A stretch of 64,000 nucleotides of DNA from Longimicrobiales bacterium (GTDB lineage Bacteria > Gemmatimonadota > Gemmatimonadetes > Longimicrobiales > Gaopeijiaceae). Below are positions 1-64,000 of this stretch, one piece after another. The stretch spans positions 64,001 to 128,000 of the forward strand of contig CAXXKM010000002.1 in the NCBI GenBank assembly GCA_963664435.2. Direction: 5' to 3'. Position 1 is the stretch's first letter; each line of letters begins with the position of its first letter. A program made the position numbers and the translations under genes. The notes under the pieces were generated by a model that searched no databases, was not told the DNA's origin, and saw only the letters and a list, made by a program, of their open reading frames with translations.

Positions 1-13
1 TTCGCTTGCATAT

Positions 14-1129
14 TCAAATATCTACGGAATCGTCTTCCGAAGAAAGGTCTGCAGGAGGTGTTCTCGGGCGCACCCGCGGAAGCACGTCGCCGTACGCCAC
101 CGCGAAGATCTCCCAGACGGTCACGAAGAGCGCGGCCACGATGGGCCCGAGGATGAAACCGACGGCCCCGAAGAAGAGGATGCCGCCGAAGGTGCTGAGC
201 AGGATCAGCAGGTCTGGGAGCCTGGCGTCGCGGCCGACCAGGCGCGGGCGCAGGAAGTTGTCGACCGTGCCCACCACGAGCCCGCACCAGAGGCCGACCG
301 AGATGCCCGCCGCGATCTGGCCGGTGGCGAGCAGCCAGATGACCGCCGGCACCCATACGAGCGCCGTGCCCAGCGCGGGCACGATGGACAGAACCGCCAT
401 CATCGTGCCCCAGAACGCGGCTCCGGGAACCCCGAAGACGGCGAAGCTGAGGCCGGCGAGGGCGCCCTGGATGACGCCGATCACGAGCGACCCCTTGATG
501 GTGGCGCGCGTAACGGAGACGAAGCGGTCGAGGAGCTGCTGCTCGTCCGCGGAGTTGAGGGGCACGAGGTAGAGGATGCGGTCGAGGATTGCGGGGCCGC
601 TGGTGAGGAAGAAGTACATCGCGTACAGCATCAGGAAGAGCTGGAACAGGAAGTTGGTGGTGCCGAGGGTGGCGGCGGTCAAACTGTCGACCAGCACGCC
701 GCCCGCGCTCTGGGCCAGCTGGCCCGCAAGGGCGATGATGCGCTCGCGGTCGGGCAGGAACTCCCCCACCAGCGGGATTTCGAGCAGCCGCGCCTCGACG
801 GTCTCGACCAGGTCCATGTTGCCGCGCACCCAGGTGGCCGCCGCCTGGGAGACGTCCACCGCCTGCGAGACGACCAGCCCCATGAAGGCGATGGCGGGCG
901 CCACCAGGACGACCAGCACCAGCAGGAGCGTGGCGACCGCGGCGGCCCGCTCGCGCCCTCTCATGCCCGCCGTCAGGCGCAGGTAGAGCGGCCGGGTCAT
1001 GCCGCTGAACACCGCGGCCAGCAGGATGGCAACCAGGAACTCGCGGATCATCACCAGGAACAGCAGCGAGATCCCGAGCGCCAGCACGAGCAGGAAACGG
1101 TTCTGGAAGCGGGTCGGGTCGGAGCTCAT
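14..1129 (-). CDS. AI-2E family transporter
   Basis: Multi-TM protein from MSSDPTRF; motifs 'VGTVDNFLRPRLVG' and 'GFILGPIVAAL'; ATG overlaps the TGA of the upstream gene (1126-1129). Confidence 0.9.
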   Translation of the reverse strand: MSSDPTRFQNRFLLVLALGISLLFLVMIREFLVAILLAAVFSGMTRPLYLRLTAGMRGRERAAAVATLLLVLVVLVAPAIAFMGLVVSQAVDVSQAAATWVRGNMDLVETVEARLLEIPLVGEFLPDRERIIALAGQLAQSAGGVLVDSLTAATLGTTNFLFQLFLMLYAMYFFLTSGPAILDRILYLVPLNSADEQQLLDRFVSVTRATIKGSLVIGVIQGALAGLSFAVFGVPGAAFWGTMMAVLSIVPALGTALVWVPAVIWLLATGQIAAGISVGLWCGLVVGTVDNFLRPRLVGRDARLPDLLILLSTFGGILFFGAVGFILGPIVAALFVTVWEIFAVAYGDVLPRVRPRTPPADLSSEDDSVDI

Positions 1130-4037
1130 GTGGCGTCTCGGGGTGATGGGATGCGGGCGACGGCGGCGCGCCCGCTCGTGGCGGGAGGTTGGGCGACGTC
1201 CTCGCCCGGGACGACGCGGACGGTGTTTCCTTCCCCGTCGATCTCGACGATCGGTCCCCTGTAGACGTCGTTGCCGAGATCGATGGTCGGGGCATCCTCG
1301 GCGGCCGCGGCCGCCAGGGCCGGCGAGGGCACGATGTACGCTTCGGCGAGGCCGGCGTTGACGTTGTACCCCAGATCCGCCAGCGCCTGGATGGTGATCG
1401 CGCTCAGGGGATTCGCCGCTCCCACCGTGAGCGCCGGCGTCATGTTCTCCGCGCCCATGGCCGATTCCCGCCAATGGGCGTCATCGCCCCCGTTTTCGAC
1501 CGGGACCTTGCCGCCCGTGTAGCGGGCGCCTCCGGCGGCGTTGAACGCTGCGACGGCCCGGAATCCGGGGAAATGCGTGTCGGCGTCGGAAAGCGCGTCC
1601 GATGGATTCGCGATCGAGGAGTGCCAGTTCTCACCCAGGCCTATCCCCAGGACATGGGCGATCTCGTGCATTGCCACCTCGAACAGATTGCCCGTCCGGG
1701 CCAGGCGCCCCGCATCGGTGTTGTCGAACAGGATGACGCCCAGCGCAGGTTCACCGCCGGCAACGCGTCTCGCGCAGGTGGCTGCCAGCGCCAGCGTGCC
1801 GCCCGCTTCCCCTGTTTGCGCGCCAACGACGATCGCCAGGTCGTCCAGATGTCCGAGTTCCACGTCGATTACCGCCTCGGCGATTCTGCAGGAGATGGTG
1901 TCGTTGACCGCGACATCCGCGAACTCGGTGTCTCTGAGGATCGCCTCCCAGGTTGCCGCGGCGGAACGCACCGCCGACTCCACGTCGGCGCCCACGCCGG
2001 ATGCGAAGCCCAGTTGGATCTCGAAGCCGGCGTCGGTGCGCGGGACGTCGACGGGGAACTCCTGCGCGGCCGTGAGACCGTCCGGGTCGGCGGCGGTGAC
2101 GGTGACTTCGGCCGTGCCGACCCGCCAGGCGGTGAGGATGAGGTCGCTTCCGTCTACGCGGACGCGCACGACCCTGGGGTCGGATGACGATGCCGAGTAG
2201 CTGAGCGCGTCCCCATCCGGGTCGGAGAAGTGGGCGGCCATGCCCAGCGTCCGGGAGGGCCCGCGGGGGAGCGTCTGCGCGGGGATCGGGGTGGTCGCGA
2301 CCGGCCCCCGGTTGAGCACGGTGACCGCGAAGCTCTGTTCGGCCGACAGCCCGCCGGGATCGATGACGGTCACGGTCAGGGTGGCCTCGCCGGTCACCCC
2401 GGCCCGCACCTCGAGCGTGGTGCCGCTGGCGGTCGCCGTGGCCACCAGGCCGTCGCTCGACGCGATCTCGACCCGCAGGATGTCGCCGTCCGGGTCGCTG
2501 AAGTGGCGGGTGAGGTCGAGCGGCGCCGTCTCGCGCTTGAAGAGGGTCTGCGCCGGAATGGAGGCCGTTGCGACCGGGCCGCGGTTGGGGACGGCGACCG
2601 TGAAGCTCTGGGAGGCCGTGAGGCCCTCGGGGTCGGTCGCGGTCACGGTGACCACGGCCTCGCCCTGGGAAAGGGACGTCACGATCAGCGTACCGGCGCC
2701 CGCGGAAACTTCGAGCGCCACCACGCTCCCGTTGGAGGTCGCGGCCGCGTAGGTCAGCGGCTCCTCATCGGGGTCCGAGAAGTGGGCCGTCAGGTCGAGC
2801 GTGTCCGCCTCGCTCTTGTAGAGCATCCGCGACGGGATCGTGTCGGTCGCGACCGGCGGCCGGTTGGGGACGGTAACCGTGAAGCTCTGGAAGGCCGTGA
2901 GGCCCTCGGGGTCGGTCGCGGTTACGGTGACCACCGTCTCGCCCCCGGCCAGCGGCGTGATGGCCAGCGTGCCCTCGCCGGCGGCGAGGGCCAGCGCCAC
3001 CACGCCGGGGGTCGAAGCCTGCGCGGCCCAGGTGAGCGGGTCGCCGTCCGGGTCGGAGAACCAGGCCGCCAGCCGGAGCGTGTCCGCCTCGCTCTTGTAG
3101 AGCACCCGCGACGGGATCGTGTCGGTCGCGACCGGCGGCCGGTTGGGAACGGTGACCGTGAAGCTCTGCTCGGCCGCCAGGCCTTCGTCGTCGGTGGCCG
3201 TGACGGTCACCGTCGCCTCGCCCTTGGCGAGTCCGGTCAGCGTGAGGGTGTCGCCGGCCACGGCCGTGCCGACCACCGCACCGTCGGACGCGGCCGCCGC
3301 CCAGGTCAGCGGATCGCCGTCCGGGTCGCCGAAGAAGGGTGACAGCTCCAGGGTGTCCGCCCGGTCGACCATGACCTCCCGGGCCGCGATCGAGTCGACC
3401 GCGAACGGGGGCCGGTTGGGAACCGTCACCTCGAAGCGCTGCGTAGCCGCCAGTCCGCCCGGGTCGGTCGCCGTGACCGTTACCACCGCCGTGCCCTTTG
3501 CGAGCGCCACCACCGTCACGACCGTGCCCTCCACCGAGACCGCCAGGCGGCTCGAGTCTGCCGCCGCCGAGTACCGGAGCGGCTGCCCGTCGGGCTCGGT
3601 GAAATGTCCCCGAACGTCGACGGCGGCGGAGTCGCCCACCATCAGTTCCCGGTCGTCGATCGTTCCCACGGCGGTCGGCGGCCGGTCCGGCACCACGACC
3701 TGGAAGGTCTGCCGCGCTTCCAGACCGCCCGGATCGGTCGCCACCACCGTCACGACCGCAGTGCCGGGGGAGACCGCGGTGACCGTCACCGTGCTGCCCG
3801 TGGCCTGTACGGTGGCAACCCCGGCGTCGGAACTGAACGCTGCGAAAACGAGCGCCTCGCCGTTGGGGTCGCGGAAGCACGGGGCGACATCGACCGTCCC
3901 GCCCACCGCGACCGTCTGGACCGGGATCGTCCCGCACAATTCGGGCGACAGCGGGTTCTCGCACGAGACGACCCAGACGGCGGCCCCCAGAGCAGGGTAA
4001 CCAGGGAGGTCGTTGATCGACGCGAGGGTTCACTCAT
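1126..4037 (-). CDS. Cadherin/Ig-like repeat lipoprotein with C-terminal leishmanolysin-like (M8) zinc metalloprotease; frameshift in the signal region
   Basis: About 7 repeats of ~90 aa ('VPNRPPVA...FSDPDGDPLT...VTVTATD'); HEIAHVLGIG, 'DDAHW' and 'ENMTP' motifs. ATG 4037 (MSEPSRR..LL) joins the 'GAAVWVVSC' lipobox frame only if the G5 run (C5 at 3984-3988) is G6. Confidence 0.8.
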
Positions 4038-4186
4038 GCGGTTTGCCCGCCCTTCCGGGCGCGCCGTAGGTTTATGGCGTCCGGACCGAATCGAACACGG
4101 CTGCCCCGTGTCGCGGACGCCCTGCCCCGACCGGGAAGGCCCGACATGACCGCAAGGAGACCCCACATGATCCTGAGCGAACCGGC

Positions 4187-5209
4187 ATGATGCGTCTACC
4201 TGGCCTGGCGACCCTGGGCGCCTGCGTTCTCGCCCTCGGGGGCTGCGACAAGACCGGCGCGTACGGCGAAGTCAACAGTATCATCGTGGGCGCATCGATG
4301 GAACTCTGGGACGAGGTGGGAAGCACGGTCACGACCGGGCTCGAGCCCACCATCTTCACCGTGCGCGACGAGCGGACCTTCAAGATCACCTACCAGGACC
4401 CGCTGGCAGTCGACTGGGAGACCCTGCGCGAGTTCAGGCAGGTGCTGCTGATCGGGACGCTGGAGGACCCGTGGATCGTGGAGGCCATGGAGGAGAGCGA
4501 CATCACGGATACGGAGCCGTTCGGCGTCCCCGGGGTCATCCAGCTGATCGACGTCTGGGCGCGGGGTCAGCTTGTGACCGTGCTCCTGCTTTCGCCCGGC
4601 GGCGGGGCGGCCGAAGTGGAGGCGCGCGTGGGCGAACTGCTCGCTCTCTTCGACGAACAATATCGCACGTACACGCACGCGCGCATGTTCGTCTCCGGAC
4701 GCGACTCTCTGCTGGCCGACACGCTGCGCGCCGTGGGCGGTTTCGTGCTCGATCTTCCCCGCGTCTATCGATGGGATTATCAGGACTCGATCTTCATGTT
4801 CCGCAACGACAATCCCGATCCCGCCGAACTCATCCGGGAAATCGCGGTGACGTGGCGCACACCGGTCACCGGGCCGCTGGCGGACTCCGCCATTCTGGAC
4901 TGGCGCCGGTCGCTGACGCGGGATTTCTACACGGACGAGCAAGTGGTGATGGATGAGCTCCCGCCGGGGCGCGACCTGAGCGACGATGCGTACGAGCTGC
5001 GCGGCATCTGGGAGAGCCTCCCGGACGCCTGGCCGGCCGCGGGGCCCTTCCTGACGCGGACGAAGGTCTGTCCCGGTCAGGATCGCATGTACCTGCTCGA
5101 CTCGTGGCTCTACGCGCCGGGCAAGGACAAGTACGAGTACATGCTGCAACTCGAGTACATCCTCGACTCCTTCCAATGCGAGGATGGGCTGCCGGTCGCG
5201 GCGATGTGA
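4187..5209 (+). CDS. DUF4837-like lipoprotein, copy 1
   Basis: Lipobox 'LGGC'; 'WLYAPGKDKYEYMLQLE' C-terminal motif. Confidence 0.75.
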   Translation: MMRLPGLATLGACVLALGGCDKTGAYGEVNSIIVGASMELWDEVGSTVTTGLEPTIFTVRDERTFKITYQDPLAVDWETLREFRQVLLIGTLEDPWIVEAMEESDITDTEPFGVPGVIQLIDVWARGQLVTVLLLSPGGGAAEVEARVGELLALFDEQYRTYTHARMFVSGRDSLLADTLRAVGGFVLDLPRVYRWDYQDSIFMFRNDNPDPAELIREIAVTWRTPVTGPLADSAILDWRRSLTRDFYTDEQVVMDELPPGRDLSDDAYELRGIWESLPDAWPAAGPFLTRTKVCPGQDRMYLLDSWLYAPGKDKYEYMLQLEYILDSFQCEDGLPVAAM

Positions 5210-5357
5210 TGACCGGGGCTGGCCCCGGGCGCGAAGATGCCATGATTGCCGGGATCGGAGACGCAATTCGGGCGGGGGCCGGGGCGCACACATGTGATGG
5301 CCGGCCGGTCGGACGCCGGGATGCAATTATGGAGCGGGCGGGAGGGAGGATGTAGCG

Positions 5358-6371
5358 ATGGGTCGATGCCGGTTGGCCGTTCTGAGCCTGTGCGCGCTTT
5401 CCCTGTCCGGATGCGACAGGACCGTTGCGTGGGGCGAGGTCAACAGCATCATCGTCGGCGCGTCGGCCGAGCTCTGGGAGACCTCTGGCGATTCGATCGC
5501 CAATGGACTCCAGCCCACCATCTTCACCGTTCGCGACGAGCGGACCTTCAGGATCACCCATCAGGATCCCCTCGGGTCGGACTGGGGGCGGCTGCGGGAG
5601 TTCAGACAGGTGCTGCTGATCGGTACCGCCGAGGATCCCTGGATCTCGGAAGCCCTGGACGCCAGGTCGCGGGACGAACCGCTCAATCCGCCGGAGATCT
5701 TCCAGCTGTACGACCTGTGGGCGCTCGGACAACTGGTGACGGTTCTGCTGTTGCCGCCCGGCGGGGGGGCGGACGAAGTGGAGGCGCGGCTGGACGACCT
5801 GCTGGCGCTCTTCGACGGGCAGTACCGCGAGTATGCCCACGCGCGCATGTTCATTTCAGGGCTCGATTCCCTGCTCGCCGACACGCTGCGCGCGGCGGGC
5901 GGTTTCGCGCTGCAGCTCCCGGTCATCTATCGATGGAGCCAGGAGGATTCGGTCTTCATCTTTCGCAATGACAATCCCGATCCGTCGCAACTCATTCGCG
6001 AGGTCGCGATCACGTGGCGTTCGCCGATTCCCGACCCGTTGACGGACGCCGACATGCTGGATTGGCGCCTGTCGCTGTCGCGGAACTACTACGCGGACGA
6101 GCAGCTGGTGACGGAAGAGGTCGAGCCCGGCCGGGCCGCAGGCGACGATGCCCGGGAGATCCACGGCGTCTGGGAGAGCGCCCCCGGCGCCTGGCCGGCC
6201 GCGGGTCCTTTCCTGACGCGCACGAGGGCGTGCCCCGGTCAGGATCGACTGTACCTGATCGATTCCTGGCTTTATGCTCCGGGCCGGGACAAATACGAGT
6301 ACATGCTGCAGCTCCGATACATCCTCGACTCCTTCGAGTGCGAGCCGGCGTTGCCGGGCGCAGGGATGTGA
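5358..6371 (+). CDS. DUF4837-like lipoprotein, copy 2 (tandem paralog)
   Basis: Lipobox 'LSGC'; collinear with and highly similar to 4187..5209. Confidence 0.75.
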   Translation: MGRCRLAVLSLCALSLSGCDRTVAWGEVNSIIVGASAELWETSGDSIANGLQPTIFTVRDERTFRITHQDPLGSDWGRLREFRQVLLIGTAEDPWISEALDARSRDEPLNPPEIFQLYDLWALGQLVTVLLLPPGGGADEVEARLDDLLALFDGQYREYAHARMFISGLDSLLADTLRAAGGFALQLPVIYRWSQEDSVFIFRNDNPDPSQLIREVAITWRSPIPDPLTDADMLDWRLSLSRNYYADEQLVTEEVEPGRAAGDDAREIHGVWESAPGAWPAAGPFLTRTRACPGQDRLYLIDSWLYAPGRDKYEYMLQLRYILDSFECEPALPGAGM

Positions 6372-6459
6372 CGCAGACGCTGCCGGGCGCAGGGATGGGA
6401 ACATGACGCTGCCGGGCGCAGCGATGTGAACCTGACGCTGCCGGGCGGGAGGGTTGATG
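6347..6459 (+). repeat. Degenerate 29-nt tandem repeat, about 4 copies
   Basis: GACGCTGCCGGGCGCAGGGATGTGA-like units at 6347, 6376, 6405 and 6434; the first unit is the 3' end of the upstream gene. Confidence 0.9.
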
Positions 6460-6461
6460 CG

Positions 6462-7268
6462 ATGATGATGCGACGATGGGGCGGGCTGGTTTTCCTCCTG
6501 CTTGCGGCGCTTCTGTTCCCGGTGTCGGTTTCGGCGCAGGGCGGAGGGTTCCGCGCGGGCGTCCTGGTCCCGATGGAGCGGGTCAAGGCCACTCTGGGCA
6601 AGACGGTCGACAATACCGCGCCCAATACGCTGGTTCCCCCGCCGCGGCGTGGGACGCTGGTCATGGACGAGGGTTCCGCGAACGCATGGGGAAGCGGGAT
6701 CGGTGGGTTCCTCGGCTATCGGGCGCCGCTCGGCGGGAGCGGGTTTCACATGGGCGCGCGCGTGGACGCCGCGCTGCACTTCGCGGCCGTGGACGGACAA
6801 CTGGCCGGTGTCGGGGACTCCCCGGGGCGCAATCAGCTCGGCGAAAGCTGGCCGGACCAGTGGACCTTCGAGAGGAAGCGAAGCTACGGCCTGACTCTGG
6901 AGATCGGCGGCAGCCCGGGCGCACTGGCCTCGGCAGATGCGACGGTGTTTCTGCTGGGAGGCATCCGTCTCGCTCAGGTGCAGCTGACGAATCGCTTCAA
7001 CGGCTGCATGTTGCCGGCCGGGTGCGGGCCCTCCGATTTGGTTTCGGGAGAGGATGCGCGCGACCTGAACCACCAGGCCTTCACCTTCGGCGTCGGCGTG
7101 GAGAAGGGGTTGGGCGAGGGGCTGGGGCTGCGCGTCGAAGCCAGCCACACCCCCTACTGCGACGAGCAGTGGACCGCGCAGTTCACGGAAGTGGGCGTCA
7201 CTGTCCCCACGGTCCTGGACGCCGGGGAGACGGGGCTGAAGGTGGGCATCGTGTGGCGGGGGAGTTGA
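6462..7268 (+). CDS. Outer-membrane beta-barrel (OmpA-like barrel) protein
   Basis: Signal peptide ending 'VSA-Q'; amphipathic strands; ends 'GLKVGIVWRGS'. Confidence 0.65.
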   Translation: MMMRRWGGLVFLLLAALLFPVSVSAQGGGFRAGVLVPMERVKATLGKTVDNTAPNTLVPPPRRGTLVMDEGSANAWGSGIGGFLGYRAPLGGSGFHMGARVDAALHFAAVDGQLAGVGDSPGRNQLGESWPDQWTFERKRSYGLTLEIGGSPGALASADATVFLLGGIRLAQVQLTNRFNGCMLPAGCGPSDLVSGEDARDLNHQAFTFGVGVEKGLGEGLGLRVEASHTPYCDEQWTAQFTEVGVTVPTVLDAGETGLKVGIVWRGS

Positions 7269-7289
7269 GGCACAAGGTTTCGTCGTACA

Positions 7290-7918
7290 TCAAGCCTTTT
7301 CTGCCCGGTCGACGAAATCTCCGGCGGTCTCGCATTCGACGACAGCCTCAGCCAAGGTGGTGATGCGCTCAGGCTCGGAAAGGGTTGCGACCATTGGGGC
7401 AAGCCGGTCAGCCGTTTCCGAGCCGAACCGTCGCGCGATAAGCCGCAGAACCAGAGCGCGCTCCCGTTCGAGTGCCACGCGACGCTCCTGCTCGATCCCC
7501 TTCTCCAGCCACTGCTGGTTCAACTCGTCGCCCCATTTTCTCACCCGTTCGGCCAATGATGAAGACATTCCGCCATCCCCCTCCGTCATGAAATTCAGGT
7601 CCAGCGTGCCCTGCGGACCGGTTCGTTCCACCAGCACCTGAGTGATCCACGCCTCGAAGCTGTCGAGCAACTCCGTCTCGCCCATCCGCCGCCAACCAAT
7701 TCGCGGGGCGCCAGTGTGAACTCATCACGCAATTCAGTTGGCGCGTTCCAGCGTCGCTCACCGTTATGGATCACGACTGGAAGAATGGGCGGGAATCTGC
7801 CGTCGGGGTCAAGATGGTCGCGAGCGAGACCCTGCAGAACGCGGATTGCATAGTCGAGCATTCGCAGAGCCATGCGGGAGTCGACCGTCGACTGGAACTC
7901 CAGGAGGACGAGGAAAAC
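7290..7918 (-). pseudogene. Rpn/YhgA-like recombination-promoting nuclease remnant
   Basis: 'VFLVLLEFQSTVDSRMALRMLDY...PVVIHNGERRW', then a frame break near 7690, then the C-terminal 'LAERVRKW...EKGIEQ...RRFG'; no N-terminus. Confidence 0.8.
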
Positions 7919-7966
7919 GGTCGCGACGGATCGGGGGCGAGGGAATGGCGGGATGGGGTGTTCGCA

Positions 7967-9496
7967 TTAGCGGTCGCCTCCGCGCGGGAGGAGTGCCAGC
8001 ACGAGATCCGCGGTGCGCGCCGAGGCGCCGCGGTGTTCTTCGATGACGCGCTGACCGTCGCGGGCCATTTGGCGGCGGGCATCCTCGTCCGCCAGGAGGC
8101 GGCTGGCCGCTTCCATGGGGGCGTGGGTTACGGTGATGCCCCCGCCCGCCCGCAGGGCCGAGACTACGTCGGCGAAGTTCTCGTGGTGGGGACCGATGAT
8201 GGTCGCGCATCCGGCTGCCACCGGGGGGATGGGATCGGATCCACCCATGGGCACGAAGCTCCGGCCCACGATGGCGACGTCCGCCAGGGTGTACGCCAAC
8301 TCCAGTTCGCCCATGGTGTCGAGGAGGAAGAGGTCGGTGGGGGTGGGGAGATCGGTGGCGGGCGGCTGGGCGGCGATGGCGGGCGGCGCGGCGGAGATGG
8401 CGATGTGGCGCCCGGAAGGCGGGGCGTCCGTGCTCGCCGGGGCGGCGGTGTCCTCCGGGTCGCGGCTGCCGCTCCGGGGGTCGCTTCGGCGGCGGATGTC
8501 GGGGTGGAGCGCGGCTACGGCGTCGAACCGCTCCGGCTTTCGGGGCACCAGGAGGAGCTGGGCGCCGGGGGGACGGGTGGCGATCAGCTCCTCCTCTTCG
8601 CCCGGGCCTGTCGAGCCGGCGACGATGAGGGTCCGGGACCGGTCGAGACCGAGGGTGGCTGCGAGCGCTTCGGCCGCGGGGGGAGTCGTGGCGGCGGAGT
8701 CGGCCGCGAGCGCTTCGGCCGCGGGAGAGGTCGTGGCGGCGGATTTGGTGGCGAGCGCTTCGGCCGCGGGAAGCCCGGTGGCGGGGGCGGCGGTCGCCGG
8801 CGGATCGGAGGCAGGATGGCCGGAGGTGTCCCATTTCATCGTGTCGGTGACCCGCACCCGGTCGCGGGGGACACCCAGGTCGGCGAAGCGGCGGGCGTAC
8901 GCTGCGTTCTGGGCGCCCACGGCCGCGAGCTGGCGGAAGATGGGCCGCACCCACCACCGCGCGCGCCGGTAGCCACGGTGGCTGGAGGCGCTCAGGCGGC
9001 CGTTCACCACGCACACGGGGATGCCTCGCCGCGCGCACTCGGTGACGAAGTTGGGCCACACCTCCAGCTCGGTGAGGGCCACCACGTCCGGGCGCACGGC
9101 GTCCAGGAAGCGACGCACCATCCAGGAGAGGTCGACGGGATAACGCACCACGGGGTGGTGGGCCCCGTACAGCGACCGCGCGCGCGCCACCCCGGTGTCG
9201 GTCGTGCTGCTCACGACCACCCGGGCGCGGGCGGCCAGGCGGTCGACCAGCTGCCGGGTCGCGGCGACCTCCCCCACGCTGACGCCGTGGACCAGCACGG
9301 TCGGGGGGCGGGGACGGGCGGGGGCGCCGTCGAGCCGGCCCATGGGGGAAGCCGGTCCATCCAGCACCCCCACATGTCCGAACCGGCCCCTCCAGTCCGT
9401 CCTCCACTTCCCGGTGCCGAGAAGGCGGGCCGCCAGGACCGGGCTGGCCAGCAGCGCGGCCATCAGGTAGAAGAGGTCGTAGGGGAGCATCTCCAT
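7967..9496 (-). CDS. waaA: 3-deoxy-D-manno-octulosonic acid (Kdo) transferase with low-complexity insertions
   Basis: 'HGVSVGEV', 'ELEVWPN', 'VNGRLS', 'VPRKPERF', 'LLDTMGEL' and 'GPHHENF' motifs. Confidence 0.92.
   Translation of the reverse strand: MEMLPYDLFYLMAALLASPVLAARLLGTGKWRTDWRGRFGHVGVLDGPASPMGRLDGAPARPRPPTVLVHGVSVGEVAATRQLVDRLAARARVVVSSTTDTGVARARSLYGAHHPVVRYPVDLSWMVRRFLDAVRPDVVALTELEVWPNFVTECARRGIPVCVVNGRLSASSHRGYRRARWWVRPIFRQLAAVGAQNAAYARRFADLGVPRDRVRVTDTMKWDTSGHPASDPPATAAPATGLPAAEALATKSAATTSPAAEALAADSAATTPPAAEALAATLGLDRSRTLIVAGSTGPGEEEELIATRPPGAQLLLVPRKPERFDAVAALHPDIRRRSDPRSGSRDPEDTAAPASTDAPPSGRHIAISAAPPAIAAQPPATDLPTPTDLFLLDTMGELELAYTLADVAIVGRSFVPMGGSDPIPPVAAGCATIIGPHHENFADVVSALRAGGGITVTHAPMEAASRLLADEDARRQMARDGQRVIEEHRGASARTADLVLALLPRGGDR
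8661..8787 (-). repeat. In-frame 45-nt tandem repeat (3 copies) inside waaA
   Basis: GCGAGCGCTTCGGCCGCGGG at 8661, 8706 and 8751; encodes 'PAAEALA' units. Confidence 0.9.
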
Positions 9497-9877
9497 CGTC
9501 CCACGACAGCGGGAAGAGCTAAGTTTGATTGGCGGAAAGCTAAGCATCGCGTCATGAACCTGCGAGGGCAGAAGATCGTGCGTCTCACCGCAATCGACGA
9601 CTGCTTGCGGGCTCGGCGACCGCCGTCGTCCGGGGCCTCTTGCACATCCCTTCGGTCGTCGCCATGATGGCTTGCTCCCGATTCTAATATCGCGTTACCA
9701 TCGCTCTAATTGCCGATTCATGACGTTTCGTTGCGAGTGCTGTATTTGAGCAGAAACGCCCTAAAGGGTTCGATGCCGCCCGGGCTCGGCAACCTGGGCG
9801 ACGGCCAATCAACAATGACGTCGGATGTGGCGAGTCATCAAAGGTAGAGGCATCTGGAGAATCGACGAGTACATACC

Positions 9878-11278
9878 ATGATGGGGTGCGGCCGACCCTG
9901 TCGGACCTCGTCGACAGGGACATCCCCCGTGGCGGCGGTCGCGCTGGCGGGGATGATCTGGGCCTTCGGGTGCGGGGACGGAGCGACCGAACCCACTCCC
10001 CCACCTCCTGACCCCCCGCGTCCGACTACGGCGACAGTCACGCCCGGCACCGCCCAGCTCACCGCCTTGGGCGCCTCGGTGCAATTCGCGGCACAGGTGC
10101 TCGACCAGAATGGGCAGGCCATGAGCGGGACCCCGGTGTCGTGGACGAGCAGCGACGCTTCGGTCGCGACGGTGGACGCTTCGGGCCTGGTGACGGCGGC
10201 GGGCAACGGGACGGCGACGATCACGGCCACCGCGGGGAGCGTGTCCGGGACGGCGACGGTGATTGTGGCCCAGGAGGTCGGATCGGTGACGGTGACGCCC
10301 GCCGCCGATACGCTGGTGGCGTTCGGAGACACGGCGCGGCTCTCCGCCGAGGCGTTCGACGCGAACGGCCACACGGTGGAGGGCGCGGAGCTCTCGTGGG
10401 CATCTGACGACGACGCGGTCGCGACGGTGGACCCTTCGGGCCTGGTGACGGCGGCGGGCAACGGGACGGCGACGATCACGGCCACCGCGGGGAGCGTGTC
10501 CGGGACGGCGACGGTGACGGTGGCCCAGGAGGTCGGATCGGTGACGGTGACGCCCGCCGCCGACACGCTGGTGGCGTTCGGAGACATGGCGCGGCTCTCC
10601 GCCGAGGCGTGCGACGCGAACGGCCACACGGTGGAGGGCGCGGAGCTCTCGTGGGCATCTGACGACGACGCGGTCGCGACGGTGGACCCTTCGGGCCTGG
10701 TGACGGCGGCGAGCAACGGAACGGCGACGATCACGGCCACTGCGGGGAGCGTGTCCGGGACGGCGACGGTGACGGTGGCCCAGAAGGTCGAATCGGTGAC
10801 GGTAACGCCCGCCGCCGACACGCTGGTGGCATTCGGCGGCACGGCGCGGCTCTCCGCCGAGGCGTTCGACGCGAACAGCCACACGGTGGAGGGCGCGGAG
10901 TTCTCGTGGACATCCAGCGACACGCGGGTCGCGACGGTGGACGCCTCGGGATTGGTAACCGCTGGTGACGCGGGTGAGGCGGTGGTGACGGCCACGTCGT
11001 CAGGGGTGAGCGGGCATGCGGATCTGGCCGTCGTGTCCCCGGCGCCGGACTTGGCGTTCATCGGCGTGTCGCCCGGCTCTGCCACGGTGGCGCCTGGCGA
11101 CGCGGTGACGTTCACATTCCAAATCCGCAACAACGGCACCGTTGCTTCCGGCGCAACCACGATCCGGGCGATGAGGTCGCCGAACCCCATCATAAGCACC
11201 CGGGACACCGAGCTCCGGTCCTACTCTCTATCGTCGCTGGCCGCATCCCGGGAACGCGCGAAGGAAAACGCGGGTTGA
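9878..11278 (+). CDS. Big_2 Ig-like repeat lipoprotein, probably C-terminally truncated
   Basis: Lipobox 'AFGC'; near-identical 255-nt repeats ('WASDDDAVATVDPSGLVTA'); partial CARDB-like domain at the end. Confidence 0.85.
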   Translation: MMGCGRPCRTSSTGTSPVAAVALAGMIWAFGCGDGATEPTPPPPDPPRPTTATVTPGTAQLTALGASVQFAAQVLDQNGQAMSGTPVSWTSSDASVATVDASGLVTAAGNGTATITATAGSVSGTATVIVAQEVGSVTVTPAADTLVAFGDTARLSAEAFDANGHTVEGAELSWASDDDAVATVDPSGLVTAAGNGTATITATAGSVSGTATVTVAQEVGSVTVTPAADTLVAFGDMARLSAEACDANGHTVEGAELSWASDDDAVATVDPSGLVTAASNGTATITATAGSVSGTATVTVAQKVESVTVTPAADTLVAFGGTARLSAEAFDANSHTVEGAEFSWTSSDTRVATVDASGLVTAGDAGEAVVTATSSGVSGHADLAVVSPAPDLAFIGVSPGSATVAPGDAVTFTFQIRNNGTVASGATTIRAMRSPNPIISTRDTELRSYSLSSLAASRERAKENAG

Positions 11279-11291
11279 GATTGGAGAGCGA

Positions 11292-14200
11292 ATGAGAAGC
11301 CAATGCAGCCTGAGCAGCCGAGCAGCCGGGGTTGCCCGGACACACGCACCAGGGCAGGCGGCCGCGCTGACGATTGCGCTCCTTGCAGCGTGCGGCGACG
11401 AGTCCGTGGTCGATCCCCAGGCGGCCCTCGTGCCCGCTTCCGAATCGAGCGCGTTGTCGGTGTCCACAACGAGCGACCGGGACATCCTGATCGCCCTCTA
11501 CGAGGCCACCGACGGGCCGAACTGGCTGAACTCCGACAACTGGCTGACGGACGCGCCCCTCGGGCAGTGGTATGGCGTGGACACGGACGCTTCAGGTCGC
11601 GTGACTACGTTGCGGCTGGCCGGCAAGTGGGATTTCGAGGAGAACCACTACGTAGACCATGGCCTTGCTGGTCCGATCCTGGCGGAACTGAGCGGCTTGG
11701 CCAGGCTCGAACATTTGGATCTGGGGGTCAATAAGCTGTCGGGTCCCATCCCGACGAACTCAGCCGATTGGCAAGCCTCCGAGAGCTGGATCTGGGGATC
11801 AACGAGCTTGTCGGGTCCATCCCGACGGAATTGGGCAGCCTGGCCAACCTCGAACGCCTGAATCTCGGCCGCAACGAACTGTCCGGTCCCATCCCGACGG
11901 AACTGAGTCGATTGGCTAACCTCGGAAGCCTGGATCTCGAGTATAACGCACTTTCTGGTCCGATCCCAGCCGAACTCAGTGGATTGGACAACCTCATATA
12001 CCTGCAATTGGGGGGCAACCATTTGTCGGGCCCCATCCCGGCGGAGCTGGGCGATCTGGTCAACCTCTCAACCCTGGATCTCAGCCAGAACGGGTTGTCG
12101 GGTCCCATCCCGGTGCAACTCGGCGGCTTGACCAACCTCGGGAGCCTGTATCTCAGCGAGAACGAGTTGTCGGGTCCCATTCCGACGGAGCTGGGCGGTC
12201 TGGCCAACCTCAGGTTCCTGTATCTCCGCTCGAACGATTTGTCCGGGACGGTGCCATTGAGCTTCAGGCAACTCTCGCGATTGACCTCGTTCGGATTCGA
12301 GGGGAACGCAGGCCTTTGCCTTCCGGCGGATCTGGTCGCGTGGTACGAGGCGCTTGAAAACCGGGATGGTCGGGTCTGCCCGGACCTGGAGGTGTTGCGG
12401 GCGCTGTATGAAGAGGTGGGCGGGGAAAGCTGGACGAACGCCGACGGGTGGCTTGGAGACGGCCCTCTCGGCGAATGGTACGGGGTAGATGTCGATTCGT
12501 CAGGCTTTGTGTCCGCCTTGGACCTTCAGGGCAACGGACTCTCGGGCAGCCTGCCCACACGACTGGGAGAGCTGGCGGGCTTGACGACGCTGCGGGTGGG
12601 AGACAACGCGCTGACGGGTCGTTTGCCGCTCTCTCTCTCGCAGACGCCGCTCCGGGAGTTGTATTACGCCGACACGCAGATGTGCTTCGCGACAGAAGCG
12701 TGGTTTCGGGAGTGGCTGGCCTCCGTTCCACAACACGAAGGCACGGGAGTACAGTGTCCCCCGCTGACCGACCGGGACATCCTCGTCGCGCTCTATGAGA
12801 CGACCGGCGGCCCGGACTGGGAGGACAGCGAGAACTGGCTTGCGGATGCGGCGCTCGGAGAATGGTCGGGAGTGAGCACGGATGCCGACGGGCGCGTCGT
12901 CGAGCTCGACCTTCGGTGGAACGAGCTGTCCGGACCCATTCCCGCGGCCCTGGGCGGGTTGACCGAGCTGCAAACACTGATCCTCTTCAACAATGAATTG
13001 ACGGGTTCGATTCCGTCAGCGTTGGGCGACCTGGCCAAGGTCCAACTCGTCGTCCTCGCAGGAAACCGGCTTTCAGGGCCGATCCCGGCAAGGTTGGGCG
13101 GGTTGGCCAGCTTGGAAGAGCTCTACCTCAACGGCAACGAGTTAACATCCGTCCCACCGGAATTGGGCAGACTTTCCAACCTTCGAGAACTGAGTCTCAA
13201 CTTCAACCGCCTGGCGTCCGTCCCCCGGGAGCTGGGCGAACTGGTCAACTTGCGCTACCTGGGGCTCTGGTCCAACGAACTGACATCCGTACCGCCGGAG
13301 TTGGGCAATCTGGCCAACCTGCGAGAGATGGATCTCGACGAGAACCGGCTGATATCCGTCCCGAGAGAATTGGCCCGGTTGGATAGCCTCGAGGTTCTGT
13401 GGCTTGCATCAAACGAGCTGACCTCCGTACCGCCGGAGTTGAGCGAATTGGGCAACCTGTGGCTTCTGAGTCTCTCGGGGAACCGGCTGACCGATTTACT
13501 GCTGGGACCCGACGGCTATGCCAACCTGGAGGTCCTGGATCTTTCGTCCAACGAGTTTGCATCCTTCCCCCGCGAGTTGGGCGGACTCGCCAACCTCACG
13601 CAACTGGAACTCGACGGGAACCGACTGACCGACGTTCCGCCAGGACTCGGCGCAGTCGCCGGTGCGCGCCGCCTTCTCGCATCCGACGACGAGTCGCCAT
13701 CCCCGCCCAGGAGATGGAGCGAATCGGGGAATCCCTGGAGGCTGGATATCAACGGAAGCCCGTTGACCGTTGTCTCTGCGAAACCGAACTCGTTGGGTAC
13801 CTTGCGGACCCATTTCGAACTCAACTGGAGCCGGTCGGCGGACGTGGGGTCGCGGGTCCGTGACTTTTCAAGCCTGGAGATCCTTGATCTTTCGTCCAAC
13901 GCCCTGAGCGGCTCGCTCCCGGCGGGGTTGGTCGAGTTCACCGGCCTGACGAGCTTGAGTGTCGCCGGCAACGCCGGGCTGTCCGGTGCTCTGCCGTTCG
14001 ATCTGACGGCGCTGGAGCATCTTGAGGATCTGCACACGACGGGGACGGAACTATGCGCGCCTGCGGATCCCGAGTTCGTCGATTGGCTCGAGGGCGTGAC
14101 GCGGCAACGGGTGGCGCTTTGTGATCGCGGCGACGCGGCCGCCTATCTCACCCAGGCCGTGCAGTCACGCGAGTTCCCGGTGCCGCTGGTCGCGGGCGAG

Positions 14201-15625
14201 CCGGCGCTGCTGCGGGTATTCGTCACGGCGGCTGGGGCAACCAACATCGCAATGCCGCCCGTCCGAGCCACCTTCTACCGCGAAGGGGCCGTGACGCACC
14301 AGGCAGATATTCCGGCGAAGCCCGGCCCGATCCCGACGTCGATCTCCGAGGGCTCGCTGTCGAAGTCCGTCAACGTGGAGATCCCCGGGTGGGTCATTCA
14401 ACCGGGGTTGGAGGTCGTGATCGAACCGGACCCCGAGGGGACGCTGGACCCCGCACTGGGCGTAGCCAGGCGCATCCCCGCGACGGGCCGGATGGCGGTC
14501 GACGTACGGGCGATGCCGGTGTTCGAGGTGACGCTCCTCCCCTTCATCTGGGAGGAGAATCCGGATTCCTCCATAGTGGAGATCACCGCGGCCATGGCTG
14601 CGGACCCGGAAGGGCACGAACTGTTGGAACGGACACAACTGCTGCTGCCGGTTGCGGAGCTGGACGTGACGGCGCACCCGGCCGTCGCTTCGCCGACAAA
14701 CGACGGCTTCGAAATCCTGGGGCTCACGGAGATGATCCGGGTCGCCGAGGGAGGAAGCGGCCATTACCTGGGAGTCATGGCCGGACCCACGGGACCGGGC
14801 GGTCTCCTCGGCGTCGCCAATGGCATCGGAAGCTGGTCGAGTTTCTCGGTCCTCGATTCCGAAACCATCGCGCACGAATTCGGCCACAATCGCAACCTGT
14901 ACCACGCGCCTTGCGGCGGAGCCGGCGGACCGGACCGGTACTATCCCTACGGCCGGGGCAGGATCGGCGCCTGGGGCTACGACTTCCGAACCGGCGAATT
15001 GGTACCGCCCGGTCGCCCGGACTACATGTCCTATTGCGAACCCACGTGGACCAGCGACTACCAGTTCACGAACGCGTTTCGGTACCGCCTGGAGACGGAG
15101 ACGGAGTCCATCGTCGTCGTCGCTGCCGATACCCGTGGCGTGGCTTCCCCCAGCCGGACCCTCCTCGTTTGGGGCGGCCTGGAAGGCGACGGCACCCCGT
15201 ACCTCAGGCCGGCTTTCTACATCGACGCCCCGCCGAAGCGGCCATCGTCCGATGGCGCCTGGTCGCTCACGGGGCGGGATGCCGGCGCCGCCGCGCTCTT
15301 CTCGGTTTCCTTCGCCATGGCGGAGTTCACCGACACGGAGGACGACCACGCAGGATTCTCCTTCGCCCTGCCAGTGACGTGGACTGGCGAGCTGGCGAGC
15401 ATGACGCTGCAAGGTCCGGGAGGCTCGGTGAGCTTCGACCGTGACAGTGAGGACCCCGTCACCATCCTGCGCGACGCAGCGACAGGCCACATACGCGGCG
15501 TCCTCGATGGTTCTCCGGAAGCGGCGGTCCCCGCTCGTGTCCTGGGGGTCGCGGCGGACGCCGGCCGGGAGTTCGAGGTCCTCTTCAGCCGCGGTATTCC
15601 GAGGGCGGAGGACGAACGGCGCTGA
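11292..15625 (+). CDS. Leucine-rich-repeat lipoprotein with C-terminal zinc metalloprotease (M66-like); frameshift near 11756
   Basis: Lipobox 'LAAC'; 24-aa 'LSGPIPxELGxL' and 23-aa 'LTSVPPELG' LRRs; 'HEFGHNRNLYHAPC' motif. CCGACGAAC at 11751 lacks one G relative to CCGACGGAA in sister repeats. Confidence 0.85.
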
Positions 15626-15677
15626 GTTGCGCCCGGAAACGCGCTTGTGCCATCGGGTTGTTCGGCGGTAGTCCTCC

Positions 15678-16826
15678 ATGGCCATGGCGATCGAGACAAA
15701 ACCGCAGCGCCCCAGGGCAACTTCGCAGTTTGCGCTCCCGGCCGCCCCCCGGGCCATCCTTGTCGTGCGCCTCACCGCGCGCGGCGACGTGCTGCTGGCG
15801 TCGCCCGTGGTCGAGGCGCTCCGGCGCCGCTATCCGGAGGCGCACCTCGCCTGGGCTGTGGAGTCGCATGCCCGCAGCATGATCGAACATCACGAGGGTC
15901 TCGACGAGATCATCGTGTGGGACCGCGCCGCGTGGAAGGACATGATCCGGGCCGGACGCTGGCGGGCGCTCCGGCGTGCGTTTCGGGAACTCCGCGGGCG
16001 GTTGCGCGCACCCCGATTCGACGTCGCCCTCGATCTGCAGGGGCTCCTGCGCAGCGGTTGGGTGGCGTGGCTCTCGGGCGCCCCGATGCGCATTGGCCTC
16101 GGCTCCAGGGAGGGCAGCCGGCTGCTGATGACCGGTATCGTGCCCCGCCACGGCGCCGCCCCCGGAAGCACCAGCCTGCAGTACCCGTACTTCGCGGACG
16201 CACTCGGGCTCCCGAGCGAGGGGTTGTCGCTGCGCCTGGCGCTGAGCGACGAGGAAGAGGACTTCGCGCCGCGCTTCACCGCCGAACATGGTCTGGAGCG
16301 GGGCTACGCGGCGCTCGCTCCCTTCACCACCCGGCCCCAGAAGCACTGGTTCGAGGAACGCTGGGCCGCGCTCGCGGTGCGCATCCGCGCGGACCTGGGC
16401 CTGCCGGTGGTCATCCTGGGAGGACCGGCGGACCGCGGGGCGGCCGGACGCATCGCGGCCCTTGCCCGAGAGGGGGCGGGAGACCGGCTCGCGACCGCTG
16501 AGCCGCTTCTCGGGCTCGTCGACCTGACCGGCCGAACCCGGCTCGGCGAGGCGGCGGCCGTGGTGAAGCACGCCGGGCTCTTTGTGGGGGTGGACACCTG
16601 TCTGTCGCACGTCTCGGTCGCGTTCCGCCGACCCTCCGTGCTCGTCTTCGGATCGAACATCCCCTATCGCGCAGCGCCCCACGCGCGGGCCCGCATCGCC
16701 CTTGAGCTCCAGCCCTGCGCGCCCTGCGGCAACCGGCCCACCTGCAACGGCGCCTTCTGGTGCATGAAGGCGCTCGAAGTGGACACGGTGTTCGACCTGG
16801 CGAAAACGGTGGTCCGGGAGGGCTGA
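15678..16826 (+). CDS. Glycosyltransferase family 9 (LPS heptosyltransferase-like)
   Basis: 'RLTARGDVLLASP', 'DLQGLLRS', 'DLTGRTRL' and 'VGVDT..SH' motifs. Confidence 0.9.
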   Translation: MAMAIETKPQRPRATSQFALPAAPRAILVVRLTARGDVLLASPVVEALRRRYPEAHLAWAVESHARSMIEHHEGLDEIIVWDRAAWKDMIRAGRWRALRRAFRELRGRLRAPRFDVALDLQGLLRSGWVAWLSGAPMRIGLGSREGSRLLMTGIVPRHGAAPGSTSLQYPYFADALGLPSEGLSLRLALSDEEEDFAPRFTAEHGLERGYAALAPFTTRPQKHWFEERWAALAVRIRADLGLPVVILGGPADRGAAGRIAALAREGAGDRLATAEPLLGLVDLTGRTRLGEAAAVVKHAGLFVGVDTCLSHVSVAFRRPSVLVFGSNIPYRAAPHARARIALELQPCAPCGNRPTCNGAFWCMKALEVDTVFDLAKTVVREG

Positions 16827-17003
16827 TCCACCGCTCCGGCGGCGCCCGCTGATCGCGCGCGGCCCGAGCGTCGCGCGCCATCGACATCCGCGAAGCCACC
16901 CCTGCGGAAACCCTTTCGCGCGGGGCGCGGTCCAGCGTCTATTGGGGTATCCCGGGGCGTCGCCCCGACGCCCTTCCCCGCCGACCTCAGCTACGAGCCG
17001 CCC

Positions 17004-20000
17004 TTGTCATTCGTCCATCTCCACTGCCATTCGGAGTTTTCGCTCCTCGACGGCGCCAACCGTCTCACCGATCTCGTCCACAAGGCGAAGGAGTTCGAGA
17101 TGCCGGCGCTGGCCCTCACCGACCACGGCTGCCTTTTCGGGGCCTGGACCTTCCGCAAGGCGGCGGAGAAGGAGGGCATCCGGCCCATCATCGGCATGGA
17201 GGCGTACGTGGCCCCCGGCGACCGGCGCCACAAGGAGCCGATGCGCGTGGGCGGGCGCGAGATCAAGAAGCCGTACTACCACCTCGTGCTGCTCGCCCGC
17301 GACCGCGAGGGGTACCAGAACCTGATCAAGCTCTCCTCCATCGGGTATCTGGAGGGCTTCTACTACAAGCCGCGCATCGACCGCGAGGTGATCGAGCGCC
17401 ATTCGGCGGGGCTGATCTGCACCTCCGCGTGCATGGCGGGGGAAGTGGCGCGCCGGCTGGCCGAGGACGAATGGGAGGCCGCGCGCGAGGCGGCGGAGTG
17501 GCACGCCAACGTCTTCGGGGAGCGGTACTACCTGGAGGTCCAGGGGCATGATACCCCCGGTCAGGACGCGGTGAACGAGAAGGTGTTCCGGCTCGCGGGG
17601 GAGACCGGCCTGCCCGTGGTGGCCACCAACGATTCCCACTTCCTGCGCGCGGAGGACCACAACGCGCACGACGTCCTCCTCTGCATCGGGCTCGGCAAGG
17701 ACCACGGCGACGAGAACCGCATGCGCTACGACGAGGGGCTCTACTTCAAGTCGGGCCCCGAAATGGCGGAGCGTTTCCCGGACCATCCCGAAGTGCTGGA
17801 GAACACGCTGGCGGTCGCGGACCAGGTCGACGTCTCCTTCGAGAAGAAGTACTTCCTGCCCGAGTTTCCCATCCCCGAGAACCATGCGGACAGTGACGAC
17901 TACCTCAGGCACCTGAGCATCAAGGGGGCGAAGGAGCGCTTCGGCGATGCGCTTTCGGACGAGGTGCGCGCGCGGCTGGACTATGAACTCGGGGTCATCG
18001 CCGAAACCGGCTATGCGGGATATTTCCTCATCACCTGGGACTTCATGCGCTGGGCCCGGGAACATGGCATTCCGGTCGGACCCGGACGGGGCTCCGCCGC
18101 CGGGTCGCTGGTGGCATATTCGCTCCGGATCACCAATATCGACCCCATTCAGTTCGGACTCCTCTTCGAGCGCTTCCTGAATCCCGAGCGCAGGGAGATG
18201 CCGGATATCGACATCGACTTCTGCTTCGAGCGCAGGGGCGAGGTGATCGACTATGTGCGCCGCAAATACGGCCGCGACGCCGTGGGGCAGATCATCACCT
18301 TCGGCACCATGAAGTCGCGCGCGGTGGTGCGGGATGTGGGCCGGACCCTCGGCTTCAAGCCCAGCGAGACCGACCGCATCGCGAAGATGATCCCCAACCA
18401 GCCGGGGCAGGCGCTGACCATCGGACAGGCGCTGGAGAAGATCTCCGACGTGAGGGAGCTCTACCAGGCCGACGAGCGCTACCGGAAGCTCTTCGACTAT
18501 TCGCGTACGCTGGAGGGACTGAGCCGGCACGCGTCGGTGCACGCCGCCGGAGTGGTGATCGCGCCCGGGCCGCTCTCCGACTATGTGCCCGTGTGCGTCC
18601 AGTCGCGGGGCAGCGGGGTGCGCGGGAATGGCGCCGCCCAGGCTTCCGCGGGACAGGCGGCGTCACGGGACGGTCCGGCGGACGACGTGGATGTGGTCAC
18701 GCAGTACGACATGAACTGCGTGGACGACGCCGGCATGCTCAAGATGGACTTTCTGGGGCTGCGCACCCTCACCATCATCCACGACGCCGTCGAACTGGTG
18801 AAGCGGAAATACGGGGCGCTGCGCCATCCGGAAACGGGCGCCGCTTATCCGACCATGGACGACGTTCCGCTGGACGACCCGGGCGTCTACGAGATGCTCG
18901 CGCAGGGGGGCACGTCCGGCGTCTTCCAGTTCGAGTCCGCGCTGGCGACGGGGAAGCTGCGGGCGATGCGCTGCGACCGCTTCGAGGACCTGGTCGCCAC
19001 CAACGCCCTCATCCGGCCCGGTCCCCTCGACTCGGGAATGACCGACGTCTATATCAGGCGCAAGCTGGGACAGGAGCCGGTCACCTATCCGCATCCCGAG
19101 CTGAAGGAGCTGCTCGAGCCCACCTACGGCATCATCGTCTATCAGGAGCAGGTGATGCGCATCGTGAATATTCTCGCGGGATATTCGCTGGGCGAAGCCG
19201 ACGTGGTGCGCAAGGCGGTGGGCAAGAAGATCCCCGAGTTGATTCGCGCCGAACTCGCGACCTTCCGGGAGCGCGCCACGGGCAAGGGTGTGGACCCGCA
19301 GATCGCCACGGAGCTCGCCAACCAGATCGAGACCTTCGGGCGCTACGGCTTCAATCGCGCGCACAGCGCCGGATACTCGCTCCTGTCGTATCACACCGCC
19401 TGGCTCAAGTGCCACTATCCCGCCGAGTTCATGGCGGCGCTGCTCTCGTCGGTGCTGTCGAATACGGACCAGGTGGTGAAGTACATCCTCGAGAGCCGGG
19501 AGCTGCACCGCTCCATTCCGGGCCTCGAGGAGCCGCTGGAGCTGCTTCCGCCGGACGTGAACGAGTCGGGGTGGAAGTTCACGGTCACCGGGGGCGCCCA
19601 GATTCGTTTCGGGCTCGGGGCCGTGCGCGGGGTGGGCGCGGCCGCGGTCGAGTCGGTGCTGGAGGCGCGGGCGGAAGGCGGACGTTTTGAGACGCTGTTC
19701 GATTTTCTGGATCGCATCGACACGCGCGCGCTCAACAAGCGGGCGTGCGAGGCGCTGATCGCGGCGGGGGCGCTCGACGCCTTCGGACACCGCGCCCAGC
19801 TGGTGGCCGGGTTGGATATCGCCTATGCGGACGTCAACGCCCGCCAGGCGGATCGGGAGGCGGGTCAGGAATCGCTCTTCGGAGGGCTGGAGGAGGTCGA
19901 CGATCCGGCGCCGGAGCTTCCCGCGGTTCCCGAATGGCCGGAACGCAAGCGGCTGGCGCAGGAGAAGGAGGCGCTGGGGTTCTTCATCTCCGGCCATCCG

Positions 20001-20591
20001 CTGGACCGATTCAGCGACGCCGTGCACGTCTTCCGGGGGGTCAACACCTCCACGCTGGGCAGGCACGCCAACGCGTCCGTCGAGATCCCGTGCGTCGTGA
20101 CCCAGGTGCAGCGGCAGATCTCGCGCAGGGACAGCTCGGAGTGGGGACGGATCACCATCGAGGACTTCCACGGGACCGCGCAGGTGCTCGCCTTCCGCGA
20201 CGCCTGGGCGGCCGGCAAGGAGCCCTTGCAGCAGGATGCGGTGGTACTGATCCGGGGCAAGGTCTCGGGAAGGGAGCGCGACGAGGAGGATCCGCCGATC
20301 TTCCTCGACGAGGTGGAGCTGCTGGACGACGTGCTTACGTCGGGGCGGCTGGCGCTGCGCATCGCGCTGGATCGGGGGGCCGAAGTCCCCGAAGGCGCCC
20401 TGGCCCGGGCAAAAGAAGTGCTCGCGGGGCATCCGGGAGATGCCGGCGTGGAGGTGCTGTGGCGGTCGGGCAACGGCGAACGCGACCGGCGCTTGCGTTC
20501 GAGGACGCTCAAGGTGGACCCCGAGGCCGGGACCTTGCGGGAGCTGCGCGAGGTGCTGGGGCAGGCGCGGGTGGAGCTGGTTCGAGCGTAG
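17004..20591 (+). CDS. dnaE: DNA polymerase III alpha subunit
   Basis: PHP 'HLHCHSEFSLLDG', 'GRGSAAGS', 'PDIDIDF', 'KMDFLGL' and 'YGFNRAHS'. Confidence 0.98.
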   Translation: MSFVHLHCHSEFSLLDGANRLTDLVHKAKEFEMPALALTDHGCLFGAWTFRKAAEKEGIRPIIGMEAYVAPGDRRHKEPMRVGGREIKKPYYHLVLLARDREGYQNLIKLSSIGYLEGFYYKPRIDREVIERHSAGLICTSACMAGEVARRLAEDEWEAAREAAEWHANVFGERYYLEVQGHDTPGQDAVNEKVFRLAGETGLPVVATNDSHFLRAEDHNAHDVLLCIGLGKDHGDENRMRYDEGLYFKSGPEMAERFPDHPEVLENTLAVADQVDVSFEKKYFLPEFPIPENHADSDDYLRHLSIKGAKERFGDALSDEVRARLDYELGVIAETGYAGYFLITWDFMRWAREHGIPVGPGRGSAAGSLVAYSLRITNIDPIQFGLLFERFLNPERREMPDIDIDFCFERRGEVIDYVRRKYGRDAVGQIITFGTMKSRAVVRDVGRTLGFKPSETDRIAKMIPNQPGQALTIGQALEKISDVRELYQADERYRKLFDYSRTLEGLSRHASVHAAGVVIAPGPLSDYVPVCVQSRGSGVRGNGAAQASAGQAASRDGPADDVDVVTQYDMNCVDDAGMLKMDFLGLRTLTIIHDAVELVKRKYGALRHPETGAAYPTMDDVPLDDPGVYEMLAQGGTSGVFQFESALATGKLRAMRCDRFEDLVATNALIRPGPLDSGMTDVYIRRKLGQEPVTYPHPELKELLEPTYGIIVYQEQVMRIVNILAGYSLGEADVVRKAVGKKIPELIRAELATFRERATGKGVDPQIATELANQIETFGRYGFNRAHSAGYSLLSYHTAWLKCHYPAEFMAALLSSVLSNTDQVVKYILESRELHRSIPGLEEPLELLPPDVNESGWKFTVTGGAQIRFGLGAVRGVGAAAVESVLEARAEGGRFETLFDFLDRIDTRALNKRACEALIAAGALDAFGHRAQLVAGLDIAYADVNARQADREAGQESLFGGLEEVDDPAPELPAVPEWPERKRLAQEKEALGFFISGHPLDRFSDAVHVFRGVNTSTLGRHANASVEIPCVVTQVQRQISRRDSSEWGRITIEDFHGTAQVLAFRDAWAAGKEPLQQDAVVLIRGKVSGRERDEEDPPIFLDEVELLDDVLTSGRLALRIALDRGAEVPEGALARAKEVLAGHPGDAGVEVLWRSGNGERDRRLRSRTLKVDPEAGTLRELREVLGQARVELVRA

Positions 20592-20598
20592 GACTGGT

Positions 20599-20646
20599 TC
20601 GGGCCGCGGGACAGGCTTGGGCTCGGGCCGCGGGACAGGCTTGGGC
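20599..20646 (+). repeat. Exact 24-nt tandem duplication after dnaE
   Basis: TCGGGCCGCGGGACAGGCTTGGGC twice (20599, 20623). Confidence 0.95.
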
Positions 20647-20742
20647 TTGGGGCTGGTGCGGCAACAGAGACTGGTGCGGATGGCACTGACATTTTATGGT
20701 GTCTACTGGTGATTTGCTGGTGACAGGGGACAGCTGCTTCAG

Positions 20743-21279
20743 GTGAGACCGGACGGTTTGCGTCGGATTTCGGGGCGGCTCGGGCTGCTCCTCGTCCTGC
20801 TGGGGGCGACGGGATGTTTCCGTGTGAACACGCCGCGCGCCGCGCGGGTCGCTCTGCCTGCGGACGCGGAGCCGCGGCAGGAGTACAAGTCGCGTCTGGG
20901 CAATCCCGCGTTCTACGACGAGTTCGGCGTTCGATACCGCGTGCTGCAGACCAGCAGGGACTTCGTGCAGCGCGGGATCGCTTCCTGGTACGGCCACCCC
21001 TTCCACGGCCGGGCAACCTCCACGGGCGAGCCCTACGACATGTACGCCATGACGGCGGCGCACAAGACGCTCCCCCTGCCCACCTACGTGCGGGTCACCG
21101 ACCTCGACACGGGCAACCGGGTGGTGGTGCGGGTGAACGACCGCGGGCCGTTCGTGGAGGGCCGCGTAATCGACCTCTCCTACATCGCGGCGGTGAAGCT
21201 TGGCATCGCCGACAAGGGGACGGCGCGGGTGGAGGTGCGCGCGCTCGACCCGCCCGCGGTGGATCCGCCGCGGATGTGA
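20743..21279 (+). CDS. rlpA: Septal ring lytic transglycosylase RlpA family lipoprotein
   Basis: Lipobox 'ATGC'; 'GIASWYG', 'TAAHKTLP' and 'VNDRGPF...IDLS'. Confidence 0.93.
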   Translation: MRPDGLRRISGRLGLLLVLLGATGCFRVNTPRAARVALPADAEPRQEYKSRLGNPAFYDEFGVRYRVLQTSRDFVQRGIASWYGHPFHGRATSTGEPYDMYAMTAAHKTLPLPTYVRVTDLDTGNRVVVRVNDRGPFVEGRVIDLSYIAAVKLGIADKGTARVEVRALDPPAVDPPRM

Positions 21280-21385
21280 GGGTAGCAGTCCGTGGATGAA
21301 GCTCACCGAGGGCACGTGGCACGTGGGTCGTGGACGACGAGGGCAAGCCGCGCGCACAACGGGAGCGGCGACGCGTCGCGCCGTG

Positions 21386-21892
21386 CTAGACCCGTGAGCC
21401 CTCGTCCCGGTCCCAGGTGGTGAAGGGACGCTCCGCCAGGTTGGTGTTGAGGTAGCGCGGATCGTCCGTGACCTCCTTACCCAGCCATTGCGGATGGGCG
21501 AACCTCTGGTCCTCATGGGACAACTCGATCTCGGCGACAACCAGCCCCGCGTTTTCCGCGTGGAACTCGTCGACTTCCCAGATGTGTCCGTCGGGCCCGG
21601 GGATGTTGTGGCGGGTCTTGTCGATAAGCGGGTGCCGGCATAACTCGCTGAGCATCTGCAAGGCGTCCTCCATCGGGATCGAGTATTCGAACTCGGAGGC
21701 GCGGGGGCCGACCTTGTTGCCTTTCACGTTCAGCGTGGCCCGTTCGCCGGCCGTTCGCACGCGTACCGAGCGAGTGGAAGAAGAGGACAGATAGCCCTGG
21801 CGGATGTGGATTCCGGACACGCCCGCTTGCGATGCCTCGGCCCTCCATGCGTCGGAACGCACCAGAAACTTCCGTTCGATCTCGTGCGCCAT
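21386..21892 (-). CDS. CYTH domain protein
   Basis: 'EIERKFLV', 'WEVDEF', 'VAEIEL' and 'WLGKEVT.D.RY.N'. Confidence 0.92.
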   Translation of the reverse strand: MAHEIERKFLVRSDAWRAEASQAGVSGIHIRQGYLSSSSTRSVRVRTAGERATLNVKGNKVGPRASEFEYSIPMEDALQMLSELCRHPLIDKTRHNIPGPDGHIWEVDEFHAENAGLVVAEIELSHEDQRFAHPQWLGKEVTDDPRYLNTNLAERPFTTWDRDEGSRV

Positions 21893-21971
21893 CGCCGTCC
21901 TTGCCTGATCCCCGGGTTGCGTGGCCGATTCCTGCCAATCCAAACTGCGGCTCGATGGCCTGTCACCAAAA

Positions 21972-22102
21972 GGGGCGGTCGTAGCGTCAAACGGGACAGT
22001 CCGGGGGTCAATCGGGCGGTCCGGGGGTCAAATGGGGCGGTCCGGGGTCAACCTGGGACAGTCTGGGGTCAACCGGGGCGGTCGTAGCATGAAACGGGAC
22101 AG
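21972..22102 (+). repeat. G-rich ~20-nt tandem repeat array bounded by ~28-nt direct repeats
   Basis: Four GG(A/G)C(A/G)GTC(C/T)GGGGTCAA units; GGGGCGGTCGTAGC.T.AAACGGGACAG at 21972 and 22075. Confidence 0.85.
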
Positions 22103-22245
22103 CCGCGGCGAACGGAGGAGCGTGCGAAATGGATGAGTCGTTGCAGGGGCGTGCGGCGCCGAAGAAGTGCAGGGAGCCGAGGGAGCACGTAGCGCGGAGG
22201 AAGCACCCGGGGTCGAAGGAGCACGGGGCTCTTGAGCGAGGCGGC

Positions 22246-23196
22246 GTGCCCGTCTCCCGGAGGGGATTCCTGAGCGCGGCGGCCGGGGCCACCCTCCTGG
22301 GTCCCCGGGTGGCGTGGGGGCGCCGCGCGGATCCCTACGTGCTGGTGCTGGGGGTGGCCCAGGACGGCGGCATGCCCCAAACCGGGTGCTACGCGCCCCG
22401 GTGCGACCGGGCTCGCGAGCGCGAGCAGCCGCGCTACGTGTCCTCTCTCGCCATCGTGGAGCCCGACGCCGGGCGCTACTACCTGGTGGACGCCTCCCCG
22501 GATCTGCGGCAGCAGATGGACCTGATCGATGACCCGGGCTTCCGGTCGCGCGCGCAGGCGCGTCGGCCCTTCGACGGCATCTTCCTGACCCACGCGCACA
22601 TGGGGCACTACCTGGGGCTCGCCCACCTGGGCCGGGAAGGCCTGGGGATCGCCCCCACGCCGTGCTACTGCAGCCCTGAGATGGCGGGCTTTCTTGCATC
22701 CAACGGCCCCTGGAGCCTGCTCGTGGACGAGGGGCGCCTTGACCTGCGTCCCGTCGAGTTCGACCGCTGGTACGCAATCGACGACAGCCTCTCCGCCATG
22801 GCCACCCCGGTCCCCCATCGGCCCGAGTTCTCGGATACCGTCGGCTGGACCTTCCGGGGTCCGAACCGGTCCGTCCTCTATCTCCCGGACATCGACAGCT
22901 GGGAGGCGTGGGACCGGGACGTCGCGGAGGTCGTGCGCGCCGTGGACGTGGCCCTGCTGGACGCTTCCTTCTACAGCCCCGGGGAGGTTCCGGGGCGGAA
23001 CATCGAGGACATCCCGCACCCGATGGTGCCCCACACGATGGATCTGCTGCAGGAGGTTGCGCGGGGCGAGAGCGAGGTCGTGTTCATCCATCTGAACAAC
23101 ACCAATCCGGCGCTGGACGAGGCTTCGGCGGAAGCCCGGGAGGTTGTGCGCCGGGGGTTCTCGGTCGCGAGCGAGGGGCAGAGGTTCGGGCTGTAG
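22246..23196 (+). CDS. Tat-exported PqqB-like metallo-beta-lactamase-fold hydrolase
   Basis: 'SRRGFL' Tat motif; 'LGVAQDGGMPQ', 'THAHMGH' and 'IHLNNTNP'; GTG start at 22246 is inferred. Confidence 0.8.
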   Translation: MPVSRRGFLSAAAGATLLGPRVAWGRRADPYVLVLGVAQDGGMPQTGCYAPRCDRAREREQPRYVSSLAIVEPDAGRYYLVDASPDLRQQMDLIDDPGFRSRAQARRPFDGIFLTHAHMGHYLGLAHLGREGLGIAPTPCYCSPEMAGFLASNGPWSLLVDEGRLDLRPVEFDRWYAIDDSLSAMATPVPHRPEFSDTVGWTFRGPNRSVLYLPDIDSWEAWDRDVAEVVRAVDVALLDASFYSPGEVPGRNIEDIPHPMVPHTMDLLQEVARGESEVVFIHLNNTNPALDEASAEAREVVRRGFSVASEGQRFGL

Positions 23197-23343
23197 CGCG
23201 GGGAGCAGGAGGCGTCAAACGGGACAGTCTGGGGTCAATCGGGCGGGCGGAGGCTGAAGGGCGGCGGGACGCTGTAGCGGGCAGGGGGCAGCGCTTCGGG
23301 CTGCGGGGCGGGAGAGCCGGAGGGTCGCGAGGGTCGCCGCTGG

Positions 23344-24741
23344 CTACCATGGGGCGCGGCGCAGGATCGCCCGTGCGCCCAGCACCGCGCCGAACGCGGT
23401 CGCGGAGGCGAGCAGGCCGACCACGCTGGCGGTGAACAGCGGCGGCAGGTTGTCGATGAGGCCGGTCCGGACCGCTACCCAGAGCATCACCCCGAACGCG
23501 ATCGCGGAAAGAGCTTCGGGTGAGCCGGCGCGCCGCGTGTAGAGGCCGCCCACGACGGGCACGAAAAGGCTGACGGCGAGCAGGGCGTAGAAGATGGTGA
23601 GGGCTTCGATGACGCCGGGGAGCGCGGCCGCCAGGAGGATGCCCAGCGCGCCGCCGGCGAGCGCCGCGATGCGCGCGACCCGCAGGACGGAGGCGTCGGA
23701 AGCGTCCGGGCGGACGAAGCGGCGGTAGAGGTCGCGCGAGAGCGATGTCGACAGCATGAAGAGGATGGCGTCCGAGGAGCTGAGCTCCGCCGAGAATACG
23801 GCGGCGAGGCCCAGGGCGCCGAGCCACACCGGAACGCCCACGGTGAGCACGAGCGGAAGGGCGAACTCGTGGTCAGCCAGCGCGGGGTCGTAGACGCGCG
23901 CGATCATGCCCAGAAGCGGCGGGACGGCGGCGAAGAGGAGGAGGGCGACCGCGGTGGCGGCGAGGCCGATGCGGATCGCGCGGGCGTCGATGGCGCCGTA
24001 GGCCTTCTGGATGAGGCCGGGGGAGATCACGAAGCCGGGCGCTATCAGGGCGAGGTAGATCCAGCCGGATTCGCCGCCCTGCAGGAAGTCCAGGCCGCCG
24101 GGTGGGGCGGCGGCGGCGACCGCCTCCCAGCCGCCTGCGGCGGCCATCGCCCATGGGAGGGCGATCCCGAAGCCCGCGACCATGACGACCAGCTGCACCA
24201 GGTTGACCCACGCGGCCACCAGGAGCCCGCCCGCGGCGAAGTAGGCCGTGGCGACCACCCCGCCCACTACCACCCCCCATCCCCGCGGCCAACCGGCCAC
24301 GACCGTGAAGATATCGGACATTGCGATGAGCTGGCCGGCCAGCAGCGCGAGCGTGCCCAGCCAGAGCAGCACGGCGATGATGGCGCGTACAGAGGGACCG
24401 TAGCGGTCGTCGAGATAGTCGCCCAGGGTGAGGTGGCCGCGGGCGCGGGCGACCGCCCAGATGCGCGGTCCCACCCAGAGCGCGAGGACCAGAGTACCGA
24501 TCCCCGCGGAGCCCACCCACCACCAGCCCGCGAGGCCGTCCCGGTAGCCCAGGCCGGCCGCGCCGATGGTGGTGCCCGCGCCGATGTTGGCGGCGAGGAT
24601 GGTGGCGAAGAGCAGGCCCGGGCCGAGCGACCGGCCCGCGACGAAGAAGCCGCCCGCGTTCGAGACCCGCCGTCCCAGCCAGAGGCCGAGGGCAATCAGC
24701 CCGGCCGAGTAGGCGAGGAGGAGCAGGAGGGTGGTGTTCAC
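23344..24741 (-). CDS. Sodium:solute symporter family protein
   Basis: 'FFVAGRSLG', 'AANIGAG' and 'SAELSSSD'; many TM segments. Confidence 0.92.
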   Translation of the reverse strand: MNTTLLLLLAYSAGLIALGLWLGRRVSNAGGFFVAGRSLGPGLLFATILAANIGAGTTIGAAGLGYRDGLAGWWWVGSAGIGTLVLALWVGPRIWAVARARGHLTLGDYLDDRYGPSVRAIIAVLLWLGTLALLAGQLIAMSDIFTVVAGWPRGWGVVVGGVVATAYFAAGGLLVAAWVNLVQLVVMVAGFGIALPWAMAAAGGWEAVAAAAPPGGLDFLQGGESGWIYLALIAPGFVISPGLIQKAYGAIDARAIRIGLAATAVALLLFAAVPPLLGMIARVYDPALADHEFALPLVLTVGVPVWLGALGLAAVFSAELSSSDAILFMLSTSLSRDLYRRFVRPDASDASVLRVARIAALAGGALGILLAAALPGVIEALTIFYALLAVSLFVPVVGGLYTRRAGSPEALSAIAFGVMLWVAVRTGLIDNLPPLFTASVVGLLASATAFGAVLGARAILRRAPW

Positions 24742-26024
24742 GGGCGGGGGGCGGGGGGTGGGGCGGGGGTGGTGGCTGGGGCCGGGGCGCCTGGATGCTC
24801 GAATGGGTCAGGGCGGGTGGGTGGTCGGATCTGCGGGTCGGGCGGCGGCGTCTGCAGGTCGGCCGCGGTGGGGAGGCCGGGGAGCGGGGTCGCGCTGTGG
24901 ACGGCGTCCAGGATCGCTTCCGCGACCATCTCGGCCGCAAGCGCGCCCACCTGGCCGGCGCTCGCCCGCGCGCCATCGCCGAGGGTGCCCGTGGCGAGCG
25001 AGAAGGTGGTGTCGCCGTCGCCGGGGGTATGCGCGGGGTAGATCGCGCGGGCGTATCCATCCTGGGCCATCAGGGCTACCCGGGTGGCCTGCGCCTTGGT
25101 GAGGCGCGCGTTGGTGGCGACGACCCCGATGGTCGTGTTCCGGCCGCCCGACCCGCCCGACGAGGACCCGGCACGAAGGAGGACGCGGGCGTCCGCCAGG
25201 GTGGTCCCGTCCTCGCTGCGCACGCCCGCAACCACCCGGCCGGTCGCCGGGTCGACGACATCGCCCACGGAGTTGACCGCCACGAGGGCCGCCACCACCA
25301 GCCCGGTGGGCAGCGTGATGGAGGCGCTCCCGACCCCGCCCTTCATCGCGCGGCCCATCCCCGCCAGCTTGCCGACGGTCGCACCCGCGCCGGCGCCGAC
25401 ACTCCCGGACTCGACTGGACCCTCGGCCGCGCCGGCTGCCGCCCGGTACCCGCACTCCGGTCCGGGACGCACCGTCCAGTCGCCGCCCACGCCCAGATCG
25501 AACAGGATCGCCGCGCTCACGATGGGCACGCGCACAACCGGACCGACCGCGTATCCCACTCCCTGTTCCTCCAGGTAGCGCACGACACCGCTGGCCGCGT
25601 CCAGCCCGAATGCGCTTCCTCCCGCGAGCACGACCGCATTCACTGTCTCGACGGTATTGACCGGATCGAGCAGGTCGGTCTCACGCGTGCCGGGCGCCCC
25701 TCCCCGCACGTCCACGCCGCCGACCGTGCCCTCGGGTGCCAGCACGACCGTGCATCCGGTGGGACGCTCCGCCAGGGTGTGGTGCCCCACCCGGATACCG
25801 GGCACGTCGGTCAGGCCGCCACGAGGAGCGACCTCGCCGGTGTCCTGCGACCACGCCGGATCGGCGGCCAGAAGCAGCACCGCGCCAACAATCCCCGCCG
25901 GCGGGAGCCGACGGCCGATGGCGGCAGCCCAACGACCCGGGCTCACCGATCCGGGCCGCGCGCGCCGGCGGCTTCCGCATCGATCGTTCGACCGGGGCTG
26001 GAGCAGCGAAGAGAGGTGCCACAT
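24738..26024 (-). CDS. DmpA/P1 (S58) family aminopeptidase; start uncertain
   Basis: 'LTDVPGIRVGH', 'GGAPGTRETDLL', 'GGSAFGL', 'NTTIGVVATNA' and 'DGDTTF'. Confidence 0.9.
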   Translation of the reverse strand: MWHLSSLLQPRSNDRCGSRRRARPGSVSPGRWAAAIGRRLPPAGIVGAVLLLAADPAWSQDTGEVAPRGGLTDVPGIRVGHHTLAERPTGCTVVLAPEGTVGGVDVRGGAPGTRETDLLDPVNTVETVNAVVLAGGSAFGLDAASGVVRYLEEQGVGYAVGPVVRVPIVSAAILFDLGVGGDWTVRPGPECGYRAAAGAAEGPVESGSVGAGAGATVGKLAGMGRAMKGGVGSASITLPTGLVVAALVAVNSVGDVVDPATGRVVAGVRSEDGTTLADARVLLRAGSSSGGSGGRNTTIGVVATNARLTKAQATRVALMAQDGYARAIYPAHTPGDGDTTFSLATGTLGDGARASAGQVGALAAEMVAEAILDAVHSATPLPGLPTAADLQTPPPDPQIRPPTRPDPFEHPGAPAPATTPAPPPAPRP

Positions 26025-26246
26025 GCGGTCAATCTCCATTGGGAACGAACGGATGGGAAGGCCGGACGCGATACCGGGTAGTCCGGCCAGCCGCCGCGAC
26101 GGAACGAAGATCGGACCCCGCGCGTGTCGGGGCTTCGCACTGCGCGCCGGCGGCGCAAGCCCGATTGTACCCAATTGCCGCCCCTCGGTCCCCGCGCGAT
26201 CTTCCGGGCGATTCGCCGAATCCTTCATCCCCGCGTCCCTCGATCC

Positions 26247-27497
26247 GTGATCAGCATCCGCCCCATCCGCCGCGCACTCGTGCCGGTCGATTCTGCCGCC
26301 GCCGCCCGCGTGAGCGCCCCCAACTACGACGAGTTCCAGAGCGACGAAGAGGTGCGCGCGCTCATCCGGCGGACGCCCGAGAGCGTGCTCCGCGTGACCA
26401 TGCCGCACTGCGATCCCGGGGCGGTGGAGGGAGTCGCCGCCGACTCTCGTCCCGCACTCGCGCTCGCCGCCGCCAACATGCGGGCGCTCATCGACAGCGA
26501 CAGCGTGCGCGTCGCGCCCAACCTGCTGTACGCCTACCGCATCGACGATCCGAACCGGGCCGGCGTCGACCAGATCGGTCTCGGCGGCATGGCCCGCATC
26601 CGGGAAATCCGGACTGCCATCACCCCCACTGCCCCCATCATCCGCAACGAGGGCGTCCGCGAGCAGAAGGCGCGAGGGCGGGCCCGGCTGATCGAGGCTA
26701 CATCCGCGTTCATCGGCACGGTCAACTGTGCCGTCCCGGATGCTTCGGGAGAGTTCGCCCGCGCCCTCGAACACCTGGCGTCAGGTCGCGCGCCCGACCA
26801 CGGAGCCGACGATGATCGCGGGTGCCGCCACGAAATCTGGCTCATTGACGACCCCTCCGCCCGGGAGCGCCTGATCGCACTCGCAGCCTCCGAACCGGAA
26901 GCCTACGTCGCCGACGGGAACCATCGCAGCGCGGCCGCCGCGATGCTCGACCGCGAGCACTTCCTGTGCGTCTTCTTCCCGATGGACCGCATGTCGCTGG
27001 CCCCGTACAACCGGCTGGTGCGCGATGTCGGAATGGAGGACAGGACGGTGCTCACGCGGCTCCGCGAAAGCTTCGCGATCGACGAAGTCCCGGGAGCGCA
27101 TCAGCCCGCCCGAACGCACCACATCGGCCTCTATACCGGACGCGCCTGGTACCGCCTGCGTCCCCTTCCCGGCAGCTACGACGAGCGCAACGCGGTGGAG
27201 TGCATCGACGCCGACATCGTCCAGCGCAACTTCTTCGATGCCGTCCTCGGCATCGCCGAACCGGGCGACCGGCGACTCAACTTCGTCGGAGGAGACCGAG
27301 ACCTCGACTTCCTGCAGGCGGGCGTGGACAGCGGCGAGTATCGCTACGCCGTCACGCTTGCGCCCGTCACCCTGGGGCAGTTTGCGGCGGTGTGTCGCCA
27401 GAATCGCATCATGCCGCCCAAGTCGACCTGGTTTCAGCCCAAGATTCGTAGCGGCCTGGTGATGGCGCTGGAAGAGGAAACGCCCGGGTCGAAATAG
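26247..27497 (+). CDS. DUF1015 family protein
   Basis: 'YVADGNHRSAAA' and 'MPPKSTWFQPK'; GTG start inferred. Confidence 0.88.
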   Translation: MISIRPIRRALVPVDSAAAARVSAPNYDEFQSDEEVRALIRRTPESVLRVTMPHCDPGAVEGVAADSRPALALAAANMRALIDSDSVRVAPNLLYAYRIDDPNRAGVDQIGLGGMARIREIRTAITPTAPIIRNEGVREQKARGRARLIEATSAFIGTVNCAVPDASGEFARALEHLASGRAPDHGADDDRGCRHEIWLIDDPSARERLIALAASEPEAYVADGNHRSAAAAMLDREHFLCVFFPMDRMSLAPYNRLVRDVGMEDRTVLTRLRESFAIDEVPGAHQPARTHHIGLYTGRAWYRLRPLPGSYDERNAVECIDADIVQRNFFDAVLGIAEPGDRRLNFVGGDRDLDFLQAGVDSGEYRYAVTLAPVTLGQFAAVCRQNRIMPPKSTWFQPKIRSGLVMALEEETPGSK

Positions 27498-27624
27498 CCG
27501 TAGCCGACCCAACCTGAATGACCCGGCCCAGTGGGGACCGAGCGAGCCGCGATTGGCACCGTCAGCCCGTGGTCCCCATTTTGACGGGTATCCCCATCAG
27601 ACCGCAGGACCGGAGGTTGTTCCG

Positions 27625-29373
27625 ATGCTAGACTCCAATACCAACCGCAGGCGGTTCATGGCGCGTTTCGCCGGAACCGGACTGAGCGCTACCCTGCTCC
27701 CGGGCGTGCTCTGGGCCAGAATGCAGGAAGCCGGCGCCCGGGAAGTCACCGCCGAGATGCTCGACGACGCGCTGGCGATTTCGGGCCTCGAGTTCGGCGA
27801 GGAAGAACGCGAGCGCATGGTCGAGTCGGTGAACAACCGGCTGGACGACTATCAGGAACTTCATGAACTGAAGATCCCCAACGACATCTCGCCGCCCTTC
27901 CACTTCAACCCGCTCGTTCCGGGCATGCAGGTGGACCGCTCGGTGACGCCGTTCAGAATGAGCACCCTGCCGAGGCTCGAGCGTCCCTCCAACCTGGAGG
28001 ACGTCGCCTTTTGGTCCGTGCGCGAGCTTGCGGAGCTCGTGCGCACGCGGCAGGTGACCTCGGTCGAGCTGACGGAGATGTACCTGCAGCGTCTCGAGCG
28101 TTACAACCCGCTGCTCAACTGCGTGGTCACGCTCACCGACGAACTGGCGCTGGCCCAGGCGCGCGAGGCGGATCGTGAGATTGCCGCCGGACGCTACCGG
28201 GGGCCGCTGCACGGGATCCCGTGGGGCGCAAAGGACATCATCGCGACCCGTGGCTACAAGACCACCTGGGGCTCACCTGCCTACCAGGACCAGGTCATCG
28301 ACATGGACGCGTCGATCATCGAGATGCTGCGTGGGGCGGGCGCGGTGCTGGTCGCCAAGCTCACCACCGGCGAGCTGGCCGGGGGAGACCAGTGGTTCGG
28401 GGGCCAGACGATGAACCCCTGGGACCCGTCGACGGGCTCCGGTGGTTCTTCGGCAGGTCCGGGATCGGCCACGGCGGCCGGGCTGGTCGGCTTCTCGATC
28501 GGAACCGAGACCAGCGGCTCGATCCTGGGACCCTCCTCCCGCTGCGGCGTCACGGGCCTGCGGCCGACGCTGGGCCGGATCAGTCGGTACGGGGTGATGG
28601 CGCTCTCCTGGACCCAGGACCGGCTGGGCCCGATGTGCCGCTCCGCCGAGGACTGCGCCCTGGTGATGCGGGCCATATCCCGCCCCGACGGCCTCGACCT
28701 GAGCGTGCAGGACCTGCCTTTCAACTGGGACGGCGCCCGCGAGGCGACCCGACTGCGGGTGGGCTATCTGGAGGGGGCGTTCGAGGAGATCGAGGAAGCC
28801 GACTACCGGAGCGCTCACCAGCGCACCCTCGAGGAGCTCGAGTCCCTCGGTTTCATGCTGACGCCCATTCACATCCCCGAATGGTCGATCACCGTGACCG
28901 CGCACAGCGTCGAGATGGCGGTCTTCTTCGACGAACTGCTGCGGTCCGGCAGGGCGGAACTGCTGGGTCGCCAGACCCGCGCGGACGGATTGCGCTCGGC
29001 GCGGGTGATCCCGGCGGTCGAGTACCTCCAGTCTCAACGCGCGCGCACCATGATGATGATGCAGCTCGCGGAGGCGACTTCCGGCGTGGACGTCTATCTC
29101 ATCCCCCGGGCGCCACGCCGCCCGCCCAACCAGCAGTCCGACGAGCCCCCGCCCTACAGCCACGGCCGCAACGCGAGCAGCATGACCAACTACGCGACCC
29201 ATCCGGCCCTCGCGGTGCCCAACGGGTTCAACGAAGCCGGACTTCCCACGAGCATGACCTTCTGTGCTCAACCCTTCCGCGAGACGGAACTGCTGACGGT
29301 GGCGCGCGCGTATCAGGACGCGACCGACCACCACAGGCAGTACCCGGATCTGGACAGCGCGGCGTCCGGGTAG
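27625..29373 (+). CDS. Amidase-signature family protein with Tat-like signal
   Basis: 'NRRRFM'; 'GPLHGIPWGAKD', 'GGSSAG' and 'GTETSGSI'; GGAGG RBS. Confidence 0.92.
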   Translation: MLDSNTNRRRFMARFAGTGLSATLLPGVLWARMQEAGAREVTAEMLDDALAISGLEFGEEERERMVESVNNRLDDYQELHELKIPNDISPPFHFNPLVPGMQVDRSVTPFRMSTLPRLERPSNLEDVAFWSVRELAELVRTRQVTSVELTEMYLQRLERYNPLLNCVVTLTDELALAQAREADREIAAGRYRGPLHGIPWGAKDIIATRGYKTTWGSPAYQDQVIDMDASIIEMLRGAGAVLVAKLTTGELAGGDQWFGGQTMNPWDPSTGSGGSSAGPGSATAAGLVGFSIGTETSGSILGPSSRCGVTGLRPTLGRISRYGVMALSWTQDRLGPMCRSAEDCALVMRAISRPDGLDLSVQDLPFNWDGAREATRLRVGYLEGAFEEIEEADYRSAHQRTLEELESLGFMLTPIHIPEWSITVTAHSVEMAVFFDELLRSGRAELLGRQTRADGLRSARVIPAVEYLQSQRARTMMMMQLAEATSGVDVYLIPRAPRRPPNQQSDEPPPYSHGRNASSMTNYATHPALAVPNGFNEAGLPTSMTFCAQPFRETELLTVARAYQDATDHHRQYPDLDSAASG

Positions 29374-29436
29374 GACGGGAAGGCAGGGGGGCGGGAGCCC
29401 GGCGACCGGCATTCCGCCGCGGGGAACAGCGCCACC

Positions 29437-30345
29437 ATGATCGACGCACTGATCGGACAGACGCCCACGCTGCGCCTCAAGCGCGTCGTGGAGCCGAACA
29501 TGGCGGAGGTGTGGCTCAAGCTGGAGGGCATGAATCCCGCCGGCTCGATCAAGGACCGGACGGCCCGGGCCATGATCGACGACGCCGAGGCGCGCGGATT
29601 GCTCAAGCCCGGGGGCACCATCGTCGAGCCCACCTCCGGAAATACCGGCATCGGCCTCGCCCAGATCGCGGCCTGGCGCGGATACAGGCTCATCCTCTGC
29701 ATGCCCTCCTCGATGAGCGCCGAGCGCAAGCGCACGCTCAGGGCCTACGGAGCGGATTTCGTGCTCACCGACCCGGAGCGGCGCATGCTGGCGGCCCGGG
29801 AGGAAGCCGAACGCATCGCGGGAGAGACCGGCGCCTTGTATCCGGACCAGTTCTCCAATCCCGCCAATCCCCGCATCCACTACGAGACCACCGGACCGGA
29901 GCTCTGGGCCGACATGAAGGGGCGCATCGATGTGTTTGTGTACGGATCGGGGACCGGCGGGACCATCAGCGGGACCGGGCGATTCCTGAAGGAGATGGAT
30001 CCGCGCATCAACGTGGTGGCGGTCGAGCCCGCGCGCTCGCCGGTGATTTCAGGAGGCGAACGCGGGCAGCATCAGTTCCAGGGAATGGGACCGGGCTTCA
30101 TCCCCGAAAACCTGGACCTCAGTGTCCTCGACCGCGTGATCACGGTCTACGAAGAGGACGCCTTCCCATTGGGCCGGCGCCTCGCCCGCGAGGAAGGTCT
30201 CTTCCTGGGGATGAGCAGCGGCGCCATCGTGTACGCGGCGCTCGAGATCGCGCGCGAGATCGGTCCGGGCCACCGCGTCGCCGCCATCTCGCCCGACGAC
30301 GGCGCGCGCTACCTGACCACCGCGCTGTACTCGCCGGAACCGTAG
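29437..30345 (+). CDS. cysK: Cysteine synthase A
   Basis: 'NPAGSIKDR', 'EPTSGNTG' and 'GTGGT'. Confidence 0.93.
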   Translation: MIDALIGQTPTLRLKRVVEPNMAEVWLKLEGMNPAGSIKDRTARAMIDDAEARGLLKPGGTIVEPTSGNTGIGLAQIAAWRGYRLILCMPSSMSAERKRTLRAYGADFVLTDPERRMLAAREEAERIAGETGALYPDQFSNPANPRIHYETTGPELWADMKGRIDVFVYGSGTGGTISGTGRFLKEMDPRINVVAVEPARSPVISGGERGQHQFQGMGPGFIPENLDLSVLDRVITVYEEDAFPLGRRLAREEGLFLGMSSGAIVYAALEIAREIGPGHRVAAISPDDGARYLTTALYSPEP

Positions 30346-30449
30346 CACCGATCCGTAGCGCGAGCCGACCGTGACAGCATCCCTGCTGGCAGGGGAGCTC
30401 GCCCGCATCTAGTATTCCGATGTCTGCCCGTCCGTACATGGAGGAGCCC

Positions 30450-31283
30450 ATGCGTGTCGTCTCTCTACGCCTCATCCCCTTCATCTTCGTCCGGCCCTCG
30501 CGTTTCGCTCCTGCCGTGGTTGCCATCGCAGCCCTGCTCGCGGTGGCGTGCGCACCGGCGGACGACGGACCCCCAACGTACTTCGAGGATCCGGACCTCC
30601 AGCGCATCTACAGCCGCATGATGGAAGAGATGGCGCCGGATCGGGGATGGGAGCGCGTGCGCTACATCGCCTTCGACCGGGTGGTGGATCGCGGGGGTGA
30701 CGTGCCTTCGCGCAGAGGGCACCGCTGGGATGTCTGGGGCGGGATGTACCGGATGGTCGGCGATGCGGGCGGCCAGGAGATGGTCGCCGTGATCGACACC
30801 AACGATCCCACCGGAAACGAGCGCATCTGGCTGGACGGCGAGCTCGTCACCGACCCGGCGCTGTCCGACTCGCTGGCCGATCGCGCCCACGGCAGCTTCA
30901 TCAACGACACCTACTGGTTCCTGATGCCCTACAAGTGGGCCGACCCCGGGGTCAACACCGTCTATCTGGGCGAGAGGGGGATGGACGGCCGGGCGTACGA
31001 AGTGGTGGAACTCACCTTCGACGCCGTCGGACGCACTCCGCAGAACAAGTACCGCGGCTGGGTCGACCCCGAGACGGGCCTGATGGCGTACTGGCAGCAC
31101 TGGCGCAACGCCAGCGATCCAGAGCCTGCCTTCACCCTGGCGTGGACGGAATGGACGCGGTACGGACCGCTCCTCCTCTCGCCCGCGCGCCCGGATTCCG
31201 CGGGCTACTCCCGCGTCAACTTCGAGAACATGGAAGCGTCGCTGGAGATGCCCGAGGGGATGTTCGAGGGTCCGGGGGGCTGA
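30450..31283 (+). CDS. Hypothetical lipoprotein
   Basis: Lipobox 'AVAC'; 'FINDTYWFLMPYKW'; GGAGGAG RBS. Confidence 0.75.
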   Translation: MRVVSLRLIPFIFVRPSRFAPAVVAIAALLAVACAPADDGPPTYFEDPDLQRIYSRMMEEMAPDRGWERVRYIAFDRVVDRGGDVPSRRGHRWDVWGGMYRMVGDAGGQEMVAVIDTNDPTGNERIWLDGELVTDPALSDSLADRAHGSFINDTYWFLMPYKWADPGVNTVYLGERGMDGRAYEVVELTFDAVGRTPQNKYRGWVDPETGLMAYWQHWRNASDPEPAFTLAWTEWTRYGPLLLSPARPDSAGYSRVNFENMEASLEMPEGMFEGPGG

Positions 31284-31330
31284 CTCACTTGAAGGCCAAG
31301 CTGAACTGGTCGTCCACCGCGCTCCGAGCT

Positions 31331-32278
31331 TCAGCCCTCCGGACCCTGCCCCGCCTCCTGCTCGTCGCTGGACAGCGTGCCGATGCTCTTCACGACCAGC
31401 GTGCCTGAACCCTCGTTGGTGAAGATTTCGCGCAGGAGGCTGTCGCGCGCGCTGCCGGAGATCAGGTGCACGCGCGGAACGCCGCCCTCCATGGCACTCT
31501 CGATGGCCGACGCCTTGGCCAGCATTCCCCGGGCGAGCACACCCTGCTCGCGCAGGTCGCGGAGCCCCGCGAGATCCAGGTAGGAGATCAGCGTCGCCGG
31601 ATCCTCGAGAACCCGGAGGATGCCGGGCGCCGCCATGGTGAATACGAGCTTCGTGGCCTCGAGCGCCTGTGCGAGCGCGCTCGCCACCGTGTCGGCGTTG
31701 ATGTTCAGGAGCCGCCCCTCCGAGTCCGCCGAAAGCGGGCTCACCACCGGCACCCATCCCTGTTCCAGGAAGACGTGCAGCGACGAGGGGTCGACGGACT
31801 CGATGTCTCCCACGAAGCCGAAGTCCACCGGATCCGGGCCCTCGCCTTCCATCTGCACGGGAGGGCGCCGCGTGGCCGTCACCAGACCGGCATCGACCCC
31901 GGAGACACCGACGGCCCGAATCCCCTGCTTCCGGCAAGCGCCCAGCAGGGTCGTGTTCACCTCGCCGCTCAGCACCTGGGTGGCGACGCGCAGGTCCTCG
32001 GAACGCGTCACCCGGCGGCCTGCCACCATGCGCGGCTCGTGGCCCAGCCGGCGCGCCAGAGCGGTTGACTGCGGCCCGCCTCCGTGCACCAGCACCAGCC
32101 GCACGCCAAGGGCGTTCAGGATCCCGACCTGTTCCATCAGAGCATCGATGCGCCCGGAACTCCGCAGGATCTCGCCGCCCAGCTTGAGGACGAAGATGCG
32201 TTCGCGGAAGAGGCGCACGTAGGGCGCGGCCGCGCGCAGGCCGGCAAAGCCCCGGTCGGTCGCCCGCGAGCGCTTCAA
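31331..32278 (-). CDS. argB: Acetylglutamate kinase
   Basis: 'VLKLGG', 'VHGGGPQ', 'DFGFVG', 'NINADT' and 'GMLAK'; TTG start overlaps the argD stop. Confidence 0.93.
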   Translation of the reverse strand: MKRSRATDRGFAGLRAAAPYVRLFRERIFVLKLGGEILRSSGRIDALMEQVGILNALGVRLVLVHGGGPQSTALARRLGHEPRMVAGRRVTRSEDLRVATQVLSGEVNTTLLGACRKQGIRAVGVSGVDAGLVTATRRPPVQMEGEGPDPVDFGFVGDIESVDPSSLHVFLEQGWVPVVSPLSADSEGRLLNINADTVASALAQALEATKLVFTMAAPGILRVLEDPATLISYLDLAGLRDLREQGVLARGMLAKASAIESAMEGGVPRVHLISGSARDSLLREIFTNEGSGTLVVKSIGTLSSDEQEAGQGPEG

Positions 32279-33465
32279 GCTGGCTCCTCCAGCAGGGCGC
32301 GCAGGGCTTCGGCGAGTTGCGCTGCTTCTGACGCCCGCAGCGTAAGCGGAGGCATGACCCGCAGCCATGCCGGATCCGAGCTGGTTCCCGCAAGGATGTC
32401 GCGGTCAAGCAATGCGTCGCGTATCTCGCGCGCGGTGGTTCTGCACTCGAGCCCGAGCAGCATGCCGCGGCCGCGAATCCCGAGCACGGGACCCGCAACG
32501 CAGCTGCCGCGAATCTCTTGCTCGCGCATCGCCACCCGCTCCAGAAGCCCCTCGTCGCGGATGGTGTCCAGCACCGCTTCGATGACCGCGCACGCGAGCG
32601 GTCCTCCCCCGAAGGTGCTCCCCATGTCCCCGATTCGCAGCTGATCGCCCAGAGCTCGCGACATGATGAGGGCGCTGCAGGGGAACCCGGCGCCGAGCGC
32701 TTTCGCCGTGGTGAGCACGTCCGGAACGACGCCGGCGTGCTCGATTGCGAAGGGCTTTCCGCTCCGCCCCATCCCGCACTGCACCTCGTCCGCGATCAGC
32801 AGGGCGCCGTGGCGGTCGCAGGCCGCGCGGAGGGCACGCACATAGTCCGTTTCGAGCACGTACGCGCCCGCGATGCCCTGGATGGGCTCAAGGATGACGG
32901 CGGCGGTCCCGTCGTCGATGGCGGCAACCGCCCGGGCCGCGTCGTCGCGGGGTACGAACGTCACCTCGAACGGGGTGTCCGGGAAGCCGTACCAGCGCTC
33001 GCGGGCCCGCCAGGTCACGGCGGCGGCCGCAGCCGAGCGGCCGTGGAATCCGTGCTCCAAGGCCACCACGCGCCCGCGGCCCGTGCTTCTGCAGGCGAGC
33101 CGCAGTGCGTTCTCGTTGGCCTCCGCCCCCGAATTGACGAAGAAAACGCAGTCGAGATCGGCCGGCGCGAACTCGGCGAGCTTGTCCGCGGCGCGCGCCC
33201 GCACCCTCAAGGCGTTCACGTTGCTGGTGAACATCAGCTCCCCCGCCTGCCGGCGGACCGCTTCCAGCACCTTCGGATGCCCGTAGCCCAGCGCGCACAC
33301 CGCGTGTCCGCCGTAGAGATCGAGCAGCCGGCGCCCGTCCGCACACCTCAGGTACGCGCCCCGGCCCGACACCGGCTCCACCGGCAACTGGCCGTACACC
33401 TGCGCCAGATGGCGCGCTTCGGCCTGGCGCGCGTCCGGGACGAGCGTCGGGGTTGGTGCGCTCAT
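32275..33465 (-). CDS. argD: Acetylornithine aminotransferase (class III PLP)
   Basis: 'NSGAEANE', 'FHGRS', 'DEVQCGMGR', 'AKALGAG' and 'STFGGGP'. Confidence 0.9.
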   Translation of the reverse strand: MSAPTPTLVPDARQAEARHLAQVYGQLPVEPVSGRGAYLRCADGRRLLDLYGGHAVCALGYGHPKVLEAVRRQAGELMFTSNVNALRVRARAADKLAEFAPADLDCVFFVNSGAEANENALRLACRSTGRGRVVALEHGFHGRSAAAAAVTWRARERWYGFPDTPFEVTFVPRDDAARAVAAIDDGTAAVILEPIQGIAGAYVLETDYVRALRAACDRHGALLIADEVQCGMGRSGKPFAIEHAGVVPDVLTTAKALGAGFPCSALIMSRALGDQLRIGDMGSTFGGGPLACAVIEAVLDTIRDEGLLERVAMREQEIRGSCVAGPVLGIRGRGMLLGLECRTTAREIRDALLDRDILAGTSSDPAWLRVMPPLTLRASEAAQLAEALRALLEEPA

Positions 33466-33520
33466 CTCCGCGCCCGGTGAGGCTTCGCCGCCGCGGTCGA
33501 GGCTCGCCCTGGGCGGGCGT

Positions 33521-34576
33521 TCATATCCACGCCGGGGGCGGGGCGGTCAACCCAGTGGTTTCGGGAAGTCCGTGCAGGACATTCATCCATTGGATCGCCC
33601 CTCCGGCGGCGCCCTTGACCAGGTTGTCGAGCGCCACCGTCACCGCCAGCGCGCCCCGGTTGACCGCGATGGCCAGATGGGCGTGATTGCTGCCCACGAC
33701 GTCCTTCAGCCTCGGCGGAACATCGACCAGGTGCACGAACGGCGCCTTCGCATAGTGGTCCGCATAAGCGTCCCGCACCTGTCTGGCGTCGACGCCGTCG
33801 AGCAGCCGCCCGTGCATCACCATGTAGATTCCGCGCGCGAACGGCCCGGAAGCGGGGACGAAGTGCAGTCGAACGCCCCGGCCGGTCAGCGCCCGCAGGA
33901 TCCCTTCCACCTCCGGCGCATGGCGATGCGCGAGCGGCTTGTAGGCGAACATGTTGGCGTGCCGCGTGGGATGGTGGGTGGTCGGCCTGGGGACGCGGCC
34001 GGCCCCGGTACTGCCCGTCACCGCGCTGACCATCAGGCCGGGATCGACCAGTCCGGGGCGCATCAGGGGCATACTCGCGAGCAGCATGCCGGTCGCGAAG
34101 CATCCGGGATGACCAACGTGGCGGGGCTTGCGGGTGGTGGCGTGCTCCGGCAACAGACTCCGGAACATCGGCATGCGATCCGGGGCGCCGTGCTCGAGCC
34201 CGTACACGCCCTCGTACGCGTCGGCGTCGCGAAAACGAAAATCCGCCGAGACGTCGACCACGCTGGCGGCGCAGTGCCGCTCCTCGCATATGCCCAGAGC
34301 CCGGTCGACCAATCGGGCGCTGGCTCCATGGGCGGCGGTCGAGAAGATGGCGCAGCGGTCTCCGAGCGTGTCGGGAAGCTCGTCCAGGGACGTAAAGCGC
34401 AGCTCCGGCCACGCGCCGCGCAGGTTCGGGAAGACAGCTTCCACCGGCTCGCGCCTCCGGCTTCGCGACACGACCGCGGCCGGCCGGATGCACGGATGGG
34501 ACGCGAGCAGACGCAGCAACTCGCCGCCGACGTAGCCGGATCCGCCGAGCACGATGGCTGGAATCGCCTCAGGCAT
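33521..34576 (-). CDS. argC: N-acetyl-gamma-glutamyl-phosphate reductase
   Basis: 'GGSGYVG', 'DVSADFR', 'PGCFAT', 'HRHAPE' and 'DNLVKGAAG'. Confidence 0.95.
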   Translation of the reverse strand: MPEAIPAIVLGGSGYVGGELLRLLASHPCIRPAAVVSRSRRREPVEAVFPNLRGAWPELRFTSLDELPDTLGDRCAIFSTAAHGASARLVDRALGICEERHCAASVVDVSADFRFRDADAYEGVYGLEHGAPDRMPMFRSLLPEHATTRKPRHVGHPGCFATGMLLASMPLMRPGLVDPGLMVSAVTGSTGAGRVPRPTTHHPTRHANMFAYKPLAHRHAPEVEGILRALTGRGVRLHFVPASGPFARGIYMVMHGRLLDGVDARQVRDAYADHYAKAPFVHLVDVPPRLKDVVGSNHAHLAIAVNRGALAVTVALDNLVKGAAGGAIQWMNVLHGLPETTGLTAPPPAWI

Positions 34577-35627
34577 GAGCGCCCAGCCCGATGCGGGCGG
34601 CGACGGCGTCTCCGAGCCGGGCGCCGTGCGTCATCGCGTTCACTCCGTCCAGCCCGGTCCTTTCCCTGATGATGTCGAGCCCGACCCTGTTGTCGGTAGC
34701 GGGCCCCGTGATGAGAGCAGGCGACATCCCGAACTCCTCCTCGAGCAGCCTCGCGCCCCCCCAGGCAGCGACCGGATCGGACGCGCACAGGAGCAGGCAC
34801 GAGATGTTTTCGCGCACCGCGTCGTCCCGCAGGATGGCCTCCACGCCGTATGCCCCGAGGATTCCGTCCCCCAACTCGAACACGATCGCGTCGGGCCGTT
34901 CGCTCGCGAGCAGTCGCAACATGGTGCGCGCCAGGTCGGGCGCGTTCCCGGGCCCGGTGCTGACCACGCCGAAGTCGGTGAAAATGGCGGTGTTGCGCGC
35001 GCCAGCGTCCTCCATGGCCAGGATGTCGCGCCGCAGCGAGACCCCGGTCGCCTTGAAGGCGTCGACCACATGCCCCATGTGCCGCAGGCGCCCGATCACC
35101 GCGCATGCCGCCGCCGTCTTGCCGGAGTTCATGCAGGTGCCGGCAAGGGCTACCACGGGGACGCCTTCCAGTTCCAGTCCGGGCCGGACGTCCAGCGGGT
35201 CGCCGCCCACCCGGGCCGGCACGCCCACGCGCTCGCCGAGATAGGGGAACTCCAGCACCACTCCAAGCACACGCGCGTCGAAGGGCTGTCCCAGGGAGGC
35301 GTTGACGGCGTCGCATATTCCCAGCACGCCGCCCATGTTCAGGATCTGCACGATGTCGCCCGGCCGCGTGGTCTCGGGCACGTAGCCGGAATAGCCGAAC
35401 AGCGCCTTGCGGTGGCCCAGCGCGCCCACGATCACATCCCCCCGGCGCACGCGCGCCATGCGCCCGCTGGCCAGCTCGAGCTGGTTGTAGGAGGACTTCT
35501 CGTTCAGCACCTCGACCGCGACCATCACGCCCTCCTCGCTGGGAATGCGGTCGCCCACGCGGATTTCGCGGTCGGCCCCCAGGTCCGAGGCCACGGACGC
35601 CAGCTTGTCGATGACGATGCTACGCAT
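34569..35627 (-). CDS. DUF1611-like P-loop protein embedded in the arg operon
   Basis: 'AGTCMNSGKT', 'KATG...DAGA', 'FTDFG..ST' and 'ELGDG'; overlaps argR and argC by 8 nt each. Confidence 0.75.
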   Translation of the reverse strand: MRSIVIDKLASVASDLGADREIRVGDRIPSEEGVMVAVEVLNEKSSYNQLELASGRMARVRRGDVIVGALGHRKALFGYSGYVPETTRPGDIVQILNMGGVLGICDAVNASLGQPFDARVLGVVLEFPYLGERVGVPARVGGDPLDVRPGLELEGVPVVALAGTCMNSGKTAAACAVIGRLRHMGHVVDAFKATGVSLRRDILAMEDAGARNTAIFTDFGVVSTGPGNAPDLARTMLRLLASERPDAIVFELGDGILGAYGVEAILRDDAVRENISCLLLCASDPVAAWGGARLLEEEFGMSPALITGPATDNRVGLDIIRERTGLDGVNAMTHGARLGDAVAARIGLGAHA

Positions 35628-36096
35628 TGATCCCGCTCCGCGGACTCGTCAGCCCGGCTTCGCGGCGCAGCCGGCCCACCAGGGCGCGCTGCTCGCTGCG
35701 GTTTCGCGTTGCGATGAAGATGGTATCGTCGCCCGACAGCGTCGCCAGGACCTCCTTCCAGCCCATCCGGTCGAGGAAGAGCGCGATGCGCTGGGCGGCG
35801 CCGGTCGCGGTGCGCACCACCGTGAGGTTCGGACCTGCCGCGTGCACCGCGCGCGCATAGCTCGAGAGGGTGCGCCGGTCCTCCTCCGAGAGGTTGAGAG
35901 ACCGCAGGCTGTAGCCATCCGCGCCCTTCATCGCTCCCAACCGGGCCAGGTCGCGGCTGATGCAGGATTGGGTCACTGCGATCCCGCGGTCCCCCAGCAG
36001 TCGCACGAGTTCCGCCTGGCTGGCCACTTCGCGGTTCTCCAGGATGTCCGCGATCACCGCCCGGCGCCGTGCCGGAGCTGTTCGTCGATCTGACAT
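35620..36096 (-). CDS. argR: Arginine repressor
   Basis: 'SQAELV', 'VTQSCISRDL' and 'TLSGDDTIF'; alternative start 36126. Confidence 0.93.
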   Translation of the reverse strand: MSDRRTAPARRRAVIADILENREVASQAELVRLLGDRGIAVTQSCISRDLARLGAMKGADGYSLRSLNLSEEDRRTLSSYARAVHAAGPNLTVVRTATGAAQRIALFLDRMGWKEVLATLSGDDTIFIATRNRSEQRALVGRLRREAGLTSPRSGINA

Positions 36097-36160
36097 TTTG
36101 GCAGAGGGTCGCGGGGAATCCGCCATCGGGCTGCCATTTTGGCAGACGCCATATGACAGA

Positions 36161-36197
36161 ATGGCATACTAATTGTGTTATGCACATGATATGCAGT
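36161..36197 (-). promoter_or_regulatory. AT-rich promoter / ARG-box-like operator
   Basis: TGCATATCATGTGCA and ACAATTAGTATGCC upstream of argR; imperfect match to TGCAT-N4-ATGCA. Confidence 0.5.
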
Positions 36198-36441
36198 CCT
36201 GCGAAATCGTCAACCCCTGCCGGTTCGACGCGGCTGCCGAATCATCATCCGATGGCCCCTTGCGCAATGCCGGTGCGAGTCCGCGAAAGGCTCCGGAATG
36301 CCCCTCGCGTGCGGCGAACCACTCGGGTCGCGCTATCCCGGACAATCTCGTGCAATTCCGGCAGCACCGGGAATGGAGAAATGCCGCCGATTCCGGCAGA
36401 TTACCGGTCCTTTCCAACCGCTTCCCGCACCCGGAGGCTTC

Positions 36442-37608
36442 GTGAGCGATCTCACCAGGCGCGACCTCCTTTCACGGCCGGTGGAGCACGTCGACATCCG
36501 CGCTTTCGACGCCCGCCCGGTCATCGACCAGTACCGGCGCACGGCCATCCAGACCCGCAACCTGGCACGTGCAGCGGACATCTGTTCCGAGATGCTCGCC
36601 GACCGGGACTGCACGGTCATCCTCACCCTCGCGGGGTCGCTCGTGTCCGCGGGCCTCAAGAAGGCGCTGGTGACGCTGATCGATTCCGGCATGGTGGATG
36701 TGGTGGTGTCGACGGGCGCCAACATGGTGGATCAGGACTTCTTCGAGGCCCTGGGGTTCCGGCACTACATGGCGCCCGGCTCGCCCGAGCATCCCGTGGT
36801 GCCCGATGAGCGCCTGCGCGAGTTGGCCATCGACCGCATCTACGACACGTACATCGATGAGAACGAATTGCGCGTTTGCGATCAGACGATGAGGCGCATC
36901 TTCGATCGGCTTCCGCCGCGCCCCCACTCCTCACGTGAAATCCTGACCGCGATGGGCCGCTTTCTCGACGGCGCCTTTCCCACGTCGGAATCCGTGGTGC
37001 TGTCGGCATACCGGCAAGGGGTGCCGATCTTCGTCCCCGCCCTCAGCGACTGCTCCGCCGGCTTCGGCATCGTCCTGCACCAGGCCTCGGCCGCGCGCGC
37101 GGGACGCGAAGCGGTGTCGCTGGACTCGGGGAAGGACTTCCTCGAACTGACCCGGATCAAGCTCGCATCCCGGGCGTCGGGACTGCTGATGCTGGGAGGA
37201 GGAGTCCCCAAGAACTTCGCCCAGGACATCGTCGTGGCCGCGGAAATGCTCCAGGAGGAGGATGCGTCCCCGGGCCGGCCGGCAGTTTCGGACGATGCAG
37301 CCTCCCCAGGGGCAGCGGATTCAACGGATGGGACCGGCGCGGCGACAGCGGCGGAGGTGACGATGCACCGGTACGCCGTGCAGCTCACGGTCGCGGACAG
37401 TCGCGACGGTGCCCTGTCCGGGTCCACACTGCGCGAGGCCACGAGCTGGGGAAAGGTGGAAACCGCGCGCGAACAGATGGTGTTCTGCGAGGCGACGCTG
37501 GGGTTTTCGCTGCTCGCCAGCGACGCCTGGCATCGCCGGGCCTGGGAAGGCCGGCCCGCACGCAGGTTCGCGGATTGGCTGGATGAGCGCGCGGGCGCGA
37601 CGATGTGA
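36442..37608 (+). CDS. Deoxyhypusine synthase-like protein
   Basis: 'STGAN', 'IDRIYD', 'GGGVPKNF', 'DGALSGST' and 'EATSWGKV'; GTG start after GGAGG. Confidence 0.9.
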   Translation: MSDLTRRDLLSRPVEHVDIRAFDARPVIDQYRRTAIQTRNLARAADICSEMLADRDCTVILTLAGSLVSAGLKKALVTLIDSGMVDVVVSTGANMVDQDFFEALGFRHYMAPGSPEHPVVPDERLRELAIDRIYDTYIDENELRVCDQTMRRIFDRLPPRPHSSREILTAMGRFLDGAFPTSESVVLSAYRQGVPIFVPALSDCSAGFGIVLHQASAARAGREAVSLDSGKDFLELTRIKLASRASGLLMLGGGVPKNFAQDIVVAAEMLQEEDASPGRPAVSDDAASPGAADSTDGTGAATAAEVTMHRYAVQLTVADSRDGALSGSTLREATSWGKVETAREQMVFCEATLGFSLLASDAWHRRAWEGRPARRFADWLDERAGATM

Positions 37609-37615
37609 CGCCCGG

Positions 37616-39196
37616 CTACCCCCTCGCGATCTCCTCCGCGGCCATCAGCGACAGCGCGCAGAAGGTGAGGGTTCCGTTGGCGCAGCCGCTCGAGACGATC
37701 GTGGGCGCGCCCACCACGAACAGGTTCTCGTGGTCGTGGGTTCGCCCCCGGGCATCCACCACGCTGGTCGCCGGATCGTCGCCCATCCGGCAGCCCCCGC
37801 CGGGATGCTCGAAGAGGCGTGACGCCCGCGTGCTCATCATGCGCCCGCCCGCCGCGCGCGCGAGTTCATCGAAGCGGCCCAGGAGCGTCTCGTGCGTGTG
37901 GGGTTCCAGGTCGAGGGTGGCCTGACCCGCGGCGTAGTCGATACGGGGCATCGGATCCCCGTGGCTGTTGCGCATGGCGGAGTCGAGGGTCAGGCGGCTC
38001 TCCGGGGTGGGAATCACGTCGTAGTACGACCGGATGCGGGCCGTCGCGGTGGACCGGGTGCGCGCGCGCCAGTCCGCCATCACCTCGTCACCCCAGAGGA
38101 CCCGACCATCGTCCGCCGCAAGGCGGGCCTCCCGGCCCACGGTCGATTCCCACAGGCGGATGTCGTGACGCAGATAGCGGTCCAGCGGCCCCGGACTCGC
38201 GAAGCGGTGCGACAGCAGGCTGTTGTTGGGAAAGATCCCCGGATAGAGCCGCATGGGCAGTTCGATGAAACCGCTGGCGAACCAGTGTCCGGTCATGTAG
38301 CGGCCCACGTTGTCCGTTCTGTTGGCCAGGCCGTTGGGGAAGCGGGTGTTGGCGGACATCAGAAGGAGATGCGAACTCCACGCGTGACCGGCCGCCAGCA
38401 CGAAGGTTCGGGCCCGGAATTGTACGGGCTCGTCCGCGGCGTCCTGATGAAAGCCTGTCGCGGACGCGATGCGGTCCGAGCCCGATTCGAGCCCCAGCGA
38501 GCGAATCAGGGTGCGCTCGTTGAGGCGGATTCGCCCCGCCGCAAGCAGCCGGTCGAAGGCGAAATCCGGGGTGTACTTGGCGCCCGTCGGGCACACCGCG
38601 CAGGTGTCGCAGCGCTGGCACACGTTGCGCCCCTGCCACGGCTCGGTGTTGCGCGCCCACGGCTGGGTCCAGAAGGGGATGCCCGCCGCATCCGTCCACT
38701 CGCGCATGCGCCGGAGGTTCCACGAGAGCGGCAGCGGCGGCATCGGATACGGCTGGGAACGGGGATCGTACTCGGGCGGGCCCTGCTCCCCGGCGACGCC
38801 CATCCGCTCCTCGGCCTCCTGGTAGAAGGGCTCGAGGTCGTCGAAGGAGATGGGCCAGTCGTACCCGACCCCATAGAGGGAGCGCACCCGGAAATCCCCC
38901 GGCGAATACCGGGGCACGGCGCCCCCCCAGTGCATCGCGGCGCCCCCCAGGACCATCGACTGGTACATCTCGCCGGTGCCGGTCTGGCCGGGGATGTGGT
39001 CGTTCGGGTAGGGATTCTCGCCGTACGCGAGCATGCGCGCCCGGGTCGCCGTTCTCTCCTCGAGAGATGCCGTACGGCCCCCTGCCTCCACGACCGTGAT
39101 GGATGCCTCGGTGGTTTCGGCAAGACGCTCCGCGACCATGGCCGCGCTGATGCCGCCTCCGATGATGCAGACGTCGCTCTCGATGACCTGGCTCAT
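37616..39196 (-). CDS. GMC family flavoprotein oxidoreductase
   Basis: 'IIGGGISA' Rossmann motif, 'CQRCDTCAVCP', 'HPGGGCRMG' and 'ANGTLT'. Confidence 0.9.
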   Translation of the reverse strand: MSQVIESDVCIIGGGISAAMVAERLAETTEASITVVEAGGRTASLEERTATRARMLAYGENPYPNDHIPGQTGTGEMYQSMVLGGAAMHWGGAVPRYSPGDFRVRSLYGVGYDWPISFDDLEPFYQEAEERMGVAGEQGPPEYDPRSQPYPMPPLPLSWNLRRMREWTDAAGIPFWTQPWARNTEPWQGRNVCQRCDTCAVCPTGAKYTPDFAFDRLLAAGRIRLNERTLIRSLGLESGSDRIASATGFHQDAADEPVQFRARTFVLAAGHAWSSHLLLMSANTRFPNGLANRTDNVGRYMTGHWFASGFIELPMRLYPGIFPNNSLLSHRFASPGPLDRYLRHDIRLWESTVGREARLAADDGRVLWGDEVMADWRARTRSTATARIRSYYDVIPTPESRLTLDSAMRNSHGDPMPRIDYAAGQATLDLEPHTHETLLGRFDELARAAGGRMMSTRASRLFEHPGGGCRMGDDPATSVVDARGRTHDHENLFVVGAPTIVSSGCANGTLTFCALSLMAAEEIARG

Positions 39197-39777
39197 GACG
39201 CGACTCCCGGCAGCGGGGCGGGTTCGTTTCCGGCCGAGGCGAGACCCCGGCACTGCTGTTTGGCGATGGCCCGGCCGTAGCAGATGTCGGTCGCGATCGG
39301 GGAGGCGAAGAAGTGGGCCGCGAGCGCGAGCGCGACGTGGGCGGCGTTCCCCGGCCGGCCGAGGTCGGGACCGGCCCGGCGCACATGCGGCTCCAGGACC
39401 GATCGCCGCTCGGGAACCCCGATCTCGCCGAACGAGGCCCCGAATCGCTTGCGGCTCTCGATGTCCAGCCCCCGCAGCTGCGCGGCCCAGCCCGGCCGCG
39501 GATCCGGGCCCGTGTAGACCGTCTCCGGCACCAGGTATGGGTGGGCCATCTCCGCCACCGGCTCCAGTCCTTCCGACCAGAGCTCGAAGGCGGCCACCGC
39601 CCGCTCGCGGCCGTCCGCTCCCAGCTCTTCGGGCAGCATCGTCTCCCCCACGGCACGCAACGTGGCGGGGAGGAGCGCGTCCGGACGCTCCGCCGACATC
39701 GGTGCACAACCTGGCAACGACACCACGGCGACCGAGGCCGCCGACTGTTTCAGGAAGGTTCTGCGTGACTCGGCCAT
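39193..39777 (-). CDS. Tat-signal small subunit of the GMC dehydrogenase (gluconate 2-DH subunit-3-like)
   Basis: 'SRRTFLK'; stop overlaps the GMC start (ATGA). Confidence 0.65.
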   Translation of the reverse strand: MAESRRTFLKQSAASVAVVSLPGCAPMSAERPDALLPATLRAVGETMLPEELGADGRERAVAAFELWSEGLEPVAEMAHPYLVPETVYTGPDPRPGWAAQLRGLDIESRKRFGASFGEIGVPERRSVLEPHVRRAGPDLGRPGNAAHVALALAAHFFASPIATDICYGRAIAKQQCRGLASAGNEPAPLPGVAS

Positions 39778-39796
39778 CGGGGGTTCTCTCCTTGGG

Positions 39797-40540
39797 TTAC
39801 CCGGGCTGCGGGGCTTCGCCGGCTGACGGCGCGGCCAACGACAGGAAGTCCTTCGCCATCGCGGGCCCGGCGGCTTCGTCCTCGTGCTTGAAGAACACGA
39901 AGGCGTCTTTCCAGCCCTGCCGCCCGATGCGCTCCATCCATCCCCTCAGTTCATCGCGGGTGTAGCCGAGGCGGCGCATGCGCAGATAGCCCCGGGTGCC
40001 GGAAGCCAGCGGAGCGTCCGGGGGCACGCCCGGCAGCGGCTCGTCCACGTCCGCGTGCACCAGCGCGAAGTCGCGGTCGGCCAGCAGGGTTCGGACCTCG
40101 TCGTCGAACCAGGAGGGGTTGCGGAACTCGAACGCGGCGGGGGTGCCGTCGGGAAGCAGGTTCAGGAAGGCGGCCAGCCGTGACGCATCCTTCTTCATGT
40201 TGGGAGGCAGCTGGAACAGGATCACACCCAGGCGCGGCCCCAGGGTGGCGCAGGTTTCGACCAGGTAGGTGGTCTCGTCGGTGCTCGAGAGCCCGAGGCG
40301 CTTGAAGTGCGTGATCCGGCGCGACGCCTTGATCGAGAAGCGGAAGTCCTCAGGCACCTGCTCGGCCCATTTCGCCAGCAGGTCCACTTTGGGCAGCCGG
40401 TAGAAGGTGTTGTTGATCTCGACGGCGGGGAGCTCGCCGGCGTAGTGCGACAGGAAGGCCCGCTGCGGCAGCTTCTCCGGGTAGAACCGGCCCTTCCATT
40501 CCTTGTAGGCGAAGCCGCTGGTTCCCGTCCAGATGCGCAT
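39797..40540 (-). CDS. DUF72 protein
   Basis: 'GTSGFAYKEW', 'VEINNTFY', 'FQLPP' and 'FEFRNPSW'. Confidence 0.92.
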   Translation of the reverse strand: MRIWTGTSGFAYKEWKGRFYPEKLPQRAFLSHYAGELPAVEINNTFYRLPKVDLLAKWAEQVPEDFRFSIKASRRITHFKRLGLSSTDETTYLVETCATLGPRLGVILFQLPPNMKKDASRLAAFLNLLPDGTPAAFEFRNPSWFDDEVRTLLADRDFALVHADVDEPLPGVPPDAPLASGTRGYLRMRRLGYTRDELRGWMERIGRQGWKDAFVFFKHEDEAAGPAMAKDFLSLAAPSAGEAPQPG

Positions 40541-40799
40541 GGCGGAATGATGCACGGGAGTCGGGAGTTGCGCCAGACGAGAGGAACGGGCGTCCCCGCG
40601 AATGGGGCTTGCGTCCCGGCGATGAGACGAGCGGTCGGCGGCTCTTGTGTCCGCTCCCGTTCGCGATAGTGTTCAACGGCCACTGCATCGCGTCGCAGAG
40701 GACAAAACCAATGGGCAATGTGCAGAAACACGCCGATTTGTGGGAAAAGAGGGGCATAAATGTGGGAAAGCTGTCGGATAAGGAGACGGAGGGGTGCCG

Positions 40800-41909
40800 A
40801 TGAGCGTTGAAGTGTCCGCTGGTGAAACGGTCCTGCTGCTGGGTACGACGAAAGGGGCCTTCCTTGCGCGCGCCCGCGGCGACGACGGCGACTGCGGCTG
40901 GGATCTCGCCGGGCCCCACTTCCCGGGCGAGGAAGTGTACGCGATGGCGTACGACGACCGCGCCGGACGTTCGCGCCTGTGGGCGGCGCCGGGCAGTCCC
41001 TTCTGGGGGACGACGCTCCGTTTCTCCGACGACTTCGGGGCGAGCTGGTCCGGCAAGGACGAGCGCTCGGTCAGGTTCCCCGAGGATTCGGAGCTGTCGC
41101 TCAAGCGCATCTGGCAGATCCGGCCGGGTTCGGAGGCGGAACCCGACGTGATCCGGCTGGGCGTCGAGCCGGCGTGTCTCTTCGAGTCACGGGACGCGGG
41201 TGCGACCTGGCAGCCGGTGGAGGGCCTGCTCAACCACCCGCACCGCGAGCGCTGGCAACCGGGGGCGGGCGGGCTCTGCCTGCACACCATCGTCGGGGAC
41301 GGCGGGACGGCCGGGCGCATGATGATCGCCATCTCGGCGGCGGGGGCGTACCGGAGCGACGACGGGGGAGCCACGTGGGTGGCGCGCAACCGGGGCGTGC
41401 GGGCGGAGTTCATGCCCGACAAGCACCCCGAGTTTGGCCAGTGCGTGCACAAGATCGCGCATCATCCCTCGAACCCGGGACGGCTCTTCCTGCAGAACCA
41501 CTGGGGACTCTACCGGAGCGAGGACTGGGGGGATTCCTGGGTGGACATCGCCAACGGGGTTCCCTCGGACTTCGGCTTCGCCATGGCGATGCATCCGGCG
41601 GATCCCGAGACCGTCTACATCGTGCCCATCGAGTCGGACGGGTTCCGCTGTACGCCGGACGCGAAGCTGCGCGTGTACCGGACCCGCGACGGGGGGGCGA
41701 GCTGGCACCCGCTCACCGAGGGTCTCCCGCAGGAGAACGCATACGAGACGGTGCTGCGCGATGCGCTCGCGACGCTGGCGCCCGGGCAGGTGTTCTTCGG
41801 GACGCGCAGCGGCAAGGTGTACGCCTCGGGCGACGACGGCGACTCCTGGGAGCTGGTGCGCGACGGGCTCCCGCCGGTGGTGTGCGTGAAGGCATGCACG
41901 GCGGCGTGA
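40800..41909 (+). CDS. BNR/Asp-box beta-propeller (sialidase/Ycf48-like) protein
   Basis: Repeated 'S.D.G..W' Asp boxes. Confidence 0.88.
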   Translation: MSVEVSAGETVLLLGTTKGAFLARARGDDGDCGWDLAGPHFPGEEVYAMAYDDRAGRSRLWAAPGSPFWGTTLRFSDDFGASWSGKDERSVRFPEDSELSLKRIWQIRPGSEAEPDVIRLGVEPACLFESRDAGATWQPVEGLLNHPHRERWQPGAGGLCLHTIVGDGGTAGRMMIAISAAGAYRSDDGGATWVARNRGVRAEFMPDKHPEFGQCVHKIAHHPSNPGRLFLQNHWGLYRSEDWGDSWVDIANGVPSDFGFAMAMHPADPETVYIVPIESDGFRCTPDAKLRVYRTRDGGASWHPLTEGLPQENAYETVLRDALATLAPGQVFFGTRSGKVYASGDDGDSWELVRDGLPPVVCVKACTAA

Positions 41910-42286
41910 GGATCGTGCTCCCCGAGGCGCTGAGGGAGTTGGCTGGGGGCGCGGGGATGATCGAGCTGTCCGGCGAGGAGGGGGCAGGCGGCGCACCGGC
42001 TCGAGGCGCTGCCGGCAGTTCGGCATCGGTCGGTGGCGGCGCGGGGACGGGGGACGGGGAGCGCGGCACTGCCGATGGCACTCTCGGTACGGTCGGCGGA
42101 GTGCTCGGCGCGCTGCGCGCCTTCCGTCCCGGCCTCTACGACCGCCTCATGACCGAACAGGGTGCGCTGCGGCCCCATGTGAACATCTTCGTGGACGGGG
42201 AGAACATCCGCTTCACCGGCGGCCTCGGGACGCGGGTCGGGGCCGGCAGCGAGATCTTCGTGCTTCCCGCGATCAGCGGCGGATGA
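41906..42286 (+). CDS. MoaD/ThiS ubiquitin-like protein with Gly-rich insertion
   Basis: GTG overlaps the upstream TGA; 'RPHVNIFVDGE...LPAISGG' C-terminus. Confidence 0.85.
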   Translation: MRIVLPEALRELAGGAGMIELSGEEGAGGAPARGAAGSSASVGGGAGTGDGERGTADGTLGTVGGVLGALRAFRPGLYDRLMTEQGALRPHVNIFVDGENIRFTGGLGTRVGAGSEIFVLPAISGG

Positions 42287-42299
42287 GGGGGCGCTGCGC

Positions 42300-42971
42300 A
42301 TGACCCCTGCCCGTTCCTTTTCCTTCGAGGTCGCCGGCGGCTCCGTCTCGGCGTTGCTGCTGCGGCCGCGTGACGCACGGGCCCTGCTGGTCCTCGGGCA
42401 CGGTGCGGGCGCGGGCATGCGGCACGTCTTCATGGAGGAGATGGCGGAGGCGCTGGGCGAGCGCGGGGTCGCCACCTTCCGCTACCAGTTCCCCTACATG
42501 GAGGCGGGGCGGCGATATCCCAACCCGCAACGCATCCTGACCGCCACGGTGCGGCGGGCGGTGGCGGCGGCCCACGCGGCCGCGCCCGATCTGCCGCTGT
42601 TCGCGGGGGGCAAGTCGATGGGCGGCCGCATGACCTCCCTGGCGGCGGCGGACGCTCCTCTCGCGGGCGTGCGCGGGATCGCCTTCCTGGGCTTTCCCCT
42701 GCACGGCATCGGCAAGCCGCCCGGCATCGAGCGGAGCGAGCATCTCCACCGGGTCGAGCTACCCCTGCTGTTCGTCCAGGGCACGCGCGACCGGCTGGCC
42801 AACCTGGACTTCCTGTGTCCGGTGGTCGAGCAGCTGGGGTCCCGCGCGACGCTGCATGTGGTCGAGGGCGGGGACCACTCGTTCAAGGTGCTCAAGAGAA
42901 GCGGGCGCGCGCACGAGGAAGTGATGGCGGAGGTGGCCGACGCGGTGGCGGGGTGGATCCGGTCGCGGTGA
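42300..42971 (+). CDS. Alpha/beta hydrolase (KANL3/Tex30-like)
   Basis: 'GHGAGAGM', 'GGKSMGGR', 'QGTRD' and 'GDHSF'. Confidence 0.9.
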   Translation: MTPARSFSFEVAGGSVSALLLRPRDARALLVLGHGAGAGMRHVFMEEMAEALGERGVATFRYQFPYMEAGRRYPNPQRILTATVRRAVAAAHAAAPDLPLFAGGKSMGGRMTSLAAADAPLAGVRGIAFLGFPLHGIGKPPGIERSEHLHRVELPLLFVQGTRDRLANLDFLCPVVEQLGSRATLHVVEGGDHSFKVLKRSGRAHEEVMAEVADAVAGWIRSR

Positions 42972-42978
42972 CCGCCGG

Positions 42979-45513
42979 CTAGCCCAGCCAGCGCATCAAC
43001 CGTTCCAACGCGGCCACGAGGTCGGGCTCCTCTTCCAGCACCGGGGCCAGCGGGTCCCTTCCCAGTACGGCCATGCGCGCGGGCGCCGTCCGAATGGTGT
43101 GGTGTTCGATGGCCAGTCCCTTCTCCACCTCGCTCCACTCGAGCGGCATGGAAACCGGGGCGCCGGGCTTGGGCCGCACGCAGAAGGGCGCCGCGATCAG
43201 CTTGCCGTGGCCGTTCTGCAGGTAGTCCAGGTAGACCTTGCCCTCCCGGCGGCTCACCCGCCGCTCCACCGTGGCGATCTCCGGCCGCTCGACCGCGACC
43301 ACACGGCTCATCACCCCGCCGAACAGTTGTGACTGCTCGTAGGTGCACCGCCGTCCCAGCGGGATGAGGACATGCAGCCCGGACGAGCCGCTGGTCTTCA
43401 CGTAGCTCGACAGCCCCGCCTCCTCGCACACCCCGCGGATGCACCGCGCCACTTCGATCACATCGGCGAAGGAAGCCTCCTTGGGATCCAGGTCCAGCAC
43501 GCACCAGTCCGGGCGGGACGGCGTCTCCAGGCGGCTGTGCCAGATGTGGAGCGGAATGGTGCCCATGTTCGCAATGTAGAGGATGGCCTCCGGCGAATCG
43601 GCCACGAAATAGTTCAGATCGCGTCCCGAGCTCTCCGAGAAGACGGTCTCGGTGCGCAGCCACTCGGGCGCCCACTCAGGCGCGTCCTTCTGGTAGAACG
43701 ACTTGCCGTCGATGCCGTCCGGGTAGCGGGTCATGACCAGCGCGCGGTCCGCCAGATACGGAAGCAGCCAGGGCGAGATGGCGCGGTAGTAGTCGATCAG
43801 GTCGCCCTTGGTATAGCCCTCCGCGGGCCAGAACACCTTGTCCAGGTTGGTGAAGTGCACCTCGCGCGCGACGCTCGGAGCGCGCACCGGAAGGGGCTCG
43901 GGCAGCGTCTCAAGCAGTGCATCGTCCCTCTCGAGGATGCACTCCCGCGGCTGTTTGTCCTCGCGGAAGCGCACGAAGGACGGATGCCGCAGCTGGCCCG
44001 CCTCGGTGCGCTCCTTGTAACGCACCTCCGCGACCAGTTCGGGGTGAACCCAGCGCTGCGTCCGGCCGGCCACGAAGGTCCCTTCTCCCGTCGCCGGACA
44101 CTCCCCGACCTCCATCTCGATGAGCATCTCGCGGATTTCGCCGAGCTCCCCGGCCGTGAAGCCCGTGCCGACGCTGCCCGCGTGCACCAGCGTGTCGCCT
44201 TCGTAGCGCGCCAGGTGCAGCGAACTCAGCCCGGGCCGCGAATCCTCGGGCTCCGACCAGCCGACGACGACGAAGTCCCCGGCCTCCATCGCCCGGATCT
44301 TCATCCAGGAGCCCGAACGGGCCGAGACGTAAATGCTGTCCTCCCTCTTGGCGACGATGCCCTCCAGGCGCATCTGCGTGACGTGTTCGTACATCACTTC
44401 GCCCGCCTCCGCGATGTGGTCGCAGAAGTGCAGCGGCCCCGCCGGAGGGAGCACCTCGCGCAGCACTCGCTTGCGCGCCAGCAGGGGCAGGGCGCGCAGG
44501 TCAAGGTCGCCCACCGCCAGCAGGTCGAAGACGTACATGCGCGCCGGAAGCTCGACCGCCGCGCGCTGGATGTCGGCGTGGTTCTGCAGGCGGCCCCGCT
44601 TCTGCAGCCGGGCGAAGCTGGGCAGGCCCGCGGCGTCGTGGACCACCACCTCGCCGTCGACGATCACATGGCCGAACGGGAGACCGCGCACGGCCCGGGC
44701 GATCTCCGGGAAGGTCGCGGTGAGATCGTTGCCGTTTCTGGACCAGAGCACCGCCTCGCCCGCCTTGCGGGCGGCGATGATGCGGTAGCCGTCGTACTTG
44801 ATTTCGAACACCCATCCCCGGCGCGTGAACGGGGTTTCCCGCGAGGCTGCGAGCATCGGGCGCACCGCGCGGGAGTCGACGCGGCCCTCGCGCGCGCCCA
44901 GCTCCCGGGCCAGTTTCTCGACTGCGGCCTGGCGCCGCTCCGGGTGCGCGACCTCGTCCACCGCGAGCCCCGAATAGACGGATTCCACCGGATAGGCCTC
45001 GGTGCCGCGCTCATCCACCCAGGCATCCGTCTCCTTGATCAGGAGCCACGAGTTCTCGGACTGGCGCGTCTTCACCAGAGTCCAGCGGCCGTTCAGCTTG
45101 AAGCCGCGCAGATCGAAGAGCAGCTTCCCGCTTTCGAGCCCGGCGCGCGGGTCCTCGACCGGCACCCACACCCCCTTGTCCCAGAGGATGACCGAGCCCG
45201 CTCCGTAGTTGCCCTCCGGAATCACGCCTTCGAATTCCGCATAATCAAGCGGATGGTCCTCGACGTGGACGGCCATGCGCTTGTCCTGCGGATTGGGCGA
45301 TGGCCCTCTGGGCACGGCCCACGAGAGGAGCACCCCGTCCAACTCCAGCCGGAAATCCCAGTGCAGGCGCGTGGCGTCGTGCTGCTGAACGACGAACAGG
45401 CGGCTCCCGGCGAGCGCCGCGCCGCCGAAGGGCTCCGGAGTGCGGGAGGCCTGCCGCTTGGCGCGGTACTCGGCGAGCTTGTCGCCGGACGTCTTGCCGA
45501 GCCCCGGAGTCAT
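42979..45513 (-). CDS. ligD: DNA ligase D (phosphoesterase-ligase-polymerase)
   Basis: 'HWDFRLE', 'EIKYDGYR', 'EGIVAK', 'DLDP' and 'KTSGSSGLH'. Confidence 0.96.
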   Translation of the reverse strand: MTPGLGKTSGDKLAEYRAKRQASRTPEPFGGAALAGSRLFVVQQHDATRLHWDFRLELDGVLLSWAVPRGPSPNPQDKRMAVHVEDHPLDYAEFEGVIPEGNYGAGSVILWDKGVWVPVEDPRAGLESGKLLFDLRGFKLNGRWTLVKTRQSENSWLLIKETDAWVDERGTEAYPVESVYSGLAVDEVAHPERRQAAVEKLARELGAREGRVDSRAVRPMLAASRETPFTRRGWVFEIKYDGYRIIAARKAGEAVLWSRNGNDLTATFPEIARAVRGLPFGHVIVDGEVVVHDAAGLPSFARLQKRGRLQNHADIQRAAVELPARMYVFDLLAVGDLDLRALPLLARKRVLREVLPPAGPLHFCDHIAEAGEVMYEHVTQMRLEGIVAKREDSIYVSARSGSWMKIRAMEAGDFVVVGWSEPEDSRPGLSSLHLARYEGDTLVHAGSVGTGFTAGELGEIREMLIEMEVGECPATGEGTFVAGRTQRWVHPELVAEVRYKERTEAGQLRHPSFVRFREDKQPRECILERDDALLETLPEPLPVRAPSVAREVHFTNLDKVFWPAEGYTKGDLIDYYRAISPWLLPYLADRALVMTRYPDGIDGKSFYQKDAPEWAPEWLRTETVFSESSGRDLNYFVADSPEAILYIANMGTIPLHIWHSRLETPSRPDWCVLDLDPKEASFADVIEVARCIRGVCEEAGLSSYVKTSGSSGLHVLIPLGRRCTYEQSQLFGGVMSRVVAVERPEIATVERRVSRREGKVYLDYLQNGHGKLIAAPFCVRPKPGAPVSMPLEWSEVEKGLAIEHHTIRTAPARMAVLGRDPLAPVLEEEPDLVAALERLMRWLG

Positions 45514-45655
45514 GCGAACGCGGAGCCCGGCCGGAGCCCGCGCGACCCCGAAGAGGCGGGACAGCCCGCCGCGGCCCTCACCTTCCGGTTGCCTGCCCCG
45601 TCAACCATCATGTAACCTCCCCTGCCAGTTTCGGATACCGATTCCCGGGGACATC

Positions 45656-46480
45656 ATGGCCGCACGAGCGATCGGAACCTCCAGCATTTCCTTCGGTCTC
45701 GTCACGATCCCGGTCAAGCTGTTCGCGACGAGCAAGTCGAGCGCGCGCGTCAGCTTCAACTGGGTCGACCGCAAGACCGGGGTGCGGGTGCGTCAGCAGT
45801 ACTTCAACCCCGAAAACGGGGAAGTCGTGCCCAAGGAAGACATGGTCAAGGGATACCAGTTCGCCAAGAACCAGTTCGTGCTCTTCGAGCCCGACGAGCT
45901 GAAGGTGCTGGAGCAGCCCAAGACCGATTCCATCGAGATCGCCGAGTTCGTGCCGGCGGAGGAAGTGGAGCGCGTGTACCAGGACCGGGCCTACTACCTC
46001 GGGCCGGACCGGGGCGGCGCCCGCGCCTACCGCCTGCTCGCGGCCGCGCTGGAGCAGACCGGCCGCGTCGCCGTGGCCCGCTTCGCCACCCGCGGCAAGC
46101 AGTACCTGGTCATGGTGCGCCCGTACAAGAGCGGGCTCATGCTCGAACAGATGCGCTACGAGGCCGAAGTCCGCGCCTGGGAGGAAGTGCCCGTCGAAGA
46201 GGGGGACATCAACCCTGCGGAACTCGACCTGGCGGTCCAGATGATCGAGCAGAAAACCGCGGATGAATTTCAGCCCTCCGACTACAGGGATGAAGTGCGC
46301 GAGCGCCAGCTCGAACTCATCCAGCAGAAGATCGACGGCGAGCAGATCACGGTCGCGCCTTCGGCCGAGCCGCAGGCCCAGATCATCGACCTCATGGCGG
46401 CGCTGAAGGCGAGCATCGCGGGCGAGGGCGGGGAAGCGGCGGACGCCGGGCAACCCGTGCGGAAGGCAGCCTCTGGCTGA
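45656..46480 (+). CDS. ku: Ku protein
   Basis: 'ISFGLVTIPVKL', 'VKGYQ' and 'IIDLMAALKAS'; divergent from ligD. Confidence 0.95.
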   Translation: MAARAIGTSSISFGLVTIPVKLFATSKSSARVSFNWVDRKTGVRVRQQYFNPENGEVVPKEDMVKGYQFAKNQFVLFEPDELKVLEQPKTDSIEIAEFVPAEEVERVYQDRAYYLGPDRGGARAYRLLAAALEQTGRVAVARFATRGKQYLVMVRPYKSGLMLEQMRYEAEVRAWEEVPVEEGDINPAELDLAVQMIEQKTADEFQPSDYRDEVRERQLELIQQKIDGEQITVAPSAEPQAQIIDLMAALKASIAGEGGEAADAGQPVRKAASG

Positions 46481-46514
46481 GATACGTCACGCGACGGGGT
46501 GACGGCTCCCGCCC

Positions 46515-46595
46515 TCACTGCGGTTCCGGCATGACGCGCTTGAGGTACTGATCGAACAAGGGTACGGTGAAGGCCGTGTCGCCGTGAGCCGGACT
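46515..46595 (-). pseudogene. C-terminal remnant of an ATP-binding (AAA/wHTH) protein
   Basis: Minus strand reads SPAHGDTAFTVPLFDQYLKRVMPEPQ*, resembling a recalled conserved C-terminus; not in the ORF track. Confidence 0.6.
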
Positions 46596-46599
46596 AATC

Positions 46600-47571
46600 C
46601 TAGTCGATCCCCCCGCCCGGCTGCGCGGCGCTCTCCACCCGTATCGACAGGATGTCGATGTCGTGGTACTGCTGGTGGCGTATGGATGAGGCGTAGTGGC
46701 GGAGAAGCCTTAGCGGGATTTCCGACCCGGAGCTCGGACCTCCCTCGCTCAGCATCACCAGCTGGTCCTCGATGTTGGTTTCGTCGGTGGTCGCGATGAA
46801 CTCGAGGTCGGCCGCGTCCCCGTCGTTGCCAGCGATGAGAAGCAGGCGCCGCTCCTCTCCCTCGGTCTCCTCGTCTCCGCGCATGAGGATCTGGACGGTC
46901 TCCTCGCCCACGGCGCGCAGGCGCCGCTCCATGTCCTCGCCCCAGCGCTTGCGTGCAGCGAACTTCACCATGAAGTCATCGATCTCGGACCAGATCGCCG
47001 GCGTCATCCGGGTCTTCAGACGCGACCGCCGTCCCCCGACCAGCTCTTCGAACATCGCCAGCAGGATGACGGTGAAGCCGCCGACGGTCATGCCGTTGCC
47101 GAGAATCTCGCCCCATATGCCCGGGAAGTACTCCGGGTAGATCCAATCGAACTGAAACGCGAGGCCGATCCAGAACGCTACGCCCACCACGAGGCCCTTG
47201 CGGAAGTCCAGGCCCTCCTGCAGCAGGATCTTCATTCCGAAGACGAAGATCAGGGCCACGATGATGATGAAGTATGCCGCGACCACGGGCCCCGGGATCG
47301 CGATGATCAGGTTGATGAACTTCGGCAGAAACGCGAGCGACACGAAGACGATGCCGACGCAGACACCGATCCGGCGGGCGGCGACGCCGGTGAGTTCGGC
47401 GACGCTGATGCTCATGCCGTAGGTGGTGTTCGGAACCGTTCCCGTGAGGCCGGAGAGCAGGTTGCCCAGCCCATCGGCGGAGATCGCCCCCTGGATGGAG
47501 CGGAAGTCGATCGCGCGCGGCCTGCGCCACGACACTCGCTGGATGGCGATGGCGTCCCCGAGCGTGTCCAG
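46600..47571 (-). pseudogene. 5'-truncated NCS2 (xanthine/uracil permease) family gene
   Basis: 'ADGLGNLLSGL.G..PNTTY' and 'AFLPKF'; the N-terminal half is replaced by an element end. Confidence 0.8.
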
Positions 47572-47656
47572 CAAGCACTATGAAGTTTGTATCGTGTTGT
47601 GCCTGTTTGTGTTAGGTATTCGGCGGACGAAATTACCGCTGTTTGATTCCCGCCGA
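47571..47656. mobile_element. Putative att/end region of integrase element 1
   Basis: CCGCTGTTTGATTCCCGCCGA (47636-47656) with CTA 58 nt to the left; aligns to 48665-48750. Confidence 0.65.
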
Positions 47657-47666
47657 TTGCGAAATC

Positions 47667-48664
47667 TCAGGCGCGAGCCCTCGGGCGGCTTTCCAGAGCC
47701 GTCCTGAGCCGTCCCGCGTCGGGCCTCTGGTAGCACCTGAGCACCGTGTGTGCGTTCTTCCAGCCGCCAAGCTCGCAGAGCACCTTGAGCGGCAGTTCCA
47801 TGAGGTCGCTGGCAAACTTGCGCCTCAGCGAGTGCCAACTCCGCCCCCGCTTCGGCTCCAGCCCCGCGAGGGTCTGCGCCCTGCACCACAGGCGGTAGGC
47901 CCATGCGCGGCCCATGCACCGGGAGGCATCCTCCGCCGCGGGCAGCACTGGAGCGTCGCCCGTTCCCGCGCCCAAGCTCCGTGCCTCCTCCAAGGCCGCG
48001 ACCGCCTCGTCGGTCACCGGCGTGGTGTGTTCGTAACCGGTCTTCTCGTGCTCGGCCCTCCACCGGATGGTCCTGCCCTCAAGGTCGATGTCCGTCCACC
48101 TCAGTTGACGGATCGCCCCGATCCGGTGCCCCGTCTCGTGGGCGAGCACCAGCGCGACGTGGAATCGCCAATCGACCCGCCGAGAGACCCCGAGCAGCGC
48201 CCGGTACTCGTCGTCGGTGAGGACGACCCGGTTGGGGTTCTTCTCCGTGGGCTTCCTGAGGCCCTTCAGCGGATTCCTGTCGAGGAGCAGGCGGCCCCGG
48301 TCGTCCCTAGACCTTGCGGCCCAGTTGAGGACCGCGACCAGGAACGTCAGGTCGTGTTCGACCATCCGGTCGGACACGGGCTTGCCGCTGGGGCCGATCC
48401 TCCCGGCGCGGCGCTCCTGGATGAACCGGTCCCAATCGCGCCGCGACAGAGTCGCCGGGTCCCGGTCCCCGCCGAAGAACTGGAGGAACATGGTTGTCGC
48501 GGTCCTGTCCCGGCACCGGACCCGCTCCGTTTTGGAGGGCGTCACCTCCTCTCCGTAGATTTCAAAAAGCGTACCCAGAGTGAGCGGCTCGGGCTCGGCG
48601 TCCTTCTTGCCGTTCATCTCCGGCGTCGCGAAATCGGCGGCGGCCTCGTCGGCCTGCCGCTTCG
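47667..48664 (-). pseudogene. Tyrosine recombinase/integrase, N-terminally truncated
   Basis: 'ETGHRIGA', 'HSLRR' and 'LRCY'; lacks the ~55-aa N-terminus of its neighbour. Confidence 0.85.
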
Positions 48665-48750
48665 ACATGAGCTAGCAGATTCACATCTTACTGTGATCGT
48701 TGAGCTTACGGGATTCGGAGATGTCGTTCCCGCTGTTTGATTCCCGCCGA
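48665..48750. mobile_element. Putative att/end region of integrase element 2
   Basis: Identical 21-mer (48730-48750) with CTA 58 nt to the left (48672). Confidence 0.65.
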
Positions 48751-48761
48751 ATCGACCGGGA

Positions 48762-49922
48762 TCAGGTGCGGAGCCTCGGGCGGCTTTCCAGAGCCTTCCT
48801 GAGTTGTCCCGTGTCGGCCTGCTGGTAGCAGCGCAAAACCGTCTGGGCCTCCTTCCAGCCACCGAGTTCGCAGAGCACCTTCAGCGGAAGGTCCATGAGG
48901 TCGGACGCGAATTTCCGCCTCAGCGAGTGCCAACCACGCCCGCGCTTGCGTCCCAGCCCCGCAACGTCTTCGGCTCTGTTCCACCAGTAGCGGACCGGCG
49001 ACTTGCCCATGCACTTCGAGGCATCCCTGGACGCGGGCAACACCGGCGCGTCTCCGTTTCCGGGCTTCCTGCGCTGCGCCTCTTCCAAGGCGGCGAGCGC
49101 CTCGGCGGTCACGGGCGTGCGGTGCTCGTATCCGCTCTTCTCGTGCTCGGCGCGCCACAGGATCGTCCTGTCCTCGAAGTCGATGTCAGTCCACCTGAGG
49201 TTGCGGATGGCACCGATCCGGTGACCGGTTTCGTGAGCGAGCACGAGCGCGACGTGGAACCGCCAGTCGACCCGGCGGGACACTCGTAGCATCGCGTCGT
49301 ATTCCTCGTCGGAAAGGACGATCCGCGTCGGGTTCTTCTCCCTGGGCAGCTTGAGCCCTCGCAGCGGATTCGAGTCGAGCAGCAGACGGCCCTGCTCGTC
49401 CCTCGATTTGGAAGCCCAGTTGAGGACCGCGATCAGGAACTTCAGGTCGTTCTCGATCGTCCGATTCAACACCGGCCGGCCGCTCGGTCCGAGCCTGCCC
49501 GCGCGGCGCTCCCGGATGAACCGGTCCCAGTCCCGCTTCGACAGCGTCTCGGGTCTTCGGTTTGGCCCGAGGAAGTCGAGGAACATCCGCATCTGCATTC
49601 CGTCCCGCTGCCGAGTCTTCTCGCTCTTGGTGGGCGTCACCTCCTCGCCGTAGATTTCAAAAAGCGTTTCCAGAGTGAGCGGCTCGGGCTCGGCTTCCGC
49701 CTTGCCGTTGGGCTCGTGGACCGCGAAGCCAGCCGCAACCTCGTCCGCCTGCCTCTTGGCCCTCGGCCAGTCACGGTGCCCCAGCGACCTCGTGAGCCTG
49801 CGCCCGTTATCGCGCCACTCGATCTGGTATCGGCCGGTCTTGGGATCGGCGAACACCCTCACCCGGTTGCGGCCCCATTCGCCGGCGCTGTAGCTGCGCC
49901 GACTTCGTTTCGTGCGTGCCAT
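48762..49922 (-). CDS. Tyrosine recombinase/integrase (full length)
   Basis: MARTKRSRRSYSAGEW...; R, HxxR and Y catalytic motifs; GAGAGGA RBS. Confidence 0.92.
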   Translation of the reverse strand: MARTKRSRRSYSAGEWGRNRVRVFADPKTGRYQIEWRDNGRRLTRSLGHRDWPRAKRQADEVAAGFAVHEPNGKAEAEPEPLTLETLFEIYGEEVTPTKSEKTRQRDGMQMRMFLDFLGPNRRPETLSKRDWDRFIRERRAGRLGPSGRPVLNRTIENDLKFLIAVLNWASKSRDEQGRLLLDSNPLRGLKLPREKNPTRIVLSDEEYDAMLRVSRRVDWRFHVALVLAHETGHRIGAIRNLRWTDIDFEDRTILWRAEHEKSGYEHRTPVTAEALAALEEAQRRKPGNGDAPVLPASRDASKCMGKSPVRYWWNRAEDVAGLGRKRGRGWHSLRRKFASDLMDLPLKVLCELGGWKEAQTVLRCYQQADTGQLRKALESRPRLRT

Positions 49923-50598
49923 CATTCGATTCCTCTCGCGATGGACCGCACGATCTGCGCGAAGGAAACTTGGCACACGGCGGGCTTCTTGACCAGCGCG
50001 GGGAGATGCTCTCCCGAGCCGATCCGAAGGGCGGATTCTGCGCGGTTCGGGGCCGTAGCGCGGGTGTCCGTTCGACATCTGAGGCGGGCGGACAAGAAAT
50101 CGTGTTTCCAACGGACAGTCTGCGGACCCGCCATATCGTTGGACGGCTTGCGTTTGTGCCTCGGCAAGATGAGCGGTCGCGGCACGCGGGCGCTGGCGGC
50201 CGTGGCTGGAGCGACCCGCCACTTTCGATGCCCGGCGTGCCATCGAGGAGTTCGCCATCGGACACGCCGATGCCGTCCTCCGCGTGGAGGTCGCTCCAGT
50301 CCAGCAATCCCTTTCGGGGAAGGGCGGCCCGAGATCCGCAGATGATGGTCGCCGATGGTTTGGAGGCCGCCTTGAGCCTTCCAGCCGTGGTAAGGCGCTC
50401 GCGCCCGCCGTTGTGCGCACCGTACCAAGGAGCGGGTGGACCGGCCCGCCTCGCCGGGTCGATCTTGCAGACAAACGCGAACGGTGCCGAATCTTGGTGG
50501 GACGTGGGAAGCGGCGGCAGGCCGCCCCCTTCCCACCGTTGCCGCATCCCACCGCAAGGCGGAGGGAGAGAGACCCATCCCCGCAAGGAGGAACCGCC

Positions 50599-52299
50599 AT
50601 GACCGAAGAGCCCGCGATCAAACCGAGAACTCCCGACCAGATCTTCCACATCCTGAGCGAGGACTTCCGCCGGCGCGTGGTGAAGCGCGCCCTGAAGCAC
50701 CGTTCCGGGTCCAAGGCGCTCCGGCGACAACGCGGGGCCGCCCTGCGGCGTCTCCGGGTGGACGGATACCGGGACGCCAGCCGCGCGCCCCGGCCGAAGC
50801 TCCTCCAGCCCGTGCTGGAGGCGATCAAACATCACGACCGGGACCTCGCGCGCGCCGTTCTCAATCATTGGGTGGACTCGCACGGCACGCTTCGCGATCA
50901 AGCCGCCGGGCACCTCGCAAGCCGGGGCACGCCCGTGCCCGAGCCACCGGACGCGTGCTTCGATGGCTTCTGGACGCGCGAGCAATGGCGGAGCGAACGG
51001 CAGGCACTGGCGGCGGCGGTCGACGAGGCCGTCGACCGCGACTCGGCCGGTCTGATGCTCTGTCTCCGCGCGCGCCGGTTCCCCGCGCCGCCGCCACTGG
51101 TGTCGCCGCTCTTCCGGGACTGGCTCGACATCCTGCAAGACCTCCCTCCCAACGCGCCCGAGTGGGAGGAAGCGGACGCCCTCATCAAATGGATGGAGGA
51201 CATCCGGCGCGAGAAGGAGCGCGAACTCATCGGCTGGTGCCGGGAGCAGATCGCGAGCCTTTGCCGCTCCCTTCAAGAGCGGTTCGGCGAGGAACTGCGC
51301 TACCTCGGGATCGACCCGGATCCCTGGCCCGGACTGGTCGAGAGTCGGCCCGCGCTGATCGGGTCGGCGCTTCCGTTGCTCATCTACTTGGAAGTCACCT
51401 TCGAGGAGTACGCGCCGATTCGTCCCCAAGCCGCCTCGCGAGCCGAGGAGCTTGAGCGGTCCCTGAAGCGCGGCGAATGCGAGGACGCCATTCTCGGAGC
51501 GGTCGATGCGTGGCGGGAGCGGGTTGCCCAGCCCGACCCGCCGGACGAGGACGCCACGGGGGAGATGGCCGACGCCGACAGGGCGCGTCCGGCCTCCGGG
51601 ACGGCGGACGGCACGGATGCGGAGACCGAACCTGCCTCCGGAGCGTCCGTGAAAGAGGACGATTCAACCCGGCGCGAGATCGAGGCCCTTCGTGAGGACC
51701 GCGAGCGCCTCGAAGCGGACAACCGAACGCTCCGGGAGGGGAAGGCGCTGGGAGACGAGGAGGCCGGACGGCTCCGGGAGGAGGTTGCGCGAAGCCGTAG
51801 GATGGAGGAGCACTGGCGGCGCGCCTACGTCGAGGAGCGCAGGCAGGCCCGGACGAATGAGCGTGAGCCGGTGGCCGCGGAGCCCGTGGGGAGCGTCCGC
51901 GAAGCCATCGCGCAGGCGCGGAAGATGTTCCCCGACAGGCTGCTCATCAAGCTCAACTCCCGATCGAACGAGGACACGCCGTTCGCGAATCCCACCGAGG
52001 TGTTCGACGCGCTGGCGTGGCTCGCCACGGCGTACCGGAACGGCCCGACCGACCGGATAGGGGAAACCTGCCCTGGCTGGTTCTACAAGTCGAACCAGTC
52101 GGCTGTCACGATGGGACGGTTCCCGGACTGGTACCGGACCAGTGTCAACGGAACGGCTTGGAAGCTGGCCGCCCACCTCGGCAAGGGGACCAGTCACGAC
52201 CCGCACCACACGATCCGGATCGCCTTCGCCTGGGACGAGCAGAACGAACGCGTCATCGTCGGGTTCGTCGGCCTGCACCAGAGGAACCGGGCCTCGTAG
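50599..52299 (+). CDS. Hypothetical protein: helical N-terminus, coiled coil, RelE-like C-terminal domain
   Basis: AAGGAGG RBS and ATG at 50599; coiled coil 'EIEALREDRERLEADN'; 'HLGKG...TIRIAFAWD...VIVGFVGLH'. Confidence 0.75.
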   Translation: MTEEPAIKPRTPDQIFHILSEDFRRRVVKRALKHRSGSKALRRQRGAALRRLRVDGYRDASRAPRPKLLQPVLEAIKHHDRDLARAVLNHWVDSHGTLRDQAAGHLASRGTPVPEPPDACFDGFWTREQWRSERQALAAAVDEAVDRDSAGLMLCLRARRFPAPPPLVSPLFRDWLDILQDLPPNAPEWEEADALIKWMEDIRREKERELIGWCREQIASLCRSLQERFGEELRYLGIDPDPWPGLVESRPALIGSALPLLIYLEVTFEEYAPIRPQAASRAEELERSLKRGECEDAILGAVDAWRERVAQPDPPDEDATGEMADADRARPASGTADGTDAETEPASGASVKEDDSTRREIEALREDRERLEADNRTLREGKALGDEEAGRLREEVARSRRMEEHWRRAYVEERRQARTNEREPVAAEPVGSVREAIAQARKMFPDRLLIKLNSRSNEDTPFANPTEVFDALAWLATAYRNGPTDRIGETCPGWFYKSNQSAVTMGRFPDWYRTSVNGTAWKLAAHLGKGTSHDPHHTIRIAFAWDEQNERVIVGFVGLHQRNRAS

Positions 52300-52525
52300 G
52301 TTGGAGCGGTGATCGATGGCTTCACGGCTCGGCTGCCGCGAGGCCTGTTTTGACCGCCGGAAGCCCGTGCCGATGCCGATCCACGAGTGTACATGGTGCT
52401 TTGCGGGTCGCCGGACACGAAATCGCGCCTGCGATGTACATGCTTCGGGTTCCATATGCTGCTGGCGCGCTTGCGGTTGCGTCACGGCTGGCGGGGCGCC
52501 GATGTCGATCCGCGCTCCTTGGACG

Positions 52526-52626
52526 TGGCTGGGAGAGACCCCCCACTTCGGCATGCCTCAATCGGCACCGGGGGGGATGGGGCCGGACACCCCATCCCCC
52601 CGCCGCTACGGGGTCTCTCCCAGCCA
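52526..52626. other. Nested perfect inverted repeats (17-bp and 12-bp stems)
   Basis: TGGCTGGGAGAGACCCC/GGGGTCTCTCCCAGCCA enclosing GGGGGGATGGGG/CCCCATCCCCCC. Confidence 0.9.
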
Positions 52627-52753
52627 GCAGTCCCCTTGTGGGGAAGGCGTTTGGCAGCCGTCGTCCACGCCCGCCTCGGATGTCTCGAAGCCGCCGAGGC
52701 GCTTTGGCCGGCCGGTCAGGGGCGCGTGGTGCTCTCGACCCGTCTCGTTGCGC

Positions 52754-53401
52754 TCAGCCGCGCGCCGCCTCCATGATCTCGGCCACATAGTCATCCAACC
52801 GGGCCATCACCTCGATCACTTCCGCCTTGCTCTCCGCAGTCGCGAGTTCCTTGGCCAGATCAAGCAGCAGACGGCGGACCGCAACCGGGTCGCCCGCCTG
52901 CGGCGGCGGCGCATCCTCGGGGGCAGTCTCTTCAACCGCTGGGACCTCCGGCTCCGGCGGCGTCTTGGGCTCGGGCGCGGCGGCCCTTGCGAGGCGCGCC
53001 TTCACTTGCAGGGGATACCTCGCGTGGAACTGCCGGGCCGAGAGCTCCGCAACGGAGGGGTCGATCTCGCGGGCACCCGCGAACAGGTCCGCGTTCGACA
53101 CGTTCGGGTCCACTTCGAGCGTCCGCTCCACGAACTCCATGACCGCGGCGCCATCGCCCGATGCCGCGGGCGCGGGGACAGGCTCCGGGACCGCTTTGCG
53201 CTGCCGCGCGGGCTGCCGCTGCTCCGCCATCCGCCGCGTCACCGGCAACCGATACCTGGCGTGAAACTGTTGCGGCCTAAGCTCCCCGATCGACTCGTCA
53301 ATCTCGCAGGCACCCGCGAACAGGGCGGCGTTCTTCACGCCGGGGTCCTTCCTCATTTCCTGTTCCACATACTGCATGACGGCATCATGCAAGCAGCCCA
53401 T
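52754..53401 (-). CDS. Hypothetical protein with a duplicated ~45-aa domain
   Basis: 'VM.(Y/F)VE....DP.V.NA.LFAGA.EID.S..EL...QFHARY.L.V' occurs twice. Confidence 0.8.
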   Translation of the reverse strand: MGCLHDAVMQYVEQEMRKDPGVKNAALFAGACEIDESIGELRPQQFHARYRLPVTRRMAEQRQPARQRKAVPEPVPAPAASGDGAAVMEFVERTLEVDPNVSNADLFAGAREIDPSVAELSARQFHARYPLQVKARLARAAAPEPKTPPEPEVPAVEETAPEDAPPPQAGDPVAVRRLLLDLAKELATAESKAEVIEVMARLDDYVAEIMEAARG

Positions 53402-53720
53402 GTCCGTTACCCTCTCTGGAGGCGGGTCCGCGTTCGCTGGATGCGGATGAGTCGGCGGTTATTCGACCAAGAATACTCGACGGGTGGTCGGGCAGGGTCA
53501 ATGTTCGCGGGCGTTTGCGAGCGGCTGCGCCGGTCACCTGAAATAGCGCCAGTGATGCGCCGGTGCCGGGAGGACGCTCTGCAACCTCACCGTCCGCGAC
53601 CGACGCCGGGTCGCCGCCCGAGACCGCTGGCGCCCCGAGGCGCAGCGCCGACAGGATCAGCAGCAGCCCGGCAGCGCCGAGGACGACGACCGCACCGACG
53701 CGCCACATCCGCTCGACCAT
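53385..53720 (-). CDS. Possible small membrane-anchored protein
   Basis: ATG 53720 followed by hydrophobic 'VGAVVVLGAAGLLLILSAL'. Confidence 0.35.
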   Translation of the reverse strand: MVERMWRVGAVVVLGAAGLLLILSALRLGAPAVSGGDPASVADGEVAERPPGTGASLALFQVTGAAARKRPRTLTLPDHPSSILGRITADSSASSERGPASREGNGHGLLA

Positions 53721-54065
53721 CACCCCGCCGACTCCCCAACCAGAGACGTCATCCGATCCGGCCAGTCGGCGGGGTAGATCTTCGCCTTCCCGCAGGGATA
53801 ATCCTTGGGGGAGCGACCCCGGGAGGGGGCGGGGACGAGCGTGCGAAAACGCGCACGGCCCCGCGCCCGAACCGGGCACCTGTGCCCCTGGGGTCGCTAC
53901 CCTCCACGCCCCAAGCCGCTCCTGTGCCACGGCCGACCGCGCGGCGAAGCTGCAAGACGTTGCCGCGCCACCGGATATGCAAGCCGGTCGGTGCGCATCA
54001 CGGGAGCGCCAAAATGTGCATTGACCCCCATTGTCTCTTGCACACCTCCGGTACGGCCCCGGACA

Positions 54066-55901
54066 TCAGGTCTCCCAGTAGAATCGAGCCCACGCCAGCC
54101 GATCCGTCATCCATGTGTCGACGCGTTCGGTCAGCCCCCGGCCCGCACGCCTGCGCGCACGATCCTCAAGGACGATGGCGCGCTCCAAGGCGGCCTGCAA
54201 GCCGCTGTATTCGTCGAGGGTGCGGACATCCCCCCCGAGGATGGCTTGCTCGATCCGGGCGAGGTCGCGCCGGGTCTCCTCGTCGATTTCGGACGGGCGC
54301 GGATACCGCGACCAGTTGGCCAGCACCCTGCTCGTCCTACCGTACTCCTTCCATCGCCGGACGACCGCCACCACTTCGATCTTGACGCCCAGGTCCCAGA
54401 GCGCCTTCCAGAGGTCGCCGTGCTTCGCACCGCACGAACGGAGCGCGTCGTCTTCGTCTACGCCGAGCCGGGGGTCTCGACAGCTGCCTTCACCGCCTCG
54501 TCGAGATGAGGGCTCTGCATTGATTCCGGCCTGTCCGGCGGAAGGATCCACGGCTATCGGTATGGCGTTCGAGCCGGTTTCGAAGGGACGGATCCTGACC
54601 GCCGATCGGTCGGGGTCGGTGGCATACCGCGCGTGCACATCGACATTGAGGTGCATGTGCACAGAATCGCCGCCTCCATGTGCGCGGCAGCGGTGCCGCA
54701 TGTCGCTGCCCGCGTTGCGGTTGTACCCTGCCCGCACGAACGGCGGTGCCGTTCCGGAGAGTGCGGTCGTGGCGGGAGCGACCCTGCCCTTCGGGTGCCT
54801 GGTACGGCACGGCGACGGCCGGGATGTGCGCTGCCATCCCAACCCCGCCTGGGGTCGCCCGGTCCATCCATCCCGTGCGGGAAGCCCAACGGCCAGCCGG
54901 GACGGGCGCATCCCGGATCCTTGCTTGGCCATACGCGAGCGCCGGACAACTCGTCGGCGGCAGTTCCGGGGACGGCCTCCGCGCCGTCTATGTGGAGGAG
55001 CGCCAAGGGGTGCCCGAAGGCTTCTCCGAGGCGAAAGATGAAGCGTGCGCCGCGGCTCATCGTCCGAACGTGAGACCCGCCGCGAGGGTGGGGGAGGTCT
55101 CCCCGGCGTCGTCTTCGACGGCGCCCACGCCCTGCCGGACGGACGAATCACACGGCGCGTCCAACGGCAACTCCGCGCCGTTTGCCGTCGGGGGTTAGAG
55201 GGGGCACGGCCCCCCGCCAGCCTCTCCTGGGGCACGCGGAGTGTGGCCACGGGGAGTATGCTGGCTTGTCGCCATAACAGCGCCCGACGACCCCGTCGGC
55301 GGCTGCCGCCAATACAGTGACGGCGCACCACCGCAAGCGCTCCGGGGAGCCCGTTCAGACGGGCCTCGCGAAGCGCGGCCAACGGTGGGATGGTGGCCAG
55401 CAATGCTGCGCCATCCATGTACGCCCGAAGCCAAAGCGGCGACCGATCCCGCCAGCCGCGCCCCGGTAGACCCGGACGGGCAGCAGGGAGCGGTGGATGC
55501 CGAGCGCCTCGAAGGCGCTCACCTTCTCCGACTCGGTCGGAAGCCAGGGCAGGCCCGGATGCTCGATCACGTAGTCGAACGAGAGCAGGCGGCGAACGAC
55601 CACCTCGGTCGAGGTGATTCTGCGGTGGCGGACGTCCTCGGCACCGAGCGCCCGGTAGATGCCGCGCGCGCAGACCCGGCAGACCTTCAGGCCCCGGACC
55701 GTCTCCTCGGCCACCAGCCTTCGCTCCGTCAGGGCCTGCACGAGCCGGAGCACCTTGAAGCGGCTGGCCCCGAGCCAATCCGAAAGCTGCGCGCGGGTGA
55801 ACACGCCGCCGTGCAGGCTCGCCAGCGCGATCCACTCGGCCCGTTCACCCGTCAGGCCGAAGGGCTCAAGCGCCCGTTCCCGTTCCTTCAGATGGGCGAT
55901 C
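54066..55901 (-). pseudogene. Disrupted wHTH / replication-relaxation-like gene
   Basis: N-part MIAHLKERE...GGVFTRAQL...RRLLSFDYVIEH...YRGAAG (55901 to ~55450); C-part ALRSCGAKHGDLWKAL...RFYWET (~54445-54066); about 1 kb of unrelated sequence between. Confidence 0.55.
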
Positions 55902-56586
55902 ATCGGCGGTTTCCCTCTTCCGAGCCTTCTCGGCTCGGCGAACCGCCGCGACCCGGAACGCACCGACATTGGGGGACGCTCCTCGGCCAGGCTCTTCATG
56001 CAGGTGGACCCGAACACGGTGCCGGCAAGCCGCGCAAGAGAGTAGGAAGTCGGATATTTCCCACGTCTCGACGGGGCAACGGGTTGCCGGATCCGGGTTG
56101 GGCCACGCGTCGCCAGTGGCCACTCGATGCGTGCTCTGCATCCCCGCGGAGGAGTTCCCTCGTCTGCACGTCGAACCTGTGTTTCAGCGTCTCCATCCCC
56201 GAACGGTGAAGGGTCGCTGGCAGGCGAGTCAACTCGCGGATAATCGCCTATTGTCCGATAACGTTCGAGGATGTTCGATAACGTAAAGCAGTCGAAGGTC
56301 GGTGCCGCCAGCAGCGTGGAAAACGCCCCCACGCCCGGTATCGGAGCGGAACCCGCGCCCTGGGATTCGGCCATTGTTGCTTGCAAGTGCCCGTGACGAC
56401 GGATTCCGTGCGGTCAACTGCTCTCGACCACTGCCGATAAACCCCCTTGGTGTGAGGGGAAATTCCCTCGCAAGTGGGGTGTCGGGCACTCTATTCGGCT
56501 CGGTGGCAATGGCCCAACGTTGTTGCGTCAATTGGCCGCGGTTCTTCGCGGCCTTCACAACCAACCCTCAGAACAGGAGGATTCCA

Positions 56587-56874
56587 ATGATGAGGGCACT
56601 TTCCTTCCTGGCACTGGCCGCGCTCTTCGTGACGGGTGTGGCCGTGGGCGGGACCGTCGGGCCTGTGCCCGCCTACGCGCAGTCCGCCGAGACCTGCGAG
56701 CAGGACGAGTGCGATCCGGCTCCCTGGTGGCAGTTCTGGACCAGTGACCAGTACGTCATGAACGCTGGCTACAACACTGGTTGCGACTGGATCGGCGACG
56801 GTGAGTGTGCCACCTACTCCTGCGGTCAGGCCTTGCCTGGCGGCGGCAACGGCGGCGAAGAGGACGACGATTAG
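56587..56874 (+). CDS. Secreted Cys-rich peptide (95 aa)
   Basis: AGGAGG RBS; Sec signal ending 'AYA-Q'; mature part has 5 Cys and a Gly/acidic tail. Confidence 0.85.
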   Translation: MMRALSFLALAALFVTGVAVGGTVGPVPAYAQSAETCEQDECDPAPWWQFWTSDQYVMNAGYNTGCDWIGDGECATYSCGQALPGGGNGGEEDDD

Positions 56875-56882
56875 GGTCCGCC

Positions 56883-56932
56883 TCGAATCAGGGGGAGGCG
56901 GGCGCGGGCTGGCCTGCTGCCCCCTGATTCGA
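56883..56932 (+). terminator. Strong stem-loop after the peptide gene (attenuator/stabiliser, no U-tract)
   Basis: TCGAATCAGGGGG/CCCCCTGATTCGA 13-bp perfect stem. Confidence 0.65.
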
Positions 56933-56973
56933 CCGCGCTCTAGGGAGGAACAAAGGATGAAAGGAGACAATGG

Positions 56974-59298
56974 ATGATCAGCATAGCCGCAACAGTGTTA
57001 GCCGTAGCCGTGCAACAGGCGGCGGTGACCGGAGTGGTCCGTGACAGCACGGACTTGGAGCCGGTCGCTTTCGCGCGGGTGACGGTCGAGATCACGGAGG
57101 TTCCACCAACGGAAACGGTCACCGACAGATTCGGTGCCTTCGCGATAGCGGGACTCGATGCTAGCGATGCCGTCGGCATCGTCACCGTGGAGGCTTTTGG
57201 ATATGCGCCCTGGCGAATGGAATTGGGGCAGGCTTTGGACGGGGAACTCACGATCCTGCTTCAACCGCAGCCGATCGCGCTTGAGGAGATTCGCATCAAT
57301 GCACGTCGGGCGGCCGACCCCTTGTCGTCATCTCCGGGAGCCTTCGTGGTCGACCGGGAACTGGTGCGCGCACAGCCCGTCATACTGGAGACAGACGTAC
57401 TCCGCGCCACGTCCCTTTCCCCCGCCGCATCACCGGCGTCCGACTGGGTGGCGGCACCGTTCATTCGGGGCGGAGTGAGCGAGGGCACGCCGGTCTTCCT
57501 GGACGGAGTGCGGCTTTTCAATCCGTTCCATGTCGGGGGATTCGTGGCGGCGCTCAACGCCGAGGCCGTCAATCGCGTGACGTTGCTCACGGGATCGTCG
57601 AGCGAAGCGCTGGCGGTGGGGTCGCTCTCTGGCGCCATCGACGTGGCCACTCGGGATGGATCGCGGGACAGCTTCCGCTCGAGCGGCTCATTGGGGATCG
57701 CTTCGCTGCGTATGTCCGCCGAGGGACCGGTGGGAGGGTCGGCGTCGTTCCTCGTGGACGCCAGACGCTCGTACATCGACCTCCTCACCGCGGGGCTGGG
57801 AGCGGTTATGGACAACCCCACGGTGCCATACTCCTTCGGCGACGTTCATGGAAAGTTCACGAAGGACCTCGGGGGCGTCCGCCGACTCTCGTTGACGGGC
57901 TACTGGAACGACGAAGGTCTCGATTCGAGGCCCCAAGACATCCCCGAGGGAGACGCGGCGCTCGGACGCGCCTCACGGGCGACCTGGGGGAACATGGCGC
58001 TGGCCGCGCACTACCGGGACCGACTCGGCTCGGCCACCCTGATCGACTTGAGCGTCGGGCACAGCCGGTTCTCGGGCGACTACACGGTGTTTCGGGGAAA
58101 GGCGATGGACGCCGACACTTCCTCGATCGTCCGTGGCATGATGGGCGAGTACCGGGCCGAAGTGCGCCTCAGGCAACAGTCCGGCAAGCTGACGCTCGAC
58201 GGAGGCTTGCAGGCGACCCGTTTCGAGGCGGCTCACAGCGCGGTCGGCAGGGAGTGGGACGGCAGCGACCCATACGACCTCTTCGAGGCGTTCGATCTCT
58301 CGCCCGCGTCGACGAGGGTCGCTGCATTCGGCAGCGCGAAGGCAACCCTGGGCGGCGGGTTTGCGGTTGGAGGGGGCCTTCGCGCCGACCACTTCTTTGG
58401 CGTCGAGGGGGCGCTGTCGCCCTTCGCGGAGGTGTCGTACCAACGGCCCCGGTGGAAGGCTTGGCTCTCCTCCAGCAGGTCACATCAGGCGCTGTCGTCG
58501 ATCCGCAGCGAAGAACCGGTGTCGTCGAGCTATCTGGCGTACGACCTCCTGGCTCCGGTCCAGGAGGGTCCGCTTCTAAGGAACTCGGAAGTGTCCGGTG
58601 GCTGGGAGGGCGGCACCCACGGCGTGCGCGTTCGGGTGGAGGCCTTCGCCCGGCGGATGGACAATCTCCGCCTTCCCGCCCTGAACAACAATCCCATCGA
58701 GTCACTCATGCTCGTCGAGCCGTCCAAGCGCGAGCTGGGAAGCGGCACGGCCAAGGGGCTGGAGTCCACCTGGAGCTGGTCTCCGGCCAGCGGCGGGGCA
58801 ACCGTGGTCGGCAGCTACCGTTGGGCCAAAGTGACCAGAACTGTTGGTAGCCGCACCTATACGCCGAGGTTTCACAGAGATCACGAAGGCGAGTTGAGTG
58901 CGAGCCTGCAACGTGGCGGTTCGACCTGGTCGGTGCGCTTTTCGGCGCGCAGCGGACAGCCGACGACGCCCATCGTGGCCTTCTTGCCGTTCGTCGCCTA
59001 CCTGTCCCCCGACGCGCGGTTGGGCGGTCTCTACGACGATGTCCTGAACTTCGCCGGAGAGTACAACTCCGCGACGCTGCCGCCCTACCTGCGGATCGAT
59101 GTGGGCTGGCGGGGCTCGAAGGACGTGGACTGGTTCGGCGGCGGCACGCTGACGCCCTTCGCTTCCATCGCCAATCTCTTCAGCCTACCCAACGTCGTTG
59201 GCGTCGCGCCGGAGCAGCGCACCGACGGCGTGACTGAGCGCGTGTACGCCCCACAGCTACCAATGGTCCCGTTCCTGGGCCTCGAATTCCGGTTCTAG
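56974..59298 (+). CDS. TonB-dependent receptor with N-terminal carboxypeptidase-regulatory-like domain
   Basis: 'VTGVVRD', plug 'IRGG...VFLDGV.LFNPFH.GG', 'LPPYLRID' and terminal 'LEFRF'. Confidence 0.9.
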   Translation: MISIAATVLAVAVQQAAVTGVVRDSTDLEPVAFARVTVEITEVPPTETVTDRFGAFAIAGLDASDAVGIVTVEAFGYAPWRMELGQALDGELTILLQPQPIALEEIRINARRAADPLSSSPGAFVVDRELVRAQPVILETDVLRATSLSPAASPASDWVAAPFIRGGVSEGTPVFLDGVRLFNPFHVGGFVAALNAEAVNRVTLLTGSSSEALAVGSLSGAIDVATRDGSRDSFRSSGSLGIASLRMSAEGPVGGSASFLVDARRSYIDLLTAGLGAVMDNPTVPYSFGDVHGKFTKDLGGVRRLSLTGYWNDEGLDSRPQDIPEGDAALGRASRATWGNMALAAHYRDRLGSATLIDLSVGHSRFSGDYTVFRGKAMDADTSSIVRGMMGEYRAEVRLRQQSGKLTLDGGLQATRFEAAHSAVGREWDGSDPYDLFEAFDLSPASTRVAAFGSAKATLGGGFAVGGGLRADHFFGVEGALSPFAEVSYQRPRWKAWLSSSRSHQALSSIRSEEPVSSSYLAYDLLAPVQEGPLLRNSEVSGGWEGGTHGVRVRVEAFARRMDNLRLPALNNNPIESLMLVEPSKRELGSGTAKGLESTWSWSPASGGATVVGSYRWAKVTRTVGSRTYTPRFHRDHEGELSASLQRGGSTWSVRFSARSGQPTTPIVAFLPFVAYLSPDARLGGLYDDVLNFAGEYNSATLPPYLRIDVGWRGSKDVDWFGGGTLTPFASIANLFSLPNVVGVAPEQRTDGVTERVYAPQLPMVPFLGLEFRF

Positions 59299-59331
59299 GG
59301 ATCACCATACGATTTGAGAAAGGATCTCGTC

Positions 59332-60291
59332 ATGTATGACAATTCGGAAGGAAAAACTCGGCACCACGGGGCCAACCGCCGTGGGCGGGCCGCGCCAAGG
59401 CTCATCGCCGCATTGACGGCGCTTGGCGGCCTGGCCGCCGGCGCGTGCGACTACACGCACCCGACGGAAGTCTTCGTCCCCGACGAAAACGCCATAGCGA
59501 TCGCCGCCGTGATCAGTGCGGGGTTCGACACCGCCACGTTGCTTGCCACCTACCCACACCGCGACACCTTGGGAGATCCACCGGTGGTCGGTGCCCAGCT
59601 GTCCGGTCCGGGATGGACGGCCACCTTTGTCCAGGATGCCGATTCGCATACGCCAAAGGGGCTTTGGGCGTGCGGTCTGATATCCGGGTCGGTGGCCTGG
59701 AAGGGGCCTGTATCCTGCTTGCGTGCCCAGCTTCCAGAGCCAATCGAGGTTGGTGTCCAGTACACCCTTTCGGGTACTACGGAACTCGGCGGCTTCTCAG
59801 GAACTGCCGCCGTTCCGGTCGCTCCCGTGCTTGTCGAGCCATCCGTGCAGTTCGTTGCCGCGCCAACCGCTGACACCTTCGGCGTTGATGTGCGATACGA
59901 GACCCCCGCCGGGGTGGAGTTCATCGTGGCGGAGGCCGCCAATGTCGTGCAGGTCGTCGTGGACAGCGCGGGCAACGTGAGCGAGGAGCCCCGATGGATC
60001 AAGCACCTCGTCCCCAGGGAGCTGAACCCGGCAGCTGAGCACGCCCGCATCATCGTCAGGGGGTATGACGCCAGTTCGCCTCAGAATGTCTGGCGGCCTC
60101 CCGAATTCCGCCTCGACCTCCACCTCGTCGGCTTCGACGAGAACTTCGCCCGCTTCGCCCGGCTCCGTTACGACCGCTTGGTGATCCAGCCGTGGCCCAG
60201 CTTCGGGCTCAGCGGCGACGAAGGCATCTTCGGCTACTTCGGAGCCGCGTCCCGTTCAAACCCAGTTCAAGTGATTGTGAGGCCACAATGA
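59332..60291 (+). CDS. DUF4249-like lipoprotein (TBDR partner)
   Basis: Lipobox 'AGAC'; C-terminal 'GIFGYFGAAS'. Confidence 0.6.
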   Translation: MYDNSEGKTRHHGANRRGRAAPRLIAALTALGGLAAGACDYTHPTEVFVPDENAIAIAAVISAGFDTATLLATYPHRDTLGDPPVVGAQLSGPGWTATFVQDADSHTPKGLWACGLISGSVAWKGPVSCLRAQLPEPIEVGVQYTLSGTTELGGFSGTAAVPVAPVLVEPSVQFVAAPTADTFGVDVRYETPAGVEFIVAEAANVVQVVVDSAGNVSEEPRWIKHLVPRELNPAAEHARIIVRGYDASSPQNVWRPPEFRLDLHLVGFDENFARFARLRYDRLVIQPWPSFGLSGDEGIFGYFGAASRSNPVQVIVRPQ

Positions 60292-61514
60292 AGACTCGAT
60301 TCCTACCACCACCCCGATTCTTCCCAGTGTTCCTGAGCGTGGTCGCGCTTGGGTTCGCGGCGGGCGCTTGTGACGGTCCGCGCAACAACGAAACGGTGCA
60401 TCCGTTGCCCGGTCGGATTCCCGGCGGCGAGTGGGCCACGCCGATCACGCGCGATAGCGTTCCGGCGGACATGACACCCGAACGACTGGCGAAGTGGACC
60501 GCCGCGCGCGACGCGATCCGCAACGCAGGTGTATTGGTCGAGATCGGCGCCGCAGGGATGGATGACGCTGAACATTCGGATCCCTCGGTCTTCGGAAGCG
60601 TCGCCGATGTAGCGGTCGACACAGCCGGTCTTGTCTACGTTCTCGACGAGCAAGCGCAAGAGGTGCGGGCATTCGATTTCCTCGGCCGCTTCGTCCACAA
60701 ATTCGGCGGGTTCGGAGACGGACCATCTGAACTTCGGCACGCGATCGGCATCGAACTGCTCGGCGATGGGCGGATATTGGTCGCGTCGCGCGACCAGCGC
60801 GTCAAGATGTTCGCGCCCACCGAGCACGGATGGAGCGCGACCCAGACGATTGAAGCCCCGGTCGGCCCCCGCGCGGTCTGCTCGATGCGCGATGGGCGAG
60901 TCTTCATCAACGGCTACCGCCAGGATGCAAACACGCTCGTCCATCAACTGCGACTTGGAGCCGACTCGGTTGCGCCAGCCTTCGGCGAAGGCTACCGGGA
61001 CGAGAACTGGCTCATACAGATGTCGCTCGCCGAGGGCGCTTTGGCCTGCGCGAACGGTGGACACGGCGTGGTGGTGCTTGGCCATCGCGCCATTCCGCTG
61101 ATCCGGGCCTTCGACTCGCTTGACGGCTCGCTCGTGTGGGCCTCGAAGCTCGAATCGTTTTCGGGGCTGCCCGTCTACCAAGGGGTCAACGAGAGAGGAC
61201 GAAACTACGTTCGCAAGGGACGCCCGGCTGAATGGGATGTCCTGGGCTCGGTTCACCCCGTTGCAGAAGGCCACCTGCTGGTTCAGGTAGGCCACGCCAG
61301 CATGGTTCGACGGACAGTTGCCATCGAGAGTTACCTGCTGGACTCCGAGTCCGGTGCCGGAGCCTTTCTCGGCGATGAGGTGCCGAGGGCCATTCCCTTC
61401 GAGGGAGGATATGTCGCGCTGTACGAGGATCCGTACCCCCGGATCGAGGTGCGGACCTTCGGTGATTCCCAATTGATCAGGATGGCCTCCGCGCCGAAGG
61501 GGGTGACGCAATGA
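60288..61514 (+). CDS. 6-bladed (NHL-like) beta-propeller lipoprotein
   Basis: Lipobox 'AGAC'; 'DVAVDTAGLVYVLD' and 'FGGFGDGPSEL'; ATGA coupling. Confidence 0.8.
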   Translation: MKTRFLPPPRFFPVFLSVVALGFAAGACDGPRNNETVHPLPGRIPGGEWATPITRDSVPADMTPERLAKWTAARDAIRNAGVLVEIGAAGMDDAEHSDPSVFGSVADVAVDTAGLVYVLDEQAQEVRAFDFLGRFVHKFGGFGDGPSELRHAIGIELLGDGRILVASRDQRVKMFAPTEHGWSATQTIEAPVGPRAVCSMRDGRVFINGYRQDANTLVHQLRLGADSVAPAFGEGYRDENWLIQMSLAEGALACANGGHGVVVLGHRAIPLIRAFDSLDGSLVWASKLESFSGLPVYQGVNERGRNYVRKGRPAEWDVLGSVHPVAEGHLLVQVGHASMVRRTVAIESYLLDSESGAGAFLGDEVPRAIPFEGGYVALYEDPYPRIEVRTFGDSQLIRMASAPKGVTQ

Positions 61515-62146
61515 GTCGCAAGACAAGGACATGGATCGCCGGTGCGGTGTTCACGGTGGGATCGGTTGCGGGGGTCGCTCTTGCCACTCTGGGTCTGATA
61601 CCCACGGTGGACATCGAGCTTGCCGTGCCAGCGCGCGAAGCGCGGGAATACCGGCCCGGCAGCGTAGCCGCAATTGGCGTTGAAGACGAGATCGTGCTCG
61701 TGTTTCTCGGATCGTCGTCGTGTGGTTGGTCGAATCTACCCGAGGTATCGCGCGCGGTGAGAGATGCGAAGATCCTCGTCGCCGGACACGCTCGGGACGG
61801 CGGGATGCGTTTTTCCGCTCTGGGAATCGCTCTGGACGTGGACGCCTCGCGCGGCTGGGCGCATCTTCGCAAGGCGGGCTTGTTCGATGAGGTTGCGGCA
61901 GGCATGGGTTGGGCCAACAGCGGAGCCGAAAAGTATGTCTTCGGTACCTTGGCTGGCCCGGCGTCGACGCCGCAGCTACTTGTCGTCCAACGCTCTCTGC
62001 GCACCGGCCCAGGGGGACGCCCGGAGGCGGAATCCGAGCGGGTCTTGGTGAGGAGGACCGGCTCGAACGCAATCTTGAGTTGGGTGTCGCAGGGAGCCGC
62101 ATACGAGGGCCGCCCCAGCGAAGTGCGGGCTGTCGGCGGGATGTGA
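61511..62146 (+). CDS. Membrane-anchored thioredoxin-like protein (SxxC)
   Basis: N-terminal TM; 'VLVFLGSSSCGWS'; 'STPQLLVV' cis-Pro-like motif; ATGA coupling. Confidence 0.6.
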   Translation: MSRKTRTWIAGAVFTVGSVAGVALATLGLIPTVDIELAVPAREAREYRPGSVAAIGVEDEIVLVFLGSSSCGWSNLPEVSRAVRDAKILVAGHARDGGMRFSALGIALDVDASRGWAHLRKAGLFDEVAAGMGWANSGAEKYVFGTLAGPASTPQLLVVQRSLRTGPGGRPEAESERVLVRRTGSNAILSWVSQGAAYEGRPSEVRAVGGM

Positions 62147-62288
62147 TCCCATGGGACTCGTGAGATCGAATCAGCGGAGACGCGGCGATGGAAGGCGGGA
62201 TCGCCGGCCGACCCGGCGTCCTCCGGCAGTCCTCTCGCTTCAGATCCTCGGGTGTGGCATGCTGCCGATTGGATTGCTACAATGCGTC

Positions 62289-63302
62289 ATGCTCGCGGAC
62301 AACCTGCTCCGAGAAGTCCTCAACGCGTCGCCGGACGCCATCCTGGTCGTCGATGACACTGGCGTGATCCGGGATGTCAACGCGCGCGCTACGACCATGT
62401 TCGAATGGGATCGCGATGAGTTGGTCGGGGTGAGTATCGATCTCCTGGTGCCCTTCCAACACCGTGCTCGCCACGCGGATCTCAGGGCGGAATACGCGCT
62501 CCGACCCCGTGCTCGGCCAATGGGACACGGCTTGCTCCTGCATGGGGAACGAAGAGACGGCGGTCAGTTCCCGGTGGAAATCGCTCTCACGCCCTGGCAA
62601 CCCGCCGGTGATGAACCGATGGTTGTCTGCACGGTTCGAGACCTGTCCCGATTTGACCGTTGGCGCAGCATGTCCATGGCGAGGGTGGAGGCTGCGGAAG
62701 CGGAGCGGACGCGAATCGCTGCCGAGTTGCACGACGACATCGTCCAACGGATGGTCTTCATCAAGCACCGCTTCACGACCTTGCAGAACACGGCGGGCTT
62801 GTCGGCAGACGACGACCGTCTGCTGGAGCTGAGCTCAGCGATTGATCATACCATCGCGTCAATTGAGCGGATCTGCCGAGGTCTGACACCGCTGGAACTC
62901 AAGCATTTCGGACTGAGCTTCGCGTTGAGGATACTGTTTCGCGAGTATTCCGAAGCCGGGTTCGCGGTTCACGGTAACCTCATGGATGTTGGGCGGGACT
63001 TGGACCCGGCGAAGGCACTTGCCCTGTTTCGGATCGTCCAAGAGTCACTCTCCAATGCGCGCGAGCATTCGGGAGCCGACGAAGCTCTCGTCACCATGAC
63101 CCGCGATTCCGACTGGATCGAAGTCGAAGTGAGGGACGATGGTGTCGGTTTCGACACGGCCGCTGTCGCCTCGTCGGGGAGCGGCATCGGCCTCCTCGGG
63201 ATGAGTGAACGGGCCGCCATGATCGGCGGCGTCTTCGAGGTGCGCAGCATCCGCGGCGATGGCACTAGTGTTGTGCCGCTAAAGCGGTGTTGGCACGGTT
63301 GA
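62289..63302 (+). CDS. PAS sensor histidine kinase (HisKA_3), last residues replaced by IS sequence
   Basis: PAS 'SPDAILVVD...G.RRDG..FPVEIAL'; 'ERTRIAAELHDD', 'QESLSNAREHS', 'DDGVGF' and 'GLLGMSERA'. Confidence 0.9.
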   Translation: MLADNLLREVLNASPDAILVVDDTGVIRDVNARATTMFEWDRDELVGVSIDLLVPFQHRARHADLRAEYALRPRARPMGHGLLLHGERRDGGQFPVEIALTPWQPAGDEPMVVCTVRDLSRFDRWRSMSMARVEAAEAERTRIAAELHDDIVQRMVFIKHRFTTLQNTAGLSADDDRLLELSSAIDHTIASIERICRGLTPLELKHFGLSFALRILFREYSEAGFAVHGNLMDVGRDLDPAKALALFRIVQESLSNAREHSGADEALVTMTRDSDWIEVEVRDDGVGFDTAAVASSGSGIGLLGMSERAAMIGGVFEVRSIRGDGTSVVPLKRCWHG

Positions 63303-64000
63303 CCTTAGCCAGGATGTCGCGAACGGTGGCGGTCCAGACGAAGGGTTTCGGGGCGCGGTTCCTGTGGTCGATGTAGGACGTGATCGCGTGGACGAGCTGG
63401 CCGACGCTGTGGACGGCGAGGCGTTTGAGCTGGCGCTGCGTGAGTTCGGAGAAGAAGCGCTCGACGAGATTGAGCCACGAGGACGAGGTGGGCACGAAGT
63501 GGAAGTGGACTCGGGGGTGCCGGTCCAGCCAGTCCTTCACTCGGGCATGCTTGTGGGTGGCGTAGTTGTCGAGGATGAAGTGCAGGTCGAGTAGTGCAGG
63601 TCGAGTTCCGGGTCGCATTGTTTTTCGACGGTGCGCAGGAAGCGGAGGAACTCCTGGTGCCGGTGACGGGGCAGACACTGGTGGATGACCTCTCCGGTGG
63701 CGACGTCCAGCGCCGCGAACAGCGTCGTGGTCCCGTGGCGCTTGTAGTCGTGCGTCATGGTGCCCGCCCGTCCCTTCTTGAGCGGCAACCCCGGCTGGGT
63801 CCGGTCCAGGGCCTGGATCTGGCTCTTCTCGTCGAAGGAGAAGACGATCGCCCGCTCCGGCGGCGCCACGTAGAGCCCCACCACGTCGCGGAGCTTCTCG
63901 ACGAAGCGGGGATCGGTGGAGAGCTTGAAGTAGCGCACCCTGTGGGGCTTCAGTCCGTGGGCGTTCCAGATCCGCCCCACCTGGCTGTGATGCAGCCCCA
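63265..64000 (-). mobile_element. IS630 family element with frameshifted transposase; runs off the window
   Basis: '[11 protein letters not shown]', '[15 protein letters not shown]', 'DNYATHK' and 'SSWLNLVERFF'; stop lies within CTAG at 63265; 14-nt duplication at 63579-63606. Confidence 0.95.

Follow-up and report, generated by a model that had tools for sequence, protein, structure and literature searches.

The second gene of an arginine operon in a Gemmatimonadota genome encodes a protein, here called X, that is probably the first enzyme of ornithine and arginine synthesis. X would convert L-glutamate to an N-acyl-L-glutamate, most likely N-succinyl-L-glutamate; ArgB, ArgC and ArgD of the same cassette would carry N-succinyl-L-glutamate to N-succinylornithine, an ArgE/DapE-type deacylase encoded elsewhere in the host would free ornithine, and the latter would pass through an ordinary carbamoyltransferase, ArgG and ArgH. 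The operon lies in a stretch of 64,000 nucleotides (the window).

The arginine operon of the window

ORF calls, combined with Pfam and NCBIfam scans, placed five genes on the minus strand in the order argR-X-argC-argD-argB. As described in the original prediction, X overlaps both of its neighbours, its start overlapping the argR stop and its stop the argC start by 8 nt each. The features are as follows.

35620..36093, minus strand: argR, arginine repressor (Pfam PF01316 and PF02863; start uncertain, the longest ORF running from 36126)
34569..35627, minus strand: X, a protein of 352 aa from the family of Steroidobacter ACG33_RS14135, predicted to act as an alternative N-acyl(succinyl)-L-glutamate synthase
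35253..35627, minus strand: N-terminal domain of X, about residues 1-125, nearly all beta strand in the structure model
34581..35183, minus strand: C-terminal P-loop domain of X, residues 149-349, of the CTP synthase / dethiobiotin synthetase / DUF1611 type (VIA-align Z 14.9-17.2)
35115..35141, minus strand: P-loop GTCMNSGKT, X residues 163-171 (G169, K170 and T171 invariant in 180/180 aligned sequences)
33521..34576, minus strand: argC, N-acyl-glutamyl-phosphate reductase (TIGR01850, 279 bits, above cut-off)
32275..33465, minus strand: argD, N-acylornithine aminotransferase (PF00202; the top NCBIfam models are acetylornithine transaminases, under their cut-offs)
31331..32278, minus strand: argB, N-acylglutamate kinase, 315 aa, with a TTG start overlapping the argD stop (TIGR00761 above cut-off)

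Only the AA_kinase domain was found in ArgB, with no acyltransferase domain, in agreement with the earlier statement that it lacks a fused GNAT. An ARG-box-like pattern of our own choosing had no site near argR. Divergent from argR, a plus-strand gene of the deoxyhypusine synthase family occupies 36298-37608 and could connect polyamines with the supply of ornithine.

Search of the source genome for known entry enzymes

The source genome (4.5 Mb in three contigs, 96% complete) carries argG and argH together at another locus, plus an ordinary ornithine carbamoyltransferase (OTC). Elsewhere in it, outside the window, 17 tRNA genes are packed into less than 3 kb (contig C2:689401-692178). Whole-genome searches for ArgJ (PF01960), for short GNAT ArgA (NF005840), for an AstE-type protein and, by tblastn, with the LysX and LysW of a relative were all negative, and nothing exceeded the cut-off of the long ArgA model, for which the sole match was argB itself; a NAT-domain search was also without match, but its control was equally silent. 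The reported lack of argA, argJ and lysW/lysX therefore holds for the 96%-complete genome. X itself matched none of the classical ArgA and ArgJ models (TIGR01890, NF005840, PF04768 and PF01960), and when queried alone it had no Pfam match below E 0.06, no NCBIfam match and no PDB sequence match.

Gene neighbourhood of the X family

At least 6914 of 8000 scored candidates were homologues of X. Those with names are labelled hypothetical, all of the 10 distant representatives being annotated as 'hypothetical protein'; the closest named record, 95% identical, is from a Gemmatimonadetes bacterium. The gammaproteobacterial-type sample consists of the best 80 genome loci of 582 found, in which argG directly precedes X in 79 and argC directly follows it in 78 (the other two being at contig edges), the usual order being argR-argG-X-argC-argD-argF'-argB-argH. 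In the Gemmatimonadota-phylum loci argC follows X in 36 of 36, giving 114 of 116 for the two genome sets pooled. The larger Gemmatimonadota group has the order argG-X-argC-argD-argF'-argB-(M20 deacylase)-argH-argR; these Gemmatimonadaceae-type operons carry their own M20 deacylase, so that only the first step is left without an assigned gene. At about 40% identity to X, an arg gene is next in 9 of 11 metagenome loci (argC in six, argF' in three) and two loci end at a contig edge; in three of the 11 (L227, L233 and L235) X stands in the arrangement (argG)-X-argF'-argH with no adjoining argC, and the ArgF' there has Q at position 92.

Paralogs of X at about 25-33% identity (n=15) have no adjoining arg gene. 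One group (L221-L224) shows the order flavin reductase, M20 peptidase, paralog, with a gamma-glutamyl transpeptidase in addition in L221; in a second (L135, L141, L143, L225 and L226) the paralog immediately precedes ABC-exporter-like genes, a PGA_cap gene being present in one case. Distant X-like paralogs on plasmids of Priestia (L142) and Bacillus paranthracis (L144) are found in phosphonate-type biosynthetic clusters with PEP-mutase-family, thiamine-pyrophosphate, ATP-grasp and carbamoyltransferase genes.

Distribution of X and of other entry modules

Among 201 Gemmatimonadota-phylum genomes (including the unpublished G053, G178 and G153), X was matched in 66, of which 65 are true X and one is a paralog outside arg operons (G043, E 8e-38), and ArgJ in 64, with an overlap of zero. 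Within family f4 (97 genomes), X was matched in 56 and ArgJ in 26, again with no overlap where about 15 shared genomes would be expected under independence; related genomes are not independent, so such counts overstate the exclusion. ArgC was above cut-off in 158 of the 201 genomes (a tally that also includes the unpublished G093), and the ArgC-bearing genomes without X and ArgJ that were read have LysW/LysX or a short GNAT ArgA, apart from one with no entry gene nearby.

In the gammaproteobacterial order (101 genomes), true X is present in 67, five matches near E 1e-30 having been left out as paralogs outside arg operons. ArgB lies in a 438-479 aa frame in 18 genomes of this order, none of which has true X, and a fused NAT domain was present in all three of the 18 that were scanned; ArgJ is absent from all 101, which makes this set uninformative on its exclusion with X. 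Long ArgA was above cut-off in none of the 50 X-bearing gammaproteobacterial genomes searched (of 79). X thus alternates with several entry modules, namely ArgJ, fused ArgB-NAT, short GNAT and LysW/LysX, and the phylogenetic profile against argA and argJ that had been suggested as a check came out in favour of the proposed slot. Two X-operon genomes, G144 (locus L178) and G186 (L179), have a second argC cluster, and that of G186 contains LysW and LysX, which shows that X can share a genome with LysW/LysX. LysW/LysX clusters have, between argC and the kinase, a conserved gene whose product of about 215 aa begins with M-C-R (L165:7286-7936, L168:6386-7057 and L179:8154-8801) and resembles a class II glutamine amidotransferase.

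Origin of the cassette

The five cassette proteins are 64, 75, 59, 71 and 69% identical (X, 75%) to those of gammaproteobacterial operon L002, a succinyl-type operon that is closest for all five, versus only 35-45% to native Gemmatimonadota arg genes, whereas ArgG and ArgH of the source genome are native-type (median 62 and 50%). In a quick tree built from 38 of 180 rows with no mixture model, X was nested in the gammaproteobacterial clade with L002 as its sister (support 100), and a topology uniting it with the main Gemmatimonadaceae-type X clade was rejected (p-AU 2e-8). Moreover, the argR/X overlap is placed as the argG/X overlap in L002, and the argD/argB overlap as argF'/argB. These matching positions indicate that argG, argF' and argH were dropped while X was retained with argBCD, and therefore that X belongs to the glutamate-to-ornithine half of the pathway. 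By these sequence comparisons, the window copy is a trimmed cassette from Gammaproteobacteria, in a genus having only ordinary OTC.

Both the observed distribution and the observed origin bear on whether X might be some other arginine-linked NTPase, either a deacylase only or a regulator or activator of ArgB or ArgC, with an unrecognised GNAT making N-acylglutamate. Such a role would fit the many non-ligase P-loop NTPases among the fold neighbours of X and the weak GNAT matches found outside the operons in several X genomes. It is nevertheless distinctly improbable, as X replaces four different entry modules and travelled with argBCD when the other three genes were lost. The possibility that X is the only deacylase was discarded, since a dedicated M20 gene is present in many X operons.

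The acyl group

According to PMC4581275, acetyl-type ArgF' is marked by Glu92, Asn185 and Lys302, and succinyl-type ArgF' by A, S, P, V or Q at 92, P at 185 and V, I or E at 302. With the position register set by motif, the 70 copies of ArgF' beside X in the gammaproteobacterial loci all have A92; 69 have P185, the remaining one being unmatched, and 68 have V, A or E at 302, with K302 in none. The Gemmatimonadaceae-type copies have V92 and E302 in 13 of 13. X-less relatives from the same order as the latter carry E, N and K at the three positions (6/6), which confirmed the register. The succinyl signature of ArgF' beside X indicates that the X family runs on succinylated intermediates, and the acetyl group of the original prediction is, with that signature in 70/70 gammaproteobacterial loci, probably wrong.

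A neighbouring succinyl-type ArgF', typical of the family if not universal, is absent from the source genome, and none of 19 genomes of the source genus had an ArgF' above cut-off; for the window copy we thus infer the acyl group from descent and not from a gene in the genome. This leaves some room for X being an entry enzyme that makes N-acetyl-L-glutamate, at least in this host. Consistent with it are the ordinary OTC in place of a succinyl-type ArgF', the three host ArgE/DapE-family deacylases above cut-off, the acetylation of glutamate by DgcN with the same C-terminal fold, and further X operons (L236, L133 and L134) with ordinary OTC or without argF'. Yet three signature residues mark the donor-type operons as succinyl-type, and X, ArgB, ArgC and ArgD would all have to have switched or be tolerant, which is at variance with an X still 75% identical to the donor-type copy; acetylation is thus unlikely.

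A succinylated arginine pathway is described for Bacteroides in PMC7311316. X shares with the BT3761-type N-succinylglutamate synthase of that pathway the proposed step and the intermediates, but the two proteins are unrelated and X has no match to any GNAT or ArgA model. If X makes N-succinyl-L-glutamate, X alone might not rescue E. coli delta-argA even as the entry enzyme, since a succinylated product need not suit E. coli ArgB.

The deacylation step

The 13 Gemmatimonadaceae-type X operons fetched have a gap or a gene between argB and argH, and the three read there are M20 deacylases. No argE was found in the window operon or in any of the 80 gammaproteobacterial-search loci. When 48 X-bearing gammaproteobacterial genomes and six of the source genus were searched for orthologs of the operon-type deacylase, none emerged (best about 28-35% identity). 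Three ArgE/DapE-family proteins of the source genome, at C1:1076281, C1:432400 and C2:645863, pass TIGR01910 (10 of its 23 M20 matches scanned), and one of them could release ornithine.

The missing ortholog keeps alive a reading of X as an ArgJ-like cyclic transacylase, which would move the acyl group from N-acylornithine or N-acylcitrulline to glutamate and so cover both entry and deacylation. It would also account for the exclusion between X and ArgJ, the lack of argE in these operons and the existence of argG-X-argF'-argH loci. The M20 gene or gap retained in the 13 Gemmatimonadaceae-type operons, together with the dispersed M20 enzymes present, argues the other way. X moreover showed no invariant nucleophile such as that of ArgJ, and we regard a transacylase as quite unlikely. 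For the preferred role as an N-acylglutamate synthase, gene order, the exclusion with ArgJ and ArgA, and the separate ArgE-like gene in many X operons all support the first-step slot to which X had been assigned.

In L236 (X-argC-argB-argD-?-argF-argG), a DDAH/arginine-dihydrolase-like (pentein) gene on the plus strand (10226-11296) lies between argD and an ordinary OTC, where a deacylase would be needed; a non-M20 N-acylornithine deacylase is a possible role for it.

Fold of X and its relation to DUF1611

The structure model of X (pLDDT 83.5) consists of a beta-rich N-terminal domain, with strands and no helices over residues 15-125, and a C-terminal P-loop domain. In isolation and with no alignment supplied, the N-terminal domain folded to a pLDDT of 42; its profile had no PDB sequence match, and the Atlas gave one unnamed match at 0.81. 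As fold searches with the whole model barely probe this domain, its fold is to be read as unmatched and not thereby new. The C-terminal domain resembles CTP synthase (Z 17.2, rmsd 3.1, 194 aligned), the DUF1611 structures 2G0T and 2OBN (Z 16.5 and 16.2), dethiobiotin synthetase BioD (Z 16.1, rmsd 2.9, 182 aligned) and DgcN (7XRJ; Z 14.9, rmsd 3.1, 179 aligned), near ties that do not single out DgcN as the relative.

DgcN is an acetyl-CoA-dependent D-glutamate N-acetyltransferase of domain composition PF17396 plus PF07755, and it has in common with X the C-terminal P-loop fold and glutamate N-acylation, the likely reaction of X. X matched neither of these two Pfam models nor the DgcN model NF041892, whereas a true DUF1611/DgcN member scores 254 and 549 bits (PF07755 and NF041892, respectively). 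PF07755 was weakly touched by 21 of 51 X-family members (best E 1.3e-5), and PF17396, the Rossmann-like N-terminal domain, which contrasts with the beta-rich one of X, matched neither X nor any of the 51. Profile-to-profile comparison of X with 18 DUF1611 proteins gave a probability of 45% (E 2e-4, 17% identity). All 18 have GK followed by M, K or R where X has GKT, and DUF1611 proteins have R, I or V at the position of K192 in X. In one order, 10 of the 67 X genomes also carry true DUF1611 genes. The Atlas label 'DUF1611' for clusters near X was discarded, being automatic and backed by no common Pfam.

The term 'DUF1611-like' is hence apt for the C-terminal P-loop fold (Z 14.9-16.5) and too close as a family label, given the silent models and the other N-terminal domain; in the comparison with DgcN that had been proposed, the folds proved related, with the HMMs silent and CTP synthase and BioD equally close. 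Taken as a whole, the original prediction is partly supported: it placed X at the correct step, probably chose the wrong acyl group and named too near a relative. The gene dgcN is also mentioned in PMC12363236.

Conserved residues and possible chemistry

Besides the three P-loop residues, K192 and E251 are invariant in all 180 aligned X-family sequences and D218 is present in 178. As all 15 paralogs outside arg operons share these invariant residues, the latter reflect the chemistry of the fold and not the arginine pathway. The best PDB sequence match of the X-family profile is BioD (E 2e-4), spanning the P-loop and the second lysine (K192). Enzymes of the dethiobiotin synthetase type work via an acyl phosphate, and the nucleotide-site residues Lys15, Thr16, Lys37, Asp49 and Glu108 of BioD have catalytic roles. 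Their lining of the nucleotide site is described in PMC9932657; D218 and E251 of X were matched to Asp49 and Glu108 by motif register only.

X has the same fold as the BioD and CTP synthase ligases, with a complete P-loop GKT and a second-strand lysine, but it is 13-18% identical to them, has an extra N-terminal beta domain and belongs to a different pathway, and its use of ATP is only predicted. The intact GKT and the second lysine point towards a ligase that depends on ATP and away from a CoA transferase. From model and sequence, X is predicted to bind Mg-NTP; it may convert succinate to an acyl phosphate and then join it to glutamate, in which case succinate, ATP and glutamate would be the substrates. 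We lean towards such an acid-amine ligase over a succinyl-CoA transferase like DgcN, with the two about evenly balanced. It weighs against a ligase that the acyltransferase DgcN works with the same domain and has retained the P-loop lysine and the glutamate, often with R at K192 (10/18).

A bolder proposal, which we hold tentatively and consider rather doubtful, is that X is a CoA-independent, ATP-dependent succinate:L-glutamate ligase with the BioD/CTP synthase fold, that the wider family is an unrecognised class of amide ligases, and that the four-gene cassette is a natural minimal module plugging the succinylated route into ordinary OTC. The wider family includes the paralogs beside gamma-glutamyl transpeptidases and ATP-grasp ligases and in phosphonate clusters. 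A search of the accessible literature found no proposal of an ATP-dependent N-succinylglutamate ligase.

Precedent and significance

The role is not new as a prediction: Steroidobacter ACG33_RS14135 (A0A127FCT3) is listed as a predicted alternative N-succinylglutamate synthase in section S1B of the GapMind 2026 study (PMC13759103). By that account its family lies in arg operons, excludes ArgA and bears a remote likeness to 7XRJ, all of which apply to X likewise. The two proteins are of similar length (357 versus 352 aa), the P-loop of ACG33_RS14135 being GTCMEAGKT, and in its cloned insert (supplementary file 4) roughly 50 residues among the N-terminal 85 (~60%) match X, as do the P-loop and later motifs, by eye and not by a computed alignment. 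Given this similarity, the arg operon and the lack of a usual ArgA in the genome, we assign X to the same family. The window X differs in its host, which belongs to Gemmatimonadota, in its trimmed cassette, from which argG, argF' and argH are missing, and in working with ordinary OTC. Section S1B of PMC13759103 makes no mention of a P-loop, an ATP-dependent mechanism or the exclusion of ArgJ. What is added here is the exclusion with ArgJ and fused ArgB-NAT, the trimmed and transferred cassette working with ordinary OTC, and the hypothesis of an ATP ligase. A search of the accessible literature on the X family and its relatives found no experimental test of any member.

The contiguous X-argC-argD-argB cassette is a ready unit for assaying the donor and cofactor, succinyl-CoA versus succinate plus ATP. 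Should X prove to be an ATP-dependent ligase, it would bring new enzymology to a textbook step, since the opening reaction of arginine synthesis is not known to proceed by this chemistry. If the proposed role is correct, a gene now called hypothetical would close the gap in arginine synthesis for abundant uncultured groups, including Woeseiaceae and relatives and many Gemmatimonadota.
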